Shown here: positions 1 to 64,000 of the stretch, in pieces | Layout: the number at the start of each line of letters is the position of its first letter | Numbering within the stretch: the stretch's first letter is position 1 | From: Callorhinchus milii | Taxonomy: Eukaryota | Assembly (NCBI RefSeq): GCF_018977255.1 | Contig: NW_024704742.1 | Coordinates: forward strand, 116,996,001 to 117,060,000 | Reading direction: 5' to 3' | DNA length: 64,000 nt | Translations under genes and position numbers: made by a program | Notes under the pieces: generated by a model | What the model was told of the DNA's origin: nothing | The model's input: only the letters and a program-made list of their open reading frames with translations | The model's database searches: none

Positions 1-210
1 CCCCGGCCCCTACCCATCCCTCCCTCCACACCGTTGAAACTGTCTCCCACTCCTCTCTCATCATCACCATAACCCGTACGAAACCCACCATCTGCTCCCT
101 TGACCCCATCCCTACCCCTCTCCTTAACCTCCCAGCTCCACCTCCTTGCCCCTCTACTCACTGACATTGTAAACCTCTCCCTGTCCTCTGGTACTGTTCC
201 CACCCCTCCT
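1..210 (+). mobile_element. L2 LINE ORF2 fragment
   Basis: Encodes a KPTICSLDPIPT...LAPLLTDIVNLSLSSG-like segment, homologous to the L2 ORF at 7914-8801. Confidence 0.8.
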
Positions 211-959
211 TTAACTTGACTTTATGGATAATGATGCCTTAAGAGGAAGGAGCTTACAACTACAATGTAATTCTTTAAGCATTTTAAAACTTTGAAGTCA
301 ATTACTAGATTTTTTTTTAAATTCACAGGATATACTGTAAAAACTAGTGGGTATTTTGCTAGTTGGCCTTTAAGGTTCATAGAAGACATCGAAACTGATG
401 GATTGAAAATTATAATCCAATTACTATTAGTTTATTGTATGATAATCTAGTTGATTATAGCTAAACATAATATATAGTATACATAATGCTAAAACCTTCT
501 TCTCCTCTATTGAAATCCTAGTGGGAAAAACTATATCAATATTGATCCACATAGCCCAAGTTAATCTCAGAATCAATTCCTGGTTATTATGCCGTCATTT
601 TATTCCAACTCAGGCAGCCTAAGGATCTAGCGAATAACTAATATCATTGGTAATAATGTTAGCTATTTTTGTAGCCTGATAAGTCCTTTTAAGTTTGTAT
701 TTATCCTATGAATGATGAACTTATGAGGCAGCTCAAATCACAGTATACCTAAACAACCATTTGCATGCAGGATAGCATTTGAACCCTTCACAAACATCAG
801 TTGGACACCCAGAAAAGACCATAAGAACAGTCCAAGAGATAGTGTTTGGGTGGGATTTTAAGGCAGACACGAGAAGAGGCAAGATGGAAGAATAGAGGGA
901 GTTTGAGAGGTTTAGGGGATAGTTGCTGAAGACCTGGGTCACTCTGGTCATCCGAGATT

Positions 960-1120
960 AACAACAGCAACAAGATTACATATGTATAGCGCCTTTCACG
1001 TTGGGAGGACGTCCTAAGGCGCTGGACAAAGTCAGCATTTTAGACCCGAGCTGGGGTTGGGAGGGAGGGGAGGGGAAGCGGGGTGGCAGATGGCATGGTC
1101 GAAGAGGAGTGTCTTGAGGC
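960..1120 (-). mobile_element. L2 3' tail fragment
   Basis: Same 3' stem-loop and (TTG)n-type tail as the other L2 copies. Confidence 0.75.
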
Positions 1121-1345
1121 TTTGATAACCGATAATTGAGTTGATAACCAACCTCATTTGAACAAATAAACACCTGACGCAGTCACTTCATGATAACTGG
1201 GAAAGTATATTGATACAGCAGCAACCAGACTGAGGAGATGACACAAACTACGAGTAAACACAAAGTAGCCCACGAGATGACATCTGACACCAGAGAGGAG
1301 ATAACAGCCAGGAAACCACTCTGGCTGAGTAACACTATGTGGCAA

Positions 1346-1535
1346 TAACAATAATAATCCTTGCATTTGATGTACCACCTTTGCATGTCATTGAGGCGTC
1401 TCAAAGCGCTTCATGAAATAATAATAATAATCCTTGCATTTGATACAGCACCTTATTACGACTTCACGACGTCTCAAAGCGCTTCACAGAATATACTGTA
1501 AAGTGAATTGATTGTATATTTTGTGGGCACAACAA
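1346..1535 (-). mobile_element. Two tandem SINE 3' tails
   Basis: aataataatccttgcatttgat...tctcaaagcgcttca occurs twice in tandem. Confidence 0.75.
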
Positions 1536-1823
1536 AAATACTGTATTTTCTATTATATGTTGAAAAAACAGCTTCACGGGACGATTGGCAACATGACTAA
1601 GCGGGTTTGCTCCTGAATTACACACAGATGGCAGTTACTGGGCAGGTCACACAGTCTCCCCCTCAGCCCCATGGTGCAGACTTGCGTTTTTTTAAAAAAA
1701 GTGATAGTAAGAAAGACTCTGGGAGCAGCAGAGCTCACCGGCATGTGCTCGACGCACCAAGCTTCCGCCATCCCCAGGTCCTCACTGCTTTATCACCTCA
1801 AACGCCAGCGGCCCTTCCCTCAC

Positions 1824-1895
1824 CGTCTTCAAACACGGACTGAGCCGTGTAACCGCCGTTTCCTCCCGGTCTCCAGCCACCAACCGACTGACAGT
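1824..1895 (-). other. Candidate non-coding first exon of a - strand gene
   Basis: Lies just downstream of the CHR/CCAAT promoter on the - strand and ends in donor GACG|GTGAGG at 1824/1823. Confidence 0.45.
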
Positions 1896-2260
1896 TTCAA
1901 ACGGGTCACTTCCCAAAAACGGCCGCTCCTATTGGAGGGACGTGGCTCGATGGCTGCCGCCGATTGGACCGTTTGGTGTTCACGGCGTTGCTGAATTCTG
2001 CACTTCTATTGGTTGCTCCGCTCACTCTCCCCACCCCCCCAACCACCTGCGGTTACCATGGTGGGGGGAGACGCGGGAACGCCGCGTCTGATTGGCTTTC
2101 ATGCTGGTGCCATGTGCGAGTGAAAGCTCGTCTGATTGGCCAGTAGCAAAGCAGTGACTGCAGTGGTCGAGGTGGTGGAGCACGTGGTGTGGTACCTGGC
2201 TGGTGACGTCACCCAGTGAGGCTCTGACAGCAGCTGATCATCAGGAGTTGGTGAGAAGGA
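1890..2260. promoter_or_regulatory. CpG-rich, probably bidirectional promoter
   Basis: Five ATTGG (CCAAT) boxes at 1931, 1963, 2008, 2091, 2135; CHR-like TTTGAA on - strand 1896-1901; E-box CACGTG 2181; CRE GGTGACGTCACC 2202-2213; + strand donor TTG|GTGAGA at 2250; local CpG enrichment. Confidence 0.75.
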
Positions 2261-2423
2261 CTGTACCCCCAGTCTCCTCTCTGGCCAACAATCCTGCAAA
2301 TAAATGTAGTCAATCGCGCCCTGACTGCTTGTGGGACGTTTCTGGGTGCAGTTGGACTGCCACATTCATGCACAAAATAAGACTAATCCTTACATTCGAT
2401 CTTCGAGATATCTCAAAGCGTGC

Positions 2424-2730
2424 GGAGTCCTGTAGCTCAGCGGTTAGAGCACTCGCCTTGCAAGCGAGACACCTGGGCTCAATTCCAGGTCAGGGCCAAA
2501 CCTTGGGCAAGTTTCCTTACTCCACACACCTAATAATAATCCCTCCAAAAACAAACAATAATACGTTGGTCGTCTTCAATCCTCGACTGTTTGTGGGACA
2601 CTGCTGTGCGCAATTGGCGTTTCGCCCACAAACATACAGTCAATTCACTTTACAGTCTATTCTGTGAATTGCTTTGAGACGTCGAGAAGATGTGAAAAGC
2701 GCTATATCAAATGCAAGGATTGTTATTATT
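2424..2730 (+). mobile_element. tRNA-Ala-derived SINE, short form
   Basis: A box tagctcagcgg, anticodon arm ctcgc-cttgcaa-gcgag (TGC), B box, Deu-like core, L2-like tail, (ATT)n. Confidence 0.9.
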
Positions 2731-2890
2731 AAAGTGCTTCACAGAATATACTGTAAAGTGAATTGACTGTATATTTTGTGGGTGAAACGTGGCAGCCAAT
2801 TTGGCACAGCAGCGGCCCACAAACAGTCCTGTTTTGAGTGACCAAATTCTTATTTTTTTTCAAGGGATTATTACCCCCGGAGAAGCGAAG
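2731..2890 (-). mobile_element. SINE fragment, tail-to-tail with the preceding copy
   Basis: Reverse complement of SINE core and 3' part. Confidence 0.75.
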
Positions 2891-2999
2891 TAGTAATAAT
2901 CTTGCCCTTGCCTGGTCGATTCAACAACAACAATAACATTACATTTATAGAGCGCCTTTCAGGTCGGGAGTACGTCCCAAAGTCCTGAAGATTCCTATC

Positions 3000-4480
3000 T
3001 CTCTCACTGTCTCCACTTTGTTGCCTCTAACGGTTTCTCCTCCAGCCCCCACACTGCCACGTCTAGTGTCCCCCAGGGCTCTGTCCTTGGCCCTCTCCTC
3101 TTTAATATCTACATGCTCCCCCTTTGGACATCATCCGCAGACATGGGGTCAACTTCCACATGTATGCGGATGACACCCAACTCTATCTTTCTGCCTCCAC
3201 TCTCAACTCCAGGACCACTGCTGTCCTGACAGACTGCCTGTCGGACACCAAGTCCTGGATGAGGATAAATTTCCTACAGTTGAATGTGAACAAGACTGAG
3301 GACCTCCTGATTGGCTCGCGACAGCGCCTCTGCACCTCAGGCTCTGTTAGCATCAACCTCCATGGTTGCACACTACAACTCACAAAGCCAGTCAGGAACC
3401 TAGGTGTCTTGTTCGACCCTCAACAGTCTTTTCTCCCTCACATTCAAGCCATGACCCGCTCTGCCTTCCCTCACCTCCATAACATCACCCGACTCCACCA
3501 CTACCTCACCCCTCAGGCCACTGAAACTCTTGTTCATGCCTTCATCACCTCCAGGCTCGACTATGCAAACGCCATGCTTGTCGGCCTTCCCAACTCCTCC
3601 CTTCACAGGCTGCAGATAATCCAGAACTCTGCAGCCCGTGTCCTCTCCCGCACCAAACTCCGTGACCCCATCTATCCCACTCTCACCCGACTCTACTGGA
3701 GTCCTGTAGCTCAGTGGTTAGAGCACTCGCTTTGCAAATGAGAGAACTGAGTTCAATTCCAGGTCAGGGCGAAACCTTGGGCAAGTTTCCTTACTCCACA
3801 CGCCTAATAATAATCCCTCCAAAACCAAAAACAATAATAAATTGGTCATATTCAATCTACGACTGTTTGTGGGACATTGCTGTGCGCAATTGGCTGCCGC
3901 GTTCGCCCACAAATATGCAGTCAATTCACTTTACAGTGTGTTCTGTGAAGCACTTTGGGACGTCCTCCCGACATGAAAAGCTCTATATCAAATGCAAGGA
4001 TTATTATTATTATTATTACTCTTATTATTATTAGTGGCTCCCTATCCTTCAGAGGATCCAGTTCAAGATCCTGGTCCTCATCTACAAAGCCCTCCATGGC
4101 CTCGCCTCACCCTACCTCTGCGACCTCCTAACCCCCTACCAACCCGCCCGCTCCCTCCGCTCATTCGGCTCTGGCCTGCTCCACGTCCCCTGACCCACCC
4201 GCCCCACCATTGGTGGGAGAGCCTTCAGCCACTCTGCTCCCAACCTCTGGAATTCCATCCCCAATCACTCCCCATCGCCCTCTCCTTAGCATCTTTCAAG
4301 TCCCGCCTCAAAACCCTCCTCTTTGACCATGCCATCGGTCACCCCCTTTCTCCTCCCCTCCCTTCTTCACCCCCTGACCCAAGCTCGCGTCTGAAATGCT
4401 GTATACTGTCCAACGCCTTGGGACGTCCTCCCGAAGTGAAAGGCGTGATACAAATGTAATCTTGTTGTTGTTGTTGTTGC
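3000..4480 (+). mobile_element. 5'-truncated L2 LINE interrupted by a SINE
   Basis: ORF 3124-3741 has the RT motif HMYADDTQLY and LVHAFITSRLDY; 3' end with stem-loop and (TTG)n at about 4415-4480. Confidence 0.92.
3698..4033 (+). mobile_element. tRNA-Ala SINE, short form, nested in L2
   Basis: Full-length SINE splitting the L2 'LHWLP' coding region. Confidence 0.92.
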
Positions 4481-4489
4481 TGCTAGGCT

Positions 4490-4594
4490 TGTGGAGTGAG
4501 GAAAATTGTCTAGTATGTCGTCCTGCTTGGGTATCGAACCCGGGTCCTCTCGTTTGAGAGATGAGCATGCTAACCAATAAGCTACAGGACTCCA
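4490..4594 (-). mobile_element. SINE tRNA head fragment
   Basis: Reverse complement of ggagtcctgtagct...gttcgatacc head. Confidence 0.7.
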
Positions 4595-4687
4595 CAGGAT
4601 AGTAGACACTCGTTAAACCTGTCGCTTTCCCCGGGGACTCTTTCCACTCAGCTCCCGCTATTCCTACAAGCTAAAGCCCTAACGGGC

Positions 4688-4986
4688 TTGCCAGACAGTG
4701 ATATCAATGACAATCTATGCTGTGTTAGCTGGTTAGACTCCAGGAGTATCCCAACTTGGGGTCCCCAAGCCTTGGTTCTTGCCAATCTTCACCTAATACT
4801 TTCCAGAATTAGGTAAGCAGGACGTGTCCCTCCAGGGAGAGAGTACACATTCCATTCCAGCAATTTATCTCTGGAATTTCCATGTGTAAATGGGTTGCAT
4901 TGAATTCTCAGCTTGGTTTGGATACCCTTAAGCATGGTGATGGGTTTCTGCATGTGTCAGACATACGACTGACCAACAAAAAAAAA
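4688..4986 (+). repeat. Unclassified dispersed repeat, copy 1
   Basis: Shares blocks (ttagctggttaga, cattccattcca, atctctggaatttcc, cttaagcatggtgat, gtcaga...ctgac) with the copies at 12888, 17570 and 24110. Confidence 0.8.
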
Positions 4987-6081
4987 TGCACAATGATAGC
5001 TATGCCAAAAATTAATGAATAGTGCTTTTCCTGTTAAAGTGTTACAAAAATCTGTTGAGTCAATGAAAAAAAATTGAGGTTGAGGCCCCCTTCACTGATT
5101 TAGTTTCAGTGGCATTTTCATGATTTGGCTTTACCTACTTCCAGATTTCTTATTCAAAACGTCTGATCAGAAATACCATAAAAATGAACTCATTAATGAA
5201 ATTCACTGATTATTTCAGTTTGAGTGAATGTTGATCACCTGCTGGAAAATAACACAATTAATAAATTCAGCCTTGTGCCAGGACGGACAGTTAGCACATT
5301 TAATGCACAATTTATCCAAATAAAAGTTTAGACTCATTTGAATCTTTTACAACTTTTTGAGGGACCCTGAAGCCATATCTGAGAGAAAAAATAATTTGTT
5401 TTTCTGTTGATGGTTAAAATAAATGAAAAAAACAAACAAATCTGAAAGTAAAGATTGTAAATAATAAAAGCAGTGTTCTACTGTGAATTTGTTTTACTAT
5501 ATTATGTGTGGTAGCAGCATTAGAAATAGCGTTTAATGTTTGATTAAAAGAAATGTATAAATATTTCCTTTGCAGATATTTATGGAAGCAGGTGGTAGAG
5601 CAGATAAACTGCTCGTCATGGACCTAAATATTAAGGAACTACTATTTGGGTTTCGGGCTTTAGTGCATAAATCCATTTTTTTGTGCCCATAATTCAGCAC
5701 TAGGTGGAACAAAAACTGTCAGTCTTACTCAGCAAAATGTTGTTGTGATGGTATCTTGCCTTTGCTCTTATTCTTGATGTGGGAGTGCTTGATTACTGAC
5801 ACTGGACACCAAAGTGAAAAGACTTGACATCCCTCACCTCAATAAGCACAAAACGTGACTGAAATGGATTGAATAAAATGATAAATATAGGAATCTAAGC
5901 CTTCAGCTTACATAATAAAGATAATGAGTGCAATTTACTCCTCCATAGTCACGATCTGTGACTGTGTATGTAATTGCAGTTTGGGATAAGAGGAGACATC
6001 CAAACATTGTAAGAATACATACAGTCAATCATATAGGACAGCATTTCCCACACACACAGAGCCCTGAACAATGTATTCGCA

Positions 6082-7111
6082 AAAACAACAACAACAAGAT
6101 TCATTTATAGAGTGCCTTTCTTGTCGGGAGGATGTCCCAAGGTGCTGGACAGTTGGGTCAGGACCCGAGCAGGGGGGAAATGGTCAGGGTGAGGGGAGGA
6201 AAGGGAGGGAGCAAGGAGGGGGTAGAGAATCGAGAGGGGAGCTGAAGGCACGGTCGAAGAGAAAGGTCTTGAGACCGGCCTTGAAGGAGGAAAGGGAGGA
6301 GGCGGCGAAGGCACTGGGGGATAGAGTTCCAGAGCCTAGGGGCTGGGAGGCTGAAGGCCCGACCACCGATGGTAGGGTGGTTGGGGCGGGGGACGTGGAG
6401 CAGACCGGAGCCAGAGGAACGGAGGGTACGGGCAGGTAGGTAGGGGGATTGTAGGTCGGAGAGGTAGGAGGGAGCAAGGCCGTGAATGGCCTTGTAGGTG
6501 AGGATGAGGATCTTGATTTCGATCCTCTGGGGGATGGGGAGCCAGTGGAGGCGAGCGAGGGTGGGAGTGATGTGGTCCCGAAGCCTGGTGCGGGACAGTA
6601 CATGAGCTGCAGATTTCTGAATGACCTGCAGCTTGTGGAGGGAGGTGCCGGGAAGACCGGCGAGGAGAGAGTTCCCATAGTCCAGCCTTGAGGTGATAAA
6701 GGCGTGGACCAGAGTTTCAGCAGCGTGAGGGGTGAGGTAGTGCCGTAGTCTGGCGATATTCTGGAGGTGATGGAAGGCGGTGCCAGTTGTGGCGCAGATA
6801 TGAGGAAGAAAGGACAGCTCAGGGTCGAACAGAACCCCGAGGTTCCTGACTGGCTTTGAGAGGTGGAGAGTGCAGCCTTGGATGCTGATGGTGTCAGCGC
6901 CTGAGGTGCGGAGGCGCTGACGTGAGCCAATCAGGAGGGCCTCAATTTTGCGCACGTTGAGCTGAAGAAAGTTGTCTCTCATCCAGGACTCGATGTCGGA
7001 CAGGCAGGCTGTCAGGACATCGGTGGTCATGGAGTTGAGGGTAGAGGAGGAAAGGTAGAGTTGGGTGTCATCCGAATACATGTGAAAGTTAACCCCATGT
7101 CTGCGGATGAT
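6082..7111 (-). mobile_element. Young L2 LINE, 3' part
   Basis: ORF 6158-7180 with HMYSDDTQLY RT motif; intact 3' tail. Confidence 0.93.
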
Positions 7112-7440
7112 AATAATAATAATAATAATAATAATCCTTGCATTTGATATAGCGCTTTTCACGTCGGGAGGACGTCCCAAAGCGCTTCACAGAACACACT
7201 GTAAAGTGAATTGACTGTATATTTGTGGGCGAACGCGGCAGCCAATTGCGCACAGCAATGTCCTACAAACAGTCGTAGATTGAAAATGACCAATTTATTA
7301 TTGTTTTTGGTTTTGGAGGGATTATTATTAGGCTCAGTGTGGAGTAAGGAAACTTGCCCAAGGTTTCACTCTGCCTGGAATTGAACTCAGGTCTCTCGCT
7401 TGCAAAGCGAGTGCTCTAACCACTGAGCTACAAGACTCCA
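7112..7440 (-). mobile_element. tRNA-Ala SINE, short form, full length
   Basis: Near-identical to the other young copies; L2-type ctccc loop. Confidence 0.93.
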
Positions 7441-7994
7441 CAATTATATTGTAATCAATAAAAAGAAATAGCAACAATGCACAACTGGAGAAAACAAGCT
7501 ATACAGTAGATCCTGTAACATAATATAAATTTCATATTGGTCTAAAATTCACTGTACAATTTTGCATGTAAATTACAGCCAACTATTCAAGTTACCTTTA
7601 TTGCTAACAGATGTTCGCACTAAAGATGTGAAGCAGCAGCTTTATGCATCAAACTGTTGAAGACATATGAGGTCATGCAGGCATTTATATAAAACCTTAA
7701 ATTCAGCAAATTGAAGTATGGAGGCAATAACTCATCACTCGCAAGTGTGTTATTGCTAGATATCTATTTCATGATATATACAGAGAAGCTGAGTGGGGAA
7801 AAAAAATACACCTGTTGCATTTAAACACTGATACCATGTTTGCTAACATTTTGGACCTCAAATTCAGCTGTCAAGATAGAAAGATGGAATGAAGAACAAA
7901 TTTTGTTGTTTCATTAGTGAGATTCTGAAAAAACGGTCAGAATGACAAAAAGAACATTAATCATGGCTAAGGCTGAACGATCGGAGCCTGACTC

Positions 7995-8840
7995 GGGGGA
8001 GCATATAGAGGGTGAAGCGGAGGGGACCGAGGACAGAGCCCTGAGGGACACCGTACGACACAGTGCGGGGGCTGGAGGAAAAGTCGTTTGTGAAAATAGA
8101 ATGAAGACGGTGGGAGAGGTACGACCTAAACCACTCAAGGACAGGGCTTTGAAGGTTGAGGTGGGAGGACAAGCGGTGGAGGAGGATAGAGTGGTCGACC
8201 GTATCGAATACGGCCATAGGTCGAGGAGGACGAGGAGGCAGAGGGAGCCCTGGTCGCAGATGGTCAAGATGTCATTGGTGACCTTGACCAGGGCGGTTTC
8301 TGTCTTATGGGCAACACGGAAACCCGACTGAAGAGGTTCGAATAATGAATGGGTGGAGAGGAAAGAGCGCAGCTGGGAGGTGACGACTTTTTCGAGAACC
8401 TTGGACAGGAAGTGGAGGTTGGAGACGGGCCGGTAGCTTGATAGCTGCGACGCATTAAGGGAAGATTTTTTCAAAGTAGGAGTGATGGTGGCAGTTTTTA
8501 GGGGAATGGGAACAGAGCCAGAGGAGAGGGGCAGGTTGATGATGTCTGTGAGAAGTGGGGCAAGGAGGTAGAGCTGGGAGATAAGGAGTGGAGTGGGGAT
8601 GGGGTCAAGGGAGCAGGTGGTGGGTTTCAGGGACAGGATGAGGTTGGTGACAGAGGGTGGGGAAACGGGTTCGAAGGTGTGTAGGGGAGGATGGGTAGGA
8701 GTCGGAGTGTGGGAGGGAAGGGTTGGGGGGTGGGTGGAAGTTGGAGGGGCAGTGACCGTGGAGCGGATTCCCTTGATTTTGGATTCAAGGAAATCCAGCA
8801 TCTCCTCGCAGTGAAGGTTGGAGGAGATGACCTGCGCGGG
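7995..8840 (-). mobile_element. L2 LINE, upstream part of the 6082-7111 copy
   Basis: ORF 7914-8801 (YRPVSNL, QSGFR, TETALVKV) and [10 protein letters not shown]; ends 8 bp short of where 7111 resumes. Confidence 0.9.
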
Positions 8841-9454
8841 GTGGCAGATTTTGTATTCAAATCAAAATAAAAAACAAAGCAAAAGATGCTTTGAACATGA
8901 GCCCACAATGCTATGGTATTTACGAGGCACTAAAAATACAATTAGCATCTCTAAGGATAAATAAATTGAAAAGAGAAACAAATAACCTACATTTTCAATA
9001 TGAAACAGAAGAATGGAACAATAAGGAACACGTCTGATGAATTTACAAAGATCACACAGACATTTTGTGATACACAACAGCAAGATAGATACACATCCCT
9101 TTCATTCCAAATTAACTTACCACGGTTTACTTCAGTGCTTTATTTGGACTGAAGAGAGCAGCTAAACAGTGAAACATACAACATGGCATCAAAAGCTGAT
9201 AGTGATGAAAATGAACATGTGCAACATTGCACAGAAAGAGAGACACGAATAGAAGCAAAATCTGAGCCTAGGGATACAAGGACAATAAAACTTATGGTAT
9301 ATAAAATGGGCAGCCTGAAACACTGAGCCAGGACATGTTCACAAGTTCTGTGTATAAAAAAAAGGCCAAGTTTTCATCTTAAACTTGGCAAATACTGAAA
9401 CACCAAAGACGGGAAAGATTGGTCCAACATACTTTGTGCCTCATGTGAAATAAA

Positions 9455-9740
9455 TAACAACAACAACAACAACTTGGATTTATATAGCGCCCTCCACCCC
9501 GGACGGCATCTCAGAGCGCTTCACAGCAACGGATCCCGGGATCGAGCCAGGGGGTGGAAGGTGACCACAGGCGCGGTCGAAAAGAAAGGTCTTCAGCAGA
9601 GACCTGAAAATAGGAAGGGAGGGAGCGAGGTGAAGGGAGTGAGGAAGGGAGCTCCAGAGCATCGGGGCATAGTGGCTGAAGGCATGGCTGCCGAGGGTGG
9701 AGCGGAGGACTCGGGGACAAGGAGGAGGCCAACTTGGAGG
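9455..9740 (-). mobile_element. Second L2 subfamily (here L2b), 3' end
   Basis: Distinct tail gcgctctgagatgccgtccggggtggagggcgct plus (TTG)n; homologous to 27277-27708. Confidence 0.85.
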
Positions 9741-10141
9741 AACGAAGGCAGGAAATACCAGGAAATACTGTATGGTTGTCCTATACAATGGTACAAAAGG
9801 CAAATAGAAATATGTAATGTCTTCCTAACCTTTGTAACAACTTAGAATTATCAAAACATTGAAATGGGAGTTGGACAAAAGAGGAGTGCTATACAATGGC
9901 ATGGGTAAAGAGCAGGGCTTTGGATCTAGGCTTCAGGGAAGAAGCGTGAATGCATATGTGTCCTTATTTATAAAGTTAATATCTATTGTAAAGGGATACA
10001 ACATCAACTTCCTTGAATCCTTTTCATTGGTTGTTTTTACTTTTATATTTAAGGATAACCTGAATTCCCTCTGGCCACATTCACTATGATTGCACACAAT
10101 TAAGCCAAGTTGCAATTTTTGTTAATCCAACACACAAATTG

Positions 10142-10288
10142 AATGCAAAATACTACAGGTGCTGGAAATCTGAAACAAAAACAGAAGTCGTTCAGCAGGT
10201 CAGGCAGCATCTATGGAGAAAGGAAAGTGAGTCAACGTTTCTGGTCCATAACCCTTCTTCAGAACTGACGAAGGGTCGTGGACCCGAA
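10142..10288. mobile_element. Penelope-like terminal fragment with inverted hammerhead motifs
   Basis: Flanked by 10-bp direct repeat ACACAAATTG (10132-10141, 10289-10298); homologous to 36415-36556; family assignment from recalled similarity and the hammerhead motif. Confidence 0.7.
10230..10266 (-). ncRNA. Minimal type I hammerhead ribozyme motif
   Basis: - strand AGUU-CUGAAGA-AGGGUUAUGGACCA-GAAA-CGUU-GACU: both core boxes, stem II, stem I AGUU/GACU. Confidence 0.6.
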
Positions 10289-10290
10289 AC
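10265..10290 (+). ncRNA. Truncated hammerhead ribozyme core
   Basis: CUGACGA-A-GGGUC-GUG-GACCC-GAAAC with a perfect 5-bp stem II; truncated by the element end. Confidence 0.5.
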
Positions 10291-11361
10291 ACAAATTGGA
10301 CCCTGGGATCTCATAAGATTGAGCTTGTTTTGGCTAGAAGAATATGAAATAGAGAATATGAAGTCAAAATTTGCAGCTTTACATCAACTAAAGTATTGTG
10401 AAAAGCAGTCAATATTTATCAATAGCTTGAGGGAGGTGAATGTTCATTTGGTGAATATGACTGTATCACTGTTTGATAATATCATATGCTGCAATTTTGA
10501 CCCCAATTTTCCGTTCACAGCAATTCTGTTACTGACATTTGCAAACAAGTCTATCTATATTCCTCCTATAGCTCTGCTGGATAACCTATGGCTCTGAAGG
10601 TTTCTTCAGTCCTGAACCTCTGTACCATCAGGTTTCAGGCAATGATTAAAGAGGTATCCTGCAGTCTATCATGTATCCAGGAGGTCTTGCTTCAGTGCTA
10701 ATGAGAGTTTCCGCAATACACCTATTTCTAGAAAGGTCAGAAGCCCCAGGTACCTGCTCAGCAAAGGTTCTATTCTATAACCAGGTATACAAGTGTTCCA
10801 GCTGTACTTGACTACACATGCATGTGACATATATGTACCTAAATGAATGAAGGTGTAACATTGTAACATTGTATGAGCATGAAGATAGTTAATAATGTGC
10901 AAAATATTATAACCTGCCATACCCACCACCTATGATCAAAATTTATAGCAGAATAACCCTTCAGACGTAACATTGGTGGAGTGGAACCAACTTCGGCTAC
11001 AGTTTGTAAAAAACGACGAAAATAGAAGTTCAAATACAAATATAGGCAATGTATATGATGCAAATAGACAATTTAGGTCCTATACCGATGCAACCCCAAC
11101 CAACTTCCAACTAAAACGAGTTTAAGATCAAGGGATGGCTTCAGTATATCAGATTCAGTTAACAAACAGTTAAGTGCTCTGCTACCCTATGAGAAGGGCA
11201 CTAATTAAGTGCAAGTTGTTGTTACAGACAAAGTTGGGTTCATTATTCTGCAAGTGACCAAATGGTGACTAGCATCTTGGGGTGGGGGGGAGTGCGGAGC
11301 AGGACATTTGGAGCTGAATTGGCTTCAAGGTGGCATGGTTTGGCAACGGAATGTCAGAATA

Positions 11362-11947
11362 AACAACAACCACAACAACAACAAGATTCCATTTATAAAG
11401 CGCCTTTCACGTCGGGAGGACGTCCCAAGGCGCTGCACAGTTGGGTCATGACCCGAGCAGGGGGGAAATGGTCAGGGTGAGGGAGGGAAGGGAGGGAGCG
11501 AGGAGGGGGGAAATGGTCAGGGTGAGGGGAGGGAAGGGAGGGAGCGAGCGAGGAGGGGGAAGAGAGTCGAGAGGGGAGCTGAAGGCACGGTCAAAGAGAA
11601 AGGTTTTGAGACCGGCCTTGAAGGAGGAGAGGGAGGAAGCAAGGCGAAGGCACTGGGGGATAGAGTTCCAGAGCCTCGGGGCTGAGAGGCTGAAGGCCCG
11701 ACCACCGATGGTAGGGCGATTGGGGCGGGGGACGTGGAGCAGACCGGAGCCGGAGGAACGGAGGGTACGGGCAGGTAGGTAGGGGGATAGTAGGTTGGAG
11801 AGGTAGGAGGGAGCAAGGCCGTGAATGGCCTTGTAGGTGAGGATGAGGATCTTGAAATCAATCCTCTGGGGGATGGGGAGCCAGTGGAGGCGAGCGAGGG
11901 TGGGATTGATGTGGTCCCGAAGCCTGGTGCGGGACAGTACATGAGCC
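11362..11947 (-). mobile_element. Young L2 3' fragment
   Basis: ORF 11446-11949 (LHWLPIPQRIDFKILILTYK); short tandem duplication in the 3' UTR at about 11459-11554. Confidence 0.9.
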
Positions 11948-12021
11948 AACCCATTGTGGCTGTCTCAGTAGTCTACCTCCTGAGTCACGCAGGTCTGCAG
12001 TATTCCAGACCACTGCTGATG

Positions 12022-12724
12022 TGGAGTCCTGTAACTTAATGGTTAGAGCACTCGCCTCACAAATGAGAGGATCTGTGTTCAATTCCCAGGCAGGGCGAAA
12101 CGTTAGGCAAGTTTCCTTACTCCACATGTTTCTGTTTACCTAGCAATAACTAGGAACCTGGTTGTTAGTTGACTGGCAGATCTCTTTCCCAGAGATAATA
12201 GTCCCTTCAAAAAAAATGTAAACAAACAAAAAAAATAATTTGGTCACTCAATCCATTCCCTTTTGTGGAACACTGCTGTCTGCAATTGGCTGCTGAGTTT
12301 CTCCCACAAAATATACGGTCAATTCATTTTACACTATATTCTGTGAAGCACTTTGAGACATTGTGGAGTCCTGTAGCTCAGTGGTTAGAGCTCTCGCTTT
12401 GCAAGTGAGAGACCTGAGTTCAATTCCAGGCAGGTCAGGGCAAAACCTTGGGCAAGTTTCCTTACTCCACACAGAGCCTAATAATAATCCCTCCAAAACC
12501 AAAAACAATAATAAATTGGTCATTTTCAATCCACGACTGTTTGTGGGACATTGCTGTGCGCAATTGGCTGCCGCGTTCGCCCACAAATATACAGTCAATT
12601 CACTTTACAGTGTGTTCTGTGAAGCGCTTTGGGACGTCCTCCCTACGTGAAAAGCGCTATATCAAATGCAAGGATTATTATTATTATCTCAAAGACGTGA
12701 TAAGTAGCTATATCAAGTTCAAGG

Positions 12725-12793
<69 letters not shown>

Positions 12794-12810
12794 CATTATA
12801 TTATTATTAT
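12022..12810 (+). mobile_element. Long-form SINE with a short-form SINE (12365-12688) nested in its tail, then (ATT)n
   Basis: First copy stops at gcactttgagaca and resumes at tctcaaagacgtgataag after the nested copy. Confidence 0.88.
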
Positions 12811-12887
12811 GCCAATCTGGCTCATCTGCAGGATTTGGAAGGGCAGACCAGTCACTTGTAGCCAGGATTCTCACCACTCAGCTTCCA

Positions 12888-13240
12888 TTAACCCTGCAAG
12901 TCAAAGTCCTAATGGGTAGGGTGGTCCAAGTTAGACATGTAGCAGGATTGCTTGCCAAACAATATTGTTGATGTAAGTTATGTGGTTTTAGCTGGTTAGA
13001 TTTCAGCAGTACCAGAAGCTTGGCTCCTGCCAAACTTTGCCTAAGACATTAAATAATTAGGATGCGTCCCTCCAGGCAGCTAAGAATCCAGAAATAACGT
13101 TAAAATTATTTCTATTTGCACATTCCATTCCAACAATCTATCTCTGGAATTTCCATGTGTAAAATCTTAGCTTGCTTTGGATTCTCTTAAGCATGGTGAT
13201 AGGTTTCCATGTATGTCAGACACCCATCTGACAAAAAATA
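12888..13240 (+). repeat. Unclassified dispersed repeat, copy 2
   Basis: Starts ttaaccctgcaag, ends gtcagacacccatctgac followed by an A-rich run. Confidence 0.8.
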
Positions 13241-13289
13241 ATGTATTTTGGCTGTTATGACAGTTAGAGGTAGCCAGCTTTTCTATACA

Positions 13290-14225
13290 TTTTATATGGG
13301 ATGTAGAGCAACTGATAGTTGGCTCAATTCAGGTATGATTGAAAGTGTTTGAGAGGATAAGTGAAGAGGAACTATTTGCACTGGTCTTGGTTCACAAGAG
13401 CAAGGACAACATCAATTTAAGATTGAAAGTGTGAATGAACGGGGCAGTCAGGAAAATAAATTCTCCCAGAGTTTTCAGTGGGTGGAATAATTTGCTTGGT
13501 GTAGCTTTTGGAGCAGAGCCAAGTACATCAACAATAACAATTTGCACTTATATAGTGTCCTCCATGCAGGGTAGTGTCTTAGAGCACTTAAAGTAGGGCA
13601 TTTAAAAGGGAATTAGATAGGCCCATGAGGAGGAAGAGTATCGGAGGTTTGGGGAAAGAGCAAGAGATTTAGATTAAGATAGAGAATATCTTGAAAAGGA
13701 GAAATGTAAGAGTGTATGGGAAAAAGGCAGGAAACTGGGACTAAATGTATAGTTCTTTTAGAGAGCCAGTACAAATACAATAGGCTGAATGCCCTCATTC
13801 TGTGCTGTAAATGGAGTCCTGTAGCTCACTGGTTAGAGCACTCGCTTTGCAAGTGAGAGACCTGAGTTCAATTCCAGGCAGGGCGAAACCTTGGGCAAGT
13901 TTCCTTACTCCACACGCCTAATAATAATCCCTCCAAAAAAACAAAACAATAATAAATTGGTCATTTTCAATCCATGACTGTTTGTGGTACATTGCTGTGC
14001 GCAATTGGCTGCTGCGTTCGCCCACAAATATACAGTCAATTCACTTTACAGTATATTCTGTGAAGCGCTTTGGGACGTCTAGAAGACGTGAAAAGCGCTA
14101 TATCAAATGCAAGGATTATTATTATTATTATTATAAATGTCCATGGTTCTAGATGACTTAATTGAAAGAGCAAACCCTTATACTAATATAAAGGGTTAAA
14201 TGGCCTTCTTCTGTGCTGTATGTTT
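13290..14225 (+). mobile_element. Degenerate CR1 3' end interrupted by a SINE
   Basis: CR1-type 3' motifs (ggctgaatgccctcattctgtgctgta; gggttaaatggccttcttctgtgctgta). Confidence 0.6.
13813..14134 (+). mobile_element. tRNA-Ala SINE, short form
   Basis: Full-length match to the family. Confidence 0.92.
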
Positions 14226-15589
14226 GGATGGTTCCAATTAAATGAAACTGCCAGCCTTGCGGAACATTGCACCAATGATCTGAATATTATATCATCATCA
14301 CCTGAATACAGATGGATGTGGTGCTTAACTAATACTACTAATCTCCTCCTGGTACCTGGAGAGATCCAGAAGCCAATAAAATTAATGGCTCTTTTGCTTT
14401 ACAGCCATAGGCAGAGTAATTGAGTCACTGAGGAACTATCAAAAGCTATCTTAATGTTCAGAGAGTTACTCTGTAATACTTTCCATCACAATGTAGAATA
14501 TGTTTATATGTATAGCTGTGGAAGGAGCAGCTTGATGGGCTGAATGACCTTTTACTGTTCCATGCATTTTCTTAACAACACTCCAACTACATTTAATATC
14601 AAGTTTGTTTCACTATTACAGTACTTCAAATGTAAATAAATAAACATTAAAATTACTTACAGTTCCTATATCTATCCATAGAGAACAATGGGCCATTCCA
14701 AAACACCAATATTGAATGGTTGGGATTATACGTGTGAAGTGACAGCTGAACCCGCCCAGTAGTTACTCCAGTACTGTTATGGATACTCTAAATGTTATTG
14801 GAATTATATAATGCATTCTTCTCCATTGTTAAGTGATAATGTTGACAGAAGATATTGATTTGTGATATATTTACTTCTCAGTTAAATTAGGATTAAAAAT
14901 TTAAATTTTGTAATGTAATATATGTAGAGGATCTTCAATGTAAGTTCCTATCATATAATAGCATTTTACCACCAATGATATGTTATAAAAATCAGCTTTT
15001 AGGGAGTAACTGGATGAGAATGAATTGTTGTGTACTTGTCATTATTTTGATCTCCTTCAAGGCCACTCACTTTATAATTGTACATTGGAAAATTATCAGC
15101 TAAAAATTTCTGAAAATGCAAAACCTTTCTTTCTATGCCTCAGGCATCAGAAAAACTCCAGCTGACGTTGGTATAACTTGCTTCTTTCTGCATGCAGGTC
15201 ATAGAAAGCTGCTGTAAATTAATCAGGGTTATGACAGTCTAAAAAAAATGTAAACTCACAAAAACATTAATATTGATGATAAGTATTTCAGAATATATAC
15301 ATCACAAGCACAATTTGTCAGGCTGTAAAGTTTGAGGGAAATTCTGCAAATCTGCTTAGGATTTCTGTCACTGCGAATCCACACTACAGAAACAGTATCC
15401 AATCTGAACAGATGTTTACTGCCTGAATTAAAACCAGCATTAAAACCAGCTTTAATAACACAAAATCCACCTCCTTGAGGTTAGAGATGAGTCTGTACTT
15501 GAGCTAGAAACCTGAATTACGAGAAGGGAACTTCTCTTGCTGTGCAATCCACCAAATAAAATTGGTCAAACAATTTGTGACTGTCTGTG

Positions 15590-16030
15590 GGACATTCACC
15601 TGCAAATGCACAATCATTTGAGCTCTTTGAGATGTTTCAACATAAGGCTAAGGCAATGTGATATCAAATGTGAGGATTATTATTAATACAGATTCAGTTG
15701 AGCTGGGCAAAATGCAAAATATTTTTGCAGGATTTTGTAATACGAAATAGGCATCACATAGCTTAACCATGACTGCTTGTTCAGGTGATCATTAAAGATC
15801 CCATGGACACAATTCAAAAAGAGAAGGGAGTTGCTCCTGGTGTCCTGGCCAACAATCCCCAATTTATGGGACATTGCTGTGTGCAAATTGGCTGCTATGT
15901 TCACCCACAAAATAAATAATAATAATAAAAATACAGTTACTGCAATTTACAGCATATTCTGTAAAACAATTTTGGTACGTCCTCCCAACATGAAAGGCAC
16001 TGTATGAAATGTGAGGATTATTTTTTTTAT
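15590..16030 (+). mobile_element. Old DeuSINE-like fragments
   Basis: Deu-domain-like ttaaagatcccatgg...gggagttgctcctggtgtcctggccaac plus SINE tails. Confidence 0.7.
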
Positions 16031-16149
16031 TAATTTGTAAGTTTAACAATCCTATATACTGAACATTAAAGCAATTGGCACTGAGGATTTTTCAAGACAT
16101 AATAATAATATCCTTACATTTATATGACAATATTAGGGTACTTGACACT

Positions 16150-17300
16150 TTGTAAGCAGAACAGGAAAACAACCAGCAGTGAAAGCTATTATTGCAATAA
16201 TAATTATTCTAATAAGCATGACTCAGTGAGTGGTTATCCCTCCTGTGTGATACATGCACTGCTGTTTTCACACTCAATTAAAAACAAAGTCTCATAAGAA
16301 CCAACACTACTGTGACCTGCATTCCTTCAGGAGTTTTTCAGTTGAACGCTGCAGCCAATTTGTGCGCACCAATGTTCCACAAACAACTATCGAGTGAATG
16401 ACCAATTTTATTTAGGGGATTATTGGTTAGGACACTGGGAAAAACACCATTCTCTTTTTGAATAGTGCCTCTGGATCTTTAACATCCTACTGAACAGGCA
16501 GAGAGACCCTCGGTCTAACTTCTTATCTGAATAACGGGTAGTTATAATAATAATAATGATGATGATAATCCTTACAATTTGATATAACACTTTATCGTGT
16601 ACTTGAAATGTTTCAAAGCCCTTCACAGATTTTTGCAAATGCAATTCCAGTCCACTTGTGAGAGGCATTTGGTTTACATGCATTTTCAGGCCTCAAAGAT
16701 ATTGTCAAATTGTGTGACAAAAGCATACCTGAACGTTTTTGCATTCAAATCTGGTGCAACCCCTCTACTACAGCGCTGCTTTCAAATATTTTTCACAAAT
16801 AAGTGTCAAGTACCCTAATATTGACATTGTCATAAGTGTAAATGATGAACAGAATGGAATTTCCCACATTCTCACATACATTGTTTCTCCAATGAAGAGA
16901 AATTCACCCGGTGATGTTATTATTTGCTAATGTTTTACTCTTTGTACCGGTTTGTCAATTTCACTGACTGCCTGCTGAACTGAGATGTCTGTCTGCCGAT
17001 GGGATGGGAGTGAAATTGGAAGTCTGTAGTATTATAATTCCTGTTCTCATTGATGATCACATCACCTGGGGACATTGATAATGATTTGGAATCACTTGAA
17101 GTTCGCAGTGGTTGATCTCCTGAAGGAATGCAGGTCACAGCAGTGTTGGTTCTTGTGAGACTTTGTTTTTAATTGAGAGTGAAAACAGCAGTGCATGTAG
17201 CACACAGGAGTGATCACCACTCACTGAGTCATGCTTATTAGAATAATTATTATTCCACTAATAGCTTTCACTGCTGGTTGTTTTCCTGTTCTGCTTACAA
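16150..17300. repeat. 184-bp inverted repeat (16150-16333 / 17117-17300)
   Basis: Reverse-complement alignment by eye gives about 8 mismatches. Confidence 0.92.
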
Positions 17301-17569
17301 TAACATTAAACCATAGGTACCTTCCACCTAGTAGGGGACCATATGACCCATTTTATTAACTTGTTTTCAATTGCTCACTAACAACTTTCTCACCTCTGAT
17401 GTTCGAACGATATCTTATTCTTTAATTTTTCTGTCTGTTTTGGGATCATTATGCAGTTTGGTCATAGGTCTCCTATTAATTTACCCATGAAATGAGATAA
17501 ATGTAATCATGTTTGCAGTGTATGATGTAAAGTACCATTGGAAATTGAGCTATGGCAATGTTTTTGTAT

Positions 17570-17810
17570 GATTAACCTGATATCGGATGAATGTGAAAAC
17601 TCGCCACCATAATTAAGAATATCCAAACTAGACTGGGAGTTCCACATATGCACACCATCTATAATGGAAAATTCCCTTTTGTCTGGAATAGAGTGTGCAC
17701 TTTCTCTCTAGAGGCCAGCACCCTACTTACCTAATTCTGGAAATTCCAGTATTAGGTACAGGTTGGCAAAAGCCAAGGCTTGGGGTATCCCAGAGTATTG
17801 ATGTTACTTT
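17570..17810 (-). repeat. Unclassified dispersed repeat, copy 3 (diverged)
   Basis: Reverse complement of the blocks in 4688-4986. Confidence 0.7.
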
Positions 17811-18649
17811 TGGAGAGTGTATTGACTGAGAAGTCGTTTAGAATGTTGTATCAGTGACTTCCAGCATCCGATTTGACGTGGGTTGCTGGTGGACTGACTG
17901 ACAGATCTCTGCATAATATCTGTGTGGTGCTAAGAAAGAATCAGTGTAGAAATTCACAGTTGCAGTGGCCTCTATGGGTTGCAATTGTAGCAAGTGACTT
18001 AAAATTAGTTTGCAGCTCACAACATAGATCTGAGAGATTTTGCCCAGTGAATGAAAATTGTTTTAGACACTGCAATTCTGATACAGCAAAATTTGGCTTC
18101 AGTGCCAATTCTCCTCCCTCCCACAACTCCATCTTGTCTTTTTCTTTTGTATTTTCCCTGCCATCAGGATAGAGGTAAGCAAAATATAAATATTCTGTCA
18201 GCATGTCAAGTTTGAAAATACTAGCACTCGGTGTGCATGAGAAATGCAGCAAGAAGGAGATTATTTCAATTTGTTGTGGTGAGTTCTCTATAAACTCAAA
18301 TGGTGGGAGTCCTGGGGGTTGCCTAAACTGGACATTTTGCTATGGGAGGTAATCTGAGTAATTTGCTGGCGTTTTTAAAACCTTAAAATCTTTTACTGGG
18401 GCATTAAAAGATTAAGTCTTTCAGGATTACGCCCCATACGTATTAATGTGAACCCAACATTTAAATCACTAAAATGGAACGGTTTAGAAATGAACAAACA
18501 CTTGCTATTTCCTCATTTTAGTTGAATCTTATACCTGAATTAAATATGTAATTTTATATATAAAGGCTATTCAAAGATTGAGAGGAGGAAATGTCAGATA
18601 GTGGGACTGACCAACAGAACAGAGTGAAAATTAAAGCAATTTTTTAGTA

Positions 18650-18930
18650 CCCTTGTCCCCTCCACTCTACAATTGACAGCCATGCTATGCTCTCAGCCAC
18701 TGTGCCCGAAATCTCTGGAACTCCTTGCCTCAATCCCTCTGTCTTACCCCCCCCTTTGCCCATCTTCAAATTGCACCTGAAGACTTTCCTCTTTGACCAG
18801 GCCTTTGGTCACCTCCTCTCTCTTTCCAGCTCGGCGTCAAGCACTTTTATTTGTTGTAAAATGACACTTTCGTGATCCACGATGCTACCCACGTAAAGAG
18901 TGCTATATGAATGCAATTTGTTGTTGTTTT
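18650..18930 (+). mobile_element. Old L2 3' fragment
   Basis: FKLHLKTFLFDQAF translation and (TTG) tail. Confidence 0.7.
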
Positions 18931-20069
18931 ATTGTTTTTATTGTTATACAATCACGTAAATCTATTAATAGCAACAAGGCGGCAATATATCTTTGTGCAA
19001 GTACCCAACAGCATGAACTTAACATTGTTAAAAAAATCAGACAAATTTAACTTTGAACTGGAATTGAAAAATTCAATACATGATAATGCATTTAGATTGC
19101 TGAATTAAATCCAAATAAGAGATATTGGAATGAAATCTATGTCAATCCATAACAGATTCAATATGATCACAACAATCTGTTATAAAATGGCCAAATTTCA
19201 ATTAAAGGCTAAAGATTGGCTTCAGCATTAAATCCACTACAGTTTTAGGACATTGTTTTTCCATAAAAGCTTTTCAATCCATTTTAGCCGGCATCTTTGT
19301 TCAGATCGATAATAATAATCCTTGATTTGATATAGCGACTTAATAGGTCTTCAAGCTGCCACAAAGCACTTCACGGAACATCCTGTAAAGTGAATTGACC
19401 ATATATATTGTTTAACATCAGTTGTCCATGATGAAAGGGTGATTACATGTAGATGTTTATTGAGGGTTGGATTCGCTTCAACAGTGATCCCTGCCCCCAT
19501 CCTGCTTTGCCCCCAATTTAATTTGGCCTTAATTACACTTGTTGATATTATTAGAATTTCAGGTGCATTAAATAATATTTTACAAAATTATACGATATGA
19601 TTTATTTTAGTCCTTCACACCGCTTAATCACTGCACTTTACAGTGTGTCCTGTGAAGCACTTTGAGACATCTCAAAGATATGTTAAGGCGCTATATCAAA
19701 TGCAAAAATTATTAATTATGGTTTTAATTAGTAATTATATATATGTGGGAGGTAAATCTTGCTGACAGTGCTTATAAAACTATCCTGGGACTATCTGGAC
19801 TATCAAGACTATAAAACTAGCCTGTTTTATCTTCATCAGATTGTTAGCATGTTAGCTATTGTCTGTTTTCTTTTTACACTTTAACCTGTGGCGAAATTGG
19901 CATAGTAATTGAGTGGCAGTGTGATTCAACATAGCCCAGTACAAGATAAAATTACAGGAGAAACCAGTTAGAATGTGTTTTGTTACAAATGTAGATTAGC
20001 TTATTGTATGTTTGGGGTGTGGAGCTCAGCATTTACTTACCCAAGAATCCAAGTTACAGGTGACACACT

Positions 20070-20725
20070 TTTTTGGGGGGGAAATTATATATTTATATTT
20101 GGTGCAACAGAAACCCCAAACAAACACAACGTACAACATTTTCTGTTCATTTGTTTCCTTTTCTCCCAATACAAAAACATTCCATTCTTTACGTTACATT
20201 CCTTCACCGCATACAGGTTGTGCACACGTTTTTTGGTACGTTCTCTTTAAAACAGTCGGGAGTCTCTCCTGTGTGCACTACATCCATGTGCGTGCCCGCC
20301 ATGGCATGTCCTGATGGTTATTGGTCAGGGCCGGTGATGAGGTGTTCTGCCAGATGTGGCTGGCCATCACCGCAGGGTACCTCCCGATCGGGGCTGCCCT
20401 CTCCTCCTTTTGAACTGTTTTCACGACCTGTCGGGCGGACCACACGCTGATTGCTCAGGGGTCTGGGATGGTTTTCTTTAGGAATTTCTCAACATAGGAT
20501 AGGTGGATCGGCACCCTCCAACTGTGTGGAACGTTTCGAGGCAATTCTGCCAGAGCCACCCTTCTCAGCACCGGGTACAGGTAGAAACCCAGCACATAGC
20601 AGCATTTGTTGCTGGCGTAGCGGGGCTCCAGGCACAGCCTCAGGCAGCTACACACAAAGGCAGCCATGACAATCAGGGCTAAGTTAGGGACACTTTTTCC
20701 ACCCTTTTCTGTGGTTTTGTGCATA
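20070..20725 (-). mobile_element. Tx1-clade non-LTR retrotransposon ORF2 C-terminal fragment plus 3' UTR
   Basis: GGKSVPNLALIVMAAFVCSCLRLC...YVLGFYLYPVLRR...LPRNVPHSWRVPIHLSYVEKF followed by WQNTSSPALTNNHQD, typical of fish Tx1 ORF2; internally deleted. Confidence 0.75.
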
Positions 20726-20939
20726 TTAATAATTTGACTCAGGAGGCTCTCTAACTATTCTTTGAAAAGAGTAATCCGAACAATGACAATGGTCCTCAGC
20801 TAAAGTTTTTCCCCATAGGAAGTTCTCCTTACTTCACAGCAGGGTCACAAAATTAAATTAACCTTTACAACAGTAAGCACTATCCTTATTATGGGAGTAT
20901 TGTGCTCCAGCTCAAACGTGATTGAATAGCACCAATATT

Positions 20940-21715
20940 TAGCACTCAATAAAGTGAAAGAAAGGAGTAACTGGGTTGGGATGAGGGATGGCAGAGAGGT
21001 AGGAGGGCGGCTGAAGGCACAGTCCAAAAGGAGGGTCTTGAAAGAGGCAAGGGAGGGAGCAAGGCAAATGATTGTGGGATGGAGTTCCAAAGGGTGGCTG
21101 AAAGCTTGGCCGCCAATGGTAGGGCAGGTCAGGCAGGAGACATGGAGCAGGCTGCTGAATGGAGAGAGCGGACAAGTTGATAGGAGGTCAGCAGGTTGTC
21201 CTTGAATCGAAGTTGGAGGCAAAGAGACGAAGTTGGTTTTCATCCGCATATATGTGAAAGTTGACCCCATGTCTGCGGATGATGTCACCAAGGGGGAGCA
21301 TATAGAGGTTGAAGAAGAGGGGACCGAGGACAGATGAACACCACATGAGACTGTGGAAGAGAGACTATTGGCGGAGACAAATTGGAGATGGTGTGAGAGA
21401 TAAGATCTGAACCATTCAAGGACAGAACTTTGAAGGCTGAGGTGAGAGGAGAGGCGGTGGAGGAGAATGGAGTGATCCACACTATTGAAGGCAGCAAGGA
21501 GGTTGAGGAGGATGAAGAGGCAGAGGGAGCCCTGGTCACAGATGGATAGGATGTTATTTGTGGCCTTGACCAGAGCAGTTTCCGTGCTGTGAGCAGCACA
21601 GAAACCCATTTGGAGGGGCTTGTGAAGGGAGTGGTAGGAGAGGAAGGAGTGAAGCTGGGAAGCAACAACTCTTTCAAGAATCTTGGAAAGAGAAAGGAGG
21701 TTGGAGATGGGCTGG
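20940..21715 (-). mobile_element. Internally deleted L2
   Basis: [20 protein letters not shown] motifs; tail region. Confidence 0.85.
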
Positions 21716-22115
21716 TAATATTAATAATCCTTGCATTTATTATAGCGCTTTTCATGTCTTCGAGGCATCTCAAAGCGCTTCACAGAATAAACTGTGAAGT
21801 GAATTGATTGTATATTTGTGGGCGGCACAAATTTACAATTGCGTACAGCAGACAGTTGTATATATCACATTGGCAGGTCACATGAATTTTCAAACGTGAA
21901 TTGCATTTAAGTCTGGATTGATCAATGGTTGTTAGGTAACTGGAGGAAGAGAATCACTAAGATGTCAGACACCTTGCTTCGTTGCAAGTCTGATGAAGTC
22001 TCAGGGTGTCAATCTGTTTCCAATTATACTTGGGGTGAATGTAAAATAACTACTTACAGGTCTTTTGCATTTTGTAATCCATGAATTTGGTAAAGCCACT
22101 TCCCAATGTGCAAGT

Positions 22116-22492
22116 AATAATAATAATAATAATAATAATCCTTGCATTTGACATAGCACCTTATCATGTCAGTCACCGAGACATCTCAAAGTGCCTCACA
22201 GAATATATTGTAAAGTGGACTGCGTATTTTGTAGGCGAAAGACGACAGCCAATTGCACACAGTAGTGTCCCACAAATGGTCATGGGTTGAGTGAACATTT
22301 TTTTTTGGAGGGATTTTTAACCCTGGAAAGCAATCTGTCAATCAACTAACAACTGCATTCCTTCTTATTGCTAGGTAAACAGAGACGTGTGGACTAAAGA
22401 AATTTGCCTAAGGTTTTGCCCTGCCTGGGAATTGAACCCGGGTTCTCTTGCTTGCGAGGCAAGTCCACTAACCATTATGTTACAGGACTCCA
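22116..22492 (-). mobile_element. tRNA SINE, long form
   Basis: Head, extra internal segment (ctctgtttacctagc...) and tail. Confidence 0.85.
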
Positions 22493-24109
22493 GGACATGC
22501 TAACCACTTAACTGCAGGAAGTGAAGTCAATTTGCAAGAAAATCTCAGGCTCAGATACGCTCAGCCATGATAACCCCAAAATAAATGGAATTAACAGTGA
22601 CTAATCTGGAGTAAAATTGTCAATGGTTCATTTTCTAAGAAAGAACCTGCACTTAGATCATCGCTTATCAAATGAAATGTCTCAAGGCCCTTCAGAAGTA
22701 ATACTGTCAAGTGTAATAACTTTTGTTTTAGAGCTGAACTCAGCAGTCATTTGCTTCAGCAAGATTCCCCAAGCAGCATGAGGTGAAAGAAAAATTAATC
22801 TGAAGGAATTGGTCTTGGAAAATCTCCCCAAACTCAGGTTTTGGCTCTTAAAACTAGCTGCATAAAAAATGTCAAACGATCCTCCATTAAAGATTATCTG
22901 TCATTTGCATAATTTTTAAAAAGTCAGACTTCCACATTATGCCACTGGCAGAGTAAGATTGCAGGGAATGATAACAGAATTCATTACGAGCTACAATATA
23001 AAAATTATAGCCATGTAATGAGATTCCTCTGAGTGATTCTGTCAACTATCACGAATAGTAAGCAGTGTGTCATTAAGTCTGCAGTATGAGAGTCTGATTC
23101 ATGATGAGTCACTTTAAGTGTAGCCTCTGCTGATAAAAGGCTGCTGTAGTCAGGGTTGTCGAAGTTGTATTGAATACTTTAGCTAGGTAATGGGATGTTT
23201 CTCTCTACCAGATCTGACTTTATTGCGTTCATTACAAAGAATGCAGGAGAGGTAGGCGTTTTGTGGGTGGAACTTAGTTCTATAATAGATAGCAGCTACT
23301 GGTGGGTCTTTAAAATGTAATCTCAGAGCTGGCTGCACACTCTGCAGCCAATTTTCACGAGGTGAATGAAAAGAACACTTAAAGTGAAACCTAATGCAAG
23401 ACATCCTAAACTCAAAAATCTCGACTCTGGTTACTGCTCAGTCGTCATTTGTCTTAGAATAATAAATTTTAATTATTGGTTTGTTTCTTTAAGGGTAGTT
23501 AATGTACTACATAATTGAATTGCTTTGCTCTATGGATACAATGGCTTCTTATCTATTGCTGCGTTCTGAAGTTTGAGGGATTTTGTTTATTAAAAGCCTT
23601 CTGGTTACATTTGTTTCCTACCATAAATAACAACATACGTCTTTTTATCTGTACTGCTTGCTGTAAAATCCATTTCACTTTGTTTGAATTCAGAACACAT
23701 ATTCTGCTCAGAGGCTATAATGAGGCTCAATCTGTTCCATAACGGTAATCACAATCCATTAAAACCTACTCCTGTGACTTTGTCCCTGGTTACTTATACT
23801 GTTGTTACTCTGTGTGGCACCACATAAAACATCATAACATCAATCATGGAGAGTAGCTTAATCTAGTCTCCGATCTGATCAAAGTTACACTGTGGGGCCA
23901 AATTTTAACATTTGTCTTAATGGCCAGGTTAGATTTAGAGGGATTTATGTAAAATGTTTTTTGTTTTGTGAAAAATGTTTAATAATATCACAGCAGCATA
24001 AAGCGAATACACAACATACCAGTTTCATTTGAAGATATGTTGTTAGCTTCTGCAGTGATAATGCAGGCAATGTTTCCAGGATAAATAGCAGGCCAAATGT
24101 ATATTTTTA

Positions 24110-24473
24110 TATTTTGGTCAGCTGGGTATCTGACACAAGTGGAAACCTATCACCATAATTAAGAGTATCTAAACCAAGCTGAGAGTTCCATGCATCCCAT
24201 CTCCACAAGGAAATTCCAGAGATAGATCGATGGAATGGAATACACATTCTCTCCCTGAAGATACGCATTCTGCTTAGCTAATTTCGGAAAGTATTAGGCA
24301 TAGGTTGACAAAACCCAAGACTTGGGGACCCCAGAGGGTGCATTGGAGCACTGCTGGAATCTAACCAGCTAAAACTACATAGCTTGCAATTGAGAGCACT
24401 GTCTGGCAAGGTTTACTGCTGCTTGTCCAGCTAGGACCACTCTACGTGTTAGGACTTCGGTTTACAGGATTAA
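24110..24473 (-). repeat. Unclassified dispersed repeat, copy 4 (longest)
   Basis: Reverse complement begins ttaatcctgtaaaccgaagtcc and ends gtcagatacccagctgacc followed by A-rich sequence. Confidence 0.8.
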
Positions 24474-24992
24474 TATGTAAGTGTAAGTTAATGTAAAATA
24501 ATATACAATGACAGTACTAAAGTCACTATTTAGATGGCTGGTGTTTCAATGGGATATGTTAGCATCTTTGCACCATGCAGTCAATGTGATCATATTCCTC
24601 AAGTCACAGTCCATGACCAAACTCTGGCAGAAGCTGTTTTTTTCACTTGCATTACAAAGTACATTGGGTTCCTCTGACAAGAGTGCTTTGCTCAATAATT
24701 GCTTAGTGATGACCAGCAGATTTTATATTTACAGTACCATATGTTTGATCGATAGAGACAATACCAAACATAGAAGAGTGCAATTAATGGAGTGTGAATC
24801 CTTCCTAAATGCAGTTTCAGCTTTTTTTTTAACTAGCTCACTGGATATTTCTGTACAGTTTTTACCAAATTGCATTTTCCAGCATCTCTTTGAAACTTTG
24901 AAAATTTAATTTCTTCTAAAATATTGAACGGTTGTAAAACAAATGGTCTTTATTTTGAACAGGTGTGAAGAAGAGTCTTCCACACACACACA

Positions 24993-25350
24993 AAGTCCTA
25001 TAGCATACTGATTTGAGCACTTGCCTCTCAAGCAATAGGATCTGGGTTCAAATCCCAGGCAGGGCAAAACATTGAGGAAGTTTTCGTACTCCACACACCT
25101 CTGTTTTCCTAGCAGTAAGTCGGTACCCAGTTGTTATTCGATTGCCATATTGCTTTCCAGGGGTAATAATTCTTTAAAATAAAATGTGGTCACTCAATCT
25201 ACAACTGTTTGTGGGACACTGATGTGTGCAATTGGCTGCCGTGTTGGCCTACAAAATATATAGTCAATTCACTTTACAGTTTATTCTGTGAAACACATTG
25301 AGATGTCTCAACGACGTGATAAGCACTGTATCAAATGCAAGGATTATTAT
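24993..25350 (+). mobile_element. tRNA SINE, long form
   Basis: Family match. Confidence 0.85.
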
Positions 25351-26125
25351 ATACAACTGAGTTTTCTTTGTGCAAATGGGCCATTGGAGACATTGTTAAA
25401 AAATGTTTTAAGCAACTCTTACAAGCATCAGTATGGATAAACTTGGTCTTTCCCACATAAACCATGCAAAGAGAACTCAATAGGATATGTGCCTGGGATG
25501 ATCACTAGCAAATGAACTTCAATGCAGTGTTTCATACAAGGATTTCTAAGTATAGAATCTCTGGAATTCCACTTCAACGTTGATCTTATTTCTGACCTCT
25601 GTGTTCTGAGTTCTGATGGGTTGGTGTATTTTAGCACATCTGACAATAATCTCAGATGCCAGATATAGTCAACTATTGATCGCAGTGAATGTGGATTTAG
25701 ATAGTTTGTGCTTTGCTTGGGAAAACAAGTTATATCTGAAGGAGGCAGCTACTTTTCAAGTAGATGAATTCTCCAACCATTGAAAGCAGGGAGCAACAAG
25801 GCAGATTGAAAAACATTAACAATGAATTACAATTTTCTACATCAGTTAGTAACTGCTGTAATGAAAATAGTGCAAAATAGGTGAAAGCACTCATTGAAGA
25901 TAGCATCACTAATTTGACACGAAAGCTAAATTCTTTCCTTTGTTATCCTGAATGTTCTTTAACAAATTTGCAATCAAATTTGTTCACAACTTTCCTAAAT
26001 CATTAACTATTCTCTAATCCTAATCTTTGCACTGAGGTCTAATTTGTGATATTCTTATCCAATCTCCTCTGGCTTTATTCTTTCTCTTGCTCTTGCCCTT
26101 TACTCTTCCTATTCTGGTTTACTGC

Positions 26126-27708
26126 TAGTTTCTCACCATTTCCCCCACATCCGGTCCCTCACTAGCACTGCTTTCTTCCACCTCCGACGAATCGCCCGTC
26201 TCCACCAATACCTCTCCCCAAAAGCCGCTGAAACCTTGGTCCATACCTTTGTCACCTTTCAGCTGGACTACTCTAACGCCCTCCTCGCCGGTCTCCCATC
26301 CACTACCATCCATAAAATCCAAATAATTCAAAACTCTGCCGCCCGCATTCTTACCCGCACGAAACTCCGTTCCCTGATCACCCCAATCCTTGCCAGACTG
26401 CAACAACAACAACAAGATTGCATTTATAGAGCGCCTTTCACGTCGGGAGGACGTCCCAAGGCGCTGGACAGTTAGGTCGGGTCCTAAGCAGGGGGGAAAT
26501 GGTCAGGGTGAGGGGAGGGAAGGGAGGGAGCGAGGAGGGGGTAGAGAGTCGAGAGGGGAGCTGAAGGCACGGTTGAAGAGAAAGGTTTTGAGACTGGCCT
26601 TGAAGGAGGAAAGGGAGGAAGCAAGGCAAAGGCACTGGGGGATGGAGTTCCAGAGCCTAGGAGTTGAGAGGCTGAAAGCCCGGCCACTGATGGTAGGGCG
26701 GTTGGGGCGGGGGATGTGGAGCAGACGGGAGCCAGAGGAATGGAGGGTACGGGCAGGTAGGTAGGGGTATAGTAGGTTGGAGAGGTAGGAGGGAGCAAGG
26801 CCTTGAATGGCCTTGTAGGTGAGGATGAGGATCTTGAAATCAATCCTCTGGGGGATGGGGAGCCAGTGGAGGCGAGCGAGGGTGGGAGTGATGTGGTCGC
26901 GTAGCCTGGTGCGGGACAGTACACGAGCTGCAGAGTTCTGAATGACCTGCAGCTTGTGGAGGGAGGTGCCGGGGAGGCCGGCGAGGAGAGAGTTCCCGTA
27001 GTCCAGCCTTGAGGTGATAACGGCGTGGACCAGAGTTTCAGCAGCGTGAGGGGTGAGGTAGTGCCATAGTCTGGTGATGTTCCGGAGGTAGTGGAAGGCA
27101 GTGCCAGCTGTGGCGCGGATGTGGGGAAGAAAGAACAGCTCAGCGTCGAACAGAACCCCGAGGTTCCTGACTGTCTTTGAGAGGTGGAGAGTGCAGCCTT
27201 GGATGCTGATGCTGTCAGCGCCTGAGGTGCGGAGGCGCTGACGCGAGCCAATCAGGAGGGCCTCAGTTTTGCACACGTTGTGCACTGGCTGCCTATCCCA
27301 GAGAGGATCGATTTCAAGATCCTCACCCTTGTATTCAAGTCCGTGCACTCATCTGCACCCCCCTACCTCTCTGACCTCCTCTCTCCTCAAATCAGTACCC
27401 GTTGCCTTTGTTCCTCCGGGTCTGGCCTCCTCCTCGTCCCCTGAGTCCTCCGCTCCACCCTCGGCGGCCGTGCCTTCAGCCACTATGCCCCCAGGCTCTG
27501 GAACTGCCTTCCTCGCTCCCTTTGCCTCGTTCCCTCCCTTCCCATTTTCAGGTCTCTGCTGAAGACCTTTCTTTTCGACCGCACCTTTAGTCATCTTCCT
27601 TCCCCTCCCCCTGGCTCGATCTCGGGATCTGTTACTGTAAAGCGCTCTGAGATGCCGTCTGGCGTGGAGAGCGCTATATAAATCCAAGTTGTTATTGTTG
27701 TTGTTATT
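26126..27708 (+). mobile_element. L2b copy interrupted by an antisense young L2
   Basis: ORF runs ...PILARL at 26400 and resumes at HWLP at about 27283; L2b tail at about 27640-27708. Confidence 0.85.
26401..27276 (-). mobile_element. Young L2 nested in L2b
   Basis: ORF 26503-27348, near-identical to 6082-6955. Confidence 0.92.
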
Positions 27709-28493
27709 AGTGGCAGAACCTTCAGCCACTATGCCCCCGTTTCAGGAAGTCTCTTGGACTGTGCCTTTGATTACCAAACTTAATTTCTTCTTCCTTTCAT
27801 CCCTACACAATGCTTTCTATTGCTTCTGCAAAGCACTTTGTGATTTGTTGCAAAAGGTGTTATATGAGTGCAAATTATTCTTGTGTTCGTAAATCAGATT
27901 TGTTGCATCAATCGGTTTGTAAATGGGTTGTGTTGCTAGTATCGGCCGATGAAAATGAAAGCTGTTTGACTTTTAGAAACTGCAAAACAGCTAATGGGGT
28001 GAATCCCAAAAGCCAGCAAACATAATCTGAAAGAAGGCCAGATTTTGCGAATCGCTGATATTTGCGCTTAATGCCATAAATCCAATTTGGGAACAATGCA
28101 AGTTAGACCTTGGGGTATCTGTGCGGTATTACCTTTTGTGAACAATGTCCATATTTATCCCCTGCAGAATACTCTCCAACAAATTACATTCAAATTACAT
28201 TTACTCAGTGAGAACTCTGAGTTGGCATAACAAATCAAATGATGGAGATGATTTAGAGAATTCTTTGCTAATTCCTTCCATATAATTGCTGCTTCAAATT
28301 CTCAAATCAATCAAGGTGAGTGAAGAGATTAATGTTATATCAACTGATATAGATGGTTCCCTCAAAGTTTATTTTTGGATCGCTCAGTCGGTTGAGCTAC
28401 AAAAAAGAACCACAGTTAGATGCTGGGTTCAAATCCTGGGTTGAACCTTTTATTCTTTTAAGGTCAATAAGTATATATCATGTCTAGGAAATA

Positions 28494-28888
28494 CAGTGGA
28501 AACTCACTAATAAGGTCCGGAAATGGACTGAGGAATTATGACTACTTTATCAGCCTTTTGCTGGCCCTCATTAAAACCATGTGGCTATTTTTCTTGAGGG
28601 AGTTTTGACAATGAGTCAGAATTAATTATTAAGTGAGGGTTTGGATTGAGATGTGATAGACCTACAGGTTGAAATAGCCCCATTGATTAACCGGATATAT
28701 TTTCCAGTCCAATTTAAAACTTCTGATAACTTGTCACTCCAAGGGAAAAGAGTTCAGTAACTAGTTATCCAGAGTGGCGAGACCGGCATATGTATAAATA
28801 CATAAATAAATGCGGCCGGGATATTGACATCATGATAACTTAAGTGTAGTGACAAATTAAGCCAGGTTGAGTTATCAGGAGTTTACTG
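28494..28888. mobile_element. Old pogo/Tigger-like non-autonomous DNA transposon
   Basis: TA|CAGT...ACTG|TA ends with degenerate TIRs; right end recurs at about 41725-41803. Confidence 0.55.
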
Positions 28889-29425
28889 TATTTACTTGCG
28901 TGCAGGTTTTGTTATGCTGTACTGTTAGAACCTGATAGCCAAGCTGATTGGAGTTCTGATTACCAAATGGCAATTCCTATATCGTGAGAAAGCGGAGGTC
29001 AATGAAATCATTGTTTTCTAAAGGACTCTGAGTAAAACATGTTTTACTGATGATATGTAATAATAGTGTGTCACTTTCTAAATCAAAATGTGATCTTTAG
29101 AGCGTTGATTGCTTGGAAAGCAGCATTTGTATCATTTTGTTTTGGAATAATTTCAGTTTGTTTCTGACATACACATTGGATACTGGTCTATTCACTTGTC
29201 TCTTTTCAAATCAACTTTGTCATATATGGGAGCAGGAACTTTCCTTAGTTTATAGACCTGCAGTTTATACCGTCAAAGATAGAAATATTTGAAGACAGCT
29301 TGTGTTGTGGGCTTGTGATTGTCCGAATGATTTTAATGGTTTGTGATCTTGTGAATTTCAAGTCATGTTTTGAACCTCCGATTTCTCATGGAAAGAGGAA
29401 TGTCAAATAACAACAATGACAACTT

Positions 29426-29726
29426 ATAATAATCCTTGCATTTGATATAGCGCTTTTCACGTTGGGAGGACTTCCCAAAGCGCTTCACAGAACACACTGT
29501 AAAGTGAATTGACTGCATATTTGTGGGCGAACGCGGCAGCCAATTGCGCACAGCAATGTCCCACAAACAGTCGTAGATTGAAAATGACCAATTTTTATTA
29601 TTTCTTTTTGGTTTTGGAGGGATTATTATAAGGCATGTGGAGTAAGGAAACTTGCCCAAGGTTTCGCCCTGACCTGCCTGGAATTGAACTCAGAGCGAGT
29701 GCTCTAACCACTGAACTACAGGACTT
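29426..29726 (-). mobile_element. tRNA SINE, short form, inserted in an L2b tail (host to about 29915)
   Basis: Family match; flanks are L2b tail pieces. Confidence 0.85.
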
Positions 29727-30616
29727 GCCTTTATATAGCGCCCTTCACACTGGTCCGCATCTCTGAGCGCTTTACAGTGGCAGAGCTCAAGCCAGGGAAG
29801 GGGAAAGGTGTCAGTAGGCATGTTTGAAGAGGAAGGTCTTCAAGAGTGACCAGAAAATCGGGAGAAGGGATTGAGGGAGAGAGTTCCACAGCTTTGGGGA
29901 ATAGTGGCTGAAAGCACGCTCATGTGTACAAATATAAAATCATTCAGATGACATCAGGGAAGGAGTATTCTGCATTTTAAAATATTGATTTGTATTAGAC
30001 CATTTTGAAATGTAATAATAATAATAATAATAATAATAATCCTTGCATTTGGTACAGTGCCATATCATAATAATAATATCATGTAACAAAGTCTCAAAGT
30101 GCTTCATAGTAATTGACGGTGAAGTAAGTGTCTGTGTATTTGTAGGTGAATATATATTTAACATAGGGATGCCCAGGCCTAGAAAATAAACTTTGAAGTT
30201 GAATTAAGCTGCTATCCTGAGAACTGTTACTAAAATGCCATTACTTGTGAGGCGGCACGTTCAGTGATGGTAGTGAGCCAACTCCAGACCTAAATATTGT
30301 GACAAAGTTGGGGAGGGTCACAGCTAAACATCAGCTGAGATATCATCATGTAACTTTCAATAATGTGATAATTATTACCAGTGGCAATTATCGCATTACA
30401 TGTTCTATTTTTCTCCCCATGTTCCTAGGAACACTTCGGCTCTGTTATTCCGAGTGGGTGAGTTTTGCCAGTTGTTGCTCAGTTGCTACAGAATGCCTCT
30501 CACAATGTTCACTCTTGAAAATAACTTGTTGTACCAACTGAACCAAACATTTGTGTAACAAAGCAGATACAATTGTGCAGAACTTAGAGCACAGTTCCTT
30601 TCTGTCACCATTTACA

Positions 30617-31000
30617 AAGAATGTACACACAGAAACAGGCCATTTGGCCCAACCAGTTTGTGCCAATGTTTATATGCCACACAAGTCTTCACCCATTGCT
30701 CCCATACCCTTCTATTTCTCTCTCCATCATGTGAAGTCTAGCTTCCTCTTAAATGCATCTACATCATTCAATTCAACGACTACATCAGGTAGTGAGTTCC
30801 ACAATCCTACTACTCTCTGTGTGAAGTAGTTCCTCGTAAATTCTCTTTTTGATCCCCTAGTCGCTATCTTATATTTTTGTCCCCTGGTTACGGACTTCCC
30901 AACCAGTAGAAAACGCCTATCTATGTTAAACTTTTTAAGTGCTCTTATACTTTTAAACCGTTCTATTATTAGGCCCTCCTTAAATGTCTCTTCTCTAGCA
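30617..31000 (-). mobile_element. CR1 3' fragment
   Basis: TRGQKYKI...RNYFTQRVVGLWNSLP...FKRKLD translation. Confidence 0.85.
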
Positions 31001-31675
31001 AAAAATGGCCTCACCGGTTATCTACACAGAAGAGCCAATATAAAGCTACTTCCTTATACACACAACCCTAACATCATTAATCTTCCTAGGTGTCGAAAGT
31101 ACCTGAATACAAAGGCAGTTCTCCTTTAAAACGCTCAAAATATTGGTGTGCTTGTGAGTTTCATTCATTCTTGCCTTTTGCATGTTCACCTATTGGTCCC
31201 TTTTGCATTGCACACAAATCCTAGTTTTCCGCAGATGACAAATTCATTATACATTACATTATAATTGTCTGCATCTTTCCCCATTTGGTTCAGAATAAAA
31301 AACCTCCAAAAACACAAAGAGAATGATAAATATGAAACTTTTTCATATTCCTGTTACTTATTTCTTGTACTTCAATGTTCAATAATATCTGAGTCTAAAA
31401 TGTAAAGAAAGGTTGTTTTGTAAATCTTTCGATTCATCTGCTTAGTTTAAATTTGATCATGTCAACCTTTTTTTGACCATGTAGTTCAATTGTATTGCTT
31501 AATCCTCATGTGGGGGGTGTAATTGATCTTTTCACTGTATGAGGAATTGCTTTACAGTACATTAGGACCATAATTCTGTGTGTATCGCTCCATTCCACTG
31601 ACAGCCTGTCATTTTCTCCTCTCCGCTGGTGGGCATGAGTAGAATTAAAAGGCGTAGGACGTGGGTGGCTGAGTC

Positions 31676-31688
31676 GTTGCCTGGTAAC
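31676..31688. promoter_or_regulatory. RFX X-box motif
   Basis: GTTGCCTGGTAAC matches GTTGCC-N-GGYAAC in non-repetitive sequence. Confidence 0.45.
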
Positions 31689-32439
31689 CAGCTTTCTTAG
31701 CTGTAATTGCTTCTTAGAGAGAGCTGTACAACCAACATTGATCAGTTTAATTCCCTTTGATGTCGACATAGTGAATTTGCATTCTTTCAAAAGATAGCAA
31801 AATAAATCTTTAAATGGTTTAAAGGAAGCATATTTGTAGCTACTAATGAAGTGGCACCAAGAGAGTCTCGTATGTCACTTGGAGACAGTTGGGTCCCATT
31901 CTGATTTGAACCTCCATAGATTCTCAGAGATTTTTACATCTTCTGATATTCTAATATATACACAGATGGAGCTTCCCTCCCCCACCCATATTGTAACTGA
32001 TAATCACCGTTGTGATTGTGAGAAATATGTGTTTGGGACAGATGGGAATTTACTTTCATTGAAATTAGTTGAATTAATCCCAGAGAATCTTCCACATAAA
32101 TATTATAATGAACTGGGACGTCTCCCTTAAATTTAGCTTAAATTTATACTTGCAGGTAAAAGTAGACTGTTGGTCCATCTAGCTTACTCATCCAAAGTCT
32201 CGCAAGCTTCCTTTGCCACATCTACTAACAGATTCCTTTTAATTTCCAGGAATGTATCCAATTCCTATTTAAAACTTGTTGGCTCTTTGTTTCAATAACC
32301 ATTCTGATAGTTTGTTCCACATGTCTATCAAGTATTTACTAAAAAAAATTCTCCCACCCTTCCTATTCACTTTTGTTCTCCTTACAGTATGTTAAAACCA
32401 TGAGTCCCTGTTTTGAATGAATGATCAAGTAATTATTAC

Positions 32440-33152
32440 TTCCATTTGATATAGCACCTATAATGTCAAGAATGTCTCTAAGCACCATACAAAGCTTCTG
32501 AAAAGTGTAATCATTGTATTTGTAGGTGAACGCAGCAGCCAATTTACAGATATCAATGTCTCACAAACATCCATGAAGTGAATGATCAAATTCATCGGAG
32601 GTTTCCATCTCTTTTTGAATAGTGCCATGAAATATTCAGCAACCACCCAAACAATCAGACAGGACCTCAGTTTAACATCTCCTCCGAAGGACAACACCTT
32701 TGGCAATGAAGTACTATTTCAGCACTGCATTGCTGTCCCACTGTAGAAGTGGAGTCATGGAGTTCTCTATCGTATTGGTTAGAGCACTCACCTCGCAAGT
32801 GGATTCGATTCCCAGGCACTACAAAATGTTAGGCAAGTTTCCTTACTCCACATGCCTCTGTTTATCTAGCAGTAAGTAGGCATGTGGGTTGCCAGTCAAT
32901 TGGTGGATCACTTTTCTGGGGAGTAATAATCCCTTTAAAAAAGTCACTCAATCTACGCCTGCTTGTGGGACACTGCTGTGCACAATTGGCTGCCACGTTT
33001 CGCCCAAAAAACACACAGTCAATTCACTTTACAGTATATTCTGTGAAGCTCTTTGAGATGTCTTGAAGACGTGATGAGGCGCTATATCAAATGCAAGGAT
33101 TATTATTATTATGACCCAGAAGCAAGTGTGCTACCAACTACGCCAGGCTGAC
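32440..33152 (-). mobile_element. DeuSINE-like element with a long-form SINE (+, 32752-33112) nested
   Basis: Deu domain at 32600-32730; head remnant at 33113-33152. Confidence 0.75.
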
Positions 33153-36100
33153 ATTGTATAAATGCCCTTGTACCTCTTTGGCTTTGCTGTGTTCTTGGTC
33201 ATGGCCTGGGACAATGCTTATAATTATGCACCATTAGAGACTGGTATCTGACAACTGTGAAATGGTTCCAGACTGTTTTTTAAAACTAATAAATCAGAAG
33301 CCTACATATTGGAGCAGTCCAGCTGGAGTGCTTTGAAATCTTGAGTAGAAGACTTGATTTGAATTCCCAATCATGTGGGAATCATCCATGTGTTTATCAT
33401 CTTCAGACTTGGTTTCTCCAATGCATTTCTTGCCAGCCTTCCTCGCTTAAAGCTTGACAAGCTCCAAATTATCCAGGACGCTGCACAATGCTCTGAAAGA
33501 GCATCACCCACATTCTAACCATGCTCCACTGGCTATTTCCCAGCAGATTGACTTCAGGATTTTTGTTCTTTCTTTCTCTTGCATTACTTTATTTTTGTCA
33601 TCTGCTGCAACCTTCCTCTACACTCACTTGCTCTGCTTTCTAACTCTTCTCTGGCTAATGCTTATAACCCCATCTGCCCTACAATTGGAGGCCAAGCTTT
33701 CATCCTTGCCATTGAATGGCAAGCTTTCAGCCACTTTGGCTCTGTTCTCAGAAACTCACTCCTTAAAACCTCTCCACCTTCTCGACCTGTTTTCATAAAC
33801 CTTCTAAAAACTTACCATTTTCACTGTCACCTGCATAAAACATCCCCTATTGTCTGCTCTGTTGGGCTCCCACTCCACCTCTGTGAAATTTTTATTTTGC
33901 ACAGAAGGCCTCTAAGTACGAGTTGTTTGTTTTGTTGTGCTCCATCCTTTTGACTGAAGAAGATTGTGTTAGGGGAAGAAGATATTTGGGTGTAAAATAA
34001 GGAATAATAGAATAACACAGGAAACGCTGTAAAATAATACCAGGTAAATAAAATCTGCACTCTATACTGAAGCATAAATAGTGTGTGAAGAATAATGGAT
34101 CTTGGAAATGGGTTTCAGTCTGTAATGCAATTAAGAAGGTTAGGTGCTAGTTATAAATCTCTCCAGCCTTGCTCTTATTGTTTATGGCTTATTTTATATA
34201 TATATGGGCCTGGAATTCTTATTGTCAGGGATTGTCCTGGACGCTTGTACTTTGGGACTGGCCAGATCAACTTTAATAGTCTCTTCCAGAAATATATATT
34301 TATATGTTCCTGGGGGATTAGTTTATCACAAGGAATACATTTGAATAATCATGGAAACATGTATTTTCAATTGCCAATGATAAACATTGTATTTGGATTA
34401 AAAGTGTTCAATGGTTATAATATTTTGTACCAAAAAATTGGCAAAGATTGTGTGGGACATGGCGAATGGGGAAGTGGGTGGGGGTGATTTGTAGTCCATT
34501 ATCTAAAGGCGGATCAGGTGTAAATTAGTAATATCTCTTTAAAATTTACACTTGAATCCCATGTAAATACTCTGTGCACTGACAAGTGTCTTATTTTCTA
34601 ACTGAAAATCGTAGTGTAGTGTTTGGATTTATTGGGATGAAAAATGCAACATCCAGTGCAATACAGGTAATTATCACAGCATGGGATATTCTGCTTCTGG
34701 AGATATCTCAGTGATACCTGCCACAGAGAACGCAGTCATCCCTGACTTTGCACTGAATGAACTGAACTGTGTGAAACATCATTTAGAAAAAGTCAGCAGA
34801 AATCCAGTAGGCCAATTTGTATAAAAGGAAAAGGAGAAAGCAACAAGGTATAACAGATTAACAGCCTTTATAAGTAAAGTGTAAGTACAGTTTTTTCTGG
34901 GAGGAAATCACAGGCACTGCATATTAATATAATAATAATCCTTGCATTTGATATAATGCCTCATCGCATTATTGAGACATCCCAAAAAGTTTTACATTTT
35001 GATATGCTGTACAGGATATACTATAAAATCGTTGATTGTGTGTATTTTGTGAGCAAATGCAGCAGCCAATGTGTGCACCGTAATGTTCCATAAATAGCCA
35101 TGGAGTGCGTGAACAATTTTATTTGGGGGATTGTTGGATCATACAGATTTACAAGGCAAAAATTGGACTGTTCATAATCATTGTTACTGCAAAATGTTAT
35201 AACACATATAAAAGACCACTACTGCACCCCATACCACCATCTTAAACCCTAGGAGTATTTGCCTTGTGAGATTCTCTTGCAAGATGATTAAAATACCAGT
35301 GTACAAATTGAATTATTTGTAGTAAAATGGGTGGAGATTTGTGCCACATTAAAGTTAGATTGCACTTTTCTTTCACAAGAGAGTTTCTAACATATGTTAT
35401 GTGTGCCACAGTGATAAAGAATAACTACTTTGATGAACCATATGCAGAATGGTTCCCATGACAGAGTCAAGCAACCAGCCATGTGAACACAGCTGTGGGC
35501 TTTTTAATGCCATTTCACAAAAACTATGCACAGATTCACTCTCTGTCAATAAATAATTACCAAATGAATTGCTTTTTGACAGTTGAATTGGGAATATCGA
35601 TTAATTACGCCAGCTCAGACTTTGTTAGAGACAGACACCACATGATGCTGTAGAATAGAAGGAACTCTGCAGTAGGAATGTAGCCATGTATTGGGATGAT
35701 ATTACACCACTAAAACAAGCAGTGACACAAGTCAAGAGGATGTAAAAGTTAACTTGTCTGTTGACAAGTGACCTCTGCTAAATTGGTCCTGTCTGACAAT
35801 TCTTCCTATCCTAAAGTGGTAAGTGATCCTGGCAGAAATGCTGTCAAGATTTTTTTTAACTATGAGATTCAAAGCTGAATTAATGGGGTGAAATTCCATC
35901 TGGGTTTAGATTTATTTGATTAATGTTGCATTTAGAGCATCCAAAATTTGTCAAATTAATAAATAGGCTTTAATTTTGAAGCCAGTTTTCTGTCAGTTGG
36001 TTTAAGAACTCCTTCCCAGGGAGTGTGAGAACCATCTTTTAACGTGTATTTGACCTGCTTCTGCGATAATAACTGTGAGAGAGACTTGATTCCTCGGTCA

Positions 36101-36199
36101 ATATCTTATTTGTTGAGTCATGAGCAGAGACGGTCTAAAATGTTAGTTGCCATTGACTGGAGAAACACTGTTTTCCAGTAGTTAGCTTTTATGTCAATA

Positions 36200-36660
36200 C
36201 TAGATTGCAATGGCTCACAAAAATACTTCTAACCTTTCCCTTTGTTCTTTTGGTAATTGTTTTGCGTCTATACTTTCAGGTTACTGACTCACTGACAAGT
36301 GGAAATAATTTCTCCTTGTTACATTATCAAAACCACCTACCATTTTGAAAACCTCTATCAATTTTCCTCTCAACCGTCTCAGTGTTCTAGGGAAAACAGC
36401 CCCAGTTTATTCAACAAAACAACAAAATACTGCAGATGCTGGAATCTGAACAAAAACAGAGAGAGCTGGGAAAACTCAGCAGGTCAGGCAGCATCTATGG
36501 AGAAACCATAGATACTGCTTCACCTGCTGAGATTTCCCAGGTCTCTCTGTTTTTGTCCCAGTTTATTCAATGTTTTCTAAAGGTAAAACCTCTTGTTCCA
36601 AGAATCTTCTCTGCAACTTGTCTATAACCTTGACATCTTTCCTATAATGTTTGCTGCAGG
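36200..36660 (-). mobile_element. Degenerate CR1 fragment
   Basis: Homologous to 55913-56608 and 47750-48170. Confidence 0.65.
36415..36556. mobile_element. Fold-back Penelope-like insertion with 14-bp TSD
   Basis: TSD CCCAGTTTATTCAA at 36401-36414 and 36557-36570; internal stem of about 50 bp with a short loop. Confidence 0.8.
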
Positions 36661-36760
36661 ACTGACTTCAGCAATGATTGTTTAGCCTGCAGGCATCCAC
36701 TGTCTGGGCTTCCATGTGAAGAATGTCCATTTGGGCAAGGTACTGGGAGACAGCCCAGCA

Positions 36761-37419
36761 TCCATGGAACTATCAGTGCCTTCTGGAGAGGAGGACAGAA
36801 AATTGGCTAAAGAACAATTGTATGCAATTCATTTTCACTTTGATCCATTCAGGGTTTCATGTTTGTCCTGTGAACTCACATGGATAGTTTATTACATTCA
36901 TTCAGACAATTTCTTGCTGATCTTGTCAATATGTTTGTGCAGGCCATCTCTGGGCAGGTTTCTAATAATAATAATAATAATCCTTGCATTTGATACAGCG
37001 CTTTTCACGTCGGGAGGACATCCCAAAGCACTCACAGAATATACTGTAAAGTGAATTGACTGTATATTTGTGGGCGAACGCAGCAGCCAATTGCGCACAG
37101 CAGTGTCCCACAAACAGTTGAAGATTGAAAATGACCAATTTATTATTGTTTTTGGTTTTGGAGGGATTATTATTAGGCGTATGGAGTAAGGAAACTTGCC
37201 CAAGGTTTCGCCCTGCCTGGAATTGAACTCAGGTCTCTCGCTTGCAAAGCGAGTGCTCTAACCACTGAGCTACAGGACTCCACAGTCCTGTAGCTACATC
37301 ATGGTATAGCGCTCTCACCTGCAATTAAAACAGTTGATCAACAGTAAATTAATTGCATACAATTGTTCTTCTGCTAATTTTCTGACCTTCTCTCCAGAAG
37401 ACACTAATCATTTCAAGGA
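36761..37419. repeat. Diverged inverted repeat of about 85 bp (36761-36846 / 37335-37419)
   Basis: cttctggagag...agaacaattgtatgcaatt versus aattgcatacaattgttct...ctctccagaag. Confidence 0.75.
36963..37282 (-). mobile_element. tRNA-Ala SINE, short form
   Basis: Full-length family match. Confidence 0.93.
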
Positions 37420-37899
37420 ACAACATGTTACTACATTGAAAGAAGGTAATGAAACCTGAAAATTGAACCTGATATAATCTGTCATCCTGGGGTCTACTGG
37501 GTTAAGGCAGTTGGTGACTCGTAATTGACCACCACACTCTCAGATTTCAGGGAGTGCTTGGGACACTGTTAAACAAGGAAGCTCAATGGCAGCCTGACAT
37601 CTACGAGAACAAGCTTAGGTACCACCATAGTCTTGGAATTCATGAATAATGCAGCAACAAAATGCTAAACCTTGATCTTGATATGAAGCATTTGAACTGA
37701 ACGTCCAAAAGTTATTTAAAATTGAGTTAGATGGTATCCTAAGAACTGGCACCAAAATGCTAGCAAATGGCAAGCTCAGACTCAATTATTGAGCTTAAAT
37801 AGGGCAGTTCACCCACGGTCAGACTTCAGCTCCCACATTAATAAGAAGAAAGATAACTGATGGGTTTTAAAGGCAGAAAGATTGTACGAATTGTTAGAA

Positions 37900-38220
37900 T
37901 TAATAATAATCTTTACATTGCTATAGTGCCTTTTATGTCAGAAGCACCTCTCAAAGCGCTTCACAGAATATAATGTAAATTGTAGTGACTGTGTGTATTG
38001 TGGGCGAACACGGCAGACAGTTTGCGCACAACCATATCCCACACAGAGCCTTGAAGTGAGTGATGAATTTCACTTGAAAGACTGTCGACAATGACATTCC
38101 AGAGAAATTCACACCTTTTTTCGAATAGTGCCATGGGATCTTTAATGTCTACCTGAACATGCAGACAGGGACTCGGTTTTAACATCTCATCCAAAGGGCA
38201 GCACCTCCAGCAATGCAGCC
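37900..38220 (-). mobile_element. DeuSINE-like element
   Basis: Deu domain plus tail. Confidence 0.75.
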
Positions 38221-38787
38221 CCCTCCTCCCCACCATTCCACCTCAGTCTTGAACATTTATATGGATCCACATCCACAGGCTTTTGAGATTTTCGTTTTTT
38301 TTTCTCGTTTGCTGTATGATCCACCCATGGCATTGATTCATTTGTAACTTTTAGCGACTGTCTGATAGTTGCAGCACCAAGGACAGAATTGTTTCAGAGC
38401 AGAAGTTATTAAAAAGAGTTTGCATTTCTTTTTAAAATATTACAACATTATCTTTCAAGGAATATCATTCTCAAGCCAAAGCAACTGTTGGACATTTTGA
38501 GAGAGTTAATTACATAGACTGTAGCTTCATGACAACCAGGTTATTTGTCTGTTCAGTTGGCTGAATTTAGTAGTTCTAAAAAGATCAATGGGAAGGTATA
38601 GACTTAGCAACAAATAAGATCAGTATAGACAGGTATAGACATAGCAACAAATAACTTTTCCTGTCAATCACTCTTCGTGACTTGAAGTAGGCATACTTTC
38701 ACTTAACTGGTAAAATTATCAATTAATAAAACAGCAAGATTTAATTTAGACAATGCCTCAGTCCAGTGACAGCTTGATGAAAGCCCT

Positions 38788-39105
38788 TAATAATAATAAT
38801 AATCCTTGCATTTGATATAGCGCTTTTCACGTTTTCTCAACATCTCAAAGCGCTTCACAGAAAATGCTGCAAAGTGAATTGACCGTATATCTGTGGGCGA
38901 AACGCAGCAGCCAATTGCGCGCAGCAGTGTCCCACAAACAGTCATGGATTGAAAATGACCAATTATTATTGTTTTGTTTTGGAGGGATTATTATTTTTAG
39001 GCGTGTGGAGTAAGGAAACTTGTCCAAGGTTTCGCCCTGCCTGGAATTGAACCCAGGTGTCTCGCTTGCAAGGTGAGTGCTCTAACCACTGAGCTACAAG
39101 ACTCC
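38788..39105 (-). mobile_element. tRNA-Ala SINE, short form
   Basis: Family match. Confidence 0.9.
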
Positions 39106-40139
39106 TTAGTGTCTCACAACGCATTGTCAATGCTCAGCCCTCGTTTTCTCACCCTTACATCCTGCTATAATAAATTAGAAATCTGCCATCATGCTGGGAG
39201 ATTCATTCCATTAAATCCATTCAGTTCAATACATTTCAGGACATTGCTTATTTTGTTTAGAAAGGAGGAATTGTAGTTTGTGTTGTAAGCCTAATTAGAT
39301 TTGGTTTCCTTTTAAAATGTAATCTTATTTAAATGTAAATGATAAAAGTACTAAATCTATCAGCCATGATATAATAGACATTCATCTTTAACCCCAGAGT
39401 GTTGGCAGGTCATGGATGAGACTCCTGTCAGTTGTTGGGATGCTCATCTCATCCTCCACCCAATATATTACTGTAAAAAAGCAATCAAATATCAGCAATA
39501 GCTTCAATACTGTGCCATCAATCATATTACAGTAAATTAAATATAGCACATAATCTACTGGGTGAACTGAGTGAAGATGGGGTGATGAGTTTGTAGAGCC
39601 TAGTGAGGGAGAAGATATGGGATTCAGAGTTCTGCATAATCTGCAGTTTGTCTATTTTTTCAATACTATAATGTTACCTCTTTTCTATTGTGTCCGCCTG
39701 GTTCAGCTGGTAGAAATCTGGTGATAATTATAACTACTTTACAATACATTCTGTAAAGCCCTTTGAGATGTCCTCCTGATGCACTATAGCAAATGTGAGG
39801 ATTGTTAAAATAATTAGTATTATTATAACAATTCCCAAACCTTTCTGCATTAAGTCCTACCAATTGCCATTCTTCTTTCTTGCGGCCTCTACAGGCCATT
39901 TGGGAAAATGGAGATTAAATTTTATTTAAAAAAATCTATTTTCATTGGCTCTGAACTGACCTGTCAGATGGGATTGCACACAAATATAAATCAGAAGCCA
40001 ATAATTGATTCACATCACAGAAGTTAGTTAGTCCTTGAGTTTCCAGAGGAAATGAGGCCAAGGGTTGCGAACCCAAAAGCCATCTACAGAAACAAGGGAC
40101 AGCCCACAACCCAATGTAAATGCTTGTCAGTGGCCCACT

Positions 40140-40422
40140 ATGAATTAATGTGCAGGTGGATGTTAAAGATCCTATGTTATTAATTGAAAAGAGAAGGGAG
40201 TTTCTTCCAATGTCATGGCCAGCAATACCTTAGATAAAATAAATCTTTCACTCCAAGGCTGTTTGTGGGACATTGCTGTGCACAGATTGGCTGTTGCATT
40301 CACCCTCAAATCCAGTCATTACATTTAAAAAAAAGTAGAAAAAAATCCTGTGAAGCGCCTTGAGATATTCTGATGATGTGATAAAGCGCGATATCAAATC
40401 CAAGGATTTTTATTTATTATTA
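40140..40422 (+). mobile_element. DeuSINE-like fragment
   Basis: caggtggatgttaaagatcc...gagaagggagttt plus tail. Confidence 0.75.
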
Positions 40423-41204
40423 TCATTTTGCCATAGAAACAACTGGCCCATTTATTGGACCTAATTTTGTTTTCCAGTGTATAAAGCTCCCTGGTACGTG
40501 TCCTTTTTACATGAAGTTTCTGAAAAAAACACAAATAGAATGTACTATTATCACAAAAATGCTACTGGCTACATTTTTAAAAAAAAAGTAGTTATTAATC
40601 ATCACCAGCAAGCAGCTTAGCAATGAAAGCAAGCCGAGTGGATTAGCCGTGAATGACATTTCAAACAGCATAGCGTGGTTTCCTGAACAAATACAATCGT
40701 GACAAACAGCACTTCCACAGTTTTTATTTTGCAAAGGCAAACCATGATGGGGGAAGGGGAGGTCTGAGTCAATGATGATAGAAATCTGAGAACAATGCGG
40801 GAAGGAAATTAAAACTTTGAACTACTATAGGCCACTGTAGCATGACAGGGCATTTAATTTGAGATGATTCAAGCAGATGAGGAATGCATTTAGGAAGTGC
40901 AGGGTACTAATTATGGGTGTTTTAATTATCCCCAAATCAAAGTGAAATGTGGAAGATTGGTTATTTAACATGAGGGCTCATTTCATAAAGATAGCTCCAT
41001 TATAAGAGTGTTTATTTTTTAAAAATACTCATTTCAAATTTTATTTTCCACCACTCGTTTTAGTTCCCTTTAATAATAATAATAATATTACCATTAGTTC
41101 CCTTTATACCACATATGGTTGAGAAGGTCCATCTTATTGGGTGATTGGTAGTATGTGATTGAGGCCTACGGAAAAAGAAATCCTTACATTTGATTTAGCA
41201 GCTT

Positions 41205-41542
41205 CACAGAAATTACCCTAAAATGTTGTGACACTATTTTATAGACAAATACAGCAGCCAAATTGCACATAGAAATGGCCCACAAACAGCTATGAAGTGA
41301 ATAACAAATTTTATTTGTGGGATTTTTGGCCAGGACACCAAGAGAAACCCTCCCCCATCTTCTCTTTTGTATCATGGGATCCTTACTGATCAGGCAGATA
41401 GGACCTGGGTTTAAAGTCTCATTTGAAGGATGACACCTTGAACAAAGCAGCAAACACCCAGCACTGTATTGGAATGTCAGTCAGAAACTCACATTGTTGA
41501 GCTTTGAACCCACTCAGAGCTACCAACTGAGCCAGGCTGACC
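41205..41542 (-). mobile_element. DeuSINE-like element
   Basis: Head gtcagcctggctcagttggtagc plus Deu domain. Confidence 0.75.
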
Positions 41543-41614
41543 CCTTGGATTCATTTGCCCTATTTACTTTCATGCTTCCCTGATGGCCCAAATAAGATCA
41601 GAAGGTCACTTTTT

Positions 41615-42002
41615 GCAGATTGTCACTTCAGTAGAGAAAACAATTTGGTTTGGTTAGTCTCCTCTTCAATGCTATTGGAGTGCCAGTTCTTGGAGTTTGT
41701 GGCTGATTAACAATTTGAATGGGAAGCAGCCGGGATATTGACAGCATGGCAGCTTAGTGGTAGTGACAAATTAAGACACAGTTAAGTTATCCAGCGTTTA
41801 CTGTATATCAAATGTAAAGATTAGTATTTTATTTTTCATTAATTATTCAGACTCACCCTCTGCAGCACAGCCACCTGTTGATACATCTTCTTAAGGCCCT
41901 CCCAGAACCTGTCTTCCTTGAAGCAGATTGTCACTGCAGTAGAGAAAAACAATTTAGTTTGGTTAGTTTCCTCTTCAATGCTATTGGAGTGTCAATTCTT
42001 GG
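41615..42002 (+). repeat. Direct duplication of about 80 bp (41615-41693 / 41923-42002)
   Basis: gcagattgtcact...cctcttcaatgctattggagtg...ttcttgg occurs twice. Confidence 0.85.
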
Positions 42003-42154
42003 CATTATGATAAAACTTTATTTTAAATCGGGAATCCTATTGAGCTGCACCATTGCAGCCTATTTTTTAATATAAATAGTAACAAAATTGCAGTATTTCA
42101 TAAAATAATACTTGTGCTACATTAATGGTTGTTCCTATCCCCATATTTCCAAAG

Positions 42155-42567
42155 TAATGATAATAATCCTTGCATTTGATATAATGCCTAATTACGTTAT
42201 CAAAACAGGATATACTGTGAAATGTATTTTTGTGAGTGAAACACAGCAGCCAGTTTGCGCACAGCCATAGAAATCGCCATGGAATGAATGACCAATTTTA
42301 TTTGGGGGATTGTTGGCCAGTGCACCAGGAGAAACTCCCTTCTCTTTTCAAATAGTGCCTTGGAATCTTCAACATCCACCTGAACAGGCAGCAGGGACCT
42401 TGGTTTAATATCTCATCTGAAGGACGTCACCTCTGACAATGCGACATACCACAGGCGGTGCATCAGACTGTTAGGTTAGACTATGTGATCCCAAATCCTG
42501 ACGTGAAACTTGCACCCACAATTTTCTGACTCAGAGACAAGAGTGCAACCACTGAGCCAGGCTGACA
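42155..42567 (-). mobile_element. Full-length DeuSINE-like (SacSINE1-like) element
   Basis: tRNA-like head gtcagcctggctcagtgg, Deu domain, shared SINE tail. Confidence 0.82.
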
Positions 42568-43763
42568 CACAAAATATTGTAGGGAGTAGAGAGACGGAAA
42601 TAAGCAGCTCAAAAAAAAGTTTTGGTGCTTTTGGAACAAATAGAAAGGTGGATTCTGCGGCACTTTGATACACTCTCGGCATTGGGTGCAAATCAAACCA
42701 AAATCCATTCCCCAAGTGCTTGGGTGTTGCAGTGGATGCACCAAGGATTTTAGTGGGACATTTTTTGTTGTTAGTTAAAAAGCTGATAATGCAGACAGTC
42801 CTTTAATAATTTTTGTAACAAGACGTGTATCTGATGTTGGTGAATGTATTTGTACATTAAGCAGATTTGCTGAACCCTGATATTGGCTGACAATTTTATA
42901 ACAGATACAACCTTTGCCTCCCCTCTTTGACCCCATTCAATGTGAAAAGCAATTGGAAATATACATTAGGCTTTTTACCCTCATTTACTCCACTGTTGGA
43001 AGAGATATTGCTTTGCTTCCAGCAGTGTGAACCGGAATAAAATGTGGGTGAAGGTTTCACAGCAAATGAGCCTTCTTTGAATTTAAACATCAATCATATT
43101 TTTAAATTGATATCTTCAGCACATTTCTAAAGTTGGCTGGTGTAATGCAAGAGAAAAAATGCATTGCAGATGTCTGCTGGATTCAGCCTGTAGGATTACA
43201 GTATTGTGTGACAAGCATGATAGTATTATAAAGCTCTTTTGAGCAGCTTTTTACTAGTTTGAATATTACTATAAAATTGTATTTTTACCCTTCTATAAAT
43301 GAACTAAATATACCGTGCAAATTTATTCGGGCAGTACCTTGGATCCTTTATTCTTGATGCAGTGGCAATTAGTGCCACTGTCAGTATTCATCCTTTCTTT
43401 GCAGTGCTGATATAACATGGCACATTACAGAGCACATTGTACAATGCAGCACAATGCTGCAGGGTTTCTGCACCATACACCAAAGCCATTGATGGCTCCT
43501 GATATTCTGCTGAAGTTTGCAGATAGCATTGTTAATACGGATGGATTGGTTGTTGACTTTGAAGTGATCTGTGTCATCCCAGATGCACTAAAACGAAGAT
43601 GATGCACATTACGAGGAAATATTGGAAGCGTCCTCCCATGGCCAAGATCAACATTTTCCCCTGCGGCACAAGCTATTAGCTCTCTGTCATGGGTAAATCC
43701 CTCTCAGCAAGAGGAGGCGGAACCAACTCCAGTGCCAGAAACATCACATTCTATTGTACTTTG

Positions 43764-44133
43764 TAATAATAATAATCCTTGCATTTGATATGGCGCTTTA
43801 TCACATCTTCGAGAAGTCTCAAAGCACTTCACCAGAATATACTGTAAAGTCAATTGACTGTATATTTTGTAGGATAAACCGGCAGCCAATTACGAACAGC
43901 ATTGTCCCACAAACAGTCATTATTATCAATTTTTATATATTTTATTTGAAGGGATTATTATCCCTGGAAGTGCGATCTGCCAATCGACTAACAACCGGAT
44001 TCCTACTTACTGTTAGGTAAACAGAGATGGGTGGAGCAAGAAAACTTGCCTAATGTTTTGCCCTGCCAGGAATTGAACCCAGGTTCTCTCACTTGTGAGG
44101 TGAGTGCTCTAACCACTGAGCTACAGGAGTCCA
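43764..44133 (-). mobile_element. tRNA SINE, long form
   Basis: Family match. Confidence 0.88.
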
Positions 44134-44938
44134 CAATAGTTTTAATACAACACAATTATTCACTAAACATATGTTGAACATTCTTGTCGAGGTCTCTCAA
44201 ATAATAAACCTTGCATTTGATATAGTGCCTACATCACCGATTAGCACCTGTAGCGCCTATTATTACGTTGTCAAAGTCTCAAAGCACTTCACAGGATTTA
44301 CTGTAAAATGTAATGACTGTGTATTTGTAAGCAAAATACATCTGAACCAAAGAAGAGGAGAGGGGTGGCGGAGTCCATGAAATGCACATCTGAGCAGTTT
44401 TGATCCATTAAATATCGATTGCAACACTAAATAAACCCCACTGTTAAGCATGTCCTATACTATAATTGATAATAATTCATAATAAGTTCTGAACAGATTA
44501 TATATGTTTCTCACGGCTTTATGTAATTATTTTGATTTGTATTCATTTAGCAATTCTGGATCAAAGAAGTGACTTGCTCCCATCATAATGGCTACATTTT
44601 CCATTTGCTGTTTATGTTCACATCTGCCTCTTGCTATTTTGGTCACATCTGCCTCCTTTCATTAGATTCCTTACTGGTAATCATGCGAGGTGTCCATTAT
44701 CCAAATGTCTAATTATTTGATTCTAAAAGTACCCAAATAAGACGAGGCTGAAAATTGTAATTAAAAATTAACTGGTGACCATCATCATTTCATTAAATGT
44801 AAACTTTATAACCCTTTATATCATATAAAGCATATGATATCACACAAAATATGGCATTATTTTGCATTCAGTAAGATACCATCTGAAATGATAAGGCTTT
44901 TATATAAATTCAAGTGCTTCTAAAACAGTGATATATGT

Positions 44939-45257
44939 AATAATAATAATAATAATCCTTGCATTTGATATAGCGCTTTTCACGTCTTCTCGACGTCTCA
45001 AAGCGCTTCACAGAATATGCTGTAAAATGAATTGACCGTATATTTGTGGGCTAAACGCAGCAGCCAATTGCACACAGCAGTGTCCCACAAACAGTCGTGG
45101 ATTGAAAATGACCAATTTATTATTGTTTTGTTTTGGAGGGATTATTATTAGACGTGTGGAGTAAGGAAACTTGCCCAAGGTTTCGCCCTGCCTGGAAATG
45201 AACCCAGGTGTCTCGCTTGCAAGGTGAGTGCTCTAACCACTGAGCTACAGGACTCCA
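44939..45257 (-). mobile_element. tRNA-Ala SINE, short form, full length
   Basis: Family match; abuts the RBM8A retrocopy in the same orientation. Confidence 0.93.
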
Positions 45258-45637
<380 letters not shown>

Positions 45638-45904
45638 TCATATAAATAGAGATTTTCACACTCCCATTGTTAAAATTGCCCTGATGTTTTGTAGAGCAAT
45701 TTTACCAGTGGAGAAGGGCAAAAGACATAACAGAAACAACAACAGCAACAAAATTATATTTATAGAGTGCCTTTCATGTCGGGAGGATGTCCCAACTGTT
45801 AGTTGTTTTCTGATCCAGAAAACATAACTGTTAGCTGTCTAATTGCTTAATGTCTTGCTCTTCCCTTCCCAAGTAATGAATTGGTTTCACTGCCAGTTAC
45901 TTGT

Positions 45905-45985
45905 AGACAGATAGATCGATAGATAGATAGATACATAGATACATAGATACATACATACATACATAGATAGAATTACATACATAGA
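45905..45985. repeat. (AGAT)n/(ACAT)n microsatellite
   Basis: Visible tetranucleotide repeats. Confidence 0.9.
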
Positions 45986-46003
45986 GCATTACTGCAAGGA
46001 ATA

Positions 46004-46371
46004 AAAATAATAATCTTTCATTTGATATAGTGCCTTATCATGTCTTCGAGATGTCTCAAAGCACTTCACAGTATATACTGTAAAATGAATTGACTGTATA
46101 TTTTGTGGGCGAAACATGGCAGCCAAATTTGCAAGGCAGTGTCACACAAACAGTTGTGGATTGAGTGTCCAAATTTTTTTTTTTTTAATGAATGATTACC
46201 CCTGGAAAAGCAATCCGCCAATCGACTAACGACTGGGTTCCTATTTACTGCTAGATAAACAAAGGCATGTGAAGTAAGGAAACTTGCCCAGTATTTCGCC
46301 CAACCGAGAATCGAACCCAGGTCTCTCGCCTGCGAGGCAAGTGCTCTAACAACTGAGCTACAAGATTCCAC
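46004..46371 (-). mobile_element. tRNA SINE, long form
   Basis: Family match. Confidence 0.88.
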
Positions 46372-47749
46372 TGAGCTCCAGGAACGTATGAACTGAATGG
46401 GCAAATGTAACACATGCCATGCAAAGTGATACCACGAATAACACATGTAAAAACCCATGTAGTAAGAATGTATTGAAAATAAGCATTTTGCAACAAATTC
46501 ACCAAACGTTCAGCAGGAAAGTAGTTAATAATTTGTTTAAGTTCACAGACTGAGAGGAACTACTTTAGACTCATGGTGTTGGGTTTTCATTTTTTCTGAA
46601 GTGTTTTCTAATTTTTCTTATGGTTGAGTCAGAGTGGGCGGGGTGGGGGGTGGGGGGAAGTGTGTACATCTCTTACACATCTGGGTACTTCTATTTGATA
46701 TGCAACAAATCTCTTAAGGCTTCAATGCAGTGCTCCTCTTGTATTGCACTATCAACTAAGTTTGACTGACATGCAAGAAGAGAGACATGACCTGAATAAT
46801 ATGTAAGATGATCTGATCAGAAACTAAATACATTTCTTTTACATAATTAACCAAGCTGAGCCCATGCAGATGATATTCCCAGTGAACATATCTAGATCTA
46901 AAACTGCCTCTAAAATCTTTATCAGATAATTTGAAATACATCATGTATGCATTTTGTTCCCATGGTGAAGTTATAACATTTCACGCTTTCTCTTTATTGG
47001 ATTTATGAAATATGTTCCTTTTTCCCTTTCACAATATCAGATATTTATGCTTCTATTGTGTGAGTCACCAGTTAGACTTGGGAAATGATGCTGGTCCCAT
47101 TCATAATGTGCAGTCTGCAGACTCAGTCACTTAAATCAATGCCGTCAGCATTCTGATTCAGCCTTTTTAATCTAATGCGAGGCTGACCACTGTATTCAAT
47201 CAAAGTGCCCAGCGACACAATAATAGCCCTGTTTGCTTTTCATTTGAACATTGTTTACTGCGCTGATGCCCCCAGACAGATAAGATTACCTCAAGTTCAG
47301 ACCTTTACAAGTTACTAAAAATGCTAAAAATAAACAAAATCTGCCCTCTTTAAAGCTATACGTCAATTTAAATAAAAACTCTGTCCTCTCAGAGGGATTG
47401 AATATTAATATTAATAATAATAATACTAAATGTTTATTTTATGAACAGATCCACAAAAATGATTCATTAATTAATAAATAATTATTGTATTTGATGTAGC
47501 ACCTTCTGTGTCAGGAGGTGGTCGCAAAGGGCTTCATAGAATTTACAGTTTGACCACCAGCTTTCCTTTCTCCCTCTTATCTGATCCCTCAAAGAAGACT
47601 GTCTTCCTTCAACTCTCCTACATTACCCATCTCTGAAAATTGATCCAACATGAGGGAGAAGGGAATAGCGGGATATAGGAAAGGGCCTTGTATGGAGTAT
47701 AAACACCGGCATGGACTAGTTGAGCTAAATTACCTGTTTCCATGAACTA

Positions 47750-48170
47750 TAGAACCATAACAACTTACAGCTCAGAATGATGGCATTGGGGCCATCATTT
47801 CTGTGCTTACATTTTTAAGAGCAACCTTTTGAGACTCATTTACCTGCCATTTCCTATATCCTTGTAGTTTACTCCCTTTTAGATATTTATCTAATATGGA
47901 ATCTGCATCAACCACCACTCTAGGCTGGGACCTCTATATCCTAACTGCTCCATGCATGAAAAATATTCTCCTAAGCGCCCCATTTGTTGTTTACTAACTA
48001 TCTTAAATTGATGCTTTTGCGTCACTGACTCACTGACCAGTGGAAATAATTTCTCCCCATAGACTCTATCAATCCCCTCCCCCATAATTTTAAAGACCGT
48101 AATCAGATCACTCCTCAATCTTGTTTATTCCGATGGAAAAAGTCCCAGTTCCTCCAGCCTCTGCTCATGG
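47750..48170 (-). mobile_element. CR1 3' fragment
   Basis: LRSDLITVFKIM...DRVYGEKLFPLV translation. Confidence 0.82.
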
Positions 48171-48956
48171 TCCAAACACTCATCCTTGATATTAGCCCGT
48201 GCTCTAATGTGATATGTAATTCTGTGCAGTTTTATGAAAAAGATAAAGCAGTAGTTCTACTTTTAGGGGGAGTTTCAAGTAAGTTTGTTTTGCCAGTGAT
48301 AATGGCAAAAGAAATATTATTTATGTATTTAATTGTGCTTGACAGAAATTATATTGTGCAATGTTTGGAGGATCTTAATTGTGCAAATGGCTGTTGCATT
48401 TGCCTGTAAAACAGTAACTAAACTTGACAATAATCACTTGTCAAGCGCTTTGAGATGTTTTGACATGATAAGACATTATACAATTGTAAGTTCCCATTTA
48501 TTTTAGCAATGGTATGAATGAAAAAATGCTAATTAATTGCGAGTGTGTCTCTGATTTGTGTAATAAATAATAAAAAGCATTGTAATTGATGTAGTGGTTT
48601 AGAGTGGCATTGAAATTTTCAAAGGACTTGGATCAACTTGTTGGATCAAGTTTTAAAATCCTTATTAAGGGAGATCTCACAGACCACCTGTGTGAGAAAT
48701 AGAACACATGACCTATAAGGACTCTACCAACGCAAGAAGACTGGCACTCCACTTGGAATCTCGTCTGCTCAACTTCTATATCCAATGATGTTTCATCACC
48801 CAACCAACCCAGCAGCTACCTCCGCTAAGCGATCACTGGCCTACCTCACGTCCCCCACCTACCCACCCTCTCATCGGCGGTCAGGCTTTCAAGCCTCGTC
48901 TACCTCCCCTCTCTCGAACTCCGTCTCTCTGACTCGCCACTTCCCTTGTTGCCTTC

Positions 48957-49325
48957 AAGGTCAAGAATGAAGGACTTCAGTTATGAGGAGAGGCTAGAGA
49001 AGTTAGGATTATTCTCCTTGGAGCAGAGAAGGTTAAGAGGAGACTTAAGAGAAGTTTTCAAAATTATGAGGGGATTCGATAGGGTGAACAAGGAGAAACT
49101 ATTTCCACCGGTGGGTGGGTCGGTAACCCGAGGACACCGATTTTAAATAGTTGTTAAAAGAAATGGAGGGGAGGTGAGGAGAAATTGTTTCAAGCACCGA
49201 GTTTTTCAGATCTGGAATGCATTGCCTGAAAGGGTGGTGGAAGCCGATTCGATAACAACTTTTAAGAGAGAAGTAGATAATTATTTGGGGAGGACAAGTT
49301 TGCAGGGCTATGGGGAGACAGCGCA
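48957..49325 (+). mobile_element. CR1 ORF2 C-terminal fragment
   Basis: [36 protein letters not shown]...TRGH. Confidence 0.92.
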
Positions 49326-52300
49326 GAGTGTGTTCAGTGTATTGGGATGTCCTCTTGACATGAAAGGCGCTACATAAATGTAAATTTGTATTCTATTGTA
49401 TATCCTACAGTCAACTTATTTATCAATAGTAAGAGCTACTTATTATTTTTTACCACCTTGCCAATTGAGGCAATCAAGGATTATTTTCATCCTACTGCGC
49501 ACCAATGTTTACCCTTTTTTATTAAAAAAATACTGTTGCCCAAAAACAAATAAAATCCCGTGAGCATGCTATTCAAAATATATCAGACCCAGCAGAGAGA
49601 TAAAAAAACATAATACATTCTTTTAAGATTTTTTTTCATATAGAACAATCATCGGCTTATTGACAGAAAGCCTTCAGGTCAAAGAAAGTTACTTGGGAAA
49701 AAGGGAGCGAGAGATTCTATTGCAGGAGCTTGCAGTCTGCACTCATCTGTTGCTCGCCCCTAGCGTACTGAGGATGATGGGTAAGTCATCACAGGTCATC
49801 CATTGTCAAAAATATTTGCTATTGTAAATGAAAGTTCTTCAGCTTTATGAAAGAAGGAGCCTTCGTAATTGCTTTTAACCTTTTGGATTTAGGTTCTAGT
49901 TATCAATGCTGGAACCAGCAGAGTTGACTGAAATGTGGTAAGTGACAAGAATAAGTTATATGTGATAAATGACAAGACATGAAAGTTATAGCCTGGTTTA
50001 AGGGTTTAAGGATTTCTCCACATGCAATTTACTATGTCCAGTTATAAAGATCCTGTTTTAGTACAGGTTCGCTTAAAGCACTGGTGTCCATTGCTAACCA
50101 AGAATATGGAATACCTGGCTACCAGCATTGATTAACCAGCTCGCTGCTACATAATGGCCAACTTTTGGACTGTCAAGTTACCGCTTATGTCACCTCCTAT
50201 ACATTGTGTCCGTACCACATTATAGGATCTTGAATTGTGGGTTTTTGAATATTCTGCAACTATGTGCTCAGCTTTTGACCCCTCTGTAAAATGCATCAAA
50301 AGGCATGTTAATCTCAGCATGGCTGACTGGAAGGTGTCCATTCATTAATCTTGTTTCGGAGAGCATTGTCTTGCTTCCACAGTTGGTGCACCTACACCTT
50401 TGTTTTCAGAATATTTTGCAGTTGTTCAATGAAGGAGCGTGACTGCCTTGCACAAACTCAGTTCTCTAAGCCTATCGCTCAGCCCTGTGTCCTTGTGCTC
50501 TGCTCCGGTTGTAAAACAAATTGTTGTAACTTACATTATGAAGCCCATTAGCTCTGTAGGCAGAATAAATATAGTGTGTATTACGCATCTCCATTTTACT
50601 GTAGCCCAGAGCAGGAAAGTACTAAGTTTAATGCACAATATTGGAGAGTAGAGAAGAAACAAATAGTACTTGTTTTTTTATACACTCCAATATTTGCCAT
50701 TAAACTCACTCTTTGCCAGGAGGAAAACATAAACAAAGGAGGGTAGTACTCTGGAACATTCTTTCAATGACCAGAAAGTGCACCCTCATAAAGACAAGCT
50801 TCAACAGAGACTTATGTTTTGTTGCCCAGCAGCACATGAAACCATCCATTAATGTCAACGTAGAATCAGTAATTAGTTGGCTTGGGAATGTTGAAATGTT
50901 TTGCAAAGGCTATGGAGATAGCTCTTTTTCGAGCGCTGGGTATGGGGTGTTGCTCTAACTCCCCTCCCCCCCAAAAAAATTGTTTTTATATGGCTGTTTG
51001 TGCGATATTGCTGTGCACAATTGGACTACACATTCACCTACAAAATATACAGTCAATTCACTTTACAATGTATTCTGTGAAGCTCTTTGAGCCGTCTACA
51101 AGACTTGATAAGGCACTATACCAAATGCAATGATTATTATTATTATTAAATACACAGTCACTTCACTTCACAATAAATCCTGTGAAGCACTTTGGGTTGT
51201 CCTCCTGAGGTAAAAGGTGTTATACCAAATTCAAGAATTATTATTGACAAAACGAAAGAACGCGCATTTTTACAGTGATTTATTGTGTTGAAATATCTCA
51301 AAACTTTCCTGTCAAGTGAAGTAACTGTTATCATAGGCAATTGGAGCAGCCGTTTTACCAGCAAGGTCCCACAAACAGCTCTGAAATTAATAGCCAATTG
51401 ATCCCTAAGAATTTAAGAATCTGGAAGAAAATGCCTTTTTGTTTGAATGCAGTTGTGTCGATGGGGTCTTTAATATGCACCAAATGAATGACCAATTTCA
51501 GTTTGATGTCTCACCTGAAAGACAGCATCTCCAACTTTGTCTGCGCTGCAGTGGAATACCTGCCTATGAGCTTTATGAGTTCAAGGCCTGACAGGGGCTT
51601 TGACCCACAACTTCTGACTCATTGTGCTACTGATATAACTATGCTGCCATCAAGGCACTTAATGCAGTTATGCAGTAGGAATATATATTTATAGTCGACT
51701 ATAAATGTGATATATTGAGTGATGCAGAGCATCTGCATAGAACTGCAAACAGTGATACAGCATGGAAACAGACCATTCAGACAAACCAGTCCACAACAGT
51801 GCTTATACTCCACATAATACAAAAATACAAAGTTAATTTTGTATAGCACCTTTCACGTCGGGAGGACGTTGCAAGGCGCTAGCCCAGCCCCTCCTATTTC
51901 ACTCTCCCATATCCCTATATTGCCTTCTCCTGAATGTATGCAATATGTTTTGTCTTAAATCCAGCACCTTGGGACATCTTCCTGACGTGAAGGGTACTAT
52001 ACAAATGTAAATTTCTTGCTGTTGCTATCTATTGCTGTTATAAATACATTAATGCTATTTGATTCAACTACAGCTTCCAGTAGTGAGGTATCTTGTTATT
52101 ACTGGGAAATCATGATCACCCAATCAAATATTAGTTGAAATTATTCAATTTAATTCTCCTTGAGCAAGTATATGATATCTAACCTATGTCAATGAATGTG
52201 TCGCTGTAGTCTGATGGTATTACAGAGGGAAGGTCCTGTCCAAGCAAAGAGGAATACTATTCACAGAATGTTTGTTAATGTTTGTTTTTCTCCTTCAGAG

Positions 52301-52558
52301 AGCATTTGACTCCTTTTTCCCTCACCCTCTGGAATCTCGCTCTTTGGGTGGTTACACGGGCACAGATCCTCGGGTCTGTTTAAGCAGCTCTCTGTAGTCT
52401 TTGATTTCTTTAAGCACTCTGGGATTCTACCTGCATGAAGGGCGCCATATAAATGCACGATGATGATGTTGTTGTTGTTGATGATGCCCCTGGGTTGGGT
52501 GAAGTTGGTATCTTCCTGATGTGTTTGATGTCTTCAGTGTCAGGTGAAGTCGCTGCAA

Positions 52559-52652
52559 TCTCTCTCTCTCTCTCTCTGATCTTTGCTATCCTCACGGTAA
52601 GTCAGAGTCTTTCTCTATGTGATCTTCAATATTCTAGGGTCAGTAAAACCAA

Positions 52653-52695
<43 letters not shown>

Positions 52696-52746
52696 TCTGT
52701 CTCTCTGAGTCTCTGTCTCATTCTCTCTCTCTCTGTCTCTCTCTCT
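52559..52746. repeat. (TC)n microsatellite blocks
   Basis: Visible dinucleotide repeats. Confidence 0.9.
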
Positions 52747-53047
52747 GATCTTCGATCTCTGCATGTGGGGTAAAATGATATGTAAACTTCTATCTGTCAG
52801 ATTTTCCAGAACTGGTTTTAAAATAGAAGCTATGCGTATCTGGATGCCATGATTTTGAGTTGATATCAAAATGCAAGGAATATTATAATTATCCTCATTT
52901 TTTGAGGTTGTCAACTGTTATCAAGTGTTGTCTTGCTCCACACAGCTTTGTCAGTAATGGCAGCTGATTTGTGTTATCTGCTCTTTCCCTCAACCTTTTA
53001 TATTTTGGGATTGATTTTATTATTTTCTTTCTCTTTTACCTTTGCAG

Positions 53048-53156
53048 ACTTTCTGAACATTATCGGAATGCCAATGGGAGAGATCAAAATGTCACCATCA
53101 CTGGAGCCTTTGTGAAAAGCAAAATAAAAGACCAGTTTGTCAGTTATTTGTACAAG
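53048..53156 (+). other. Candidate internal exon, unidentified gene
   Basis: Strong acceptor ttttctttctcttttacctttgcag; one open frame LSEHYRNANGRDQNVTITGAFVKSKIKDQFVSYLYK; weak donor AAG|GTTCCT. Confidence 0.35.
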
Positions 53157-53919
53157 GTTCCTCTTTCAATGTGAATTATCTTACATTTATCCACACCAAA
53201 ACTATTTGCCATTCCATATCCACTTAATGTTCCCCTAATATTGTTCATTTCTCTTATACTTACCACCTGCCTACATAATAACTTTGCAATTTCATGACAT
53301 GATAAAAATTACCCTCTTTCATGTCACGATGAATAATTTGAACAGCAGGGGACACAGATAAGACCCCCGTGGAACTGTATGAGTCATTGCACCAGTGTAA
53401 AGCATTTCTGCTTTTTTAATGTGATCCTCTTCATTCAATTTCACTTGCAAGAGTTTACCGAGGGAGCTGTAGTTTCGTGTGCTATTTTGCTATGCTAGTT
53501 ATTTAGAACAAGCTAGTTCCATTTCTATGGATCAGCTCACAGTTGATTTGAAGCTATTCAATTGTCTTTATCATCCTTCTGCTCAAGGCTAGTAAGATGT
53601 CACAGCTACTTGCATTGGTGTAGCTCTGTGGTAGGCTAGCTTACTGCAAAGCTAGACTGATACTCTGCATAGTTATGCATAGAGGTGGATTTTCATACTT
53701 AAAGTTGTACAAATGTCTATCTTTTAAAATGCTCTGTTATATTTCAAGGAAATTGGTAGAAACATTTGTTAGTGTCTGCATCATGTTCAAATTGCCGTCA
53801 GCTATTGTGGTGACCTCCTGTCATTATTGCAATAGTCAGAGCAGAGTGTGGGTGAATACCAATATCTATTGCTCTGTGGTGACAAGGATTCTAGTATTGG
53901 GCTGAGAATTACTATGAAA

Positions 53920-54686
53920 ACAACAGCAACAGCAAAATTACATTTGTAAAGTGCCTTTCACATCGGGAGGACGTCCCAAGGCGCTGAACAGTCAGGGATC
54001 AGGACCCGAGCGTGAGGGGGGCAGAGTTGGGATGAGGGAGGGCAGAGGGGGTAGGAGCGCTGTTGAAGGTACGGTCAAAAAGGAGGGTCTTGAGTTGTGC
54101 CTTGAAGGACACAAGAGAGGGAGCAAGGTGAAGGGATTGTGGATGGAGTTCCAGAGGGTGGGGGCAGAGAGGTTGAAAGTCCAGCTGCTGATGGTAAGGT
54201 GGGCCGGGCGGGAGACATGGGGCAGGCCGCAGCCTGATGAACGGAGGGAGCGGACAGGTTGATAGGGGGTCAGCAGGTCAGAGATGGAGGAGGAGGCAAG
54301 GCCATGGAGAGCTAGGAAGTGTGGACGAAGATTTTGAATTCTATCCTCTGAGGGATAGGGAGCCAGTGGAGCCGGGCGAGGGTGAGGGTGATGGGGTCAT
54401 GGAACCTGGCGCGGGAGAGGACATGAGCTGCAGAGTTCTGGATGATCTGCAGCTTGTGGAGGGAAGAGTTGGGAGGCCGACAAGGAGGAAGTTTCCATAG
54501 TTGAGCCTTGAGGTGATGAATGCGCGTATGAAGGTTTCGGCGGCCTGAGGGGTGAGGCAGTGGCGAAGTCAGGCTATGTTGCGGACGTGGGGGAAGGTGG
54601 GGGGGGTGGGGGCATGGCATGGATATGGGGGAGGAAGGACAGCTGAGGGTCGAACAAGATGCTCAGGTTCCTGACTGGCTTGGTGA
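53920..54686 (-). mobile_element. L2 3' fragment
   Basis: LQIIQNSAAHVLSR...LHWLPIPQRIEFK plus tail. Confidence 0.88.
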
Positions 54687-54917
54687 CAAGCTCAGAGAAG
54701 CGCAGAGAAATACAAAGTTTTCAGGTATTGGTAACAGGTAATGGAAATGGAATCTGCAAATCTAACCTGAGAGATCACAATGATGTGGAATGGGGAGGGG
54801 GCGGTATGGGGGTGGTGGGGGGAGCGGGGGTGGAAAACGTCTGTGTCAGCAAACAGAACTGCTCCCATGAGGAAAAGAAATACATAAATGCAAGTTTCCA
54901 GGTGGGGAGAAACATAC

Positions 54918-55192
54918 GCTCCACACACACGATTACTTCGCAGTAAGTAGGAACTCGGTTGTTAGTCAATCAGCAGATCCTTTCCGGGAGTAATAATCCT
55001 TCCAAAAGAAAACAAAATTGATCACTCAATCCAGTACTGTTTGTTGGACACTACTGTGTGCAATTGACTACCCCGTTTTGCCCATAAAACACACAGTCAA
55101 TCCATTTTACAGTATATTCTGTGAAGCCCTTTGAGACAACTCAATGACGTGGTAAGGCATTATATCAAATGCAAGGATTCTTATTATTATTA
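54918..55192 (+). mobile_element. Long-form SINE, head missing
   Basis: Family match. Confidence 0.75.
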
Positions 55193-55478
55193 AGATTGAA
55201 GACGTTTTTATGTAGTTGATAAAAACTTACTGAGAATAGCTTCAAGATTAAACCATTATTTAAGAATTTTCCAAATTCTATATGCTCTGAAAGTCTGCAT
55301 TAATAGAATTAATCTTTTCCAATGTAGAATTTTACCCCTAGAGATGTACTGCCCTAATTTGCTTTCAGAAAGACTCTCGAAAAGAGATCTTTTATATAAG
55401 AGTGTTTCTGGTTTGCTCTCCTGTGGATTTTCAGTTCCTTTCATCCAAAACACAAATTATCAGATTTCTCTATGGTTA

Positions 55479-56756
55479 CACTTTGCTGTGGATGAAGATC
55501 CCCAAATTCCCTCGATTCGTAGCTCTACCAAAAAACTGGTTTCCAGCTCCGGTTTATAAACTGAAATATTCCTTTGATCTGTGATGACTACTCTTTGAAG
55601 ATAAGTTTATCATTATATATTAACACGCTTAGAGTTTATTATTATATATTCATACCCTGGGATTTTATCATTAGCTATTAATATGTTGAGAGTTTATCAT
55701 TAGATATGAATAATATTCCAGTTTACCAGCTAAAATATGCAGAAATAAAGAAATAATTCACACCTTATTGATCATTAAAATACACAATGATAAATAGGAA
55801 TAATAATCCTTACTTTTGATGTAGCATCTTATCACATTGTCAAACGTTCAAAACACTTTGTAACAAAGAAAAAAAAGGTTGGATTTACTGTAAAGTATAG
55901 TGGCTGTGTATTCATAGAATTATACAGCACAAAAGGAGGCCATTTGGCCCACCATGTCTATGCTGGCTCTTTTAAAAGAGCTATCCAAATCAATCCCACT
56001 CCCCCGCTCTCTCCCCATAGCCCTGCAAACTTATCCTCCCCAAATAATTATCTACTGCTCTCTATTGAATCGGCTTCCACTACCTCCTTTCAGGCAATGT
56101 ATTCCAGATCTGAACAACTCGCTGTGTGAAAAAATTTCTCCTCACTTCCCTTGGTTTCTTTTAACAACTATTTCAAATCGGTGTCCTCGGGTTACCAACC
56201 CACCCACCAGTAGAAATAGTTTCTCGTTGTTCACCCTATTGAGTTCCCTCATAATTTTGAAAACTTCTATTAAGTCTCCTCTTAGCTTTCTCTGCTCCAA
56301 GGAGAATAATCCTAGCTTCTCTAGCCTCTCCTCATTCCTGGTACCATCCTGGTAAATCTCTTTTGCACCCTCTCCAATGCCTTGACATCCTTCATAAAAT
56401 GTGGTGCCCAGAACTGAACACAGTACTCTAGCTGAGGCCGAACCAATGTTTTCTAAAGGTTCCTGATGTTTGTATTTTATTTATAAAGCCTAGTGTTCTG
56501 TATGCTTTTTTTTAACAGCTTTATCTACCTATCCTGCCATCTTCAAAGATTTACTTATATGAACCCCAAGGTCTCTCTATTCCTTCACCCCCTTTAAGAT
56601 TCTATACTGCCACTTTGCTGTGGATGAAGATCCCCAAATTCTCTCGATTCGTAGCTGAACCAAAAAACTGGTTTCCAGCTCCGGTTTATAAACTGAAATA
56701 TTCCGTTGATCTGTGATGACTACTCTTGAAGATAAGTTTATCATTATATATTAACA
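55479..56756 (+). repeat. Direct duplication of about 146 bp (55479-55625 / 56611-56756)
   Basis: About 4 substitutions and 1 indel by eye. Confidence 0.92.
55913..56608 (-). mobile_element. CR1 3' fragment inserted in an old SINE
   Basis: CR1 3' UTR ending ...ccttttgtgctgtataattctatga; reverse complement of the 48957-49325-type sequence. Confidence 0.88.
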
Positions 56757-57330
56757 GAACATGCCCACAAACAGCCATTAAGTGAATGACTAGTTTTTCC
56801 TTGGATAGTGTTGGCCAGGACACCAAAGAGTGAAACATCTTTAACATCTCTTTAAACAAATAGACGCTGTAATACTGCTAAAAATGCATTGTTCTAGAAA
56901 CAAACTCTCTAATTTTGTTCCCAATAAGTTGTCCACTACTTGCGAACCCTGCATGAGAGCCTTATCATGGATAAAATTAAGACAATGGGAATGATGCAGT
57001 CCATCTTTTGTTGTTTTCTGAACATCCGCCCCAATCTGTATCCATCAAAGAGCTTCTGAATACACTTTTTTTCCGTCATTGATCACTATCACTTACTACA
57101 TTATTTGTCATTTTCATGCTAAGTATACATTGGGTAGTGTTAGAGGGAATTAGATATGTGAGACAGGGAGAAATGGCATTTGAAAATGAGACTAGTCAAG
57201 TGGACTTCACTGATTTTTTCCAGCCCTGCACTTTCCTACAAGTAATATATATTTCTAACTGAATTTTGTGGGATGACTTGCCCTTTCTCGTATATTTATC
57301 TACACTGGTATCTTTAAAAGCATCTTACAC

Positions 57331-57554
57331 ATAATATAATAATAATAATAATAATAATCCTTGCATTTGATATAGCGCTTTTCACGTCGGGAGGACGTCC
57401 CAAAGCGCTTCACAGAACACACTGTAAAGTGAATTGACTGTATATTTGTGGGCGAACGCGGCAGCCAATTGCGCACAGCAATGTACCACAAACAGTCGTA
57501 GATTGAAAATGACCAATTTAATTATTGTTTTTGGTTTTTGGAGGGATTATTATT
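57331..57554 (-). mobile_element. 5'-truncated young SINE
   Basis: Near-identical to 7112-7330. Confidence 0.9.
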
Positions 57555-57794
57555 TGTATCTCAGTGGTCTTGTACATGTATCTCAGTGGTCTTGCCTTTA
57601 GTCAACCTCAGATTTCTTCCTCTCCTCCCTGCTTGGTGTTGTCATTGACTTTATGAAGTACTTCGAGAAATTCAACCTAAAAGACTGAAGTCAACGTAAA
57701 ATGTGTTACACAGGTTTCTGATGTTGCCTATGCTCTCCATGACACCGTAAGAGAGAGCCCAAAGAGAAATGTATCAGCATGAGGGTCTGAAGAC

Positions 57795-58220
57795 CTGAAT
57801 CAGGTGAAAGGAGTCTCAACTCTTGATTCAGAAGGCTATGGGTTGAAGCCCCACATCAGAACTTTCAATTCGCATACTGACTTCCCAATGTAGTGCTTAT
57901 GGTGTGTTACCTTGTTGAAGGTGCTGTCCTTAGGATCAGATGTTAAATCAAGGTCTTGTCTTCCTTTCAGGTGCATGTTAAAGATTCCCTGGCATTACTC
58001 AAAAACAGAAATGTGTTTCTTGAGGTGTCCTGGCCAAAGTCCCCTAGATAAAATCGATCATTTACTTCATGGCTATTTGTGGGACACTGCTGAGTGCAAA
58101 TTGACAGCCATGTTTGCCTACAAAATACAGTCAATACACTTTGCAGTATATCCGGTGAAGCGCTTTGAGATGTCATCCCAATCTGAAAGGCGGTACATAA
58201 ATTCTAAGAATTATTATATG
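57795..58220 (+). mobile_element. DeuSINE-like element
   Basis: Degenerate head, Deu domain and tail. Confidence 0.75.
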
Positions 58221-58247
58221 CTCTCCTATCCCCCTATAGAAGTAGTG

Positions 58248-58301
58248 AAATAGTTTCACTGACACTTATCGGTGCAATGAAAAGTGTCAGTGAAACTATT
58301 T
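58248..58301. repeat. Perfect 20-bp inverted repeat (hairpin)
   Basis: AAATAGTTTCACTGACACTT / AAGTGTCAGTGAAACTATTT with a 14-nt spacer. Confidence 0.9.
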
Positions 58302-59388
58302 TTGCAATGATTGGAGGAGCGGTTGAGGCAAATTAAAAGATTTAATATCTTTGCATCTTATTTATTTAAGTGCTCCGAGACACTACCCCATGTGAAGGGT
58401 TCTATGTAAATGCAAGTTGTTGTATTCATAGTAACCTGCACAAAATTTTGCTGTTTGTACATACTCAGCTGTTTTGAAATCGAGTTCAATTATTTTTGCT
58501 GACGTAGCTCTGATGATTAAAATCTCTTCCATGTCAAATGGGGAAGGGGCCATGAAGGCCTTGAAACAAACAAGCTGGTGATGAACGTATATTTTTGCTG
58601 CCTGTTCTCCTCTCTCCATTAAATCCACCCAGAACTGGAGATATGTGTCTAACTAAACAGCAGTCAGGCAAGTTCCTGAATGTATGTGATAGTGGTTTGA
58701 AGTGGTTCTGTGCTCTAAGCCTTTAGTCGAGCTTTGTCTGGAGCTTTGTGTCTCCAGTTGAAATACTGATTGTTGTTTAGCCAGCCTAGAAATTTGTCCT
58801 ACATAGTCAGGTGCTGTATTGTCTGCACAGTATGCATGTGGTGCATCTGGAAAGAGAAGTGAATGACCTGTTAGATCATGATATACTTGCAGGATGTTTT
58901 AATCCCTACAATTGTGTCCTGCACTTGATATGAACCTGTGAGACAGATTATGTTAATGACAAAGTAGATTTGACAGAATGCTCATTGCATGGGTTTCTCC
59001 TGACATTAAGTCCAATAGTCCAATAGTAACAAGGCAGCTCAGCTACCCAAGGTTCTGAGTGCAAGTAAAGATATTACTGTGCGCTGCCACATATATATCT
59101 ACAAAATACACAGTCAATCCACATTAAAGCATATCCTGTGAAGCGCTTTGAAATGTCTCAATGATGTAAGAAGGCTCTGCATCAAATTCAAAGATTATTA
59201 TTATTATTATCAGTTTGCAACCAGTGGAAATGGTGCATTGTAATCGTTATACTATCGTGATACTCAGACACATCGAAACTGAGAAAAGAAACCCATTGAT
59301 TGTGTATCCTGGCTTGCGTGAATGCTATTCAAATGTCTTCAATCAAATGTTTATAGTTTTATAGATGTATATTATATATATATTGTAT

Positions 59389-59755
59389 GAAGTCTTGTAG
59401 CTCAGTGGATAGAGCAAGCCTGGGTTTGATTCACGGCAGGATGAAACGTTGGGCAAGTTTCCTTATTCCACGCGCCTCTGTTTACCTAGCAATAAGTAGG
59501 AACCCGGTTGTTAGTCAATTGGTGGATCGCTTTTCCGGGGGTAATCATTCCTTCAAAAAAAATAGTAACAATAAATTGGTCTCTCAATCCACGACTTTGT
59601 GGGACATGACAGTGTACAATTGGCTGCCGCGTTTCACCCACAAAATATGTACAGTCAATTCACTTTACAGTCTATTCTGTGAAGCGCTTTGAGATGCCTC
59701 AAAGACGTGATGAAGCGCTATATTAAATGCAAGAATTATTATTATTATTATATAT
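59389..59755 (+). mobile_element. tRNA SINE, long form
   Basis: Family match. Confidence 0.85.
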
Positions 59756-59759
59756 ATAG

Positions 59760-60540
59760 TGGCCTTTACATGAGTCTGATAATGAGCCAGAAGGAGGGGA
59801 GAGGTGAACGTAAGCACGATCAAAAAGGAAGGTCTTTAAGGTGGGATTTTGAAAATGAATGAGAGGATTTTAAAATCATTCCATTCAGTAATTGGGAGCC
59901 AGTGGAGCCTGGCAAGGACTGGTATGATGAGGGTATGGATTTTTGTGCGATTATCTGGGCAACGGAGTTTTGAATGATTTGAATTTTTATTTATGGTAGA
60001 GCTGGGGAGACCAGCAAGGAGAGCATTGGAATAGTCCAGCCGGGAAGTAGTGGACAAGGGTTATCAGGTACATATGGAGACGGGCAATGTGACAGAAGTG
60101 GAAAAAACCTGTGAGTAGAAAGCGGTTTTGGCTTTAGAGAGAGCGTATGAATATGCTCGAGCCACAGTTGACGTTGAACTGTGAGGCCGGTTTTGTGCCA
60201 TCTGCGCTTCTTAAGCAACTGGGTTGGGGATTTGAGGGAGTGGATGTGACTGTTGTATCAGGGGGAGCGGGTAGGCTTGGAGACGGACCTGGTTTTCAGG
60301 GGATGAGGGAATTGAAGTTTGAGGAGAGATGATCATTTAGCAGCTTGACGGTTGCATTTTGATCTCTGAGGGTGGAAGGCCAGAGGGAGAAAAGGTCAGA
60401 GAATGAGAGAGCGTTTGTGAGACTCAAGGGGAAGCTTTTTCCATTGGGAGGAAAAAGATGATGGAGGGCTTGGAGGAGAGGAGGGTGATATGATAGGCGA
60501 GGGAGATGAGGAAATAGTTGAGATGGCCTTGTCTGTGATG
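59760..60540 (-). mobile_element. Old fragmented L2
   Basis: SRLDYSNALLAGLP...ARLHWLP translation. Confidence 0.75.
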
Positions 60541-61258
60541 GTCAGATCGATTAACATTCCTTTACAACTTTGCTTTATAAAAGACTAATTGGTATTTGTA
60601 ACACATCCGTTAGAATTTACCTCAGTTTTAAGTTCATTTGGAAAACTGATGTTTAATGTCAAGAGTACTATTTTCCCCTTGGGACAAGTCATTGTCAAAA
60701 TTGCAAACAGGGCGCATAATTCCATAAAAGTCCCTTATTAAAAAGAATTGCTTGTTTGCTTGTTAAACCACCTGAGATATTACTACTTACAGAAAGCCTA
60801 TCTAATACAAATAATCTAATAAAAAACAGTGATATGAACAGACAGATGAAGTCCATCTTGATTTGTACCTTTAATGCCCTCTTCGTCTGACTCAATTGCA
60901 GGAGCTTCTCAAGGATACATCTGATGGAATCCCATTCTGGCAACAATTTGAAAGGTCATTCATTGTAAAAGTCACTAAAGATGCAATCTTCCTGCTCATA
61001 TAAAACTAGCTGTCTGCAAGCAACATTGCCTTCAGGTACTCGCTATTTAGCAGTAGGAAAGGCAACATGTAACTGGCGGCCAGCATCCAACAATGTAAGC
61101 TTTAGATAGAGTGCAACCCCATTCTTAACCACCCTTCCGTATGTTTCAGTGCAGCTTCGCTAATACATCTGGGCTTGGCTAACCAGATGTATGTTAAACT
61201 TGGTTTCCAGAGTCGACTGGTCAGCCATCCGTGCTAACAAAGCCTTTAACAGGTAAGT

Positions 61259-61482
61259 CAACTTCCTGGTCGGTAGGTCGTTGCTTGTGTCGCTTCCTGC
61301 ACACTGCACTTGCACTTAAAATGCAGGAAGCGTTGCTCAATTCACTTTGTCAAGGAAGTGTTGTCAGCAGCGCTTCTTGTCTAAAGCATTCGCGCGCAAC
61401 ACGCAGGAAATTATATTAGCACCCAATGCTGACAACCTTAAAGGCGATCAGTTTCACACTTGGCTTTGACTGTGGCTTCCTG
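61259..61482. promoter_or_regulatory. ETS (GGAA) motif cluster, candidate enhancer
   Basis: Six (C/A)AGGAA(G/A)-type sites at about 61261, 61292, 61324, 61352, 61404, 61474 in locally CpG-containing unique sequence. Confidence 0.45.
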
Positions 61483-62284
61483 AGATATTGTGACCATAGT
61501 AATAAGACCTGAAATCACCCTGCACGTAGAGCCATTCTCAGCGAAGGGTGATTTTAGAAAAGTTTACCTTCTCTAAACATGGATAGTGACATTTACACAC
61601 AAAATAATGTTTTCGATTTGAAAGCTGAAACTGAAAACCTGCTGGACATGGCCCCATATCTAACTGTTTTGAGAATAGTCTGAGAAAGCATTTACATTGT
61701 ACCATTGAAGAGCAAACCCTAACCCTAACACTTCTCCTTTAACAGGTAAGTCATCTGCAAAAAAATAGTCAATTTTCACTCTGTGGTGTATAAATCTCCA
61801 GTTTATGCACAACTGTAACAATAATCCCATTGCACAATCTACTCACCTCAAAACAATATGTGACAAATCTGTATAGTGACTCTGTAAACTGTAGTCATAC
61901 ATTTTTCCTAACAGACAATAAAAGCTACTTCTTGGATCAGTCATGTGCAATTCACTGCATTCCAACTAATAATTAAAAATAAATCAATAGACGCTACAAG
62001 ACTGAGTGGAGAGTAAATATGCTAACTGATTGTTGGAAGTAAATTTAGACGTAAATTCTCATGAATAATGTAATACACTTCGCCTGCAAAGCTCCGTGAA
62101 GATTAAGAAGATCCAGCAGTCAGATCCAGCTGTGTGTTGGTATAACTGTCAGAGTTTCCCTCTAATGAGCTCTATCACTGCACCCAGCATGGAGGGAGAA
62201 AACATATTAAACACAGTACACAACCAGCCTAACCGAGGTTAGACACTATTTTCATCCACACTGTGTCACACACTCTATAATATA

Positions 62285-62886
<602 letters not shown>

Positions 62887-62894
62887 CGCCCATG

Positions 62895-63362
62895 ACGCCC
62901 TCTGCCTTCCCCCAGCTCTACAACATCGCCCGGCTCCGCGACTGTCGCACAGCGCAAGCCGCCAAAAACCCTCATACACGCTTTCTTTACATCGAGGCTC
63001 GACTATGCAAACTCATTGCTTGTCGGCCTCCCCAACCCCTCCCTCCACAGTCTGCAGATCATCCAGAATCCTGCAGCCTGTGTCCTCTCACGCACCAGGC
63101 TCTGTGACCCTATCATCCCAATCCTCGCCTGACTCTACTGGCTTTCTATCACATAGAGGATAGAGTTCAAGAACCTGGACCTCACCTTCAAAGCCCTCCA
63201 TGGCCTTGCTCCCCTTTACCTCTGCAACCTCCTAATCCCCTACCATCCTGCTTGCTCCCTCAGCTCAGCGGGCTCCAGCCAACTTCACGTTCCCCCCCTC
63301 GCCCACCCCACCATTGGCGGGCAAGCCTTCAGCCACTCTGCCCCCATCCTCTGGAACTCCAT
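62895..63362 (+). mobile_element. L2 fragment
   Basis: Homologous to 3450-4260. Confidence 0.85.
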
Positions 63363-63384
63363 ATGTTGAAACGCATTTCATTTT

Positions 63385-64000
63385 TTATATTCGTATAGTG
63401 TCTTTCACGTTGAGAGGATGTCCCAAGGTGCTGGACAGACAGAGTTTCGGACCCAAGCTGGGGGTCAGGATCGGGGGAGGGTGGCAAGCAGCGGGCGGGG
63501 AAAGCAAAGTCGAAGAGGAGGGTCTTGAGATGGGTCTTGAAGGAGGCAAGGGAGGGATCGAGGTGGAGGGACTGCGGGATGGTAGGGGGTTATAAGGTCG
63601 CAGAGATAAGGGGAGCAAGACCATAGAGGGCTTTGAAGGTGAGGACCAAGATCTTCAACTGTGTCCTCTGTGTGATGGTAAGCCAGTGCGGTCGGGCGAG
63701 GATGGGGGTTATAGGGTCACGGAGCCTGGTGTAGGAGAGGACACAGAACAGGCAGGCTGACAGAACATCAGGAGACTGGGGGTCGCAAAGAGAAGTGGAA
63801 AAATAGAATTGGGTGTCATCTGCATACATGTGGAAATGTACTCCATGTCTGCGGATGACATCCCCAAGAGGGAGCATGTAGATCAGAAAGAGGAGGGGGC
63901 CAAGGATGGATCCTTGGGGTACCCCGCAGGTGAGAGTGGGAGGAGAAGCCGTTTGTGCAGATGTACTGCTGGCGGTTTGTGAGGTAGGACTCGAACCAGG
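63385..64000 (-). mobile_element. L2 fragment with internal deletions, runs off the window
   Basis: HMYADDTQFY motif plus tail. Confidence 0.88.

Follow-up and report, generated by a model that had tools for sequence, protein, structure and literature searches.

At positions 10132-10298 of a stretch of 64,000 nt of Callorhinchus milii DNA (hereafter termed the window), an imperfect palindrome presents a CUGANGA-stem II-GAAA core on each strand and is enclosed by a short direct repeat, which raises the question whether this locus harbors ribozymes or the remains of an insertion event. A reading based on the sequence alone had interpreted it as a pair of back-to-back minimal hammerhead ribozymes within a Penelope-type insertion. 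According to the present analysis, with a probability of about 0.8, the locus is the defunct end of a Penelope-like element (PLE), truncated on its 5' side and joined to a short head-to-head inverted partner which arose during insertion. The element comprises the following features:

10132-10141, no strand: left copy of the target site duplication (TSD; ACACAAATTG), an exact 10-bp repeat; empty-site contigs align up to 10141
10142-10267, sense on the - strand: long arm, the 3' end of a high-copy family, 5'-truncated at 10267
10142-10174, - strand: one-sided 'tail' of the long arm, about 33 nt, placed by alignment to a second family copy (copy 2)
10230-10266, - strand: minimal type I hammerhead motif with stem I at 10266-10263/10233-10230, CUGAAGA at 10262-10256, an extra A at 10255, stem II at 10254-10250/10246-10242, GAAA at 10241-10238, the palindromic ACGU at 10238-10235 and a predicted cut after U10234
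10260-10267, no strand: fold-back centre CAG-AA-CTG, the CTG (10265-10267) being common to the family sequence and the inverted arm
10265-10290, + strand: short inverted arm with CUGACGA, an extra A, a perfect 5-bp stem II and GAAAC, followed by target DNA
10289-10298, no strand: right copy of the TSD (ACACAAATTG), the first 2 nt of which overlap the short arm

The palindrome and the direct repeat noticed in the sequence-only reading were recovered as described there. The inverted arms (10237-10262 and 10265-10290) flank a loop of 2 nt and match as reverse complements in 22 of 26 positions, the mismatches being at 10242, 10249, 10250 and 10258; among 100 random sequences of 64 kb that share the dinucleotide make-up of the window, the top score for an inverted match of this kind was 20 of 26. 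The element folds with a z-score of -3.89, and none of 200 shuffled sequences was equally stable. The TSD ACACAAATTG is exact at both ends of the element; of 63,680 window positions, 221 have their 10-mer repeated at a distance of 100-300 nt downstream. The duplication length is 8-10 bp, since the short arm and the right copy overlap by two nucleotides, with which the former ends and the latter begins. The long arm measures 126 nt and the short arm 26 nt, with no ORF between the ends; the short arm stops at its 3' end 3 nt ahead of the position that corresponds to the predicted cut. A 177-aa frame running across the element (10064-10597) was rejected as a gene, as it has no Pfam match and the insert, 157 nt including one TSD copy, is not a multiple of three.

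The element is a real insertion that is absent at the orthologous site of two other organisms. Contigs of four of the 24 listed runs were aligned to positions 9800-10700 at 80% likeness; no RNA run was listed for this region, which carries no information on expression. Contigs of run X2, whose species label is that of the best-matching runs, cross both element junctions. Contig 25 of run X7 (organism B) is 159 nt shorter than the window and contig 1 of run X11 (organism C) 153 nt shorter, against an expected difference of 157 nt, and in both of them the left-flank alignment stops exactly at 10141 and resumes on the right flank; the call of an empty site is one of length arithmetic, with 10299-10389 lacking an alignment at 80%. 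The AT fraction of the flanks at the element is 0.66 and 0.60 and thus barely AT-rich, the target preference of PLEs being AT-rich.

The same alignments revealed that the long arm belongs to an abundant family. The numbers of family contigs aligned per run were 6,260, 14,531, 14,601 and 6,118, and the depth is elevated by three to five orders of magnitude in a plateau on 10141-10264 in all four runs and remains raised through 10295, contig depth not being equivalent to copy number. The 3' ends of the family pile up at 10142, 10145 and 10146 and then give way to unrelated A/T-rich flanks (agreement 0.43-0.52), and 4 of the 32 listed family pieces begin at 10171-10173, at the boundary of the tail. 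Beyond 10267, family sequence is common to 76-196 contigs per run in three runs. Since other family contigs continue past 10267 in shared sequence, copy 1 (the element at 10132-10298) is 5'-truncated at this position. It also lacks about 9 nt near 10190, as loose ends at 10190-10193 display the missing letters and a 7-nt gap appears in the comparison with copy 2. The reverse complement of the short arm matches the family consensus of run X13 at the loose end behind 10226. The only other family copy in the window is located 26 kb away:

36401-36570, no strand: copy 2 of the family, with a 14-bp TSD (36401-36414, 36557-36570) and no hammerhead
36450-36500 and 36506-36556: inverted arms of copy 2, 51 nt at 90% with a 5-nt centre (36501-36505) and a 35-nt tail on one arm

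The equivalent of the copy 1 tail in copy 2 is a stretch of 35 nt (36415-36449) on the long arm only, and, in family coordinates, the centre of copy 2 lies about 45 nt to the 3' side of that of copy 1. Moreover, a change of strand was observed at 6 among the 15 joints listed of 113, each at a different pair of places. Fold-back centres consequently vary between copies, and the centre of copy 1 appears to recur in a minority of them. These data bear on the idea that the tail, the hammerhead and the mirrored core move together as a fixed fold-back unit, a non-autonomous mini-element that would be mobilised in trans by a PLE and in which the mirror arm would serve as an antisense lock. Non-autonomous PLE derivatives are known (PMC8557442; bioRxiv 10.64898/2026.07.22.740005), and 9 of the 32 listed pieces, taken from all four runs and including the two organisms without this insertion, span 10197-10288 on one strand across the centre of copy 1, four of the nine without gaps and all of them with 6-17 other letters; however, the listed pieces were picked by length, which favours those crossing the centre, and their right ends are unreadable. 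The depth at 10265-10295 is only 0.4-0.6% of that at 10203-10233 in each run, although depth is not copy number, copy 2 has a different centre, and no master copy is needed for a centre to recur, given the natural CAG-AA-CTG mini-palindrome of the family. A fixed unit is accordingly regarded as improbable, and the variable centres are attributed to the insertion process of a PLE-type element.

The assignment to PLEs draws on the anatomy of the - strand motif and on the architecture of the insertion. As the sequence-only reading had stated, the - strand copy carries the palindromic ACGU (10238-10235) and a stem I of AGUU/GACU (10266-10263/10233-10230), the first pair of which is U.G. While a CUGANGA-stem II-GAAA core is present on each strand, the core boxes CUGANGA, GAAA and UH are complete on the - strand only. 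The + strand core possesses a perfect 5-bp stem II (10273-10277/10281-10285) that includes the 10.1-11.1 pair, and it is devoid of stem I, helix III and a cleavage triplet (no UH); the letters upstream of it fail to supply a stem I. The two cores are not independent, the + strand core being a mirror of the - strand core and not a second ribozyme. Two functional ribozymes were rejected on this ground, and a cis dimer between the two cores was likewise dismissed, because they are on opposite strands and the dimeric hammerhead fold needs two same-sense copies (PMC4209133; PMC6765202). The back-to-back pair of ribozymes proposed for this locus is hence replaced by a single - strand motif and its incomplete image. 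A relaxed CUGANGA-stem II-GAAA descriptor matched 0.87 times per random 64 kb and twice in the window, both times at this element, so that the hammerhead core alone is not beyond chance. Searches against Rfam did not return the hammerhead: at the gathering score, the whole window yielded 12 matches, all of them tRNA-like, and up to an E-value of 10 the region 10000-10450 yielded six weak matches, none of which was a hammerhead.

PLE insertions with inverted pLTRs have been described with TSDs of 8-10 bp, an optional 31-bp tail and junction palindromes that were read as evidence of self-priming (PMC3846280, Arkhipova et al. 2013), and the combination of an inverted 5'-truncated copy with a tail of 30-40 bp was reported for PLEs in PMC8557442 (Craig et al. 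2021). The locus shares with the EN+ PLE insertions of these two papers the head-to-head 5'-truncated partner, the junction palindrome, a TSD of 8-10 bp, the one-sided 30-40-bp tail and the many truncated copies. In contrast to them, copy 1 is far shorter (126 + 26 nt) and has no ORF between its ends, its junction coincides with the 5' edge of the hammerhead, inside which the short arm stops. Within the window, PLE traits were found in the hammerhead motif placed in a terminal repeat (by its - strand anatomy and as a motif without an Rfam match), in the inverted 5'-truncated partner arranged head-to-head with a palindrome at the junction in both copies, in the one-sided tail of 30-40 bp (35 nt in copy 2, with the equivalent stretch on the long arm of copy 1) and in TSDs of 10 bp (copy 1) and 14 bp (copy 2). 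By analogy, the insertion pattern is best read as an ordinary example of the described 'inverted pLTR plus tail'.

The motif itself resembles the minimal hammerheads (min-HHRs) of metazoan PLEs, for which an extra base after A9, a G10.1-C11.1 pair, a palindromic 15.2-16.2 and a short helix I were listed as characteristic (PMC4209133, Cervera and de la Pena 2014). It shares the type I core, the extra base after A9, a helix I of 4 bp and a palindromic 15.2-16.2 without loop 3, whereas helix II of copy 1 is 5 bp long and the G10.1-C11.1 pair has been lost. According to the same study, min-HHRs occur mostly solo, and opposite-strand pairs in Schistosoma are separated by 100-700 bp; in copy 1, by contrast, the cores are 2 nt apart and one of them is incomplete. 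Cartilaginous fishes are not named among the min-HHR hosts in the available sections of PMC4209133. The Poseidon element PAc of Anolis (PMC11167929, Frangieh et al. 2024) is alike in that a stem-loop and tail follow immediately after its hammerhead, that extension takes place on both target strands and that the tail is defined by two start sites. The PAc ORF starts at stem II, whereas the AUG in loop II of copy 1 runs into a stop after five codons, and no protein is known for the family of copy 1. Animal non-LTR retrozymes, which are related to PLE pseudo-LTRs and were reported from one chondrichthyan (Li, Clavereau, Pollet 2026, bioRxiv 10.64898/2026.07.22.740005), are also non-coding and equipped with a type I hammerhead; they are direct tandem repeats with one hammerhead per unit, whereas copy 1 is a single inverted stub. 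A retrozyme was rejected for this lack of direct tandem units, the only other copy in the window being without the motif, and a MITE was rejected as the inverted repeat is internal and the TSD length varies.

The repeat might alternatively represent the end of a non-PLE element, such as the tail of a LINE or SINE or a small DNA transposon, in which the likeness to a hammerhead would be incidental. This explanation could draw on the missing parent ORF, on the missing Rfam match and on the frequency of the relaxed core in random sequence. Searches for a PLE parent gave no match to the family motif in viral contigs or in prokaryote genomes and 17 loci in metagenomes, all of them chance matches of 20-29 nt, and no GIY-YIG or PLE domain was matched by Pfam in the 240 window frames scanned. 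Yet the motif has all four PLE min-HHR traits listed in PMC4209133, the inverted repeat is internal and asymmetric instead of terminal, both window copies possess long TSDs of differing length (10 and 14 bp) with no poly-A or tandem tail, and a one-sided 35-nt tail is a PLE signature (PMC8557442, PMC11167929). A non-PLE origin is thus considered highly improbable. We infer PLE membership from these traits, and the evidence speaks more strongly for an insertion that behaves like that of a PLE than for placement in a given PLE clade. From the earlier description as a Penelope-type, ribozyme-bearing insertion, the retroelement-type, high-copy character, the minimal type I motif and the inverted layout are retained, and the two ribozymes are given up.

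Comparison with the family indicates that the - strand motif has decayed since insertion. In copy 1, G10254 is opposite A10242, and the G10.1-C11.1 pair is thereby broken (G.A). The family majority has a G at + strand position 10242, which is equivalent to C11.1 and restores the pair, at 72-79% of the depth in four runs and has a Watson-Crick pair at 10250 at 65-81% of the depth in four runs, where these majority letters are depth shares and neither copy counts nor an alignment of copies. In at least two of the four arm differences, it is the long arm that has changed from the family-majority letter. All four are situated on three CpG sites of the short-arm version (10242, 10249-10250 and 10258), the short arm keeping the CpGs, and two are G-to-T changes, which is atypical for deamination. 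The clustering on CpG sites could be due to chance or to two different templates.

Folding predictions place the motif in a context that would prevent activity. For the whole - strand element, the hammerhead fold was computed to lie 20.3 kcal/mol above the ensemble, a gap that shrinks to 6.9 kcal/mol once the short arm is removed, and 8 of 10 core bases are paired at a probability of 0.8 or more in transcripts of either strand. A transcript of either strand would form a 26-bp hairpin that buries both cores. A two-strand hammerhead dimer with the arm was calculated at -5.9 kcal/mol, compared with -65.0 kcal/mol for two hairpins, a calculation that omits the short arm's own stem; without the arm, the dimer reached -5.9 kcal/mol, compared with -9.4 kcal/mol for two monomers and -16.4 kcal/mol for the best dimer. 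A second same-sense core for the dimer fold was not found in the window with the relaxed descriptor, which detected one core per strand. Because any transcript through the site would form the 26-bp hairpin, the genomic copy should not self-cleave according to these models, the folding energies of which leave out the protein help that the anole PLE hammerhead needed in vitro (PMC11167929). In the literature that was searched, no usable primary measurements turned up for either the 10.1-11.1 pair or the GUU triplet. The U at position 17 would make GUU a poorer cleavage triplet. That the - strand motif acts as a live ribozyme on a host transcript, whether by itself, assisted by a protein or through dimer formation in trans with a further family copy, is barely credible: the core boxes, stem I and ACGU are intact, the family majority retains G10.1-C11.1 and the anole PLE hammerhead cleaved once its protein was added and only then (PMC11167929), but this copy has a G10.1.A11.1 mismatch and an inverted arm that buries the core, min-HHR monomers showed no cleavage and dimers only a low one (PMC4209133), RNA-seq reads ending at the cut site were absent for the anole element (PMC11167929), and no host exon was recognised in 238 frames, short exons being liable to be missed. 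The cleavage of host pre-mRNA envisaged in the sequence-only reading is accordingly not upheld.

The insertion, the TSD, the 5' truncation, the junction matches of 3 nt and 2 nt, the motif decay and the hairpin are established parts of the PLE explanation, from which the following course of events can be proposed. A GIY-YIG endonuclease/reverse transcriptase encoded elsewhere and acting in trans would have nicked the target with a putative stagger of 8-10 nt. Primed at the left nick, reverse transcription would have proceeded over about 125 nt of element RNA, beginning with the tail and passing the hammerhead up to 10267, the first-strand cDNA corresponding to the + strand. The end of the cDNA may then have folded back at CAG-AA-CTG and copied 23 more nucleotides of itself; alternatively, a second cDNA primed from the other nick may have been joined at the centre. 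Closure would have involved joining to the right target end by means of the 2-nt match, and the + strand core would be a by-product of mirror copying. In experiments with a purified PLE protein, both strands were nicked and extended, with internal starts (PMC11167929); either route, self-priming or two-ended priming, may apply here.

Possibly the hammerhead's 5' edge (10262-10267) acts as an inherent break point of the family, at which many copies would start. Either the template RNA would begin at this edge, or the CAG-AA-CTG mini-hairpin would allow the cDNA to prime itself. Run X7 has 170 contigs that depart from the family at 10265 into unrelated sequence (agreement 0.34) and 196 that continue past 10267 in family sequence; the family part of the query stops at 10267, and a pile-up at 10265 could also be produced by divergent subfamilies. 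Joints into 10265 with 1-10 letters between the parts account for 6 among the 12 listed of 88 rows, and none of those listed has a longer upstream family sequence. No pile-up at the predicted cut site was detected among the 24 listed of 740 loose-end rows. On the sense strand, a CAG (10267-10265) directly precedes helix I and follows a pyrimidine run in the upstream family consensus, which resembles a 3' splice site and recalls Drosophila virilis Penelope, in which the end of an intron coincides with helix I (PMC4209133). Taken together, the break point is rated as unlikely. If it were true, a ribozyme-cleaved template would be recorded in the short arm, which ends 3 nt ahead of the predicted cut, and thousands of natural copies would map both the RNA processing of PLEs and the formation of inverted halves. 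As a separate observation, a pyrimidine run ending with CAG at 10170 (10170-10190, - strand) resembles another splice acceptor and lies no more than about 5 nt from the start of the tail.

The single locus is of little weight, representing decayed debris of a described pattern whose back-to-back look is a by-product of inversion. It conveys a caution for motif scans, in which each hammerhead core of a fold-back PLE stub will appear a second time on the other strand. The manner in which PLEs make inverted halves and the use of the hammerhead in transposition are treated as open in PMC8557442 and PMC11167929, and a family with thousands of short, TSD-bounded copies makes both questions testable by junction counts. 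No description of this Callorhinchus repeat family was found in the literature that was searched, repeat databases and subscription papers being outside the search.

The window as a whole is repeat-rich animal DNA. No host exons were recognised in a Pfam scan of 238 of the 240 non-repeat stop-free frames of at least 50 aa, a scan in which short exons would be missed; altogether 238 non-repeat and two repeat frames out of 477 were scanned, with two microsatellite frames left out. Apart from one sub-threshold match to DUF2101, the scan yielded RVT_1 matches in the two repeat frames only. The window contains several broken LINE-like frames, which we take to be L2, and the twelve tRNA-like matches probably mark the head regions of a SINE derived from tRNA:

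6161-7186 and 7917-8861, - strand: broken LINE reverse transcriptase frames (RVT_1, E-values 9.7e-5 and 1.5e-6), unrelated to the hammerhead stub
2426-46360: tRNA-like Rfam matches at 12 sites, 31-54 bits

Further inverted repeats were noticed outside the family. Pairs of inverted repeat fragments at 2576-2837 (43-46 nt at 81-89%) and 19325-19701 (74 nt at 77%) are apparently 3' ends of SINEs or LINEs in opposite orientation. An isolated 23-nt inverted repeat at 58248-58301 is 96% complementary around an 8-nt loop, with no TSD obvious by eye. Finally, a long compound tetranucleotide microsatellite at about 62450-62850 gives rise to low-complexity open frames.
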